This document shows positions 1 to 64,000 of a stretch of 64,000 bases of DNA, in pieces. Source of the DNA: Dicyema japonicum. Its lineage: Eukaryota > Animalia > Dicyemida. Position 1 is the first letter of the stretch. Each line of letters begins with the position of its first letter. A model generated the notes under the pieces. It ran no database searches, was not told the DNA's origin, and saw only the letters and a program-made list of their open reading frames with translations. The translations under genes and the position numbers were made by a program. The stretch lies in contig RDEW01000016.1 in assembly GCA_011109175.1 (NCBI GenBank), positions 108,087 through 172,086 of the forward strand, given 5' to 3'.

Positions 1-1069
1 ATTCGCTTTGATCTCTCGGCCTTAGGAGCACTTTTGTGTAGGTTCCATAAGACGTATATGTCAGTAAAGGTGTTCTCCTAAACAAGATGTTTAATGGATG
101 ATGTATATATCCCTTCTACCAATTCACTAAAATAATATGTCACGTGATACACAAAAACTTATTTCGGGGAAAAGAGACACGAGCATTTTCTTTCTGAACC
201 TTTTATACGAAAAATAATTTTTAAAGAATAACCAAAAATAAAGAAACTTAATCACACATGTCGAACCAAACATAGCAATGATTTTTGTCGCAAACTTTTT
301 AACGTTTTTAAACTTTCCAGGAATTTATTAAAAGAAAGTAGGTATCCGACCTACAAATATTTAGCTTTAAGTATAGAATCTGCAACTAAAACGATGGACA
401 TACGATAATAGGCGATATTGTCAGAACTTGAACAGCAAAGCAGTAACGTCAAAGTCGGTACCTAAAATTTGTCAAAAATCCAAAAGTCCCATCAATCTAT
501 CAGAGAATGTATACACGGAAATATCGGAGACTCGACTAAACTATTTGAGATCAAATGCACAGGTATGTTTTATAGAGATAATGACGTTGGCTATGAAAAA
601 GCAAAATACGCACGTTCCGGAATTTGTTCACCTACTTCTAGTAAAACCAATATGAAGTGTGAAAAATTATATTTATTACANTTGTCCAAAATCCAAAAGT
701 CCCATCAATATATCAGAGAAGGTATACACGGAAATATCGGAGACTCGACTAAACTATTTGAGATCAATTGCACACGTGGGTTTAAGGAGATGGTGACGTT
801 GGCTATGAAAAAGCAAAATAAGCACATTTCGGAATTTGTTCACCTACTTCTAGTAAAACCAATATGAAGTGTGAAAAATTATATTTATTACCTGTTATTT
901 CTAGGCGAGTTCTCACTCATCGACTAACATTGACAAAAATTTAAAAAATTCAAAATATTAACGAAAATTAATTTAATTGTAAAAAATCTTTTATTTTTAT
1001 CTAATTAGACAAGTCTTTGCTATTTTATTGAATAACATTGCCATCTTTGTTTTTCAATATTACCATTTC
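1..1069. repeat. Segmental repeat copy (block A), similar to 4790-5658; internal duplication at the single n at 681
   Basis: Near-identical text, e.g. attcgctttgatctctcg at 1 and 4790; both copies end in caatat(t/a)accatttc before the gap and at ~5655. Confidence 0.9.
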
Positions 1070-1693
1070 NNNNNNNNNNNNNNNNNNNNNNNNNNNNNNN
1101 NNNNNNNNNNNNNNNNNNNNNNNNNNNNNNNNNNNNNNNNNNNNNNNNNNNNNNNNNNNNNNNNNNNNNNNNNNNNNNNNNNNNNNNNNNNNNNNNNNNN
1201 NNNNNNNNNNNNNNNNNNNNNNNNNNNNNNNNNNNNNNNNNNNNNNNNNNNNNNNNNNNNNNNNNNNNNNNNNNNNNNNNNNNNNNNNNNNNNNNNNNNN
1301 NNNNNNNNNNNNNNNNNNNNNNNNNNNNNNNNNNNNNNNNNNNNNNNNNNNNNNNNNNNNNNNNNNNNNNNNNNNNNNNNNNNNNNNNNNNNNNNNNNNN
1401 NNNNNNNNNNNNNNNNNNNNNNNNNNNNNNNNNNNNNNNNNNNNNNNNNNNNNNNNNNNNNNNNNNNNNNNNNNNNNNNNNNNNNNNNNNNNNNNNNNNN
1501 NNNNNNNNNNNNNNNNNNNNNNNNNNNNNNNNNNNNNNNNNNNNNNNNNNNNNNNNNNNNNNNNNNNNNNNNNNNNNNNNNNNNNNNNNNNNNNNNNNNN
1601 NNNNNNNNNNNNNNNNNNNNNNNNNNNNNNNNNNNNNNNNNNNNNNNNNNNNNNNNNNNNNNNNNNNNNNNNNNNNNNNNNNNNNNNNNNNNN
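1070..1693. other. Assembly gap (N run)
   Basis: Continuous Ns. Confidence 1.
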
Positions 1694-2552
1694 TAGCCAC
1701 ATGGCTCGGTAGTTACGTCGTTTATTTGACGTCTTTGTATTCGTGGATTCTGACCTTATCTTTCTTAGACGTCTTATTTTCGTTTGGTCTCCATTATGGT
1801 CTCCAAATGCGAGAATATAGCAAAACTTACTAATTCCGTAGTCCAGACATGTGCCGTAAACCCTTATCTAAGTACATTTATCTTTTCATGGTAGTATGAA
1901 AAGATAGAATGTGTTGAGTTTAGGTGGATCTGCCATTAGATTTTAAAGAACTTTCTAATCAAATAGCCATATGTTTGCACACAACACCACGAAGCTATTA
2001 TCATGGTTATTTATTATTTATTAAACAAACCAAGACCACTGTGAAAACATAACTATCTTGTTATCCCATGCATTACATTATTATTTTTTTTTATAAATTT
2101 AATTTTATAATTATAAAAAAATGTTGCATCGGGATTATGTTAAAAGACATAAGAAGTCGTGAGGTGTTCACATTTCCACTTTTGCAAAGAGTTTGTTCTC
2201 AAAAACGAGAAGAAACTGAAAACTCATTCAGTGCANAAGACCACTGTGAAAACCAAACTATCACGTTATCCCATGCATTACATTATTATTTTTTTTATAA
2301 ATTTAATTTTATAATTGTAAAAAAATGTTGCATGGGGATTATGTTAAAAGACATAAGAAATCTTGAGGTGTTCACATTTACACTTTTGCAAAGAGTTTGT
2401 TCTCAAAAACGAGAAGAAACTGAAAACTCACTAGTGCAATCCATTTAAATGATTGACTCAGTTGACACTTTATCAAATTGGATATAATTATTGAGCATAA
2501 CAAGACAAACCTGTTCATTTATAATAACTGGAGAAACAATATTATCTTGGTC
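1694..2552. repeat. Segmental repeat copy (block B), similar to 6684-7494
   Basis: tagcca(c/t)atggctc...agttacgtcg...caatattatcttg shared by both copies; local duplications at 2034-2430 and 6718-7032. Confidence 0.9.
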
Positions 2553-2723
2553 TAAGTGACAATAACATCTTCCCAAAATCTACAGCAGGTGGAATGCAAA
2601 AAGCTAAGGAAGTATGACGTTCTTTCCTAAGAGCTTGAGTTGATACATTACCCAAAGGTCATGATTGACCCGATTGTACTCATTTGAGATGGTTTAGTGA
2701 CTTCACATTCGTGGACCATTACC

Positions 2724-2978
2724 AGCTAAAAAAGTTGGCTTTTATGGTATTTAAAAGAAAAAATCAAACGATGGTCGTAAAGCAGTCGCCCACACTGCAT
2801 AGTTAATCCCTCACAAAATGGCTGCGAGAATCATTCAAATAGCGAAAAGCTTTCATGGAAATCTCCTGGTATGTAAATATCATATTCCTCAGAATCACTG
2901 GAATTAAAAAGTCAAAGGTACGATGGAATCTGATGTTTTAACTGCAAGTGGAACAAAAAAAACATCCTCGGGTAGGAC
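2724..2978. repeat. Direct repeat (block C) upstream of the cathepsin, paired with 4538-4789
   Basis: cagctaaaaaag...aaaatcaaacgatggtcgtaaag...gggtagga present on both sides of the cathepsin gene. Confidence 0.85.
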
Positions 2979-3186
2979 TTTGTTTTCAAGAGAAAAGTGT
3001 GAGCGAAGAAAAAGAGTGTACAATTGTGTATACTCCCATTGTTACTTGATGAGGAAACGAATTGGATAGATAACATTTTAATTAGAATTAATTTTTTTGA
3101 TAAAATAAATTTTTTTGTTGTAAAAAAAATTAAAATAATATATTTGATAATTACTTTTTTAAATAAAATATACATAATTAATTAAA

Positions 3187-4356
3187 ATGATTGGCCTGAT
3201 TATATTTACTTGCCCATTATTTTTTACTTACTTTATTTCGTCATCAATCCATTTCAAATATGAATCAATCAATGATTTCATCAAAGAGGATGAATATTAT
3301 GAAATCCAATGGAATAATTTCATGGAACAATATAGTTAAATTAAAATTCACTTTAGATAAATCATATTCAGGGTTGGAATACTATGTCAGAAAGGCTATT
3401 TTTACAGAACAGCTAAGATTTATTAACAATCACAATTTACTTTCAAAGCAGGGCATAGTTACGTTTGATTTAGGAATTAATGAGTTTGCTGACATGGTTA
3501 AATTACATTATATTTTCGTAGACAAGAAATGAAATTATCAAACCTACCAAATTATCTGGTTCGTATATTTCTTATGAATCGTACGAAAATGAATTACTTG
3601 AGGATTATACAGTGCATGTAAATGAAATGAGATATCCTTTAAATTTTGATTGGAGAAAGCGAAACTTTGTTACTAGAATAAAATCTCAGAGACATGGATG
3701 CGGCGCATGCTATGCATTTGGCGCTGTTAACGACTGCATAATGTATTTAGTTGGCGACGCTGGAGTCGCATTTTGCAATCAAACACAATATTCATGTATC
3801 CATGAGCGAACAAAACATTATTGACTGTTCAAAAAATCTTGGATGCAAAGGAGGAACTGCAGAACAAGTCTATAAATACGTAATGAAAAACGGAGGAATT
3901 AATTCTGAAAAGCGATATCCATATAGGGCTAAGGTATTTTTGCAAATAATTACATAGGAGGGTAAATGCAAGTATGAGGGAAAACCGAATATTAAATTTA
4001 ATTTGATTGGTTATAAAAGAATTAAAAATGGTGATGAAAAAATGCTTATGCATGTTCTCGTGAAGGTCGGTCCTGTTACTGTTGATTTTTATTCTACCTC
4101 CCGATTCTTTCAAGTTTATCATCGAGGTAAATATAAATGAAACATTTAAGGAATATTCAATATCAAAAATTGTTCCTATTTTAGAACTACACATGTAATG
4201 TCTGTTGTCGGTTATGGAATTTTAAAGGGGGGAAAGTATTGGCTTATAAAAAATGGATGGGGAAAAAAATGGGGAAGTCATGGATACTTGAAACTGGAAC
4301 GTGGAAAGAATAACTGCAACTTTCCTACACATGGTATTTATCCTATAATCAAATAA
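3187..4356 (+). CDS. Cathepsin L-like papain-family (C1A) cysteine protease, preproenzyme, 4 micro-introns
   Basis: ATG 3187 gives a hydrophobic signal peptide (MIGLIIFTCPLFFTYFISS). After a 22-nt intron (3335-3356) comes the I29 prodomain QWNNFMEQYNKSY..EYYVRKAIFTEQLRFINNHN..GINEFADM. Mature part: FDWR, QRHGCGACYAF (Cys), SEQNIIDCS, GCKGG, THVMSVVGYG (His), YWLIKNGWG (Asn). Other introns are 25, 25 and 24 nt; TAA at 4354-4356. Confidence 0.93.
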
Positions 4357-4537
4357 TTTGACCTTCATATTAGTTTACTTTTGGGTTTAAGTAATTAAAT
4401 GGTTTAAATAATTTATTGAGTTACTCATGAATTTATTTAATAATTAAATGAGTGTTCTTACCAGCTTAAATCATGAAAAGTCCGTCTCAATTTTCAGAAG
4501 AACTGGGTATTAGGATCACGTATGTGCTCCAACGTCA

Positions 4538-7494
4538 GCTAAAAAAGGTGGCTTTTTATGGTAATTATAAGAAAAAATCAAACGATGGTCGTAAAGTAGC
4601 CGCCCTCACTGCATAGCTTTTCCTCACAAATGGTTGCAAGAATCATTCAAATAGCGGAAAGCTTTCATGGAAATCTCCTGGGATGTAAATATCAGATTCC
4701 CCATAATCCATGTAATTAAAACGTCAAAGGTGCGATGGAAGTGGATGTTTTAACTGCAAGTGGAACAAAAAAAACATCATCGGGTAGGAATTCGCTTTGA
4801 TCTCTCGTCCTTAGAAGCACTTTTGTGTCGGTTCCATAGGACGTATATGTCGGTAAAGGTGTTCTCCCAGACAAGAGGTTTACTGGATGATGTAAATATC
4901 CCTTCTACCCATTCACTTAAATAATAAGTCACGTGATACACAAAAACTTATTTCGGGGAAAAGAGACACGAGCTTTTTCTTTCCGAACCTTTTATACGAA
5001 AAATAATTTTATAAAGAATAATCAAAAATAAAGAAACTTAATCACATATGTTGAACCAAACATAGCAATGATTTTTGTCGCAAACTTTTTAAAGTTTATA
5101 AACTTTCCAGGAATTTATGAAAAGAAAGTAAGGTATCACAACCTCCAAATAATTAGCTTTAAGTATAGAATCTGCAATTAAAACGATGGACATACGATAA
5201 TAGGCGATATTGTGAGAACTTGAACAGAAAAGCAGTAAGGTCAAAGTCGGCACCTAAAATTTGTCCAAAATCCAAAAGTCCCATCAATATATCAGAGAAG
5301 GTATACACGGAAATATCGGAGATTATGTTTCGACTAAACTATTTGAGATCAAATGCACAGGTATGTTTAATAGAGATGGTGACGTTGGCTATGAAAAAGC
5401 AAAATACGCACGTTCCGGAATTTGTTCACCTACTTCTAGTAAACCCAATATGAAGTGTGAAAAATTATATTTATTACATGTTATTTCTAGGCGAGTTATC
5501 CATCATCGACTAACATTGACAAAAATTTTAAGAAATTCAAAATATTAAGAAAAAATTAATTTAAATCGTAAAAATCATTTATATTTATCGAATTAGACAA
5601 GTCTCTGCTATTTTATTGAATAACATTACCATCTTTGTTTTTCAATATAACCATTTCGGTTGGAAGAGATTGCTTTGACGTATTAAATACAGATATTCAT
5701 ATTTCATTCAGTGTTACTTATCGAGTTTCATTCAGAGCATGTTTTACATATCTGACCAGGAAATTCTAAAATATTTTAAAAAATATTTGATTTGCATAAA
5801 TTTTTTTAAATTTAATACATTCTGATTTATTGGAATAACCTTTAGCGGATTATTGAAAACAACTTTGTAGAAAAGTTTCATAAGTACGATTTATAGGTCA
5901 GAGAGCTCAAACTATTATGATCAGTTCGTCAATCCACAATGTGTTATGCCAGAATGAGTTTTTCTGTGTTGAGTCAAATTGAGACACAGGCTCCACTCCT
6001 GGCGGTGTCCATATGTCAATTCGTTTAAGTTTCAGCTTAGCAAACCATACTGGCCCCAGAGCACAAAGAAATTGGTTTCCCAGAAGCAACCCACTAATGT
6101 ACTAATACTTGTTAGCTAAGAACTAGTTTGACGTTTATGTTTGAAATACGACGTTTTCTTATCAGCTTCGATGCTCTACTTTCGTTCTTGGTTGATGAAA
6201 ACATCACTTTATCTCAGCAAGACATTCCATTATGAACCTGAATATAATGGAACACGTATAGCCAATAAAATCAATGTTCAATAATCATTTAATTCCGTTC
6301 ATAACCATATATCGTGATAAATTATCATTTCAAACCAAACCATTGCTACCAATTATTATCAGCATTGATCACATCAGCAATCAGTTCGATTCAATCACAT
6401 CCAGCTATTACGACCACAGTGAATGCAGTTGAATTATGCTTCAACCGAAGATCTCGACTATTTGCGCAATATAAGTGGATTTGAATTAGTTTTGTCAATT
6501 TACTTGAGAGATTGATAGCAAATCTCGTCAAGGTTCTGAGATCCTCAGGAGCGTCTTTGATTCCGTGAACGCCTCTGTATTGCACTTGAAATAGATGTGT
6601 ATTTTCAATGCCGGCTAGGATAGGGCGTCTCCTGAGTAATGTTAATCCAATGACGTCACCAAAAGGTAAAATCTTCAATAAGGTAGCCATATGGCTCATT
6701 AGTTACGTCGATTATTTGACGTCTTTGTATTACTGGTTTCTGACCTTATCTTTCTTAGACGTCTGATTTTCGTTTGGTCTCCATTATGGTCTCCAAATGC
6801 GAGAATATAGCAAAACTTACTAATTCCGTAGTCCAGACATGTGCCGTAAACCCTTATCTAAGTACATTTATCCTNCGACGTCTTTGTATTACTGGTTTCT
6901 GACCTTATCTTTCTTAGACGTCTGATTTTCGTTTGGTCTCAATTAATGCCTCATAGATGAGAATATAGCAAAACTTACTAATTCCGTAGTCCAGACATGT
7001 GCCGTAAACCCTTATCTAAGTACATTTATCCTTTCATGGTAGTATGAAAAGATAGAACGTGTTGAGTTAGGTGGTTCTGCTACTAGATGTTAAAAAACTT
7101 TCTAATCAAATAGCCACATGTTTGCACACAACATCACGAAGCTATTATCATGGTTATTTATTATTTATTAAACAACCCAAGACCACTGTGAAAACCAAAC
7201 TATCTCGTTATCCCATGCATTACATTATTATTTTTTTTATAAATTTAATTTTATAATTGTAAAAAAATGTTGCATCGGGATTATGTTAAAAGACATAACG
7301 AAGTCGTGAGGTGTTCACATTTACACTTTTGCATAGAGTTTGGTCTCAAAAACGAGAAGAAACTGAAAACTCATTCAGTGCAATCCATTGAAATGATTGA
7401 CTCAGTTGACATTTTATCAAATTGGATATAATTATTGAGCATAACAAGACAAACCTGTTCATTTATAATAAATAGAGAAACAATATTATCTTGT
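4538..7494. repeat. Second copy of the ~3 kb repeat unit (blocks C-A-E-B)
   Basis: Collinear matches to 2724-2978, 1-1069 and 1694-2552. Confidence 0.85.
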
Positions 7495-8250
7495 NNNNNN
7501 NNNNNNNNNNNNNNNNNNNNNNNNNNNNNNNNNNNNNNNNNNNNNNNNNNNNNNNNNNNNNNNNNNNNNNNNNNNNNNNNNNNNNNNNNNNNNNNNNNNN
7601 NNNNNNNNNNNNNNNNNNNNNNNNNNNNNNNNNNNNNNNNNNNNNNNNNNNNNNNNNNNNNNNNNNNNNNNNNNNNNNNNNNNNNNNNNNNNNNNNNNNN
7701 NNNNNNNNNNNNNNNNNNNNNNNNNNNNNNNNNNNNNNNNNNNNNNNNNNNNNNNNNNNNNNNNNNNNNNNNNNNNNNNNNNNNNNNNNNNNNNNNNNNN
7801 NNNNNNNNNNNNNNNNNNNNNNNNNNNNNNNNNNNNNNNNNNNNNNNNNNNNNNNNNNNNNNNNNNNNNNNNNNNNNNNNNNNNNNNNNNNNNNNNNNNN
7901 NNNNNNNNNNNNNNNNNNNNNNNNNNNNNNNNNNNNNNNNNNNNNNNNNNNNNNNNNNNNNNNNNNNNNNNNNNNNNNNNNNNNNNNNNNNNNNNNNNNN
8001 NNNNNNNNNNNNNNNNNNNNNNNNNNNNNNNNNNNNNNNNNNNNNNNNNNNNNNNNNNNNNNNNNNNNNNNNNNNNNNNNNNNNNNNNNNNNNNNNNNNN
8101 NNNNNNNNNNNNNNNNNNNNNNNNNNNNNNNNNNNNNNNNNNNNNNNNNNNNNNNNNNNNNNNNNNNNNNNNNNNNNNNNNNNNNNNNNNNNNNNNNNNN
8201 NNNNNNNNNNNNNNNNNNNNNNNNNNNNNNNNNNNNNNNNNNNNNNNNNT
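7495..8250. other. Assembly gap (N run)
   Basis: Continuous Ns. Confidence 1.
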
Positions 8251-8251
8251 G

Positions 8252-8530
8252 TCAAGGCACAATCATAGTGTTTTTGGAGCGATCGAGGGTGTTTCGACTT
8301 CAATCAAATCTCTGGATTCCTCGTATTACTTGTGTACTGGATTCGATGTCTACTGCTGTCATGAGCCGTGCATAATGTGTGCTATGGCGTTGTTGCACAG
8401 TCGTGTGGGAAGAGTATTCTACATTCATCCATCCCCTAATGGTGCCCTTGGATCAAAATATTTTCTTCATCGTACTCCCGACTGCCTAAATCATCACTTT
8501 GATGTGTATCGGATTAATTTTGTGACTTAA
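8252..8530 (+). CDS. ADAT3: tRNA adenosine-34 deaminase non-catalytic subunit (ADAT3/Tad3), 3' part; 5' end lies in the gap
   Basis: Frame from 8252: [13 protein letters not shown]...[32 protein letters not shown]...[10 protein letters not shown]...[10 protein letters not shown]. The PCxMC motif plus HxV in place of HAE is typical of ADAT3. Confidence 0.88.
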
Positions 8531-8743
8531 CTACGAAATGAGGCATTTTTTTTAATTTTAGAATATTTTATTTTTTTTGAACAACAGAAAAATTTTAATA
8601 AAATCAATGTGGATTTTTTTTGAGTCTTTACTTTTATATTGAGGTGTGCTCTGAATAACAGAAGTCTATGTGCTGGAAATGTAAATACTCCACGACGGAA
8701 TGGTTAATTGGATTTTAAATTTTTTATAATCGCTAAAAACAAA

Positions 8744-9410
8744 TCAGACTACAGCTATAGTGGGCATTGCATCCGACGATAACGCTTCCAGTAGATTTAT
8801 CTCTGTTCGGTGGTTTTTCTGAGTCGCAATTGCATCATCAATTTCATTGATGCCACCGTTATTAATTCTTCCAACTCCCCCAGAGGTTTCAAGAGCCATG
8901 CAGGTGAAACGAAAGCCATCTTCTAGGACTGAGAACTTATTCAATAATTTAAATAATCAAGAAATTTGTTATTAATAAGAATGATAGCCCTTGTTATTTC
9001 CCAAAATAGACTTGTCCATTTTCCTCCAAGTTTTTCACCAAACGAGACAGTCTATAATACGCTTGTGCGTTATGAAATTTAGTACATCTAGTGTTTCCTA
9101 AAGTATAATTTATTCATCCACTCAANCATCCTCTAGGACTGAGAACTTATTCAATAATTTAAATAATCAAGAAATCCCTTAATAATAAGAATGATAGCCC
9201 TTGTTATTTCCCAAAATAGACTTGTCCATTTTCCTCCAAATTTTTCACCAAACGAGACAGTCTATAATACGCTTGTGCGTTATGAAATTTAGTACATCTA
9301 GTGTTTCCTAAAGTATAATTTATTCATCCACTCAAGGAGAGAAGGAAGCATCATACAGATCATGAAGAACTTAAGATATTATTGCAATAGGCGCACTTCG
9401 CCACCTGATC
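8744..9410 (-). CDS. Unresolved small coding-like locus (probably multi-exon)
   Basis: 66-aa open terminal frame (FTCMALETSGGVG...HRTEINLLEAL) and several GT..AG micro-intron-like stretches between AT-rich spacers. No consistent gene model or family found; artefactual duplication at n 9126. Confidence 0.3.
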
Positions 9411-9561
9411 ATTGAAAAAATTTCTTAACTCACAAGATTTATTTAATTTTTTATTTTTTTTTAATTTAAATTTTTTTAAAAACCTTTATACACATTAACT
9501 AAAGAATTTAATAAAATCGTAAAAATCAAATTAACAAATTTAAATTTCACAATACAAAACA

Positions 9562-12500
9562 CTAATAAACTCCAATCCCACGAAGATAACCAACAACATG
9601 TTCACGCTTGGCCGACGGACACGCCTCAATTAAAGAATTCAACTAAAATAACACAAAATATTACAATGGCGATATTCTGCGCAGCAAATTTCTTCAAACA
9701 CTGGGCGAACATTTCTTCACAATCAGCACTAGCAAGTGGATCGATGATACTCGTACCAGCAGAGGTCAAAATCGACATGGAAATTTTTAAATTTTCTATG
9801 TTAAACCACCAACCAACCTTCTTGTCGCTGAACATGCTCAGTTCTGTTGACAAAGAATTGGAGTTTCTTATCCAAAGCGGCATCCGGACGTATTATATAA
9901 ACTGAATTAACGAAAAATGAACTCCTTGGATAACAAACGAGGACAACCAATAAGTGAGGTATCTTTTGTCGGAATATAACTCGAGAGTGTCGAACAGAAG
10001 TCTGGAAAGGCCCGCAAAATATATTTTCTTTTCAACCTCATCAGAGAAGGTGACAAACCGTGAGTACAAATGCTTAGCGAAAAAATCAAGAGGCCTACAA
10101 CAAAAAACGCAATCTACTGCTGTTGGCCGCTCTTTTGAAGAAGAGTCACAACGTAGGAGGGTCCAAGAATCACAAACAGGGTGAAAATAAAATGCCTAAA
10201 GACTACACATAACACACACGACTACTTCTTTTGTAAGTCAATATTTTAGTCTGCATAAAGCGGTCAATCAGGGATTTGAAGAGTTTCTCAAACAGCAGGA
10301 GACAGTCGCTAGAAATTAGTAAAGGGGTAACTTTGGGCACGAAATGAGCAAGGATGTGAACAAAGAGAACTCGTGTCTCTCATAGCCACACATTTTGATT
10401 GGCTTGTAGGCAATTTCAAACAGATCCTCCTGTTATAAAAGCGAGACATGGAAACCATTGGGACACAGGAAAGCAGAAATTCCGGATGAATGCACAAATA
10501 CGCCTTTATAATGCGGAAGAAGGAGGAGATCAGATCAGTGGAGTCAATCAGAGAACTTTTAACAAGAAAAGGAAGGAAATTCCGATAAACTTCAGAGAGA
10601 CTTCCAACGGGATGCTGTTCGATCAAAATTGCCATAATTTGGATTGCGTAAGGTTGGAGATCTGAGAAATAAAGGCAACCAAACCCGAAATATCGCCGGA
10701 AAATATCTTTTCGAAATTTTGTAAACAAAAATTGTTGTAGTGATTCAGCGCTGCAGAATTACAGGTACATTCAGCCACCAAAACCTTGCAGAAAACTTCA
10801 AAGAAATAGTGGATAAACATCGATTTAGAAGGATTCTGTATTATTAACACAAAATGCTCACAGAAATGATAACCGGCAGCTTGTCTCGAAAGTACACTCG
10901 AATGATTTCCAAATATCGAAAAGTATAGCTTTTCGTGGCCTCCGATACTCGCATCAAACCTGAAAGGATAAAACCAAGGACAACTCTTGATCGCATAAAT
11001 ATTGTCGTCAAGGTTGGGGTTACTGAGGACATTTAGGATGGCCGGGTAATAGGCGTTCAGATAAATCATATTGTTAGCCTCCAGCTGTCTAGGGACATTT
11101 GGCAAGGAAAACACTTAGAAGTCGCCGCAAAGTCATTGATTGAAAGATAGCTGTCAATCAGAATCGAAGCATAGGAGTGCACAACAACGACGGGGGACCG
11201 CAGGAACATGACAGCCTTGTCAAGAATCGCACACTTTTCTTGGCCATTGAACTAGAATGTTTATAAATGAGGAAAACCGTGTTTTTAAAGCTAATGAGGT
11301 ATCTCAGGACGTCTACCTTGATGAAGGCGTACTCACGAACAGTTAACTCGGCCTCGTCTAAAGGTGTTAAACAACAAAGACTTATATTGACCTCATTTTG
11401 AATTTTGGAGACAAAAAATGATTTGGGGTTGATAGATGACGTGTGACCAGGAATCTACGATGACCATGAAGCGAACGTTTGACTTCCTGGAGGCCAATGA
11501 AGTTACAAGGAGCATTGCAGCGTCCATCAACTTCCAATTTTCGAGCCGATTAGAACTGTATTTCTGGGGAATTAAAAATGGGAGAACCTCAAACAACTGA
11601 TCTAGAAAGCCAGAAAATATGTTGATGACACGAGGTTCGTCGATCTGACAAAAAAGACTTAAAAGCTGCATCGCAGTCTTTCGGCGTGTCTTGAAATCTA
11701 TTTAACAGTAAAGGGGGTAACTACAGGATTCCTCGAGGTCTCGTTCAATGTAATCGAACGGATCTTCGAAAAATAGCCTACAATCGGCGTCTGAGAGTTA
11801 AAGACAGGCAAACCATTCAGCTGAATGGAAGGTATGATAATGTCCCTACAGATGGATTCCATAATTCCCTGGTTTTTATAAAAAGTAGCGTGGGAGTCCT
11901 GGCAGAAAGAGCACAGGTAATTCAATGCGCTTGAAGCCAACTGGGAGTTAGGTGAGAATATACAGAGTCGTACTGCTGCTCAGATGGGAGCGGGAGAAGC
12001 AGTTTACAAACCAGCTGGGCAAATGGTTCAATGTAAGTCGAGTACTCATCTTCATAACGCGACGAATACAGTTGGATGCAGTCACACACGTGCTTCTGAA
12101 GTTTTGATAGCAGAGTACGAATATTCTACAACACAGAGAATGACTCTACGTTTGGTGCCGAGACAACCTCACTTGATAGGAGTGCGGCGAACCCACTCAT
12201 CCAAACAGACATGTTATTTTCAAAAAACTCAGGAATATCCTAAAATAGACGAACAGAGAACTTGAAAGTTTAGACTATAGAACATCTTGGCTGAAAGTAT
12301 TAAAGTCGAATAAATATCAGTTTTACTAGGATCACTATCACTGATGTTGGAAAGTTGCTGACACAAACTCTAGGAATTAGAAAATAATGGGAAATGGTAG
12401 ATATCAGTCATAAGGATTACTTAGGTAACTAAAAGCACCTCCGCATTTCCCACATGCATATGAATACTTTAGACTTCGCTATACCGCAACCCCTACTATT

Positions 12501-13419
12501 CTTTCTACTATTTTCTTCCATCCAATAGTAAAGTAGACAGATTAAGAGTAAGACGGAGACATTGATATAGTAAGGTCAATCACTCAGCAACGAATAAATT
12601 TAGGCAAAAATTTTATAATTTTTAAAATTAATAAAATAATAAAATATTAGTTTAAAAATAAAAATGACAAATTTAATAAATAATTTGTTTAAAAAGTGGG
12701 AAATATAAAAATTTAAACATACCGTAAAAATCGTAGTGAGTGGAGGAGCAAACTCTTTCAGCGAAAACTTAATTTCATTCCAAAGTTCATCACAGCGACT
12801 TTCATAGCAATATCTAGAATAAGAAACTATAGTAAAGAAAATGTGCTTCAAGCAATAAATAAGGGTAAAACCTCTTGAAAATTAGATCTGTCACTGAAAA
12901 CAGATCCTTGACGCTGGTGATCGGCAAGGAATTTAACTTGGAGACAACGTAGCTCAGAAGGTCAGGCCAATTCTCCGGGTAATCGACTGCACAAATGGCA
13001 TTTATAGTCTCCATGAGCTAAATTGAGAAAAACGTGAAATACTTGTTTTTTGATTCCATCTGGGCTTATGATCAGAAGGTCGATAATCTTCGACTTGATA
13101 TCATTTTTATTTTCAGACGGGACTTTATTTCTGGAGTCATCACTCTAAGATATCCCGCCAAAATTACAAATTTGTAATATTTGGTTACATAATTTTTCAG
13201 TGTGATGGCCGCAATGTGTCTCGTGTTGTCAGAAAATGTGTTCGCCGACGTGATGTGGATTAAAATGGATCCGTACTGGGGTAAGTTTTGCTCCGCCTGT
13301 TTAATACACTCGGTCGCTAATATATTTACGCATCACTAACCATCTTGTCTGATTTTGGGGTCCACACTGCATCCATTTTCTAAATACATGGCGATTTGAT
13401 TTGCGTAATTTTGATCCAT
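9562..13419 (-). CDS. CSE1L: Exportin-2 / CSE1L (importin-alpha re-exporter), many micro-introns
   Basis: N-terminus MDQNYANQIAMYLENGCSVDPKIRQDA..AAITLKNYVTKY (IBN_N); DYPENWPDLL; DLQPYAIQIMAILIE..FFRIIKAYL; C-terminus LTSAGTSIIDPLA..LKKF..VVGYLRGIGVY*. All are collinear with CSE1L motifs. Confidence 0.88.
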
Positions 13420-13557
13420 CGATAACTAACAAAGACAATTTGATTGTGCTGCACTTTTAATATTTTTTAAATAAATAATTTATTAATTTTATCTAAATTT
13501 TTAAATATTAATAATTTAAATTGGGATGTATGTTGTTTATTTTTATTTGTAGATCTC
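13420..13557. promoter_or_regulatory. Short AT-rich divergent (head-to-head) intergenic region shared by CSE1L and MRPS12
   Basis: 138 bp between opposing ATGs; contains a probable 25-nt 5'UTR intron (gtatgttg...tgtag). Confidence 0.5.
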
Positions 13558-14250
13558 ATGTTAAAATTAGGGTCCATCGCGAAGCTTTGTTGCCGATACT
13601 TGTCAGCTCCAAATCTTCTGGCCAAGAACTTCAGTTTGAACCCGATTTCATGTGATTCACCTTCTAATCAGTTCGCATTTTACGTGTAATTTAGTACTTT
13701 GGCGAAATTTATCGGATCGGGGTCATTTTTTAAAAACTTGTCACCAGAAATTTCAAATTCGGGCAAATTGCTACATTTAAGAGTTAATCTGGCTATTTTC
13801 TCACTCCGCAATTATTCGATTTTACTGTCAACTTTCAGTCCAAGGTCACGTGACTCCAGTTACCCAAATTCTAATTTTTCCTGGCAAATTGGTGATTCTA
13901 CGCAGCGAGGTCATGCCACGCTTTCACAAATGCACAGAACGGGCCCATTAAAGAAGAGATACAAGAAACGAAGCATAATGAGAGGGAGGCCATTTTATAA
14001 GGGAATTGTTATCAGAACGCTCGTAAGAAAGCCGAAGAAGCCCAATTCGGCAAACAGAAAGTGTGTTATTGTCCGCCTTTCTGATGGTCGTACCTCTATC
14101 GCTTATGTCCCCGGTGAGAGGCATACCTTACAAGAACATGATGTGGTCCTTATAGAAGGCGGAAAGCTCAAAGACGTGGCTCACGTATGGCTCAGGGTTG
14201 TGAGAGGGAAATATGACTGTCCACACGTCAACAAGAAAAAATCTAAATGA
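13558..14250 (+). CDS. MRPS12: Nuclear-encoded mitochondrial ribosomal protein uS12m
   Basis: [52 protein letters not shown] matches animal MRPS12. An upstream ATG at 13558 joins in frame via a 24-nt intron (13671-13694). Confidence 0.93.
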
Positions 14251-14722
14251 TTTTTATTCTAACAATTAATTTTTGTTATTTAATTTTTTTTAAATATTTT
14301 AAATAATTACAATTTGTCGTGTTGTCATGTCAAGTCTAAAGTAAATAATTTTAATATATAAATTGAATTAAACTTAAATTATTCCTAGGAATGTTCTCGT
14401 CAAACTTATTAGCGCTTCTGGGACAGGACATACATTGCTGAAAATTAGATCAAAAACGATGGACAAATTGGAAATTGTGCATTTTGATCCCTGGGGTATA
14501 AAATCCATTTTTAGTATAGCACGCAAAAATTGTCTGTACAAAGAAATTGCCAAATTGCATACAATCAAGAAACGACGATGATTTTAACATTATTTAAAAT
14601 TGTTTATTTGTTAACCTCGAAAGTTTAGCTTCTTCAATTTTTGGCGGCTCTATGCCATGATCCGTAACCTGTCAAGGTCCTCCTAGTCCCTGAGGCTTCT
14701 CTCGATATCTTTAAGCTCTTTG

Positions 14723-15030
14723 TCAATGACGGTCTGTAGGGCTTTAGGGTTGGTTATCCCGGAGAGTGATCCTCGTTGCCATCCACAGATTCAGACGAGG
14801 TATATGTTCGAACAGCCTCTATCTTGCTTCCAAAATCTCGAACGAAATCACTGTGGTCCTCGTTTTATTACAAAGATCAATGACGGTCTGTAGGGTTTTA
14901 GGGTTGGTTATCCCGGAGAGTGATCCTCGTTGCCATCCACAGATTCAGATGAGGTATATGTTCGAACAGCCTCTATCTTGCTTCCAAAATCTCGAACGAA
15001 ATCACTGTGGTCCTCGTTTTATTACAAAGA
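14723..15030. repeat. 154-bp tandem duplication (2 copies) within an unresolved coding-like segment at 14370-15240
   Basis: tcaatgacggtctgtaggg... starts at 14723 and 14877; two substitutions seen between the copies. Confidence 0.9.
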
Positions 15031-15259
15031 ATTTCGGGCTAAAAAATTTGACATCCTAACTATACTTTGTATCTTGAATAGTCCTCATAAAGTTCTCTTT
15101 TTTTTCAACTCACTAGAGAGCCTCTGACATTGAACGTCATGGGGAGAAGTCTAGTCCTTGAATTCCATGTTTTCCACAAATAGTGTGAAGACCAACATTA
15201 CCACCTCAACCAAAAAAGACACCGTTATCCCAAAGAAAATTGAAATTAATTTCGTTAAA

Positions 15260-16359
15260 TAATCGTTAAATAAAAATAACCTAAAAGTTTTTATCCTTTT
15301 TTTATTTCTAGCATGACATTTTGTAATTTATCCATAATAAGTATATTTGAAGGTGAATTTTGTAGAATAAACTTTTCCATGGTCTCAATTGCACACATTG
15401 CATCAGAGAAACTAATTTTCTCTATATCTTCATCATTTTTATTTTCTTGATCTTTATCTTCCCAAGACTCAATTGTACCCAAAAATTCGTCATCATTGTT
15501 ACTGCAAATTTTATAGGTACAATTTTCATTTTCATTATCATCTGAAACCGGAGAGTCCTCCTTAATAGTAGAGTCATCATTTTTCTGTTTTGCCCAATTG
15601 TTAAATGCCTTTTCAAAGCAATTCCTCACTGTCGTTCTTGAAATATCATCCCACGCTTCAATAATCAATGGTATTGCATCAACTAGTTTGAATCTTCTGA
15701 TTTTAGTATCTTCTCTTTAATTGTATCTTCTCTTTCAGTTAACGTAATATTCCTCATCAAAAGGTTGAGATCATAAGATGACATTTTCGATTAAAAAAAG
15801 TCAGCATGGCTTCATATAAAATTATAGGATTGACTAATTGTTCGTCTCCTGATGTAGTATGAGATTTTATTCCAAATTTATTCTTAAAAAAATTAGTCCA
15901 TGTACTTGAAGCTTTAAAATTTGGAAATGAACATTTTTGTGAAATTTTTATTGCTATTTGTTGTAGCATTCCATTTGTATCGCCGAATGATCTTTTATTC
16001 TGAATCCATTCATAAAGCGGCATGTGAATTAAGGAAAACTTCGAAGAAATTTTGTAAGAATTTTTATTTTCAAAATTGGATTCATTATTGCTTAGGATTT
16101 TGTTTATTGTTCCTATTGGCATGTTGAATATTTTACTCAATTGAATTTGCGTAATATTTTATTTTTTTATATTGAAAAACTTCGAGCTTTCTTTGAAAAC
16201 TATATGTTTTTCGATTGTTTTTTGCAATTTTCTTACGTGCACACATCAGTCAAAATTCAAAAAATTGTTTTCGTTAATAATATTTTCGTTAAAAATTGAT
16301 TTTCTTAGGATTTTTAGTAATTTATAAAAAAAATTTTCGTTAAGTTAAAAAACGTACTG
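15260..16359 (-). mobile_element. Tigger/pogo-family transposon remnant: CENP-B-type HTH and C-terminus retained, DDE domain apparently deleted
   Basis: PLYEWIQNKR..QQIAIKIS..FKASSTWTNFFKNKFGIKSHTTSGD, then IIEAWDDISRTTVRNCF and ISFSDAMCAIET. A TA-CAGT terminus sits at 16359-16361 on the minus strand. Confidence 0.75.
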
Positions 16360-16364
16360 TAATT

Positions 16365-16753
16365 CCATTCGACATTGATCCTGCCATATAAAAATGGAAA
16401 TATGAGACCTATCGTGTAAAAACCTGTGGACATCAAAATTTATACTTCTTGCTGAGGAATTAGCAGAATTAGAAAAGAAAAATATTCCTCGATTTGAGAA
16501 AAAAATATATTGCAAAAAAGTGCTTGATAAACCAGAACCATTATTTTATGACTTGGCTTAGTATTCCGGATTCACATCATCAATTGAAAAATTTAGCATT
16601 TGGTGTCCTCACGATATTCGGGTCTACTTATTGTGCGAGCAAGCGTCTTCACATGAATTTGATCAAATCAAATTAAGGAGTCAAATTAATGATGAAAATT
16701 TGTAATCTTGTCAAGTTAAAATGACTCTTTGCTTAGTAGGTTGCTGACCCCTG
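16365..16753 (+). mobile_element. hAT (GTF2IRD2/SPIN-like) 3' remnant with right TIR
   Basis: WLSIPDSHHQLKNLAFGVLTIFGSTY..MNLIKS motif; ends aggttgctgacccctg followed by tgaTAggg. Confidence 0.8.
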
Positions 16754-16934
16754 TGATAGGGTATCCCGACTACCTTCAACTACGTCATTGCCCACGTTTT
16801 CCCGCCGCCAGATATGGTATTCTAATAATGTAGCATAAGCTGCTGACTCTAAAACAAATAGCTCTTGTGAAGGCTTACATCATTTTTAAAAATAGCAAAG
16901 CAGTCCAGCTTCTGCATTCAATTAGTTATTAACT

Positions 16935-17100
16935 CTTAATTTATTTTATTTATTTACCCCTCAGTTCCTTCCAGTGAAAGAAACCTGTGGCTAAAGAGAA
17001 CGTCATTGCCAAGAACGGACACTCCAGAGATCCGTCAGGTGTATTTAGCGGTGTTCAGAACTATTAGGGAGACCCGGACGAGAGAAGAGGTGGCTTGTAT
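16935..17100 (+). repeat. Dispersed repeat, reverse-complement homolog of 46260-46440; associated with a LINE remnant
   Basis: ttatttac..cagtgaaa..cagaga.c.g.caggtgtattt..gacccgga.gagagaagagg shared by both copies. Confidence 0.65.
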
Positions 17101-17785
17101 ACCTCTTAATTTGATTAATTTTTATTCATAATATTTTTGTAAATAAATTTATTTTTAAAAATGATAGTATGATTATTGTTGATGTGGACGTTATTTAGCT
17201 ATTTCAGTATTCCTCCGTTTTGAATTCATCAGCGATGTAAATACGGCGATGAATTTCCATTACCCACACATTTCAAAAAGAAATCATTATTTTAATAATT
17301 ACCATAACTTTACACACTTAATTATCAACTAGAATAGCCACGTGATCTAATAATAACAGTTATTTTTATTGTAACCATAATTGTGTATGTTGTAATACAA
17401 AAAAGCACAAAACTTCATTACTCCTTGGAGAAATGAAGAGGACAAACGAGATGTTGACACTATGCTTAAACTTTAACTAATTTGATACAATCACACGTGG
17501 ACTAGATACTGCCGGTTCACTTGGAATATTGAAAGTTTGTATAATGGAGACGGAAATAGACCCGAGGGCCTGAGTATCACTCCCCTATTAACGGAAAGAT
17601 CTCACGTGTGAAACAATCAGTAATTCTGCTATCGAAAAAGCCGATGGCGGCTACGGCAATGACCATCGGTCTCGGAAATGCCCAAATATGTTGGGAACCG
17701 ATGCACGAAGATATTAATGTTAATTATTTGTGATATTTTTTATTAATTAATTATTTAAAATTTAAATATTATAATCTTGGTGTGC

Positions 17786-18088
17786 ATGGCGAAGAAGAAA
17801 AAGAGTGCCCGTATTTTTGCGAAGAAACAAATTTTAAAGGCATTGGATAAATATTTTGACTGCCCTTTTTGTAATCACGAAAAAAGCTGCCACGTGAAAC
17901 TGTATTTTGATTTATTTACTACGCAGTGATAATGTCCGGAATGTTGGCACAATTACCTGCAATGTCTGCAAGGAGAAGTTTCAATGTATCATCAACTGTA
18001 ACACTGTTTTGAAATATCCCTAGATTTGAGTGAATCCATTGATGTCTACAATGAGTGGATAGACGCATGTGAAGCGACTAATGTGTGA
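17786..18088 (+). CDS. ELOF1: Transcription elongation factor 1 homolog (absent from the ORF track)
   Basis: Spliced (introns 17902-17926 and 17998-18023): MAKKKKSARIFAKKQILKALDKYFDCPFCNHEKSCHVKLDNVRNVGTITCNVCKEKFQCIINYLSESIDVYNEWIDACEATNV*. Confidence 0.97.
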
Positions 18089-18129
18089 TTTTTAATTATT
18101 GACTTTATGAAAAAATATTAAATAAACTG

Positions 18130-19020
18130 TTCAGAATAATTACATGTTTTCCCACGTGTCACCGTTTCCGCCTCAGCTTTCCAACTGAAACATATCCTCT
18201 TTCACTGTAGGCTGCACAGGTGGGTTCGCACTGCGTGTATCGATGGACGTGAAACTCTATACTAATCCCATGTCATCGCGTAAGGAATATATGGACTATG
18301 CATTGATGTATTATCCCAATCCGTTTACGAAAAGGAGGTACCTCCGCTTCTTCTCTACCGCCACGGTTTGCCAACGTTCATGGTTAGTAATGTCTATGAT
18401 AAATATTTGTGTATAGTACTTGAGTTCATGTTACATGGGAAAACATCGTTACTTAGTTAAATGGGGTACTGGAGACAGGTGGAAGTAGGTAAATGCTTCA
18501 GAGACCATTGAAAATGTGCGTATAACCAACAAGATTTGTAAGATGTGCTCAATGATTCAGCCCTTTTATCGCTTATGCCTCTTTCACGATAGCGATCCAA
18601 TACGGTTCAGAAGAGGTAATGATCCTCGTTGAGGTTCTCGACCTTTTCCAAAACTGATTCTTGGTGTTTTGCCGTCAGTGGAACGTTGGATGGGGACAGC
18701 TACCCAAATAGGTTTAGTTCCAGGTGAGGTAACCACCGCTACTCTTGGAAAAACAGTTTTTCAAGTTTCACAGGGATCACAGTAAATATTTAACCAATTA
18801 AATTTGTCCAGTTTCCTTGGTCGCAGAAATAGAAACCTTCCAATGTCACACCCTAGTCCATCCAAACCAGCGGTGATGGGAGAAAAGATTCAGTCTTTGT
18901 AGTTGTGGGCAGCACTCCAATAGTGTGCGGAGAGCCAATGTTTTTTCGTATCACCGTGGCACTGGGAGCTACCTGAGACAAACGGTTCACATGAACGAGA
19001 AAAGATAGGAACTTAAACCA
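18130..19020 (-). mobile_element. Highly decayed LINE RT fragment
   Basis: Broken frames resemble the post-YADD RT region (DKRAESLSTSYKS..YAHFQWS). Confidence 0.35.
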
Positions 19021-20232
19021 TCGACTAAAACCAGAAGGGGAATCAAACCCAAAACTATGTTTATAGTTCGAATTTATAGAAACAGCAAAACCTAAAAATG
19101 TTAAGTGTTTGTAATAAAATAATTCAGAAAATTCATTTCCTCTTAAAAGTGGCCATTGGATAATGAAAAATACCGAAATGAGTTATTCTAGTAACAGATT
19201 TATTAAATAACCACGAATTTATCGGAAAGAGGTTGAGAGTTAATTAACACTTAATTAAAGTACATCCAGTACAAATGGTTGGAGTGATACCTCCTTTCAA
19301 GTCACAAGGTCGAATCGACCCCCAGGGGTCTAAAATCAATCCAGATCGATCGTAAGGGGGTCGAAAATGAAATATTTGGAAAATAAATTTAATATATTTA
19401 ATTTTTTTCATTTTGAATTAAGTTAGTTTATTTTTAAAGTGGTAAACCTTAGTTCTTTAAAATTTTTAAAATTACCATGCTTGTTTTTGTTCGTATAGTC
19501 GTCCTTCTAAATTAAAAATTCGTCAATATAAAAATGAATATTTGGCATTCGTATTTATAAAAAAATTCTTTTGATGATAGACCATATTGCTTACTGTGTA
19601 ACAAGTCATTATCAAATGATGCAATGAAACCGTCCAAATTGTGGATCATCTAAGGAGGAAACATTCGGATAAAAAAGATAAACCATTAGAGTATTTTGAA
19701 GAATTAAATGATTCTTTTCGTAAACAAAAAACTATTGACACTGTTTTTACAAAAAGTAATGAAAGAAACAATAGTTGTTGTTATTTTAAATTATATTTAG
19801 GAGGACTAATTGTATCCTATAAAATTGCAATGATTATTGCCAAAATGAGAGTCCCCATGTTTCTGGTGAAAATTTCATCAAACCATCTATATCAGTGATT
19901 CTATCAGATCTGGTAGGTCCCGACGAAATTTTAAAATCCGTACCAATTAGCAATGGTTCAATTCGACGCAGGATTGACGAAATGTCAGATAATGTTGAAC
20001 ATATTTAATGTGAAAGGCTTAAAAATACTATTTTTTCGCTTCAAATTGATGAAAGTCATATATGTGACAACCAATCAATTCTAATGGGATTTGTCAGGTT
20101 AATCTTATTAGAAGGTTACCCTTTAAGATATTTTGACGATCATGCTCTTCTTACAGAAGATTTATTATTCGTCAAATATTTGGAAACTGATACGACTGGA
20201 TTTTTTATTTTTTCCGCTGTCAAATTACTTTT

Positions 20233-20436
20233 AAAAAAAACCCCACTCCTCTTCAAACTCTAATGAAGGATGATCGTCGTCTATTCACGACGTCTATTCA
20301 AATATATTCAAGAAAGCCGTGGATACTCTGGAGGAACATAAGAAAACCCTCTCGATCCTGTTGAGGCGTACCGGGATCACTTAATTAGTTGGTTTACTCA
20401 TTCTTTCTTGGTGTTCCCTTTTCGGGGTTATTAAAT
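20233..20436 (+). mobile_element. ~200-bp retroposon insertion (LINE-3'/SINE-like); second copy at ~33271-33460
   Basis: Interrupts the transposase; flanked by aaattactttt (20222-20232) and aaattattttt (20437-20447); taaataaat tail. Confidence 0.75.
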
Positions 20437-20889
20437 AAATTATTTTTGGATGACTAGAACATTCCATATGAAAATTTGGTTTCTTGTGCACAGATGGTGC
20501 AATGTCTATGGTTGGAAAAAATAAAGGATTTGCGGCATATCTGAAAAAAATATGTCCAAATGTGATTCATATACATTGCGTTCTACATAGACAACATTTG
20601 GTTTCAAAAACTTTCGATAATTCTACATGAAAAGATAAATATAGTTATTAAAACCATAAACAAAATTAAAGCAAAGAGCAAGTATGATCGTCTTTTTAGA
20701 AAATTTTGTTATGAGACTAAAGAAACATATGCCCGTCTTGTGCTTCACACTGAGGTTATAGTTTCCAATTTTATTTTATAGGTACGATGGTTATCAAAGG
20801 GAAATGTATTAGAACGACTTTCAATATTATTTGACACAATCGTAAATTTTCTTACTTCTGAGGGTAATAAAAATTTAGCAGATTTAATT

Positions 20890-21103
20890 TTTTTTCTTTT
20901 TTTTAACAAAAAAAATTTTTGTAACAATTAAACAAATGTCAGTTGAGGAAGCCTGCTGCGTGGATTGCGAACGAGTTCCCTCGGAGTATGGCTATTCCAA
21001 TCTTTTGTCTTAGCCATAACCCTTCTCGTTGATCCCTTTTCTTTCTGGCAAGCAATCCTCCGAGTTCTTGCAAGAATTCAGCCGTCATTGGACCAACGGC
21101 TCA
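20890..21103 (-). mobile_element. 5'-truncated CRE-like retrotransposon 3' end with A-rich tail
   Basis: Minus frame FLQELGGLLARKKRDQREGLWLRQKIGIAILRGNS matches the C-terminus at 31190-31310; target-site duplication (TSD) agatttaatt at 20880-20889 and 21104-21113. Confidence 0.85.
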
Positions 21104-22005
21104 AGATTTAATTGTTTCGAAAAAAAGAAATTGTTTATTTGACTTGGATTTTTGGAAAATTTAATGAAATTTCATTAGAACTTCAGGGAAGGTATGTGAC
21201 GTTAATAGATCGCAAAAGAATTATTCAAATATTTATCGAAAAAATTAAGTTACATAAATATAACTTGGAAAAAAGAAATTATTATAACATTTCACTCAAT
21301 TGGTAAAACATTTAATGAAGATATTAACAACTTTTTGCAACATTTATTAAGTATAGAAAAAGATTTGATTCTTCGATTCCAAGATATTCTTGAATTAGAA
21401 ATTCCATCTTGGATGATTAATCCGTTTTTGTCAAAGCCAGAAGAACAAAAAGAAAATATTCAAGAGGAATTAATTATGTTAAAATTCAATCCAGAATTAA
21501 AACTATTATAGTGATTCATAATCACTGTTATTTTTTGGCAAAATATGAAAGTGAGAGTTATCCAAAATTGTGGACAGAAATAGAACAATTGCTACTCTAT
21601 TTTCCGACATCATACTGTGTTGAATGCGGATTTAGCATTCTACATCTAATTGTAAATGAAGAACGAAATAGATTGGATGTGTCCATTAGAGGAGATATTC
21701 GTTTAAAAATAACACAAATAGAGCCAGATATCGAATCTTTGGTCAAAAAACTCCAGTCACAGGGATCCCATTGGTATTTAATTCTTTTTTTATTATTGAT
21801 TTATGCTAAGATACCAACTTAACATCGAATATAAAATTTTTTTGTTCGATTTGATTATTAACAACGAATTCATTTTAGATAGTTAACTAATTTTACTTAG
21901 AATTGTCTGTTCTAAATAAAAAAGTTTTAAGGGGTCAATTAAATATTAGGGGGGTCGAAAAAAAAGTCAAGGGGTCGACGAGTAAAAAAAGGTTGAGAAC
22001 CCCTG

Positions 22006-22114
22006 CTCTAATACATCCAAATCCATTCTCTAATACACCCTAATCCACTCTCTAATATTCCTTAACTCCTTCTCAAATAGACCCTAATCCATTCTTTAAT
22101 TCACCCTAATTAAT
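22006..22114. repeat. Degenerate 22-bp tandem repeat (~5 units, ctctaatacaccctaatccatt)
   Basis: Units visible at 22-bp spacing immediately after the hAT right TIR. Confidence 0.75.
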
Positions 22115-22120
22115 CTGAAA

Positions 22121-22310
22121 ATCGGGGACCGATGTCATGGTCTCCCTTTTTTGTCCCATACTACGTCGAACATGTTTTTGGACGAAATTAAAAAATTTTG
22201 TTTTTCCTTTAAAAATCAGAGACCGATGTCAAGGTCTTCCTTTTTTGTCCCATACTACGTCGAACATGTTTTTGGACGAAATTAAAAATTTCGTTTTTCT
22301 CCGAAAAAAG
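22121..22310. repeat. 94-bp tandem duplication
   Basis: atc.g.gaccgatgtca..tttttgtcccatactacgtcgaacatgtttttggacgaaattaaaa at 22121 and 22215. Confidence 0.85.
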
Positions 22311-22604
22311 CCGGTAACCATTGAAGATAATGGTCGGAGAAATTGCTGCCGCTGAGCTAGACTTAATTCCTACTTCTAATAATTCTGTGAACAGACGCAT
22401 CAAGGATATGGCTGATGACATGGAAAACACTTTGGTTCTGCGAATAAAAAAATCTGTGTTTTTTGCGCTTCAAGTGGATGAAAGCTCAGATAATATTGGA
22501 AGAATGCAACTTTTTGTTTTCTTTCGATATATGAACGATGAATCCATTGTTTAAGATTTTCTGGTTCTTTTTCAACACATGCTTCACGAAAAAAGGCTCT
22601 AAAT

Positions 22605-23834
22605 CAGTGTTTCTTAACCTTTTTTGAACGGAGACCACTTTAGTCTGTTGAATTTTTATGGGGACCACATGTAACAGAACAATTCAATAAAAAAAAACGA
22701 ACAAAATTAAAAATCATAATATTTAAAGTTAGTGTGATTTTTATCCTGCTTTTCAGAAACTAGCTGTTCAATGTTTGGTACAATGTTGGTAAGTGCCATT
22801 CTCATATCCTCTGCACATCAAGTCGGTTGCGAACTTTACTTTTCAGAATAACAAGACATTGCCATTTCACATAAATAAGTGGTTGGAAAGGGAATTATCA
22901 CTTCCAGTGCATTTTTATTTAAGATTGGATATTCCAGAAATTCCATAATCGAAAGCGAATTAAATGTCAACTTGCAAAACTGCGAATTTCGTAATTCAAT
23001 CAACTGTTCTTGGAAATCAATTTCTTGCCCGTCGTAAATTAATTTATTGGTTTCCGGAATAAAAGGGTGTATTTCCAAGTCGCAATTGGTTCAGTAACTG
23101 GGAAATAATCTCCAATTTTATTTTCAAGATTTTCGAGATGATCAATAATCAAAGAAGAAAACTATTTTTCAGGTTCATTATCACCAATCTTATTTTCTAC
23201 CATCGGAAATATTGAAGCGTTGTAATTTCGTATTTTTCTCCTCCATAGTGACAATTTTTCTTTAAACGCAGATATTTTTTCCATAGCTTCAATGTTCATG
23301 TAGTTTCCCATTATGACGTCGCATATCATACACTGCGCTTTATCGACGTTGTCAGATCCAGTATATTGGGTAAATCCATATTGGACATAAGAATCAATCC
23401 ATTTGCGATTAACCATTATTATTATTATTATTATTACCCCAGGATCACTGGGTCAAAGAGAAAGAAATAAAAGTTCTCATCTAACTAAGTGATCCCAGAC
23501 CGACAAAGGTGAGGACGAGTCCGGCGGGGTCGAGAATCCTGAACAGCTCTTCTCATAGGACATGGCATCGGCTCACAATTTCTGTATGATTGTAGATAAT
23601 TCGATAGTATTTGGAATAGAGGGCAGCTCGGTAGAACAGCCTCCTTTAATAGTTTTCGTTGATTAACCATTACAATCAAATAACAAAAAAACACGTGGAT
23701 TAAAATTAATTAAATATTCTAATGCGAATAAATAATAAAAATTAAATAATTTTTTTAGTCATAAAAATTAATTGATCTGAAAATATTTCTGGGGACCACC
23801 TAAAATTTTCTGGGGACCACGTTAAGAAACACTG
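22605..23834 (-). mobile_element. Internally deleted hAT inserted in the Merlin left TIR
   Basis: TIRs cagtgtttcttaac / gttaagaaacactg; perfect TSD ctctaaat at 22597-22604 and 23835-23842; N-terminus MVNRKW..YGF..AQCMIC fused to C-terminus IPFPTTYLCE. Confidence 0.92.
23419..23660 (-). mobile_element. 5'-truncated non-LTR retroelement 3' end with (TAA)n tail
   Basis: 12-bp TSD gattaaccatta at 23407-23418 and 23661-23672; ORF ends ..SGIT* before the tail. Confidence 0.88.
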
Positions 23835-24482
23835 CTCTAAATGAATTAATGAAATTTTTTTTGAATATTAGATCTAAAAATAAAAAATGAACAATGTCGA
23901 ATTTGCAAATATTATTATAAATTTTTTTAAATAAAATTTTGAATTTTTTACCGGCATGTGGGGCTGAGTGATACAGTTGTAATTCGAATATATTCAAAAT
24001 CAAAAACTACGAACTACCACATTCTGAAATGCAGTCAGTTGCCTTCCATTAGGAGGTTGGAATCTTCCCGAAAGAAAAGAAATGCCTTAAAAGACATTTG
24101 ATGACCCTTTTCCATCAGCGTGAGAATACAACATGGGTGTGCGATAAAAGCGGGAGTCGAACTTATAGTTCTGTCATAAACGGTATGATAAGAGAGTACT
24201 TTATTTTTAGGTACGTGGCTTGAAAGCACGACAGTTTTGTTACAAACGTGTATTCGTTTCATATACAGCGATACAATTAAAAAACGGAACATTCATTTTC
24301 TCGAGTTTTTTCTATTGAATGATTATTTTTTTAACAAAAATTGAATTTAAAAAAAAACAAACTTAACTTTAGCCTTTTAAAAAAATTAAAACGCCCCATA
24401 TTTTGGTACGTAATTAAATCCAGTTTTTTCCGAACAAAATAAAAAAGAGAACAAAAAAATTCTTTATTTTTTCCAAAGTTTT

Positions 24483-25090
24483 TTGAACCCACTTTTATTT
24501 TATTACACGTGTTGTTTCTTGCTACATGGTTCTACAAGTTACATACCAAAAAAAGGACAAATTATTGCTTATTATAAAGTTGTAAAGTCACATCGACAAA
24601 TTCGAAATCTTACCGAAAGATCCCTCAGTGCTATCTCGAGAGTCATTAAAAACTTCACCATGAATGATTCCTTCGACAGAAAAAAGGCTCAGGGCGAAGA
24701 TTTTCCCATAACTCTGATGATCTCGAAATAATTGAAGATGAACAAAAAAGTGATGTTTATTTCAATTCTGTAAAATGTTCGGAAATTTTTACGTTATGAA
24801 GCGGGAACTGTTGTCAGATCACAGACAGTGAGGAACTACCTGAAAGACTGAATATATCGACGTTTCAGCCTACGAAAAGGCCATATCTATCGAAAAACCA
24901 CAAAACGACGAGACTTTCTTAGTGCACAAAGTGGAACATGTTACCAAATGTGTTCTGGAATTGAGTTATCTTTAATAGATGCGATCGTTAGATATTGTCT
25001 ACCGAACATCACAAGTGACTTATTTTTGTAATAATGACTTTTATTCGCTAAGGGAATGATTATAAGCATCTATATGAAGCCCATAACGGT
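24483..25090 (+). mobile_element. Tc1/mariner-like transposase remnant inside the Merlin
   Basis: KGQIIAYY..SHRQI..RSLSAISRVIK..RKK resembles a Tc1 N-terminal HTH; downstream frames are broken. Confidence 0.5.
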
Positions 25091-25277
25091 TTCTTCTTAG
25101 GTAGGGGGTCGTTAATAGCTCAGTTTTGACTTTGGCGGTATCGTTTTAACACCACTAAGTCGTAAAGATTTAGCAACTTATTTAAAAAAATTTATAATAA
25201 TATTTACAAATTCGCATCGTTCAATTTTTTTAATTTTTTCATTAATTCATTTAAAAAATTCATTAATTCGTTTAGAG

Positions 25278-25515
25278 CAATGGTTCTCAACCTGGGGTCC
25301 GCGAGATACTTCTGAACCTTTATTTATCCGAGTATGTTTGTCGACAACCTAGCCTCAAATTGAAAAAATTGCCTCAAAAAACAACATCAACCTATTCATT
25401 AATTTTATTTCCTTTTTTAATAACAAATTGTGTTTTTAGAAAAGTAATAATTTTTTGACAAAATCTTGCAAAAGTATGTTGGGGGTCCGCGACCAAAAAA
25501 GGTTGAGAACCACTG
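25278..25515. mobile_element. 238-bp hAT MITE inserted in the Merlin right TIR
   Basis: TIRs caatggttctcaacct / aggttgagaaccactg; TSD gtttagag (25270-25277) / atttagag (25516-25523). Confidence 0.92.
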
Positions 25516-26858
25516 ATTTAGAGCCTTTTTTCGTGAAGCATGTATTGCAAAAGTACCTATTTTCTTTGCTCAAACAGTTGCTCGGAACAACAAAGGGATA
25601 TGACATTTTCAATATTATAAATTCATATTTTGAGAATATAAAGTTGGATTGGAATGTATGTGTGGGTATCTGCATTGATGATGCTCCAGCAATGACTGGG
25701 CAATTTAAAGGCTTTGTTTCTATTGCGAAAAATAAGAATCTGAACATTATTCACACCCATTGTTTCCTTAATCGCAAGGCATTGGTCGCAAAAACTATCG
25801 GGAATGAACTTAAATGTACTTTGGACAAAATAATTACATAAAAATGAGGCGGAAATTGTGACAGTTCTCGAAACTTCGTGAAAATGTAGAACATTCAGTT
25901 TTGATTTTGCACAGTGAAATAAGATGGCTCTTAAAGGGAACCATGTTAATTCGTTTCTATAAACTAAGACACGAATTGTTGGCTTTTTGTATACAAGAGA
26001 AGTTGGATGACTTTATTGAATGCCTCAATGGTGAATGTTGGTGTGCAAATTAGCATAGCTGGCCGATATTTTTAATAAACTCAATGTTCTCAATAGCAGC
26101 GTGCAAGGAAGAAATGAAAATCTATAGAGTTGGGCGGACAAAATAGCTGCTTTTCTGAAAAAAACTACGAATATAGAAGCGACAAATCACGAATGGAACC
26201 TTGGAAATGTTTCCTTATGTGCATGAAAGAAATTGTTCCACAAATTGTAGACAATTTGGAGTCACTATTTACATGTACGAATAATTGTTTTCCACCCATA
26301 TCAGTTGAACTCTATGATTGGGTGAGGAATCCTTTTGCTGAGTACGAGAATCATTAAAGAAGAAGAATTGCGTTTGGTTCAAGTGACATAACGTTAAATG
26401 GAATATTGATTTATTTTGACTGATTGTCAAAAAAATATCCTATTCTGCCAAACAAAGCTTTAAGAGTTTTGGTTTAGTTTTCAACGACTTATCTCTGTGA
26501 AAGTGAATTTTTTGCATTAACAAATAAAAAAGAATAAAAAAGCGCAAATCTACTGTTTGTGGAAAAAGACCAGCGTTTATCGCTTTCAAGGAGAAGGCCA
26601 AATATTACAGAACTATGCAAGAGACATCAGCTTCAACCATCTCACTAACTACCATTTTACTTTTTTATATTTGTAAAAAACTGATAATTGTTAAAAACTA
26701 TATAAAGGTTCCGTATAAATGAATAATGTCGATAGGGTTCCGTGCTCTCAAAAAGGTTGGGAACCACTGCTTTAACAGATCAGTCTGTCTCCACTTAAAT
26801 TAAAAAATAATAAAAACAATATCTATTAAAATTTAATCAAATATACAATTACATGTAA

Positions 26859-29800
26859 TTACACATGTCCAGTGAATTTATGAAATTCAACAAAATCACT
26901 GTGAATAGCTTTCAAGAGGCACTTGTTAGAATCGTCTTCGACATTCAAAATCATTCTAAGGTACTTGGGACCACAAAGTTGCATAAGTTGGTATATTACT
27001 CTCGTCAAAATATCCTTAATACAAGTAGACAGTTCACTACTCATATACTTTACAATGATACTGACGACGTCCAAGGCAATACGGCTTTTAAAGTTATCCA
27101 GATGTGATACAACTCTACCATTAGCGACACCTTACCTGGCAAACAACTCCGCTGAAGTGAGGGGGTCAGAAGATGACTTGGACGAATAAACCATCAAGTA
27201 TTGGAGTAGTTCAGATATAATCAAAAAAATAGTCGACTTGAATCTATCAAAGTGGGAATAATGGCGTAGCAATATAACATTTAGGAGACGGCAATAACCG
27301 TCGAAAACATCAAAGCCATCTTCGAGTGGAATGGGGGTAAAAAGCTTAAAAACCAACTCCATCTGAGAAACGTCAAAAACAGGGACCTGCAGTAAAAAAT
27401 AATCCTAACGTTCTTTAGCTGCATCATGTAAGCAACCATGTTAAGACAAGATAAAAATGGGAGACGATCGGCCTTACTTTTCTGAGTGATCACATTATCC
27501 CCCAATTTCTGGATAATCTAAAATTCAAAAAACTAAGAGAACGATAAAGAAGTCCTCCATTAGAATACGACGCAAGTAGGGAGACAGATCGGTCTCAAAT
27601 AGTAGCGCTAACACAGAACATGCACCTGAATGTATGTGAGGGTCATTCTAGAATAAAATGCCAAAAAACCAGCTTATCCAAAACAAATGAAACAAACCCC
27701 CCATAGGAGAATTTATTCAGAGTTCGAACATACAACTTAAGGACAGGCAAAATGAACTGATCTCTCATCAAAGGGAAAGAAAAATAGTACTCCCCCATTA
27801 AATTTTGCCTGCGAGAGAGAAGGGAGAAAAATTCAGTTAGGCAGAAATACAGCCAATTTTGATCTGACAGAGAGACTCTTGAGTTTATCAAGTCACGACA
27901 GTCCCCCATCGCTTTGAGCCACAGAACCAATCGTCCCAGCTTATCTTCGTTAATCTGAAATTAAAAATAGTCAAACAACCTCAGAATAATAAATAGCAGA
28001 GTGATACTTGAAATACTCATAGTAAGCGTGTATCATTCGTCTCAGGGAGGGGGTGACCTTTTTCGTTGAGTTGGAAATATTCATCAAGCAGAGGACAAGG
28101 TCCAACAGTTCGGGATATTCAAACAAATCGTCTTTCCTCACAGATAGCTCATGCACAACATCCCCAACGACGGTGGAAATTATCTTGTAATCGGTCGAAA
28201 ACTCGGGAAATAAAGTCTCATCAACTTTTACGACTAAATTGTTAAGAATAAGCACATTATGAAAGAATCCCAGAAAGAACGAAGCGAGTTGAAAGAGGAC
28301 CTTGAATTCATCAGCATCTTGCAGGGGAGAAGCATTCGATAACTTTAGGAGGAGCTAAAATTACTAGAAATTTACTTTATTAACAAAGTTAGGAATCCAC
28401 CCAGGTAAGCTTTCAGAAGATTTTAGCCGCAACATTGATAAGGTTTTGGGCAGTAAAAGATGATCCTTGAGGACCTTCTTGAAAAATAAGGAATTTGAAA
28501 ATATCAAGGCTGGGGTAAAGTTTTGTTGATCAACAGACATAAATTCACTCAAAAGGGAGTCAAAACTGCCTTGGCACTCCAACAAGGGGACCTTTTTACT
28601 ATTAATGAAGATTTGACAAATCACTGACACGAGTGAATTTCTCCTAATATCCGCTAGCACTTTAACAGGCAAAGAAGAGACAACCTAAAATACAGGAACT
28701 GTGGTACAAATAGAAATTTTTCATAATTCAGAGCTCTCCCGTTTAGTTTATAAATGTCGTTTCCACCAGACAAGTACATTTCAGCCAACAAATCCCCACC
28801 ACAACTGCGCTTAGTTGAACTAAAAAATAATGACAACGTCAACTTTTTGTAGAGTATTAGTACTTCATTCAGCGAAGACACAACAAAATGGTCCCAAAGA
28901 CAGCTCAGTTCTGAAAAGTGAGAAGAACTCAGAAAGTTGGCGACACGACATTGACCCTGAATATTCAACAGATGCACGGAATTTATGGAAAAGGCCCGAA
29001 TTCTCTCAGAATCCAAGAAGTTTATAGCCAAGAGTACATTTTCTATGAGGAATATGGCAAAAGTCTTGGAATTCGTCTAATAGTCACAAATTTGGTAGTA
29101 CGTTTTCACGCAAATAATCATAGCATTCAACAATTTTTGAGGACAAATCACCCGAATCCACGCTAGAACGCATCCCAGGAGGGGAAAGGGCGACAGAAGA
29201 CAGAAATTTTACTTTGTGGGAGATTAGTGAGCACTAAATCAAAGACTGGAAGTACAATATGTTCAGAAGAACTATTTCTCGAGATGAAGTCGTTGGCAAC
29301 ACACGATGTCTCATCAGAACAAAAAGTGAAGAACATGGACATGTCAAATAATGACCAGGAATTAAAATTCCCGGGAAAAGAAGAGTCGAATTTACTTGTC
29401 TCGGAAATAAACCGTATAACTGAATCCACCAATAGAAGTAGTCCACCATTAAGCCTCGTCCAAAGCATTCTAAACTCACAATTAACCAAACATTTGACAG
29501 AAAATCCAAAATCGTAGAGAATATTTTAAACAACTCAGATTTTCGCTGAGATTCCAGGAAATCTGAATACCATGCATCACTGTGGCCTAGCAGATAAGTC
29601 AAAAACTGTAAGAGCCCAACAGATTTTTCTAATTTGAATCAAAATATGCAACCAGGTTTAGTTCGAAGACGGCTATTTATATTTTCAACAATTTTCACCA
29701 AAAACTGATAAAACACTCCAAAAGTCATACAAGCAACGCATTTGTTGATAAATCTAATTTTAATAAAAATTAAAAAAATATTTAAAAAATAAAAAAAAAT

Positions 29801-30871
29801 AATAACAAAAATACTTTTCAACGGAAACCCACGAGAATGTGAGACCTGTCTTGTAGAGAACATCGATGATTCTCTCAACAAACTTTGTACTCATTCTGGA
29901 ATGACAAGCACTTTCGGTTAATTTTGAGAAAAGTTCGTTGGAAGAATTCTAAAATATCTCCAAATTCTACCAGAAAGCACTGTTTTATGACGACACTAAG
30001 AAATGGCTCAACCAGGAACCAGTCAATACGAGACAGGATCACTAGACATTCTAGAAACGATTCACTAAAATGTAATTTCACTAAAAATACTGTTCTATGC
30101 AATTTGAAGTGGTCCTCACTACAGCAGTCACCCCAGACTTAAATTCGTCATCAAATCCCCACAAATCGCTGACATCCAGCAATGAGAGTGTTTCGACGAA
30201 GAAAAGCAAGTCATTTCCAACCTCAGCAGATAATTTGGAAGTTCGCACTGCGGAGAAAAACATCAGAGAGAAGTATCTGTAAATTTCCCTTCTGACGTCC
30301 TCGACTGAAATGTCCTTATATCTAAGAATAACTCAGAGAGGCAACAGAGCGAAATTTGAACTCTTTAAGAGTACAGTGAACACAGAACGGCAGAGTTTGA
30401 CAAATAAACTGGAACCATCGGACAGGAAATCAGAGATATTTTTGAACACTAGGTAAGCTGGGTACCAAGGATCCCTGATATCCAGAGCCTGACCTGAGTC
30501 TCTAACAAAATTTAGATATCCTTTCATCAGAATTCTGTGATTAAACTAACAAGAACCTGTCTGATACAATAGTGGCTAATATTTCGTCCACAAGAACGCA
30601 TAATTGAGCAAAGTTGGGGAGGTCCACAGTTCTGGTAGAATGTAGAGTCTTATATAAGTCAAAGACAGCCTCAATAATCTAGGAATAGCGAATATTGTAA
30701 AATACAGGGATCTGACCGATCGCATGCTTCCACTGAAAGCGAATAACGTCAGTGAGGAATCGTAGAACGTCAGAATCTGAGGAAAAGTCGGTTCCGCTTG
30801 GGAAAATGGAAGAAAGTCTCAAAAACCGAAGCTACCATAAAAATTCAAATTACAATCATTTGTTGGTCCAT
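26859..30871 (-). CDS. Large multi-exon helical protein, URB2 (Urb2/Npa2)-like ribosome biogenesis factor
   Basis: Continuous chain of leucine-rich minus-strand exons with micro-introns from ATG 30871. The C-terminus VIYQLMQLC..LLKAIHSDFVEFHKFTGHV* resembles the Urb2 C-terminal domain (IYxLLDxC...LYxDYxKYxKYxGKV). Assigned by eye only. Confidence 0.6.
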
Positions 30872-31099
30872 TTTTAGTAGTATGTTTAGTTTGGACTTAA
30901 ATTCAGTTTCCCCCAGCTGATTTAAGTCACGTGGGGAGTAATAGGATTTAATATATTCGTATAAAATCTGAGATTATGTTTATTAAAACTCACATTAAAT
31001 TCTTGACTTTGCTGTCTGTTGTCAATTTCAAGAAAATTGACTGCATTCATATCACTAAAAATCGCACGTTAATTTTTAAATTTAAGTTTAAAATTTAAA

Positions 31100-32575
31100 T
31101 AATTTTTACAGGGTTTTCCTATTTATTTAATAACTTTGTCATAAAATTTAATAACTTTGTCAAAAAATTTAATAACTATGGGGGAGAGCGGCTGCTGACA
31201 TCACGGAGTAAGCGTTTCCGCGAATAACAGCGATACCAATTCTTTGCCTCAGCCAGACCGCTTCCCGCACGTCTTTCTTGCGGTGGGCCAATTTTCCCCC
31301 GATTTCCTTTAGGAAAGAGGCTGTAATACTTCCAGCCGCACCAGACGTCTCGATTGCTATCGGTACAAAACGGTAGCGGTCTCCAATTTCGCCATATTTT
31401 TTTTAATCTTGATTTTTTCGGCCAGATCGGCTGCCGATCCAGCAGACTGCGCCGAGCTGAGCATCATCGAGTTCGAGAAAGAATCCACAACAGTGCAGTC
31501 CCATACGAGCGATTTTCCCTCAGTGAACGGAAAGACAGTTAACCCATCCGGTCTTTTCCCATCTCCGCGGTCCAATCCCACAGGTTCCAATACTGCCGGG
31601 AAGCCTGCCGCTTCAAGAGCTCGCAAGACAATGTTGTAACGTTGACACTTTGACACACAATTTGTTTAGAGCTGGAATGGTTGAAGAAATATCCTGATAT
31701 ACGTTCTCCCATGGGCCAGCTTTGTGGAGTCGTCCAAATATCACAGGTTGAGTTCACAATTTATGCTTCGTGCCACTGTGTCAATTGTCATCGCAAAAAG
31801 CAAATGCCCTAAAGAATCTCCCTGCTGAACGCCTGTGCGTGAATAAACGATATCGTTTCCGTAAAATAAGGCTGAGTCCGTCCAATCTCTGGAGCTCTCT
31901 TCCAACAGGTTTCCAAAATACAGTCTCTCCTCAGCGAGTTGTAGGCATTTGATATATCAAGCTTCAGGCCTAGCCTTTGAATCTGAGAATTATTGTTGTT
32001 GAAGTAACTCCTCGCGGCTTGGACTGCTGCCTCGCAACGGCCGGTCACTCCCACCCCAAGTTGAGTCGGAAACAGCTCTTCAGCAACAATGTGGGAGACT
32101 CTCCGGGCAGTGATATTAGCAGCAAGCCTTCGAAAGTATGTACCGATCGCAATTGGGCGGACACCTCCATCTCCTTTTTCGGAATGCCAATAGATTTCCA
32201 CAAAAAAGAAGATCTCTAGCAAATTTTGGAATATCATCATTAACTATTCGAGTGAGTAGCAAGGTGATAGACGTTAACACGGCAGGCTTCAGCAGTAGCT
32301 TCAGAGGTTAAGTCCTTTATATGGCTTGTGCACAGTCCGTCCAGACCTTTGCAGCTACTGGGAGCAATAGACTTTATTCCACACACTACTTCAAATTCTG
32401 TGGGAGGTCTTCTGGCATTGTCAAGTTCCGCTGGTTCAGTGGTGGAGCAAGGTGCTTCCTTCTCAATAACTCCAAGACTTCACGGCGCTTCGTCACAAAC
32501 ACCTCTCTTACAGCTGCGCGAACGTCCCCTTCCATCAGTTTTCGGTTCACTTTCTCTCGATTTATTTATAAATAA
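31100..32575 (-). mobile_element. CRE-clade non-LTR retrotransposon (RT plus restriction-like endonuclease), internally deleted and decayed
   Basis: GGVRPIAIG..QLGVG..LKLDISNAYNSL; QQGDSLG..YLDD (~31729-31740); KRPDGLTVFPFTEGKSLVWDCTVVD (PD..D REL); terminal RQRIGIAVIRGNA. Confidence 0.85.
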
Positions 32576-32727
32576 AATAGTAATATTGAGGTTAAACATA
32601 TCATTAATATGCATTTAAGCTGACAGGTCAAGCTAACAACCTAATGAAATTTTACGCATCTAAAGTCACGAGGACTTCTCGAAACTCATTCTTGTCACCT
32701 GCGGAATTTAATGCTTAAACCATCTTC

Positions 32728-33125
32728 GTGGATCGATTTATTTACGCATGCCGAGGTCACACAAGCTATAGATCGATGAAGAGATCTTATACGAGTGGTC
32801 CTGACGATATTCCGGGAATTTGGCTAAAACACCTTGGTAATATTGCAATCAATTCGATTACGTCAATTTTTAATTTGTCTTCTAACAAAAACATCATCCC
32901 ATGCAAATGGAAGAACTCAGTTATAGTACCCCTCTTAAAACCAGGAAAACCGAAAACCGTACCTTCTTCCTACCGTCCAATTTTATTGACGTGCGCATCA
33001 CCGCGCCTAATGGAGAAACTCGTACTCTGGAAAATTAAACCCCATTTGCCCGATTGCCACTTTCAACATAGTTTTAAATGTGAGGGTTCAACTACGACAC
33101 ATTTCCTAACACAGAAATTGGTACG
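32728..33125 (+). mobile_element. APE-type LINE RT N-terminal fragment
   Basis: SGPDDIPGIWLKHL..WKNSVIVPLLKPGKP..SYRPILL..LMEKLV..FQHSF. Confidence 0.85.
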
Positions 33126-33270
33126 TCTAACGAATCTACCTGTCGATCTTTTTCCCCAATGCTTGACCACCCCTCAATCGAAAACAACGGTTCTGGTTTC
33201 ATCGGTCTTTGTGGTCACAAAACATGTCGTTTCTTCCATTCAAGACTAAAAGCCTCAAATACACGTAAAT

Positions 33271-33460
33271 TTAAAAAAAATCCACCCCTCTTCAAAATCT
33301 AATGAAAGGTGATCATCGTCGGTGCAGGAAAGCCGTAGGTACTCTGGAGGAACATAAGAAAAACCTCTCGATCCTTTTGAGGTGTACCGAGATCACTTAA
33401 TTAGTTGGTTTACTCCTTCTTTCTTGGTGTTTCCCTTTCGGGGGTATTAAATAAAAAAAT
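33271..33460 (+). mobile_element. Second copy of the ~200-bp retroposon at 20233-20436
   Basis: Same start (ttaaaaaaaa..ctcttcaaa.tctaatgaa), body (tactctggaggaacataagaaaa) and end (ggggt.attaaataaa). Confidence 0.8.
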
Positions 33461-34644
33461 AAATAATTTATCGTCTCATAACCTTCTTCATCCATGTCTC
33501 TGTTCTGTTCATAGCGGGATTCTATTTCACAGCATTGGTGCGTCTAAGTTGATTTCGTATACCCCTTGTCACCTGAGTTTTTTATTTCTTTATTGACTCT
33601 AGAAGACAAGATGTTGTATCAATTTTTGAAAAGATACCTTTTTATGAGTAGAGATATATCTCCTATCTTCTGACCAATTACTTATTTGATTAGCTGACCC
33701 CATAGACACGTTCAACCCTTCACTACTGGGAATGAAACCAATACTGATAGAGACAATCATTATCACCTTCCTTGAGGTGAGTTAAAAAAATTACTGAAAA
33801 TCAATTATTTACCCTTATTAATAAAATAGTGACTTCCCCCATTTATTTACAATGATTAAAGTCTGGCTAGACAATTGACCCGTCATCAGTGAACATCTCA
33901 CTGTGGAACTGGATCATCTATACAGGACTCTCACCAACAAAAAGAAAAAAGAAGAAAAGAGCATTCATTGGTTCTCCCTCTACGATTTGATAGCATAACT
34001 GTTCTTTGCCTAAAATAAATTGAGTCCTGCCTTGGAAGAGCAATAGCTAATATGGCTCTGCATAAAGTGCAATATTATTACAGTCAAGACGGCCCGGTCA
34101 GAATCTAATCTTGCAGCTGTCCATTCTGTTTAAGGTTTCATGCATCAACAATGCCAACTCGTTTGACGGTGACGCCGTCATTAGTCACATATCACTGCGG
34201 AATCAGATTGTCTAATAGAACTCTCACACCGCCAAATTAAAAAATAGTTAATGACTCTTAGCATAACTGTTTTAATTTTTATCTGTGTGTCCCCAATTTT
34301 ATTTATTCAAAAAACCGTAAGATCACCAAGGCAGGTGTCAAAACCAACAAATTAAGTAACCCCAGCTTCAAATAATTTTCGTACTCTCCTTTAGTGGCCG
34401 CCAGCGATCCACAATCTTGAGAAAGTGTTTCCTCTAACTTCTCATAAGAACTCGATCAGTCGCCCAATGTAGAGACCATTACTTAACATTTCCACACCCA
34501 CAGTATTGAGATTATTTACTTAAAATACTGCACCCCCAACGGGGAGGTTAAATACCTAACAATATTACACCACCGTAAAAGAGTGGTTTTATTATAATTA
34601 AAGTCAATAAATTCAAAAATAAATAAAAACATAATTAAATCTAT

Positions 34645-36233
34645 TTATACTCGAATATGATATTGCCCATTGCATGTCGAATAGCGAATCCACTTTGTGG
34701 ATGTATAATTACTTTTTTCAGTAATATGCAAGGCCCGGACCTATTTATCAAAAAACATCAGTACATCTATCCCAGAGAGATTAAGGTTCAATATATCAAA
34801 AGCGACAATAATGGGAGCTTTATTCTGTTTGGTGTCCGCCTGTACAGTCGGAAGCTTGGCCTCAGCACTAAAAAAGTACGTGCGGTTGTACTATCATAAT
34901 CAGTACAAACAAACTATGAGCCCACGAATATTCCATAAAAGACAGTTTCTGTCAGGATCATACCTGTATTTGCCAGTACTAGCCTTCATTTGGGCATTGA
35001 AAATATCGAAAGGAACAGGAACGGCAATCTCAATAAATTTGGCCGAGGAAATACGCCTATGTTGGCAGATCAGCTAAAAATAGCTCAAAATCGATAAGAT
35101 GAGCAGAAATCAGCGAAAAGGCGTATAATGAGCTTAGGCATACCTTGAGCTCTATGGATAAGGTTGATCCACTTTGATTATAGCTGGCTTCAATATGAAT
35201 GGGGGGTTTGTTATTCTAGGAAAGTAAGGAAATTCCAACGTCAAGCAAAATCCGATACGTCATCAGTTCGAACTCCCCGTCTGGTGGAGTAAACTTGATG
35301 ACCCTCTGAGCGTCAAATTTAGCCAGGGAGACCGACTGGTGAAAATTGACATCCTCCATGTATATATTGTGGGGGGAGAGCGTTTCTTGTTTGATAACAA
35401 CATAAACCATTCGAAGAGACGTCCGACAGCTTGTTATTGCGGAAAATGACCTTTTCGTTGAGAGAAAGGCTCAACTCGGGCATTCCGCTCAATTTTGTGT
35501 TCAGTTTTATTTTTCCCGTGACGTAGTTGTGAACGACGCTTCCGTTTGTGTTAATGAGGACGTTGTTGTACTCAATTACGTCGACAAAGCACGTATTAGT
35601 CTTATAGCTGATTCCCTCACTTCTCCAAGACACAGAGTTCGTCAGAGAAGTGGGGATCGTGTTCATTGGCGGCTTCTTTGTTATCAGGGACATCATCTTT
35701 AACATTGGTTTGGAGTATCTGCCAGTTTAGTGCAAATACAACTGTTTTAGAACTCTGACCTCGGTTGTTTGCGGAACCCCCGCGTCCATAACCTCGTCCA
35801 GTATTTCATAGACTAATCCGAGGTTGTCGAGAAGAACCAATTCATCGACGATGCTAAAATATTCCTTAAAAATCTTAAGTTAAAATTTCAAGAAACCGAA
35901 ATTAAACGGTATAAAAATTCAAAGCACACCGTCGCATTGCTGTTTGTGGGGGATGTGGCGACAACTAAATATTAGAAGACGAGGTTAGTAATGGATAGTC
36001 AAAAGTACAGTAAATGTCGCTATTTTTAACGTAAATGAAATGAATCTCAGTTTCTTCGTCGTAAATTATCGGCTTCAAATTGTCCTCACAAGAGCGCAAA
36101 AGTGCAGAAAATTGCCCAATTACTTCTAAGGAGATGTTGGGCTTATATTTACGCCAAAGTAAAAGCTAAGTGGTGAAATTAGTAAACTTACTTTTGCGAA
36201 TCTGTCTAATATGAAAAGCCCGGTGACTGACAT
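34645..36233 (-). CDS. Adaptor complex medium (mu) subunit, most like AP-1 mu
   Basis: MSVTGLFILD..; VYEILDEVMDAGVPQTTE; SVSWRSEGISY..FVDVIE; LSGMPELSL.LNEK; DVNFHQ.V.L.KF..FTPPDGEFELMTYR; ITEKSNY..KWIRY..NGQYHIRV*. The N- and C-terminal wording favours AP1M over AP2M. Confidence 0.85.
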
Positions 36234-36399
36234 TAGAATAGCATATGCTAAATTTAGGTAACCTATGAAATTAGAACACCTCACAACAAATTTAGTTTAA
36301 TATTATTTAAATTTATTAAAATTTATTTTTAAAAATATTAAAAATTAATAATTTTTGAAAAAAAAATTATTATTGTTTTACCAATTTAAGTCTGATACA

Positions 36400-36735
36400 C
36401 TACCGTCACTCAGGAAACTAAAGGGACTATCAGAACCACACTTCTTTTCGGAGAGAGAGGTGAAGGATAAAATACATTTCGTAGACACTACATACTCCCA
36501 TGGACCAGACAATATTCCTGTCATTTTATTAAAAAATCTTGGAGACGGGGGAGTCACTTTCCTATCGTCGGTTTTCAACTATTCGATTAACCCGAATGTG
36601 ACATCATTATTATGGAAACAGACAGTAATATGGCCAATACTAAAACCAGAAGACCGAAAGATGACCCAGCGTCTTTTAGACCGGTGTTAATGCTATGTTC
36701 CATCTCAAAAATCCTGGAAAGGCTTGTGTAAAAAA
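36400..36735 (+). mobile_element. APE-type LINE RT N-terminal fragment
   Basis: SHGPDNIPVILLKNLG..WKQTVIWPILKP..FRPVLMLCSISKILERLV; same family as 32728. Confidence 0.8.
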
Positions 36736-38010
36736 AATTATTGGTTGAAGTTTTATTTTTGTCTGTTTCTTCTTTCTCTTCCTACTAGAGTGGCGTCTGC
36801 AACTACCAAATAGTTGGCTTGGTACTGGCTACCGTAAAAGCACCAAGCTACCTTTCCGATTTCTTTAAAACCTTTCTAATTGGCACTAAATGCATCAAAA
36901 AATTGTGTAACAATAATACACCGACCATAATGAGAAATTTACTCATCAAACTAAGATATATAACGACCAAAATGAGATTTTAATTCATCAACTAAGATAT
37001 ATTTAAGGAATGTCATTACTCGTAGTAATTTTCCATGTTCTCCTTTAATAAGATGAAATAGGATAACGTGTGAGACCTTAATTTTGTAATACTTGCCGCA
37101 GCTTATCCATGTGACTGATCATTGGAAGTTTCCACTACAATTCTGTAGGCCACTACCTCCTTCATTTGAAAGGACCAGGCTGGACCTGACAGGAAAAAAT
37201 TTTTTACGTCAATCCCTCACTCAAATCTCTTTGGTTATTTCAAAGCGAAGACTAACTCGGACTCTATGACCTCACACTCTGACCTTGCAATTTCCCTTAT
37301 TGAAGAGATTCTCTGATTTGGGTCCCCACTCAGTCTAGTAACTGTGGTGCGGTCTCTTACTGGCTGTAAAGGGATAATTAACAGAAAATCCAATTTATTG
37401 TCACATTCGTCAATTACTACAACAGGAATAGCTTTGTAATTACTAAATCGACTTTTCAGTAATTAATGGCTTTTTGGAATGTAAATATCAAAATTACAAA
37501 ATTGTCACCAAAAACTTAATATTAAAGATTTCATTCCCAAAGACCACAAGTAAAGATAGGATTGACAACTATGTGATCCCGACACGTCCCAACAGGGGCT
37601 TCAGTATTTCTCACTTGAGCCCACACAACTCCCTGATGAACACAAAATTTAAAAGTCACGATGTTTCGACCTCCGTCTACCGTTAGACAAATTATGGGAT
37701 CTACGTTTTGTCATGATGTAATGCCCATCCACCACCGGACCGATAAGCAGTAAGTCCCTGGTCTTCATCAAGAAGCTCGGTTGTACTGCTTCGATCAGAA
37801 ACCATGATAACCGCGAAACGTAATGGCTCATCCTGTTTGTCTCCATAGCAGTCCAGACAGACGGGGAAACGCAGTACCGAAAAGTTAATTATTTTCTATT
37901 AAAATTTAAATAATTATTTTTTATTAAAATTTTTGTGTTCATTAAAAATAAATTATTTTTAAAGATTTATTATTATCATTTATAATAAATCAACTTTAAT
38001 TATTCGCTTA

Positions 38011-39875
<1,865 letters not shown>

Positions 39876-39929
39876 CCACAACACTAACATTATTATTATT
39901 TAAACCAAAGAAACACCGTCTTGACCACT

Positions 39930-40450
39930 AACTAGTATTCAGGTGATCCGGCATCTCTCAATAATCGGGCCATCTTTCTCGATGGTCCGACCGTGACCCC
40001 ACACATTTTCTATACGGACAGGGGTTTTTTCCCTCCTCTTATGAACTTGCCTCCAGTTGCCTCTATGATAGACTCTAGTGTTCTGGGGGCAATTTCTCTA
40101 TCTGTATATTTTTCCAGTAACTTTATTGCTTTTGACTGGATCTCTTGAATTTTTATTAGGTTCGTTGCCGCCAGGTTAAATCCCTAAGCAACACATGCAT
40201 AGCCTATTGTTGGCTCGATATACACCTGGCGGATAAACTCTTCCACAGTTCAAAAGGAAGGCTGTACAAGGTTGATCTTCTTTGCACAGGTTCATATGAT
40301 GGATTCCATATGGGCTGAATAGCAGAAGAAAGTATCAAAAGTTACTTCCAGTATCTTCTGCCATTTCTTTTGTGGTATAGGCACTCCATTTAACGTGACA
40401 TCAATTGTTTGCGTTCCCATCTTTCTATTCTTAGTGAATAGAGTTACTGC
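39930..40450 (-). mobile_element. Decayed LINE RT C-terminal fragment
   Basis: IDVTLNGVPIPQ..KILEVTFDT resembles the LINE ..KILGVTFD motif. Confidence 0.5.
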
Positions 40451-41579
40451 TGACTTACCGCAACATGCATATAATCGTTTATGTTTAAATTAATTTAAAT
40501 AAATTTTAATGATAATTTAATAGTTTTAACATTTGGAACAGAGTTAAAATAAATTTCAAATTAAAGAAAAGAGAGTAAACGGTTATATAGCGGCTGCCCT
40601 GACTGCGTGGCTATTCCCTCTCAGGAAGCGAGCGAGATTCGCTCAAATAACCAACAGCATCTAAAAATATTCCGTCTGCTAATTATTAACCAAAAAATAG
40701 AATCCTAGTTAATCATCTATTGTTATTCTGCAAAATAACACAGCTGGTGGCATCGACCGAGTTACGATTAGCTGTTGGTTCGTTTATCAGCTAACTTGTT
40801 GATGAATTCCGTGGTCCTTATTGCGATCCGGATTCCAAATTTTTATCTTAAAAAATATATATATTATTTTAGTGGAAAATGTAATGTTTTAATATATTTT
40901 TTGTTTCATTATTTTAAAATTTTATTATATTTTTTTTAATTATCACAGGTCACAGGTGACAACTCGACCCCAACGAGCTTGTGTAGGATCGAGGGATGAG
41001 CATCGAGCCAAGCTGAGAGCCTGTTTAAATTCGTACGGATCACTTAGTTTTCGGCTAATGGTGGTCTTGGAATAAAAATTTGATTGTGGAAATTTCATCT
41101 TAATAGAAGTGGACCGAAACGAATTATGACCTCCGATATCTCTCAATGCATGTTATCACAACATCTGATTTATTTTCTCCACATAAATTCTATTACTTTT
41201 CAATTTATATCCATAGTGCTCTGTGCCTTCTTCAAATCTTAAGAGGCATCTATTGATTCACTTGTCTCAAAAACGCCCATTTCCTAGCCGTATTCCGGAA
41301 GGATCTATTTCTTTTCTAATGCATAAAAGGGGTTCCTCACTGGCCGATATGGACGGGAGTGATACTCAACAGGATACTCAACAGGATACGTTTCAAATTA
41401 TAGACTCGGGAGATATTGGACAAAGAAATCTTCGAATATGCCTAGGAATTGGGCTCGAGGTCTTCCCCCTCCCCTAGTCTTCTTTTCACAAGCCACACCT
41501 CCATACCAAGAATTTCTTGTAGTGTAATACGAAGACGCCACGGAACTTTCCCCAGAGACTGCGATAAATTCCGACAATT

Positions 41580-42705
41580 CTAGCAATCAAAATATCTCAA
41601 TGAAGCCTCAACACATTTATTGAAAAAGATTAGCAATCCTCCAAGTAATCAATCCAATGTGGGGGGATAGATAACCGATAATAAATGAAGTGACGAGATT
41701 GACATCATCATTCGTCAACAAATTAAGCCCAGAAATGTGCCTAATAGAATCCGTTGGATTATTAGTGACTTTCCCTTTTCTATTCACCCCTAGCAATTAT
41801 TCACCACCAAAACCAGAAAACTGTAGCTTCGCCCCAATAAGTGAGTCAGTCAAAGAACCCAGAATCCCAGTCACCCCACAAAATAAAATAACAGGCCATT
41901 GAGGATGAATAAGAGATTCAGCAAAAATATAGCATTTTATCAACGTAAAGCTGTAAAAAACACAGCCGATCAAAGTTCCCCCAGCAACACTAGAGAGGGT
42001 CCCAATAATTGAGATTCCCCCATTTACTCCAGGCGGGACAACCTTGAAAGTCGTGATCAAAACGGTGCTTCTGAACCGAATAGAAGACCCAAGTTCCGAA
42101 GCGAGAGTATCAGCAAAGGAACAGGATAGACAACCAAGAAACGATAGCTTGGCGCACGTGGCAATGAAAAACTCACGAAAATTCAACGGGGAGTCGTGAT
42201 AATCTCCGTTGATGAGACTTTTGAAAAGCAGGAGAGCAGCGATTCCGCCGTTACAGACGACTTGAATCCAATTTCTCTTGATTCCATAAATATGAACGAA
42301 TATTACTGTGTCGTGGTGAATTTTTATTTTATAGTTTTTCCGAAATTTCGTCGCCCTGGAAGCAGCAAAAAAGTAAAACAGCAAAGTGAGAAAACAAACG
42401 GGGGACGACAGGCACACCATAACGCCGACAAGAAAGGCTTACTAAATATTTTCAAAAATATACCTGCGACTTTTCCTGAGAGATCCAACGACGAGGAAAC
42501 GAAAAACTTTGAAATAATAATGTTGGGGAGAAGGCTGAATATAATGGTGGAATATGAAGGCAATCTAACAACTAATATGAAATATAGTCCTAGTACATTT
42601 GAATATCAACAAATGAATCCAGAGGAAAATATCGGTGAATATAAACACTAGCACCAAAATTGGGAGATAAGACACTCTGAGTTTAGATAAAAGCTGACGG
42701 AACAT
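41580..42705 (-). CDS. TMEM19: Transmembrane protein 19 (DUF92)
   Basis: KRNWIQVVCNGG..ADTLASELGS..LITTFKVVPPGVNGGISIIGT..GSLTDSLIGAKLQFSG..RHISGLNLLTNDDVNL; the exact 3' end is uncertain. Confidence 0.9.
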
Positions 42706-42876
42706 CACTAGAATCTAAAATTTGATTTAAATAAAAAATTTAACAACAAAGTGTAACAAGAATCTTTTGAATTATATTTAATTATTTGAATTTAAAAAAT
42801 AATATTTTTAAATATTAATTAAATTATTTTTTATTTCAACAAACAAGTTAAATTGTTACAAAGTGCATTGTAGTAA

Positions 42877-45011
42877 TTAAATTCTAATTTTAAACAGCTT
42901 AAGCTTAAAGCCCAGCAATTGCTTAAGAATCGCTGCTAATGTGGAAAACAAAAAGACGTGGAGAATACTGGATAGAATAGGATTTCCAAACACCGTCGAT
43001 ATTTTGAAGGATTTTTCGACATTCTACCATTCCTTAGCGATCACGTACTTTTAGGATCTCAAAGGCTATTTCGAGATTTTTTATGGCGAGCAGGTACCGC
43101 TCTTGCTTTGCCGGTTTTTGGTCAATCGATTGGTAAAGATTAAACTGGCTGTTAATTCATATTCCCGTACTTTCTCGGTGAGTAAAACACTTGCGTTTTT
43201 TGCCGCATTATTGTACCTGGTTTGGTCCGTGATCAGGCGAAGCAGATATGTCCCCAGGATGAGCATCCAACCACAAATTTCCCAGCTATACTGGGAATTG
43301 AAGAAGTCGTATTTGAAAAAGTTCATCTGATCTCAGTGATTAAGGGTAACTGGATTCCAAGGGCAACGAACAACGTTATGAACGCATAAACTGAGAAATT
43401 CACACATAATCTTATGGATCCCACGGGCCCATATTTCTACGTAAACAAGAGCCGAACCTTAACGTTAGACCTTATCGAAAGCCACGATTTCACTTTTCTC
43501 GCTGAATTCAAGCGAAAGTACGGCAGGCCGTTCCTCTGGGAATGTCGCAAGGAGGTTATCATATCGAAATTATTGTAGTTCTTCAGTCTCTGTTAAAGAA
43601 CTCATACTCAAGGATACACTTCGACACGCTCTTTCAGCGAGAGTCAGTATGAAGGTTAAATAGAAACTCAGAAAGAACTTTTGCAGCACAAAATTCAAAG
43701 TTATTAGCTTCTCCCTATAAATAACAATTCCCTCCATACAGGAGAGCGGCCCCAAAAGTTTGGTTAATGATTGTCCCCAGTGTTTGAGCCTCAGTAAAAT
43801 TTATCACGGAGTAGTTATAGATCGGGGACATCAGAGATAGGATGATCGACGAGCAAATCCCGAACAAAAAATAACTCTTCTTGGGTGAACGGCTATTACC
43901 CCGGGAGACAATCATACCCCCAATCTCACGGATAGTGAAATATCTCTTTTTACTACTTTTGCCCTCCCTTATGATACACCTCACTAGAAGTAACTCATAA
44001 TCACGCCTTTTTCTACCGAGATTTGATCAATCTGTATTCACGCTAATATGGACTAACCTTGTCCTCACTATTTCTGCAATTCTCACCCGGCACCGGATTA
44101 TCCGTAGCATTGGCATCCGGGGTGTCGTTGATTTCCTCAGAATCAGACTCTGTGGTCTCTATTTCGGAGACCATCAGTTCGTTCAGCAAAATCGGTGAAT
44201 TTTTCTTTAAAATAAAAATTATGCTGGTACACCGAATCTGAGGGGAGGAACTGCCTTTGTTCTCGTTTTCTTTGGCTCCCTCATTTTCTTCCGAAGTTCT
44301 AACTGATTTAGAGGTCAACTCTGCCTCCACCTTCTTTGGAATATCCCGTTCGTGCACACTGAACAAGTTCTTGAGGTTAAATATTTGCTGCTTCAAACTG
44401 TTCGACTTGCTTGAATCTAAACGAATAAAGCCTCCCCCAACTCAACCATTTAAAGAGCCATTTATTAGGGGACTAAAGGTTAGCATTCACTAATACTTCT
44501 GGTCGAACAGCTGGGTTATTAGAATGGACAAGGTCACGAAAAGAGAAGACGACTGCAGTATGTGCTCTAATTCGCCGGTCTTTAAGCTTCCACAAGAAAT
44601 GATACCGAATTGTTGGCCGAAAAATAAGTCTTCACTAAGGCGAGCAGGTTGACGGAGTAAAAGAGGAGCAATAGTATGAAGGGATACAACCCAATTTGAC
44701 TAATCCACCATTTGTTGCTATAAAAGGGGAAGAGGGCATTCAGCACTCCACGCCTACAAATGGTCATGAAAGATCCTCTAGATTTCTTCTTACAGAATTT
44801 TTTCCCTATCAAATGCCTTGACTACTCAACCTTTGATTAGGTCGACGTCCACCACCCGATTTCTCATATTTTTCCAAATTTGAAGTCAGTGTCGTGAAAA
44901 ATCATTTTATATATTTCATCGATTAAAAACATGAGATAAATTCTCAATTAATAACTGTAATAACCTGGTAATGACACGCACATCAATTCTGAATAGAATG
45001 AAGCAAAACAT
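42877..45011 (-). CDS. PHTF1/2-family membrane protein (start uncertain)
   Basis: VDVDLIKG..RRGVLNALFPFYSNKWW; PYFRLNSARKVKSWLSIRS; FNSQYSWEICGW..YLLRLI; C-terminus LLGFKLKLFKIRI* (compare PHTF LLGFNLKLWKIKS). Confidence 0.8.
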
Positions 45012-45679
45012 GAAAGTACGGAAATGAGGGTTTAAAGATTAACTCTGCTATTTTCTATAGAAATTAACTTCTTTTTGTTGGTTGAGTCAGTGACACATCT
45101 CAGTAATGCCTTTCACTCTGTCTGTCTACTCCGTTCTCCATTGCAACATTAACGAAAGTTGGATGAAAGAAACTAATAGAAAGGATGGTAAGCGAAGCCC
45201 GAAGTATTCACATGCTCATGAAATGCGGGAGTGCTTTTGAATAGCGAAATAACTTCTTTAATTCTTCCCAGTTAATTTGAAAAGTATTTAATGGTGTGCT
45301 GACATTTCATGAACTTTAAATTGTTCTTATCATTAACAATTAGCAAAATTAAAATATTATTTTTACAGCAGAGATCAGCCTTCATCAAATATTGCTATCC
45401 TACACGTGTAGCTTCGGACGATCTCCCAACTTTTCTAATTCTAGGACAGACTGAATTCCAACCGGGATTCTAAGTACATCTAACATTTTCTTTGTTCAGA
45501 TCCTCAAGTATCTGATGTCTCCCGAGTCCTTAAACTCAACTATATTGACAAAAAAAGAAAGTCAACTTCATTGGACATCATGAAGCCAAGTCGACATTTA
45601 GTGAGAGAAATAAAATCAAAAATAAATATTTGTAAATTTTGATGAAATTTTTATAATTTAAAATTAGCAAACATTCAAA

Positions 45680-46071
45680 TGCACTTGACCCTCGCAAATT
45701 GGCCAATTTTTAAATTGGGCACATTTTGAAAATTTTTCTAAGAAAAAATCTTATTCTTCTTAATAATTGGCCACAATTTTTAATACAAATTGGAAAAAAT
45801 AAGAAATTGACTTTAAAGAATACGGTTTTTTAACAAAAATGGCTTGGACGACGTATCCGATGAGACGATCAGAAGTTTTTTCAATTTCTTCAAAAAGGTA
45901 CAAAACAATTATTAAGCAAAGAAAAAGCAGTTAGGTATTAAATATATTTTTTTCATCATTTAAGGCATTTTCTTAAAAATTGTTCTTCAAAATTATTGAG
46001 TTTATTTTTTTCAAATCGGCCACAAAATTATAAGGAACTAAAACTGGTAAATGTGCGAGGGTCGATTGTAC
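45680..46071. mobile_element. Degenerate MITE-like element with inverted ends
   Basis: gaccctcgcaaatt near 45688 versus aatgtgcgagggtcgattg|ta near 46051-46071. Confidence 0.45.
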
Positions 46072-46259
46072 TTATAATTGAAATTATTTATTGTTTCACT
46101 AATTGTGTGTGGGTAAGTGTCACAAAATGTGTCATAATTATTTTAAATCAATGATAATAGCATTATTGATGAAAGCCTCTAACTATATATTAGTCTATCA
46201 ATTTTTATAGCTTTATCAATGACCTTAATTGCACTATATTCTTGACAACCAGAAAACGG

Positions 46260-46860
46260 GTTGCCTCTTCTCTTCTCCGGGTCCAGCTCCAATTTAAGCC
46301 CAACCAAATACACCTGTCAGGTCTCTGGGATCATTCGCTCTTGACTGTGACGTTTTTGATAGCCACCAGTTGTTTTCACTCGAAGAGAACAGGAGTAAAT
46401 AAATAAAAATAAATGCATTATAAAAATTAAGTCCACCTAAAAGTTCAATTTTATCAAAATGGAAGGCAAAAGGCATGAATGCTATGAAATTGCAAAATTA
46501 CAAAGACCAAGGTAAAACCAAACTCTCGTGATCTCGACACATTGCAGCAGGCTGGAACGCGTCACCAGGGAGAGGTTTGTTTCCAGAGGAGTGACTGGTT
46601 CTATTTCAAAGTGCATCAGATGCCCTGTAGGTGGCACCAAAACTTACAGAGCTTATGAACCACATGACGCCACGCAATCATCTATCAAGGAGGAAAGGGT
46701 TGAGTAGGCGACTGACGTTTTGCAGAGCTCGCAAGACTACATTGAGGTGGATGGTCTTTAACAGCTCGCCTAAAATGGAGAGAAATTAATAAGTCCGAGG
46801 AAAAAGTTAATGGCGTCCTCATCCATTTTCCAAGTCGTTGACAGTGCCATGTTTATCCCG
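46260..46860 (-). mobile_element. Decayed LINE 3' fragment
   Basis: Broken frames resemble the LINE C-terminal ..RLLN..C..C..HL region; part is homologous to 16935-17100. Confidence 0.45.
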
Positions 46861-47083
46861 ACCACACAAAAGATCACTCAAATGAGAGAATAAACTTATA
46901 ACATTAAGTATTTTAGAGAACCCCAATCCAATGGGTGGAGGACAAAAGTTTAAACACTCGAAATATTTTTTTAAATAATTTAATTACTTCATATATTTTT
47001 TAATTTTTTTATTATTAATATTGATTTGATTTTTAAAAGTCAATTTCACTAGAATTCAGGTTACTGAGAACACCTGTGGTTTT

Positions 47084-50000
47084 ATGGTCCCGTGGATTAA
47101 CAAATTTTTGCTTAAAAACCACTGTGACCCTATAGAAGATGATACATTCGGTATAAAAGTCTTCACACGTTTAGATTCGCTACCATTCTGCCTTAGAATC
47201 ATGTTAGAGTCTTGCTGCAGAAACTTTAATGGGAAGCAAATAAAGATTTCCGAGATATTAAAGTTCATTGACTGGCAAAGCAACGTCCAACCCCCCAACT
47301 ATTTTCTGTTTAAGCCGGCGAGAGTTATGCTTAAGGATTTCACGTACTTTTTGGTTCAATTTCAGTGCCATTCCCATTATTTGCGACTTGGCCACAGTAC
47401 GTGATCATGTGAATTCCAAAAGTGACCACAATACATGTGCACGTGTTAAACCGCAGTGTCTGGTAGACCTGTTTGTTGACCACTCCTTACAAACCGAGAT
47501 CTCCATGTATGATATTATCCTCCATTCTAGTCCCGGAAATGGAAAATGCTCCAATTTTAAAATGTTCGGAGACACGTGCCCATTTCACAGGAAAGAGTGC
47601 TCCATGTTTACCTGGTAGTTTATATTTAGGTCGGACTCCATAAGGATTAACGAGGGAATGAATTCAAGAAATACAACGAGCATTATAAAATACTGAAGGT
47701 TTGTCGCTTTCACTAGGTTAGTGGGCTTCCGAGACATTCGACAACGTTACTACCTTCCCTCCTGGCCTGGGCACCCCCCATCACTTCAACGTGAAGTTCA
47801 TGGCTCGATTTTGTGTCGAGACTAATAATCTGATGTATCCCGACAGTGTTGTTGGGACTGACAGTAATCTGTCCATACTTAATGGACTGGGGATCTTTAG
47901 CCTGAGTTGGTAGTCGACTAATTTTCCTAGCGTCCCCCTTCGCCGATTCAGGAAGCGCAGTTCTTGGCTTAGCTTTGAGTGTGACCGTCAATGAAATTGT
48001 CGGTGTCGGATTTTCGGTGATATAAGGCAGTATGTGAACTCCACGGACGTCGTCCTCGACATAATCCGCGTATTTTCCTGGGCTTTAAATCAGAGGTTAA
48101 GAGAAAGTGAAAGTTCGCTGAATTTTGTCGAATTCTTCGGTCCATCCGTGTCCAAGTTGACTGTGAATGAGAGAATGGTCATAGCAAACATGTGCAGCGA
48201 ATTTGGCGCGGTTGTGGCCTACTTTCCACCAGACGACACCTTGATTGACTACTTTAGACCAATATGTAGTGATTGGTCCCATGGTAGTGGGACATGATGT
48301 GTGCAGTCGATTCTACGAGTATTTAAAGTCGGTCAAATTATTCCGATCGGACTCAGTAGGCACTTCAAATCCGCGTTTTTCCAGGGTTAGTCCTCTAAAA
48401 GTCATGCTTAGGTTATCGACGTCGACCTCAGCTCAATTCAGTCTTTTTGCAGTCTCAGAAAGCAGAAATCCCCCATGAATGAAATTAGACCCTTCATTTC
48501 ACAGCACATCAGTCAGAATTTTAATATTGTAAGCTTGGGGGAGTACATTTTAGTGTGACTCTGGAAAATTGAGAGCCGAAGTTGTCTCCGCCTCCATAAT
48601 GCATTACACCAACCATACAGTTTCCTCAGTGATGTTGGCTGCGGGTTTCGCTTCATTCGTGAAATTTAAGGACTGATGGCCAGGAATGCATTCGAAGCCG
48701 GGTTTTCAGTCAAATCCAACATAAAGTGTTGTTTGCTGCCGGGAAACTCACTGAGTGTCCCCTATCTTCTCTACAGTGGGACTTACGACTTTCTCACTAA
48801 GATTGGGTTTTCCGAATGATTATTCTTAGCTTCATGGTGGTCGGCTACGGATGTTCTGAGTGCATTCAGAATTACGAGAAGCTCAAGTCACAAGAGCCCG
48901 AAGATGTTTGTGTTGATGGATGATATTTAGGGAGGACTATTACGATTGGCTGTTTCCTCAAAGAATCACGAATCTCTGAAATCTGGCTCTGTCAACGATA
49001 TACTACTAGTGTCCCCTCTTTATGTGGTTGCTTACGCACTTGTGGGGGATGCCTTGTTCGACTTTGACTCTCATCCACTCGGATTCCACCAGAAAACTAA
49101 GAATCCAGTTTTCCTTTCAGACATCTGGCCTTCTAGAAGCCAAATTAACGTATTTTTCGCTCTAAAACAAAGGAGACAATCAAATCCTCTATTAACCCCC
49201 AACTTTACACTCAAATGAGCAAGAAAATACAAGTAGAGTGAATAACCTAACTAGAATGGCTCTTTCCATTGGAATAATATCAAAACGGGTACAAGTCGTG
49301 ATAGTCTCCTCTATGACTGGAATTCAGAGTCAAATTGTGTCCTCCCCACTCCATTTCTTTATAAGGTTTTCTGTTAGCTCAGCTTGAATAGGACTTTAAA
49401 AGTGGGAGCAAGTTAAAGAATATTTATAATGCACGTGCAATGTTGATGATGGGTGATGACGTGGTCTCTGGACTCATTGCTCCTGCGGGAAGTATTCCAA
49501 GAAATAGTCAAGCCTCCCAATTTTTACTTTCATATGGGTTGATGTTCATATAATGGTAGTCTCGCTCCTCGTGATCTTGGCTCCTATGGATTCTATCGTG
49601 GATCTCACGAAGTCATGGTTAGGGGGATGTTTTGTAATCCTAAACTGGATTGTCTGCTGAAAGGAGGTTCAAATTCCTTTGACAGTCGCACTTCCAGTCT
49701 TCAAGTTGTCCATTACCCAACTCTTGACACCCTTCCCCTTTATTTGGCGGCAGTAAGATATCAAAAGGAAGGGGTTCCTCTGATTATTTTTGCCGGACAT
49801 AACTTTGGAAGTGGTACCCCCCGCGATTGGATGGCCAAAGGTCTCGTGATGCTCGTATGACTTATGTTTATCGTGAATAGGGTGTAAGGGTGGTAGTAGC
49901 TCGTTCCATCCCCGAATGGTACAGATTCGACCTAATTAGTGTCGGAGTAATCCCTCTATGCTTTCAGTCTGATTCGTCGTTGGAGACGCTAGAATTAGTT

Positions 50001-50206
50001 GGAAATGAAATTTACGATATTCGTTTTCCATTTGTCATCGAACCTTATTGTACTGTGAAAATTATGGTTTTACGGTGTTTTATTCCATTTAGGTCGACCA
50101 GGACAGTGGGTTTGACGTTACGCTTAATTGTGTGAATGATTTCGAAATCACTTTGTTGCATCATGGAGGGATTTTTCAACATTGCTTTCGAAACATCGCA
50201 AATTAA
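47084..50206 (+). CDS. Cytosolic aconitase / iron-regulatory protein family (ACO1/IREB), predicted catalytically dead
   Basis: LPFCLRIMLES, FKPARVM..DFT, VDHS, YPDSVVGTDS, NSTDVVL, FVEFFGPSV, IANMCSEFGA, VVGYGC..CI, DIWPS, VMVRG..NP, GVPLIIFAG.NFGSG..RDW.AKG, LISVGVIPLCF, GGIF. All four domains are collinear with ACO1 across many micro-introns. Confidence 0.93.
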
Positions 50207-50274
50207 TTTATTTTTATATTCTAACATGTTTTTTTCGGTAAATATATTTTATTTAATTTTAATAAATTTATGAA

Positions 50275-50760
50275 TTTTTTTCAATACATGCTCACGAAAT
50301 AAGGCTCTAAATGAATTAATTTTTTTAATATTAGATCTAAAAATAAAAAAATGAACAATGCCGAATTTGTAAATATCATTATAAATTTTTTTAAATAAAA
50401 TTTTGAATTTTTTACCGGCTTGTGGTTATGAGTGATATACTTGTTATACGAAAATATTCAAAACTGAAAGACTACGAACTACCACATTCTGAAATGGAGT
50501 CAGTTGCCTTCCTTCAAGATGTTGGAATCTTCCCGAAAGAAAAGAAATGCCTTAAAAGACATTTGATGACCCTTCTCCATCAGCGTGAGAATACAACATG
50601 GGTGTGCGATAAAAGCGGGTGTCAAACTTATAGTTCTGTCATAAACGGTATGATAAGATAGTACTTTATTTTTAGGTACGTGGCTTGGAGGCAAGACAGT
50701 TTCGTTACAAACCTGTATTCGTTTCATATATACAAGTGCACATACACAGACTGTTGAGAA
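50275..50760 (+). mobile_element. Second Merlin copy (left end), uninterrupted TIR
   Basis: caatacatgctcacgaaataaggctctaaatgaattaat... has a single ctctaaat; same zinc-finger remnant (YELPHSEMESVAFLQDVGIFPKEKKCLKRH). Confidence 0.8.
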
Positions 50761-50789
50761 GTTCACATAAAAATTAAATAGGAAAATTT

Positions 50790-53530
50790 AGAATGTGGGG
50801 AAGCGCAAAATGCGGGAATAAAAGACAAAGAGGTACCGCGCGTCACTTCATGGGTTCATATTTTGCAGGTATTTAATACTCCGAGTTATTTTGTAGAATT
50901 TTTGTGGAAAAGGCAAATGAGCCATTTGGAAAACTCCTTCGGTGAATTAATAGATGCCGATCGTTTTTTAATTGATAATTATTCATGTAGAAGTTTTACC
51001 TCAACAATAAATCACTTCTATTGGATCAGCGGGAACGTCGGTTTTTTGTTAAGCCACCGGTTTCCTTCGCTTGAAGACCAGAAATAAATAAATCCTTAAA
51101 TTTTTTCAAATTTTCCGGAATGTGATTCGACCAGAAAACTCAAGCACTTTTGATTTCTGGTTTCTACTGAGTCTATCATTTGGTCCAATCACTCAGAAGG
51201 AAGACAAAGCTTTCATCAGTCTTGAAGCGATGCAAGCGATAAAGGTGTGTCACTACTTAATTATCTAAGCAATTAACCACTGTGCTTGATAAAAGACGGT
51301 GAGATGATAGACATCACTGCGATGCCGTGTAGGTAAAAAAGTGATTTCTGCTAGATTCACCACGAGCTAAGACTTTCTTGAGCACTAACCAACACAAAGT
51401 TAAGGTATCGTTTGGCTGAAGATTTAAAATATAGAATGTAGTTGACAAATGAATTCTTTTTTAGTAGATCTTTTAAATAATTGGAATGGCTCCAGCATGA
51501 TAGAGTCAGGGATCTTGCGGGAATATGAAAGAGAAAGCATAAAATGATTCTTCAGCAGATTAGCCCTCAGATTATGGTGAACGACTCTAAATGATAGACA
51601 CAGCATTCCTTCTCATCTAGGTGAGTTGCTCCGTGCCACAGCCAAAGGGAAGATTCGGCTATTTTGATGTTTAAATCACTCAGACAGTGGAACAGGACTC
51701 TTGTAGTTGCTTTTCTGATATCTTAAATTAGACAGTTCATGTTCTTTTAGTAGGACGAGGCTGAGAATGTGAGCTTTATATCTTCGGCATAGAAATTCTG
51801 CGATAATGACCGTGTGTGTTTCATGATTTGATGACCCGCAGTTGTCTTTATAGGTCTCGTAGGAATTGGAGTAGCATCCGTTACTTTTTTGTGTAATAGA
51901 TTCCAATTCCTCTTCTTCAAATCTAGTTTTCGATAAACACTTCTTTTTTTAGTTTTCGCAGACACAGAAGTGCTTGGTAAGCCTTTTTCTTCATTTTGGC
52001 TCCTTCAACATAATCTCCTCTTCATGACGCGAATGGTCAACATTGCTGATGCCACTCAATGTGCACTCCTGTTAAAAAAACTTTCTATAGTCTGAAATTC
52101 TCACGGCTTTTCACTTTCCCATAAAGAGACTTAAGCCGCGGGATTTACACCACCAAAGAATTTCTTCCAAAAATCCACGAGACTTTTCAAGATGTCTGAT
52201 ATCAGTACGTCGTCTGCATAAATAATTACGTTAGAACTAAGATTCCTGAGAGCCGAAAAATCTCTTATAAATATTTTAAAGAGCAGAGGACTCAAGCCTT
52301 GTGGCACTCCCCTCCTCAATCTCTTCAGAAGTAAATCCTCCACATTTCACAAATGAACTTCTCCCTGTCTGAAGATTCCTTAACCAATCGAGTAAAGGTT
52401 TTGGGATCTCAGCTGTGACTGACAAAAAGTGCGTCATTCCAAACACAATCGAAAGCCTTCAATATATCCAGACACACGAGACTCAGCTGATATTTGAAGT
52501 TCCCGGCCTTCTCAGTCTCAGAGTTCAAGATGAAAAAACAATCTCCACGTGATCTCCTTAGACGAAAGCCCCATTGTTCCTAGGTAATGGAGGACCTTAA
52601 AGGTAATTAGGACCCTCCTTGAATAGCTTTAAGCGCATCCCGTCCATTTCAGGAGCTTTATCTCAGCACTCCATAATAGTTTGTTTCACCCCTTCTTTAG
52701 TGATGATCTCCATGCCGCGTAGTCAAACACTACTCAGTGGGTCCATTATGAAGACAAATATCTGCAGTGACAGTCACCCTGTAGAATCACCCTCCTCATT
52801 CAGAATTCTCCAAATTGTTTCCAGTTGAAGTTCAATTTAATTTTTCACTTCGTGGCCAAGTTCTTTACGAAGGTCACAATCCAGTAAGGGAGTCCAGAGT
52901 TATCAAGTGCCCGATTCAAAAAGTCATGATACACTGAATCGAAGGCCTTATAACGTTCTGCTGGTTGATGCTTTGGTTTGATGTGCCCACTCCTAAGCCC
53001 CTTGGCACATCTTTCGTGTCCCCAATTGATTGTCACTGCTGGTATGCCTCAATATAGTCTGATCATTTTCTGTTCAAATTTCGTCACCAACTTGAAAAAA
53101 TTGGGCATTTACGTAATTTGTCTTAAGTCCTTTGGGGTATGACACACGTCTTTCTTGGAAATAAGATTGGTGATTCCAGTTTGGAACCACTCATCTTGAG
53201 TATACTTTCCGTGTATTAACTTTGAGACCTCTTCACAAAGGTGGTCCTGAATTGATGTAAATTTTTTGAGGAAAAGTTGTACGCCCCATCACATCCGCTA
53301 GCTCTCCAGTTGGGAAAATGTTCAAGTACTTCCAGAATGCTTTCTTTGCTAAAGTCTGCAAATGTGTCTTGTGTTCCAGTCACTAGTTTTTTCATCCAAA
53401 ATTTGTTCTCATTGCAAGCCTGTTCTTTCCAAATATTCTCCCAAAATAAAAGACACTGGCTTTCGCTGAACAAAAATTGAGAATTCTCTTGCTCCTCGTA
53501 CTCTCATCGTCTTCTTGAGTACAACGGATT
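50790..53530 (-). mobile_element. Mosaic of decayed non-LTR retroelement fragments (R4/NeSL-like RT; possible REL remnant)
   Basis: NWRASGCDG, KAFDSVYH, RRGVPQGLSPLLF..YADD; a second DISKAFD-like motif near 52470 implies at least two elements. Confidence 0.65.
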
Positions 53531-53813
53531 GGATGTATGTTCTGGTTGATAAATCTATTGCAATGGCTCGCAAGTGAGATTTATTTAAAAAAATTATTTA
53601 AAAAAATTATAAATTTTCCGATATTTATATTATTCATTTTTAGATGCCATATCTTTTTTAGCGTGGCATCATGCGGTTCACCTGTTGTTGTGGTGCCGCT
53701 CAGTGAAGTCAGTTCACCGTTCGACTTTCCTTACGATCTTCAGAAGGGTCGCCTACCAAGTTCCCCGTTTTCTCTTTACTACTTCTGTCTGTTGATGTAG
53801 TACCTAATCCACA

Positions 53814-54200
53814 GTGATTATTCTACAATTAAATGTAAATGGAATCTGCAATAGAGTGTTGAAACTACGATCCCTCTTATTTCACTTGAAAGTGGACATT
53901 GCCTTCATTCAAGAATCGAAGCTCTCTAGAAAATACCTAACACCTTGTTTTCCTGGATATCGTGTACTTCACAAGGACCGAACAAGAAGTCTCGGACGAT
54001 GATTATTGACTATCGTTAAGAATGGACTTAAAATTACGGATGTCACCCCTTTTGTATCCTCTCTCTGCGAAGGGGATTTTATTCTGGAACAGATTTCTAT
54101 TAGTTTCCTGTTCTCCGACGAGATGCTTATAACTGTGCAATGTCTATATACCGCCTCAGGGGTCATGTACTACTTCCTACATCCCCAACCTATTGAGATT
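53814..54200 (+). mobile_element. LINE apurinic endonuclease (APE) domain fragment
   Basis: ILQLNVNGI..DIAFIQESKL..FPGYRVLHKDR..GLLTIVK. Confidence 0.85.
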
Positions 54201-54259
54201 GTGTGGACTAAAGGATCTGCGACTATGCGGAGACTTAAATACCAAACATCCACTCTGTG

Positions 54260-56020
54260 ATAAACACAGACACAAGTGAAATCAGCTTGTTGGTTGACTA
54301 TGCCACAAGAAGACAAACACCTTCTAGTAAACGCACGTTCATATGAAGGCTCGACGACTGTCCTTTACCCTGAAAAAACATGCCATTAAATACAAGAATG
54401 CCAAAAATCACGAATTTGAGAAAATCAGAGGCGACTGAAAGGCTGATTTCCCAACCGGAGACTACTGAGAGATATCAACAATACATTCAGACTCATATGC
54501 AGGACGTATTGGTGGATACCTCGTTAAAGAAGCCTGGAAACGCACAAAGGACACCATCAACGAAGCTGCTGAGGCATGTCTTGGCAAAAGGGAGAATAGT
54601 AAAATGCACCTGAAGGCTATTCATCCAGATGTTCCTAAGTTTGCAAACAGTCTAAAAGAATAAATATGAGAAAATCAATTGCCACCGACGCTAATACGAT
54701 AGAAGCCCTTCAGGGCGAAAGGCAACGTGTCAGAAGAAAAATAAAGGGTCGGAACAAGAAGCTTTTCATAGAAGAAATAGCTTCCTGTATATAAGTAAAC
54801 AAAGTGAAAGACAACGCACAGGTGTACGTCGCTGCCCGTTTGCTGCGGCGAACAAACCGAAGTCGACTAACCATAAAAGACGAGAACGGTAAGCTAATAC
54901 TGAACACCAAAGAACAAACTGAAGTCATCGCGGCTCACTTTGAGAAGCTTTTCAACATCAAAACCATAGAAATCCACCCATTTGATGGAAGGCCAAGACC
55001 CCTTGAGATACCAATCACGGCCGAGGAAATCAAAACGGCCTGCCGAAAACTCAAGAATAACAGAAGCCCCGGACCAGATGCGATAAACCCAGAACTACTG
55101 AAATACGGCCCTGACCTCCTTTTTGAAAAAATCGCTACACTACTAAATGAAATTTCAACTAACTCAACTCTACTCTGCTGGTACGGGACTACTAATCCCC
55201 ATACAAAAAACCAACAAAAACAGAGGACCGATCGAAAATTAGCGACCTATCATACTACTAAATTCATTACGCAAAGTCTTGGAAAACATTGTGCTTGAAC
55301 GAATAAAAGGATCCGCTTACAAATACCTACCAGATAGTCAGAGTGGTTTTCGAGAAGGGAGATCTACAGCTGATGCGGTATGGAGTCACAGATGGAGGTG
55401 TGCAACATATCAAATATACCGTAACGCCACCAATATTTTGGGAATTGAATTATCAAGAGCTTTTTGATACGGTTAACAGGAACAATTTAATGGAGGTACT
55501 GAGCGAATTTCTTGATGAGTCGAGTCTAAGGATGACCCAAATTCTACTTTCTAACACTGAGCTCCTTGTGAGAGTCGGAAAGACCCATTCAAGAAAATTT
55601 GAAACAAACACGGGCACTCCACAGGAGACTCTCTTTCTCCTCTACTATTCACAATTTTTTTGGAAGCCGCTATGAGGGAACTTAGACCGTTATATCAAGG
55701 AAAGTACTGGAAGTACTGGAATCCCGATGGAAGCTCTTCGGACACGTGCTGAGGATGGAATTAACATCCCCACCTAACATATCTATGGAAACATACTATG
55801 TTAGTCAAGAAGGCCGCTATCGTGGAAGACCAAGAACAACACTGCCAATAGTCTTATAAAAAGACCTGGTCAATATCAAAAAAATCTAGTAAATGCCGAC
55901 GACCTGGACAACATGAGAGCCTTGGCTAGGAACAGGGGAGCATGGAAAAGGATGACATCTAACCTTGTTTCTTTTGCTGCACATGATTAGTATGGCTCTC
56001 GTGAGTGCTTATAATAATAA
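54260..56020 (+). mobile_element. RTE-like LINE, frameshifted, with (TAA)n tail
   Basis: KLKNNRSPGPDAINPELLKYG, LPDSQSGFREGRSTAD, GIELSRAFDTV, GTPQ; ataataataat near 56010. Confidence 0.85.
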
Positions 56021-56059
56021 TCCCTAATGTGGTCCCACAAGGCTCCTCTCTGCCTTCTC

Positions 56060-56600
56060 AATTATTTAACTAATTTCTACAGGATTTGCCTACAATCAAA
56101 CATCAGGAGACTATGTTTTATCATATGCGGATGACCTGGTTTTCGCTAAAGGGACAAATCTCAATCCAGTGCTGTGGCCGTGGTTCAGTCACACCTCAAC
56201 CAAGGTGTTTGACTGGCTATCCAAGAATTTGTTATCTTTGTCGCATCAAAGTCTCAGTTCATCCTTTTTACAACGGACAGAAGATTTAAAGGAGTTGAGA
56301 TATTCCTCGGAAACATTCTCATCCCGCGAGTGCAGAACATCCTTGTAGTGACATTCGACTCTTATGACGTTATCCAGTCATACAGAGGAAGTGTTACAAT
56401 GGGTCTTCGAAAATGGAACGTCTTAAAAAATTGTGCTGACGGTTGAATATGCTTGTTCTGGCTGGAGAATCGATATTCCTTCTACTAGGATGGAGCATAT
56501 GAACTCTCTCAGACGTAAGATCATGAAGCATATGCAATCAGACTCCACATCCATCCCCAATCTCTTTTAAGAGGAGGCGACGATATGTGACCAGGGCTTC
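56060..56600 (+). mobile_element. Decayed LINE RT fragment
   Basis: SYADDLVF motif at ~56110-56135 followed by broken frames. Confidence 0.55.
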
Positions 56601-57189
56601 CTACAAATGTGCGATGAGCTAAAAAGCCAATTCAGAAAAAGGCAAAGGAATTTAGATCGGCATTAAAAAAAGTGCATTCCGATAGAATTCCTCTGCAGAA
56701 ATAAAAGAAGACACTTCAGGACACTTCAGGAACGCTGTTGCTTCACCAGTGGAGCATTCGAGAGAATTCGAGAGATGCTGGAGGCTGGGATCACTTAAAT
56801 ATCGAGTTAATTCTTTCTTTCTTGGTGGTCTTTGGGTTTTAAAGCAATAATAAGTGCAATTTTTAGAAATTTTAGTTGTCATAAAAATTGTCCTAATTAT
56901 GAGAGTGCATAATCTAGCTAATTGGAGCACTTAATTGGCTTTGAAAAAATGATGATACATCATTTAACCCTTTCTATTATACCTTGTTGTTATTGTAACT
57001 AGTTTTTTAAATCAATCTTTAATATTTAAGAGCAATAAGGAATAGAATTAATGTATTATTCAAAATACGTAATAAAATTGAATAAATGACTTAAATTGAA
57101 TAAATTAACCAAATCTTATTTCTAACCAAAAACCCCTATATCCCATAGTCATGTTAGTATTTATTAATTACGCTTGCGACACCAGCCAT

Positions 57190-57960
57190 ACACGTTGGTT
57201 GAGTTTCTTATTGCACTACACACTGAAATAATATTTATAATTACAAATGCGATTTGCTGGGTTGTGGTTTTTTCTAATAATATTAATATCAAACAAATAC
57301 AGTCCATCAATTGTCAATATTAATCCCATCTGAACAGCTAGATATATACCTAAACTAAATATAATTCTATACGCTTTTGGATTGTTCATTGGATCAGTAC
57401 ATAATGCAAGCATACTAATTTAATATTAAAAATACGAATATAATGCAACTTGATAGGTGCAGCTATCCTAAATGATTGTATAATGGAATCAATAGGAAAA
57501 TAACTATAAATTAATAGTATAACATACACACGTTCAAGATTTATTAATGTTTTTGCAAAATCGATATGTATAAATTAAGTCTGACACAATTTTGAAAATA
57601 TCTATCAATTTAAAATATATAAAACATTATGTAATTGATACAGGGAATGTATTTGAAAAAATAGTTGTAATACTATTATCACTTGGCAAAACTATAAATG
57701 ATTTATAATGCAATACAATCGTTTAACATTCATTTGATTAAATGAAAAAATATTTGTGAGAAGAAAAGTAATGTTACTTGCAACAAGAGAAGATATCTCT
57801 GAATTGTAGCTAAGTTCAGGATTTATGCCAAATTCACACTTTATCCACATTCTGTGATAATAAATAATTTTAAATATTACAAAATGCCACCACGGTTTTC
57901 TTGATCGTTACATAGATTGACCATTATTGATTGATGAAACATTACAGTAAAGAAATAGAA
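57190..57960 (-). CDS. AT-rich multi-exon membrane-protein gene fragment, TMEM145/GPR180-like
   Basis: Exons RSRKPWWHF, SLVASNITFLLTNIF and RIIFSLGIYLAVQMGLILTIDGLYLFD..NPA fall in the same order as TMEM145 segments (..RWWY.., ETDVTFLLIF, ..LYTLTHVVLLIYEAEFFDP..SPA). By-eye match; ends not found. Confidence 0.4.
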
Positions 57961-58089
57961 TAGTACATCTGAATTATTACATCAATTTACGAAATCTGTG
58001 CTTATAAGCCTACTAATTAATTCATATTTCACCGGCCATAGCGTCGACTTTGCGCTGACACTAGTGCTTAGATTAGAAAATAATTCTTC

Positions 58090-61000
58090 CAATATAACCT
58101 ACCCAACCAACAGCTTATCAGTTTCCCTAATAATAGCACATCTATAATCTCAAAGAACGTTCGCTCGTTATTTTACATTACCCATATGATTACACCATAT
58201 GCTCTAAGACAGTGCTTCTTAACAAGGAACGATTTCTACTCGTTCGGGTAATACTAAAAACAAAAGGATAAAAGTCACATCACCAATAAATACCTCAATC
58301 GACAATATTCTGACTTTTTTATTTATATAAAGTAAAAGATTTAAAATAGTGATTTTTTCTACAAGTTCTTGAGAATTGGATGAATCTTGTTGATCAGTTT
58401 GACGACGACTAACTGGAGATTTATAGAAAACGAATTTTGGTTAAGAATCATGAATGACCAACAATTTAAATTAACCTAATTTCACTTCAATATTGTTGTG
58501 GTAAATCAGATGATTTTTCTGTTGCATATTAATTTTTAATGGTGCTTTAGATTGTTACTTGATTTTATTTCTAAGATATTTATAGATCTTGGTAATTGGC
58601 TCTTTTCCTATTCGTACTATTTGTTCTATTGTTTTTGAAAGGCAAATAAGAAAATCATCTCTAAATGGAAGTATCACCTTCTTTATATTCTTCATTTTGG
58701 AAAGGCTATTTTTTAATTAAGGTTAACAATAAGGAAATTTGATGCTTTTTTGAATATTCTGAATTAATTAACACAATTTTATATTTTGAAAATTACTTTA
58801 TTTATTAAATAAAACTTAGATATCTCAAATCTTCCATATTTGTTGATAGCGAAGATTTTACTTTAAGGCTACGAAATTCTACAGAAGTTTTCCGGGTCAA
58901 TGATAAGACCAACCATTTTACGTCTTATGTGATGTAAAGTTAAAGCCTACTACTAATGATGTAGTATGTGGTGATTTAGTAATAGTGCTGAGAAGCAAAA
59001 CCAATAAAAATCCCAATCACAGTGGAAGAGGTGGAATTAGCGATAAATAAACTGAAGAACGACAAGAGTGCTGGGCCAAACAACAGAAGCCCTGAGGTCC
59101 TAAAATATGGCAAAAAAACATAGCAACACAATTGCAAAAACCCTAAATGACATCTTTGAAACTAATACCGATCTAGGACTTGGAAATGGATTATTAATAC
59201 CCATACAAAACCCGATCAAATCATAGAGACCAGTAAAAAATCTCACCCCGATAATAATTCTGAATTCGATACGCAAGGTGCTGGCGAACATTGCACTAAG
59301 CCGGATAAAGGGTCTGGCGGATCTATACCTGCCAGCAAATCAACGTGGGTTCCGAAGTGGGAGGTCTACGGCAGACATTGTATGGACCCACAGATGGCGC
59401 TGCGCAACGCACCAAAGATTCAAGAGGGCAAGAACGCAACGACCGTGTTGAGAATAGATCTCTCCAGAGCATTCACTCAATTAACAGACAGAAACTGATG
59501 AATGTGCGTGAGCAAATATTGGTGAATCGTCGGTTAGGAAAATCAGACTACTACTTGCAAACACAAGACTATCTGTGAGGACAGAAAGAGCAACTTTCCG
59601 CATTTTTAAAACATCGATTGGGACACCCCAGGGTCCAATATAACCTTCCCAACCAACAACTTATCAGTTTCCCTAATAATAGCACATCTATAATCTCAAA
59701 GAACGTTCGCTCGTTATTTTACATTACCCATATGATTACACCACATGCTCTAAGACAGTGCTTCTTAACAAGGAACGATTTCTACTCGTTCGGGTAATAC
59801 TGAAAACAAAAGGATAAAAGTCACATCACCAATAAATACCTCAATCGACAATATTCTGACTTTTTTATTTATATAAAGTAAAAGATTTAAAATAGTGATT
59901 TTTTCTACAAGTTCTTGAGAATTGGATGAATCTTGTTGATCAGTTTGACGACGACTAACTGGACATTTATAGAAAGCGAATTTTGGTTAAGAATCATGAG
60001 TGACCAACAATTTAAATTGACCTAATTTCACTTCAATATTGTTGTGGTAAATCAGATGATTTTTCTGTTGCATATTAATTTTTAATGGTGCTTTAGATTG
60101 TTACTTGATTTTATTTCTGAGATATTTATAGATCTTGGTAATTGGCTCTTTTCCTATTCGTACTATTCGTTCTATTGTTTTTGAAAGGCAAATAAGATAA
60201 TCATCTCCAAATGGAAGTATCACCTTCTTTATATTCTTCATATTGGAAGGGCTATTTTTTAATTAAGGTTAACAACAAGGAAATTTGATGCTTTTTTGAA
60301 TATTCTGAATTAATTAACACAATTTTATATTTTGAAAATTACTTTATTTATTAAATAAAACTTAGATATCTCAAATCTTCCATATTTGTTGATAGCGAAG
60401 ATTTTACTTTAAGGCTACGAAATTCTACAGAAGTTTTCCGGCTCAGTGATAAGACCAACCATTTTACGTCTTATGTGATGTAAAGTTAAAGCCTACTACT
60501 AATAATGTAGTATGTGGTGATTTAGTAATAGTGCTGAGAAGCAAAGGCACTAAAAATCCCAATCACAGTGGAAGAGGTGGAATTAGCGATAAATAAACTG
60601 AAGAACGACAAGAGTCCTGGGCCGGACAACAGAAGCCCTGAGGTCCTAAAATATGGGCAAAAAAACATAGCAACACAATTGCAAAAACCCTAAATGACAT
60701 CTTTGAAACTAATACCGATCTAGGAATTGTAAATAGATTATTAATACCCATACAAAACCGATCAAATCATAGAGACCAGTAAAAAATCTCACCCCGATAA
60801 TAATTCTGAATTCGATACGCAAGGTGCTGGCAAACATTGCACTAAGCCGGATAAAGGTTCTGGCGGATCTATACTTACCAGCAAGTCAAAGTGGGTTCCG
60901 AGAAGGGAGGTCTAGGGCAGACATTGTATGGAGCCATAGATTGCGCTGAGCAACGCACAAAAGGTTCAAGATCGCAAGAGCGCAACGATCGTGTTGGGAA

Positions 61001-63735
61001 TAGATCTCTCCAGAGCATTCGACTCAATAAACAAACAGAAATTGATGAATGAACTTGAGCTAATATTGGATGAATCGTCGGTTAGGATAATCAGACTACT
61101 ACTTGCGAGCACAAGACTATCTGTGAGTACAGAAAGAGCAACTTCCCGCAGTTTCAAAACAACGATTGGGACACCCCAGGGTGATTCCCTCTCCTATTTA
61201 CTATTTACTATATACGTTGAATCTGCACTCCGCGACCTCCGTAAATGCTATATAGGAGACATAGAAAAGACATTTTATGCGGATGATGTGGATTTCGTAT
61301 CACGGGACGCGACCGCACTCCAACATCTACTAGAAAATGCACCTACGGAACTTGAGAAATGGTTTCTCAGCATAAATGTAAACAAAACTGAAATTATTGA
61401 AATCAAAAGAGAAGACAATATTACTCATGGAAGATGGAGACGTACTAATAAGCTCGGCTCCCTACTAAGAGACGCTGAAGATGTACTAAGAAGGAAAACA
61501 CTGGCAAATGCGGCAATGGCTAAACTTAAGAAAGGATGGCTAAGGGCCAAAGGACTTGGAATTGATATCAGAAGCAGGCTTTACAACACGATTGTGAAAT
61601 TGATCCTACTGTACAACGCTGGGACATGGGGAAATTCCTTCAACAAACTATTGAAACTGGATTCGTTCCATAGAAAGCAACCAAAAAGCTTACTCGGAAT
61701 GGAGTGGCAACGTAGAATATCAACCACTGGTATCTACAACAAGTGTATGTGTTCTTACATCAGCAAGGATGTGATAGATGTTCGGTGGAGGTTATTTGAG
61801 CATGTAATAAAAATAAACCCGTACGCACCTTCTAACAAAGCGATGGAAGATTACTTTGACAGTTCCGACAAACCCTTCCGCGGACGACCTAGATCGACAC
61901 TTCCGACTGCCTTAAACCGAGACTTAAATCGTGTGAGAAATAATTTAAAGACGGGGGACGACCTGGACGAATTGAGATCACTCGCATTCGACAGAAGAAG
62001 ATGGAATAGACTAACTATAAATATTGTTTCTTTGAGTGTTGCACATGCGGGGCTATAATCATTATGGCTTTAGTGAAAGTGCCACAATAATGATAATCCC
62101 TGACCTATAAAGCAAAGGAATATAAATTTCTCGTTATATCCCAATTATGATCCAGTTAGTTAGGTACCCCGTTTTCACTAACTTGTAGGAGGGCACGCTA
62201 TTAAATANATAAAACTTAGATATCTCAAATCTTCCATATTTGTTGATAGCGAAGATTTTACTTTAAGGCTACGAAATTCTACAGAAGTTTTCCGGCTCAG
62301 TGATAAGACCAACCATTTTACGTCTTATGTGATGTAAAGTTAAAACCTACTACTAATGATGTAGTATGTGGTGATTTAGTAATAGTGCTGAGAAGCAAAG
62401 GCACTAAAAATCCCAATCACAGTGGAAGAGGTGGAATTAGCGATAAATAAACTGAAGAACGACAAGAGTGCTGGACTACTACTTGCAAACACAAGACTAT
62501 CTGTGAGGACAGAAAGAGCAACTTTCCGCAGTTTCAAAACAACGATTGGGACACCCCAGGGTGATTCCCTCTCCTATTTACTATTTACCATATACCTTGA
62601 ATCTGCACTCCGCGACCTCCGTAAATGCTATATAGGAGACATAGAAAAGATATTTTATGCGGATGATGTGGATTTTGTATCACGGGACTTGACCGCACTC
62701 CAACATCTACTAGAAAATGCACCTACAGTCTTGAGAAATGGTTTCTCAGCGTAAATGTTCACAAAACTGAAATTACGGAAATCAAAAGAAAAGACGATAT
62801 TATTCATGAAAGATGGAGACGTACTAATAAGCTCGGCTCCCTACTAAGAGACGCTGAAGATGTACTAAGAAGGAAAACACTGGCAAATGCGGCAATGGCT
62901 AAACTTAAGAAAGGATGGCTAAGGGCCAAAGGACTTGGAATTGACATCAGAAGCAGGCTTTACAACACGATTGTGAAACCGATCCAACTGTACAACGCTA
63001 GGACATAGGGAAATTCCTTCAACGAACTATTGAAACTGGATTCGTTCCATAGAAAGCAACTAAGAAGCTTACTCGTGATGGAGTGGCAACGTAGAATATC
63101 AACCACTGGTATCTACAACAAGTGTATGTGTTCTTACATCAGCAAGGATGTGATAGATGTTCGGTGGAGGTTATTTGAGCATGTAATAAAAATAAACCCG
63201 TACGCACCCGCTAACAAAGCGATTGAAGATTACTTTGACAGTTCCGACAAACCCTTCCGCGGACGACCTAGATCGACACTTCCGACTGCCTCAAAAAATA
63301 TCTAAATCGTGTGAGAAAAAAATCTAAAGACGGAGGATGACCTGGACGAATTGAGATCACTCGCATTCGACAGAGGAAGATGGAAAAGACTAACTATAAA
63401 TATTGTTTCTTTGATTGTTGCACATGCGGGGCTATAATCATTATGGCTTTCGTGAAAGTGCCACAATAATGATAATCCCTGACCTATAAAGCAAAGGAAT
63501 AAAAATTTCTCGTTATATCCCAATTATGATAAAGTTAGTTAGGTACCCCGCTTTCACTAACTTGTAGGAGGGCAGCGCTATTAAATACATTATGGCTTTC
63601 GTGAAAGTGCCACAATAATGATAATCCCTGACCTATAAAGCAAAGGAATAAAAATTTCTCGTTATATCCCAATTATGATCCAGTTAGTTAGGTACCCCGC
63701 TTTCACTAACTTGTAGGAGGGCAGCGCTATTAAAT
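58090..63735 (+). repeat. Tandem segmental array: ~0.9-kb AT-rich block plus RTE LINE, about 3 partial copies (starts ~58090, 59635, 62209), and a duplicated 3'UTR
   Basis: ccaatataacct.cccaacc at 58090 and 59635; ataaaacttagatatctc restart after n 62208; cattatggctttcgtgaaagtgcc repeated at ~63440 and ~63590. Confidence 0.88.
60530..62205 (+). mobile_element. 5'-truncated RTE-clade LINE with an open 355-codon RT 3' half (60991-62058)
   Basis: EEVELAINKLKNDKS.GP, GIDLSRAFDSI, GTPQGDSLS, FYADD, LYNAGTW, RWRLFEHV, RGRPR, DRRRW. Confidence 0.92.
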
Positions 63736-64000
63736 AAGACGCAGTAAATGAAGGTGGATTGCATAGATCGTTCTGTCGCGGAATTGTAGACTAACATTGC
63801 GCTAATTCATGACATTTAAGGTCGAAACCAGAGGAGCATACACCAAAGATGCCCCAACAAACTAAAGGAGAAAGTAAACCGGTAACTTCTGGAGGGCGAC
63901 GTGTAGGTAGCCTTACGGATTATCACGTCAGATGATACAGTATTGTCTTGTACCCCCGAGGTCCTAAATACCTTAATTCTGAAGCACCCTAATGCACCGA

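Follow-up and report, generated by a model that had tools for sequence, protein, structure and literature searches.

Aconitase/IRP1 is a classic example of a single protein that serves both as an enzyme and as an RNA-binding sensor of iron. S778 is the catalytic base of the aconitase, and C437, C503, and C506 are the cysteine ligands of its [4Fe-4S] cluster. To our knowledge, vertebrate IRP2 is the only well-known non-enzymatic relative, and it still keeps the cluster cysteines. IRP2 originated by a duplication in "higher eukaryotes," and substitution of C437 in IRP1 (C437S) produces a cluster-free protein that binds IREs constitutively (PMC3048577). The residues that contact the IRE are R269, S371, K379, T438, N439, S681, P682, R713, R780, D781, and W782 (PMC4184891, PMC3048577).

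Here, we describe an ACO1/IRP-like gene in a 64-kb window, which is the whole stretch of DNA analyzed from Dicyema japonicum, a parasite of the octopus kidney. We propose, with somewhat better than even confidence, that it encodes a selected, cluster-less pseudo-aconitase descended from an animal cytosolic aconitase/IRP1 gene. In all likelihood, the product is a protein without enzymatic activity that has a putative new role.

The initial annotation took the gene for a full-length ACO1/IRP homolog, and Pfam domains, PDB matches, and an end-to-end alignment with IRP2 all agree. Aconitase (PF00330) and Aconitase_C (PF00694) match exon pieces of the gene, and the two domains lie on one chain colinear with IRP1, as in the subfamily, whose chains have roughly 890 aa. 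Five exons have significant sequence matches in the PDB, to IRP2 (6vcd) and IRP1 (2b3x, 3sn2) only, and the spliced model aligns with IRP2 end to end by blastp (539 bits, 36% identity). One homology search returned vertebrate IRP2s only. IRP1 residue numbers, which are those of the human protein, were taken from the PDB alignments (2b3x chain index plus 1).

The alignment places the start and stop where they lie in IRP1, and the predicted product has ~862 to 873 aa, depending on the reading chosen at the 47999-48030 junction (Table 1). All 17 predicted introns are clean GT-AG introns, of 19 to 26 nt except for a single one of 125 nt, and 16 of them have a length that is not divisible by three. 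Micro-introns of these sizes are usual for this tiny-intron animal genome. Intron 5 may be retained, in which case 8 residues would be added. The earlier claim of in-frame splicing is upheld for the 17 GT-AG introns; at 47999-48030, however, the frame shifts and no clean intron accounts for it.

Two readings of the gene model were discarded. A first alignment that used IRP2 as the reference had suggested frameshifts at 47544-47721 and 48556; both were spurious, arising from the IRP2 insert, and canonical introns resolve them. The frame of exon 2 runs open for 28 codons into intron 2, and an exon 2 extended through this Cys-rich stretch (in which the letters CPFH recur from the IRP2 insert) and joined by a 40-nt intron falls out of frame. 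Such a 4-mer match to the insert arises in 2% of shuffles. Intron 2 is the sole canonical splice that links exon 2 to NEFKKYNEHYKILK.

Table 1. Features of the ACO1/IRP-like gene and its 3' flank (window coordinates; residue numbers of human IRP1).
Feature	Coordinates	Strand	Description and evidence
ACO1/IRP-like gene	47084..50206	+	ATG to TAA; 18 exons; spliced protein-to-DNA alignment, open frame check
Exon 1	47084..47343	+	LKDFT, Q86K at 47333-47335; phmmer to 2b3x, 3sn2, 6vcd
Intron 1	47344..47365	+	22 nt, GT-AG, phase 2
Exon 2	47366..47529	+	VDHSLQ, D125 and H126 kept; MAFFT alignment
Intron 2	47530..47654	+	125 nt, GT-AG, phase 1; length outlier
Exon 3	47655..47698	+	Match to IRP1 LEFERNRERFEFLK
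Intron 3	47699..47721	+	23 nt, GT-AG
Exon 4	47722..47905	+	H178, D205, S206 kept; Q179H; H207N at 47866-47868; ungapped phmmer, 2b3x 158-216
Intron 4	47906..47930	+	25 nt, GT-AG
Exon 5	47931..48069	+	SLTSPFADSGS in place of GWGVGGIEAEA; frame break inside
Problem junction	47999..48030	+	Frame shift between NEIVGVGF (ends ~48013) and GDIRQYVNSTD (from 48016)
Intron 5	48070..48093	+	24 nt, GT-AG; sole intron divisible by three, without in-frame stop
Exon 6	48094..48265	+	R269, N298, E302 kept; Pfam Aconitase 5.9e-18
Intron 6	48266..48287	+	22 nt (alternatively 19 nt from 48269), GT-AG
Exon 7	48288..48385	+	Spliced alignment
Intron 7	48386..48411	+	26 nt, GT-AG
Exon 8	48412..48528	+	S371-K379 loop: SLRKQKSPMNE in place of SGPKRPQDK
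Intron 8	48529..48553	+	25 nt, GT-AG; read off sequence, frame check
Exon 9	48554..48644	+	IMHYTN: S436H, C437Y (TAC 48605-48607), T438 and N439 kept
Intron 9	48645..48670	+	26 nt, GT-AG
Exon 10	48671..48806	+	KCCLLPGN in place of KTSLxPGS
Intron 10	48807..48829	+	23 nt, GT-AG
Exon 11	48830..48911	+	GYGCSECIQN: C503 and C506 kept, G508Q
Intron 11	48912..48930	+	19 nt, GT-AG; shortest
Exon 12	48931..49149	+	N535S 48958-48960, R536K 48961-48963, R541L 48976-48978; phmmer to 2b3x 536-595 and 6vcd 609-671
Intron 12	49150..49172	+	23 nt, GT-AG
Exon 13	49173..49232	+	Linker region
Intron 13	49233..49254	+	22 nt, GT-AG
Exon 14	49255..49365	+	Spliced alignment
Intron 14	49366..49391	+	26 nt, GT-AG
Exon 15	49392..49537	+	VSGLIAPAGS in place of TTDHISPAGN; D678G/H679L 49470-49475; S681A; P682 kept; phmmer, 2b3x 659-696
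Intron 15	49538..49559	+	22 nt, GT-AG
Exon 16	49560..49854	+	R699Y, R712Y; R713 kept; S778T/S779P 49816-49821; R780, D781, W782 kept; 8-aa insertion relative to IRP1; phmmer matches 6vcd, 3sn2, 2b3x
Intron 16	49855..49880	+	26 nt, GT-AG
Exon 17	49881..50066	+	Spliced alignment
Intron 17	50067..50092	+	26 nt, GT-AG
Exon 18	50093..50206	+	TAA 50204-50206, where IRP1/IRP2 end
AATAAA candidate poly(A) signal	50261..50266	+	55 nt past stop; weak evidence, DNA AT-rich

Residue-level alignment to human IRP1 confirms Q86K, H207N, S436H, C437Y, N535S, R541L, D678G, H679L, S778T, and S779P, whereas D125, H126, D205, N298, E302, C503, C506, R713, and R780-W782 are unchanged. Of 20 tabulated active-site positions, 10 are replaced, or 11 if the conservative R536K is counted. 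The three [4Fe-4S] cysteine ligands of an aconitase are thus incomplete, with C503 and C506 present and Tyr at C437, a difference of one base (TAC versus TGC). The 30-aa exon that carries C437Y was too short to give a match in a PDB search, and the residue rests on an ungapped MAFFT block flanked by the conserved TN and SVMLAAGL. The catalytic Ser778 and the His/Asp/Arg substrate-binding set are broken up as well, S778T being one of eight changes. In representative homologs, position 778 is Ser in 148 of 155 and position 437 is Cys in 24 of 26.

Most of these replacements had been proposed from reading the sequence by eye. Those at Q86 and S778/S779 are borne out by phmmer, those at H207 (ungapped) and D678/H679 by phmmer to 2b3x, and that at C437 by the ungapped block. 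The GPKRPQD loop, which had been called unrecognizable, is rewritten in the alignment, and C503, C506, T438/N439, RDW, and VMVRG are present as described. The SGNRNFEGR segment, however, had been aligned off by one: R541L holds, but R536 is Lys, the state found in IRP2, and both phmmer and MAFFT give N535S and R536K, with N537 and E539 kept. The statement that most catalytic residues are lost was an overstatement, since roughly half of the classical set of active-site residues remains. That the gene does not encode a normal aconitase is well founded, as the cluster ligand C437, the catalytic base S778, H207, R541, and D678/H679 are all missing from the sequence. Judging from established aconitase biochemistry, such a protein would be unable to assemble a normal cluster or to interconvert citrate and isocitrate.

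Among 220 near-invariant columns of the family, 72 are changed, far beyond chance; 67% are kept here, versus 81 to 91% in distant bacterial-type homologs. The changed columns are spread over 12 exons, and many require at least two base changes. Of the polar invariant positions, 42 of 75 are kept, a smaller share than the 106 of 145 kept among hydrophobic, Gly, and Pro positions (Fisher p = 0.015), as expected for a protein whose fold is kept and whose function is lost. Conservation is highest in domain 4, where 50 of 65 invariant positions are kept. The GWGVGGIEAEA and ERIHRSNL structural motifs are eroded, and so correct folding is not assured. This divergence is specific to the gene, because a nearby IMPDH exon in the window, serving as a control, shows ~72% identity to human IMPDH2, with an intact catalytic loop, compared with 36% identity to IRP2 for the ACO1/IRP-like gene. 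Invertebrate IRP1s are 64 to 69% identical to human IRP1 (PMC4184891).

The gene model contains no in-frame stops. In a neutral simulation, the probability of finding no stop dropped below 0.05 after ~100 substitutions, which corresponds to ~8% amino acid change. The observed divergence is far above this value with the frame still open, indicating that the frame was held by selection; long-term neutrality is excluded by the simulation. A phmmer search for close orthologues with the exon-16 region (98 aa; the 105-aa query, 49543-49857, also covers intron read-through) found none above 51% identity among 1.84 billion representatives, and the best identity of the whole model in a local blastp search was 44%. 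Protein collections also lack exact products of two window ORFs, and the TMEM19/DUF92 neighbor has no self-hit there. Because these control neighbors are likewise missing, the protein's absence from the collections says nothing about its expression.

Comparison with described proteins places the gene product apart from each of them. IRP2 (IREB2; 6vcd) is also an ACO1/IRP subfamily member without aconitase activity, is the best PDB match for four of the five matching exons, and agrees with the window protein in R536K and in having a residue other than Ser at 778. Unlike the window protein, IRP2 retains the full set of three cluster Cys residues, H207, R541, D678/H679, and GVGGIE. It also has a 73-aa Cys/Pro-rich insert after residue ~136, and the only canonical splice leaves the window protein with none; the vertebrate IRP2 combination of insert and three Cys is therefore not found, C437 being lost. 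Since the IRP2 duplication occurred in "higher eukaryotes," the similar state of the window protein would be convergent, and the earlier proposal that it evolved apart from vertebrate IRP2 is supported by the retention in IRP2 of all three Cys and nearly all of the active-site residues replaced here. Human and rabbit IRP1 (ACO1; 2b3x, 3sn2/3snp) share its four-domain architecture, length, and termini. However, IRP1 has all catalytic and cluster residues and Fe-S switching, whereas the window protein carries replacements at about half of the active-site positions and is ~36% identical to vertebrate IRPs (as measured against IRP2).

A divergent ACO1-like protein also occurs in Gordionus sp., a parasitic invertebrate (nematomorph). 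This "cytoplasmic aconitate hydratase-like" protein (XP_065314159.1) carries S778N and S779T and is thus, outside vertebrates, a second natural example of a changed catalytic serine. It nevertheless keeps C437, C503, C506, H207, R541, D678, and H679, and at 1,289 aa and only 33% identity to the window protein, it is no orthologue. Finally, C. elegans ACO-1 and the Arabidopsis aconitase belong to the ACO1/IRP clade but do not bind RNA, which shows that a place in this clade does not entail IRE binding (PMC4184891); they are described as aconitases, whereas the window protein cannot be a normal one.

We propose that selection held the reading frame open while the chemistry of the enzyme was dismantled. 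The product would be a cluster-free pseudo-aconitase resembling the open apo form of IRP1, and its most plausible activity would be to hold a ligand, possibly RNA, in the old active-site cleft. Both walls of the IRE C-bulge pocket (R713 and R780; D781, W782, and P682) survive, as do T438, N439, R269, and S371. RNA specificity would probably be altered, and binding would be beyond switching by an Fe-S cluster.

A selected pseudo-aconitase has to be weighed against the frame break in exon 5. The apparent 1-nt break falls at a run of four T's (48011-48014); both frames are IRP-like across the junction, and inserting an X at this point keeps the spacing to IRP1 exact, without gaps. Candidate GT-AG introns of 14 nt (48017-48030), 26 nt (48005-48030), and 32 nt (47999-48030) would remove 5, 9, and 11 residues, respectively, of the VIGYRLMGKPHPL strand-loop. 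For the break at 48011-48016, the simplest explanation is an indel in the assembly or a lesion of very recent date. If a real 1-nt deletion occurred in the T run, the locus would be a long-divergent ACO1 derivative that is now a young pseudogene, and it might be a redundant duplicate of an ACO1 that is intact at another locus. We regard recent death as rather unlikely, even though the two IRP-like readings abut too closely for an intron to fit between them, every spliceosomal solution drops conserved strand-loop residues, the sole strand-keeping intron (14 nt) is below the 19- to 26-nt range seen here, and a single indel without a stop is how a very young pseudogene is expected to look. This lesion is the only one in 2.6 kb, it lies within a homopolymer, and the 26-nt candidate intron, which is of modal size, restores the frame too. 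The published D. japonicum assembly merged PacBio RS II (Falcon) and Illumina contigs, with a heterozygosity of 1.24% (PMC6736024), and so an assembly or allelic indel in the homopolymer is equally likely.

It is also unlikely that the protein is a constitutive, IRP-like RNA-binding regulator of mRNA hairpins without an Fe-S switch, convergent with IRP2 and IRP1 C437S. The retained pocket residues R713, R780, D781, W782, and P682, along with T438, N439, R269, and S371, would suit such a role, as would the good preservation of domain 4 and the constitutive IRE binding of IRP1 C437S (PMC3048577). Yet retention of 9 of the 11 IRE-contact residues, with K379E and S681A changed, is not clearly more than the background value of 67%. 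Most of the retained contacts are equally invariant in aconitases that bind no RNA, and their presence therefore reveals little about RNA binding. R541L, R699Y, and R712Y count against this role as well, as does the rewriting of the S371-K379 loop with an indel, in an exon 8 region ~23 aa shorter than its IRP1 counterpart. RNA binding is, moreover, absent in some ACO1 orthologues, such as those of C. elegans and Arabidopsis (PMC4184891), and an Rfam scan of the 64-kb window at the gathering threshold detected no IRE. The substitutions R541L, K379E, and S681A, together with contact segments 436-442 and 534-544, which are about half rewritten, argue against canonical IRE recognition; the sequence is compatible with RNA binding but goes no further than that. 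The earlier framing of the gene within a "host-iron-dependent parasite" is conjecture.

It is extremely improbable that the gene encodes a still-active aconitase whose deviant residues are tolerated or stem from errors in sequencing or assembly, because although C437Y takes one base only and C503, C506, D125, H126, D205, N298, E302, R713, and R780 are kept, the changed invariant columns are too many, too widely spread, and too often multi-base, positions 778 and 437 are too constant among homologs, substitution errors never reach such a scale, and the neighboring IMPDH gene is normal.

The pseudo-aconitase that we favor appears to lack a precedent in print: literature searches found no report of an ACO1/IRP without a cluster Cys or of a pseudo-aconitase, and no invertebrate copy under selection without the cluster ligand and catalytic serine. 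A bolder and distinctly unlikely scenario is that the dicyemid cytosolic aconitase/IRP1, perhaps the animal's only ACO1, independently became a cluster-free regulator that binds RNA (or another ligand) and cannot be switched by Fe-S, a second origin of an IRP2-like state. If this were indeed the animal's only ACO1, cytosolic aconitase and the classical iron switch would have been lost. If the gene is instead freshly broken, the loss of cytosolic aconitase would have been caught in progress. If it is expressed, it would reveal which parts of the fold remain important in the absence of catalysis and the Fe-S switch, and it would bear on iron and citrate handling in an extremely reduced parasite.

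Open stretches in all three frames of the ACO1/IRP-like gene matched the aconitase family, and its exon pieces were matched by Pfam Aconitase and Aconitase_C. For five exons, the sole significant solved-structure matches were human IRP2 (6vcd) and human and rabbit IRP1 (2b3x and 3sn2), and the predicted product aligned end to end with IRP2 (539 bits, 36% identity). The gene is an ACO1/IRP homologue. A search within the 64-kb window for a second aconitase-like locus found none.

The exon model was derived with a purpose-written spliced protein-to-DNA aligner and four reference proteins, and the reading frame was checked afterwards. It has 17 well-defined GT-AG introns, 16 of 19 to 26 nt and one of 125 nt, whose length is not a multiple of three in 16 of the 17 and whose G+C content is 37.8%, versus 43.6% in exons. 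In the alignment, the start (ATG, 47084) and stop (TAA, 50204) codons coincide with the IRP1/IRP2 ends; an AATAAA lies 55 nt 3' of the stop codon, and the predicted product is 862 to 873 residues long. The exception, a 24-nt GT-AG candidate, is a multiple of three and lacks an in-frame stop; its retention would add 8 residues. The sole long intron lies near the site of the 73-aa insert exon of vertebrate IRP2, and the exon-2 frame stays open inside it over 28 codons that are rich in Cys and encode CPFH, four residues found in the IRP2 insert as well. Insert-like coding was rejected here: no canonical splice includes the stretch, and the CPFH match arises in 2% of shuffles, which is chance level. 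Very short introns also interrupt the genes of the window as a whole, which has a G+C content of 36.5% and some N gaps, none of them in the region of the ACO1/IRP-like gene. The published D. japonicum genome has 36.7% G+C and a mean intron of 38 bp (PMC6736024), and ultrashort introns in animals have elsewhere been reported only from myxobolid myxozoans (PMC13644364).

One junction in exon 5 does not read through. Within a T4 run, the frame coding ..NEIVGVGF must give way to the frame coding GDIRQYVNSTD..., and on both sides the frames look like the IRP strand-loop VIGYRLMGKPHPLVTSTD; an X placed at the break gives exact spacing to IRP1. Frame-restoring GT-AG candidates of 14, 26, and 32 nt remove 5, 9, and 11 strand-loop residues, respectively, the 14-nt candidate being shorter than every other intron of the gene, and none of the GT-AG candidates fits as a loss-free intron. 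The published D. japonicum assembly merged PacBio RS II (Falcon) and Illumina contigs, with heterozygosity of 1.24% (PMC6736024). The break may reflect an indel, either introduced by assembly or differing between alleles, a genuine frameshift of recent origin, or use of the 26-nt intron, readings that we leave unranked.

Features of the window (nucleotide positions) and residue states of the predicted product (human IRP1 numbering)
Feature	Position	Strand	Detail
Scaffold gaps (N runs)	1070-1693; 7495-8249		further single N's elsewhere
IMPDH gene exons	39020-39731	+	read-through micro-introns
IMPDH control exon	39020-39382	+	8 kb upstream of the ACO1/IRP-like gene
TMEM19/DUF92 membrane-protein ORF	41797-42420	-	207 aa; top database match mollusc Pomacea canaliculata, 45%
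ACO1/IRP-like gene	47084-50206	+	18 exons
CACGTG palindromes in gene	47440; 47573; 49432		3 in gene; 22 in window
Long intron	47530-47654	+	125 nt
Frame break	~48011-48016	+	exon 5
Candidate intron	48070-48093	+	24 nt
Lost, positions 86-437			Q86K, Q179H, H207N, S436H, C437Y (TAC, codon 48605-48607)
Lost	535-699		N535S, R541L, T676V, T677S, D678G, H679L, S681A, R699Y
Lost	712-779		R712Y, S778T, S779P
Motif rewritten	218-228		GWGVGGIEAEA to SLTSPFADSGS
Motif rewritten			ERIHRSN mostly replaced
Motif rewritten	371-379		S371-K379 loop, with indel
Kept, first part			D125, H126, H178, D205, S206, R269, N298, E302, S371
Kept, second part			T438, N439, C503, C506, N537, E539, P682, R713, R780, D781, W782
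Same state as IRP2	536		R536 to Lys

Residue numbers were anchored on the PDB alignments, adding 1 to the 2b3x chain index, and on IRP2 minus 75. These alignments bear out in substance the residue changes listed in the initial annotation, with SGNRNFEGR shifted there by one position; its claim that most catalytic residues are lost holds for the loss itself, the extent being closer to half. Position 778 is Ser in 148/155 of the roughly 150 representative homologues, and position 437 is Cys in 24/26; the changes seen here are not tolerated variants. On sequence grounds, the product is evidently not a functional aconitase.

The IRP1 cluster requires C437, C503, and C506; without it, IRP1 opens and binds IRE RNA, and a C437S mutant is a constitutive binder (PMC3048577). 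The IRE loop is contacted by S371, K379, and R269, and the C-bulge by R713/R780 with S681, P682, D781, and W782, with further contacts from T438/N439 (PMC4184891, PMC3048577). The predicted product retains 9 of 11 published contacts, and domain 4 is its best-kept domain. This retention is weakly compatible with a cluster-independent binder using the old cleft, because most of the kept residues are also invariant in non-IRE-binding aconitases, K379, S681, and R541 are altered, and both RNA-contact segments are half rewritten. The product is an unproven candidate IRP, and a role as a specific RNA regulator seems unlikely.

Several observations bear on selection versus decay. Near-invariant family columns are kept at 148/220 positions (67%), versus 81 to 91% in distant bacterial-type homologues treated in the same way. 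Losses are concentrated at polar positions (42/75 kept, versus 106/145 for hydrophobic/Gly/Pro; Fisher P = 0.015), a pattern that would be expected where the fold is kept and the chemistry lost. When neutral substitution was simulated on the coding sequence, the probability of remaining stop free fell below 5% after ~100 substitutions, or ~8% amino acid change; the gene has diverged several-fold beyond this point with zero stops. Such divergence is not a feature of the whole lineage: the IMPDH control exon is ~72% identical to human IMPDH2, with its catalytic-cysteine loop intact, and invertebrate IRP1s are usually 64 to 69% identical to human IRP1 (PMC4184891). Together, column retention, polar bias, the simulation, and gene-specific divergence argue that nearly all change probably arose with the frame under selection, which implies a functional, noncatalytic protein through most of the gene's history.

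Among known proteins, vertebrate IRP2 comes closest; it is likewise nonenzymatic but, unlike the protein predicted here, has all three cysteines and almost every tabulated residue intact. In text searches of the literature, we found no published description of an ACO1/IRP with a lost cluster ligand. Catalytic-serine deviants are also present in other invertebrates, as evidenced by a 1,289-aa "cytoplasmic aconitate hydratase-like" protein (XP_065314159.1) that carries S778N/S779T and, in contrast to the C437Y product, retains its cluster cysteines. Its source is another parasitic invertebrate, the nematomorph Gordionus sp., and this protein may represent another independent noncatalytic relative of ACO1.
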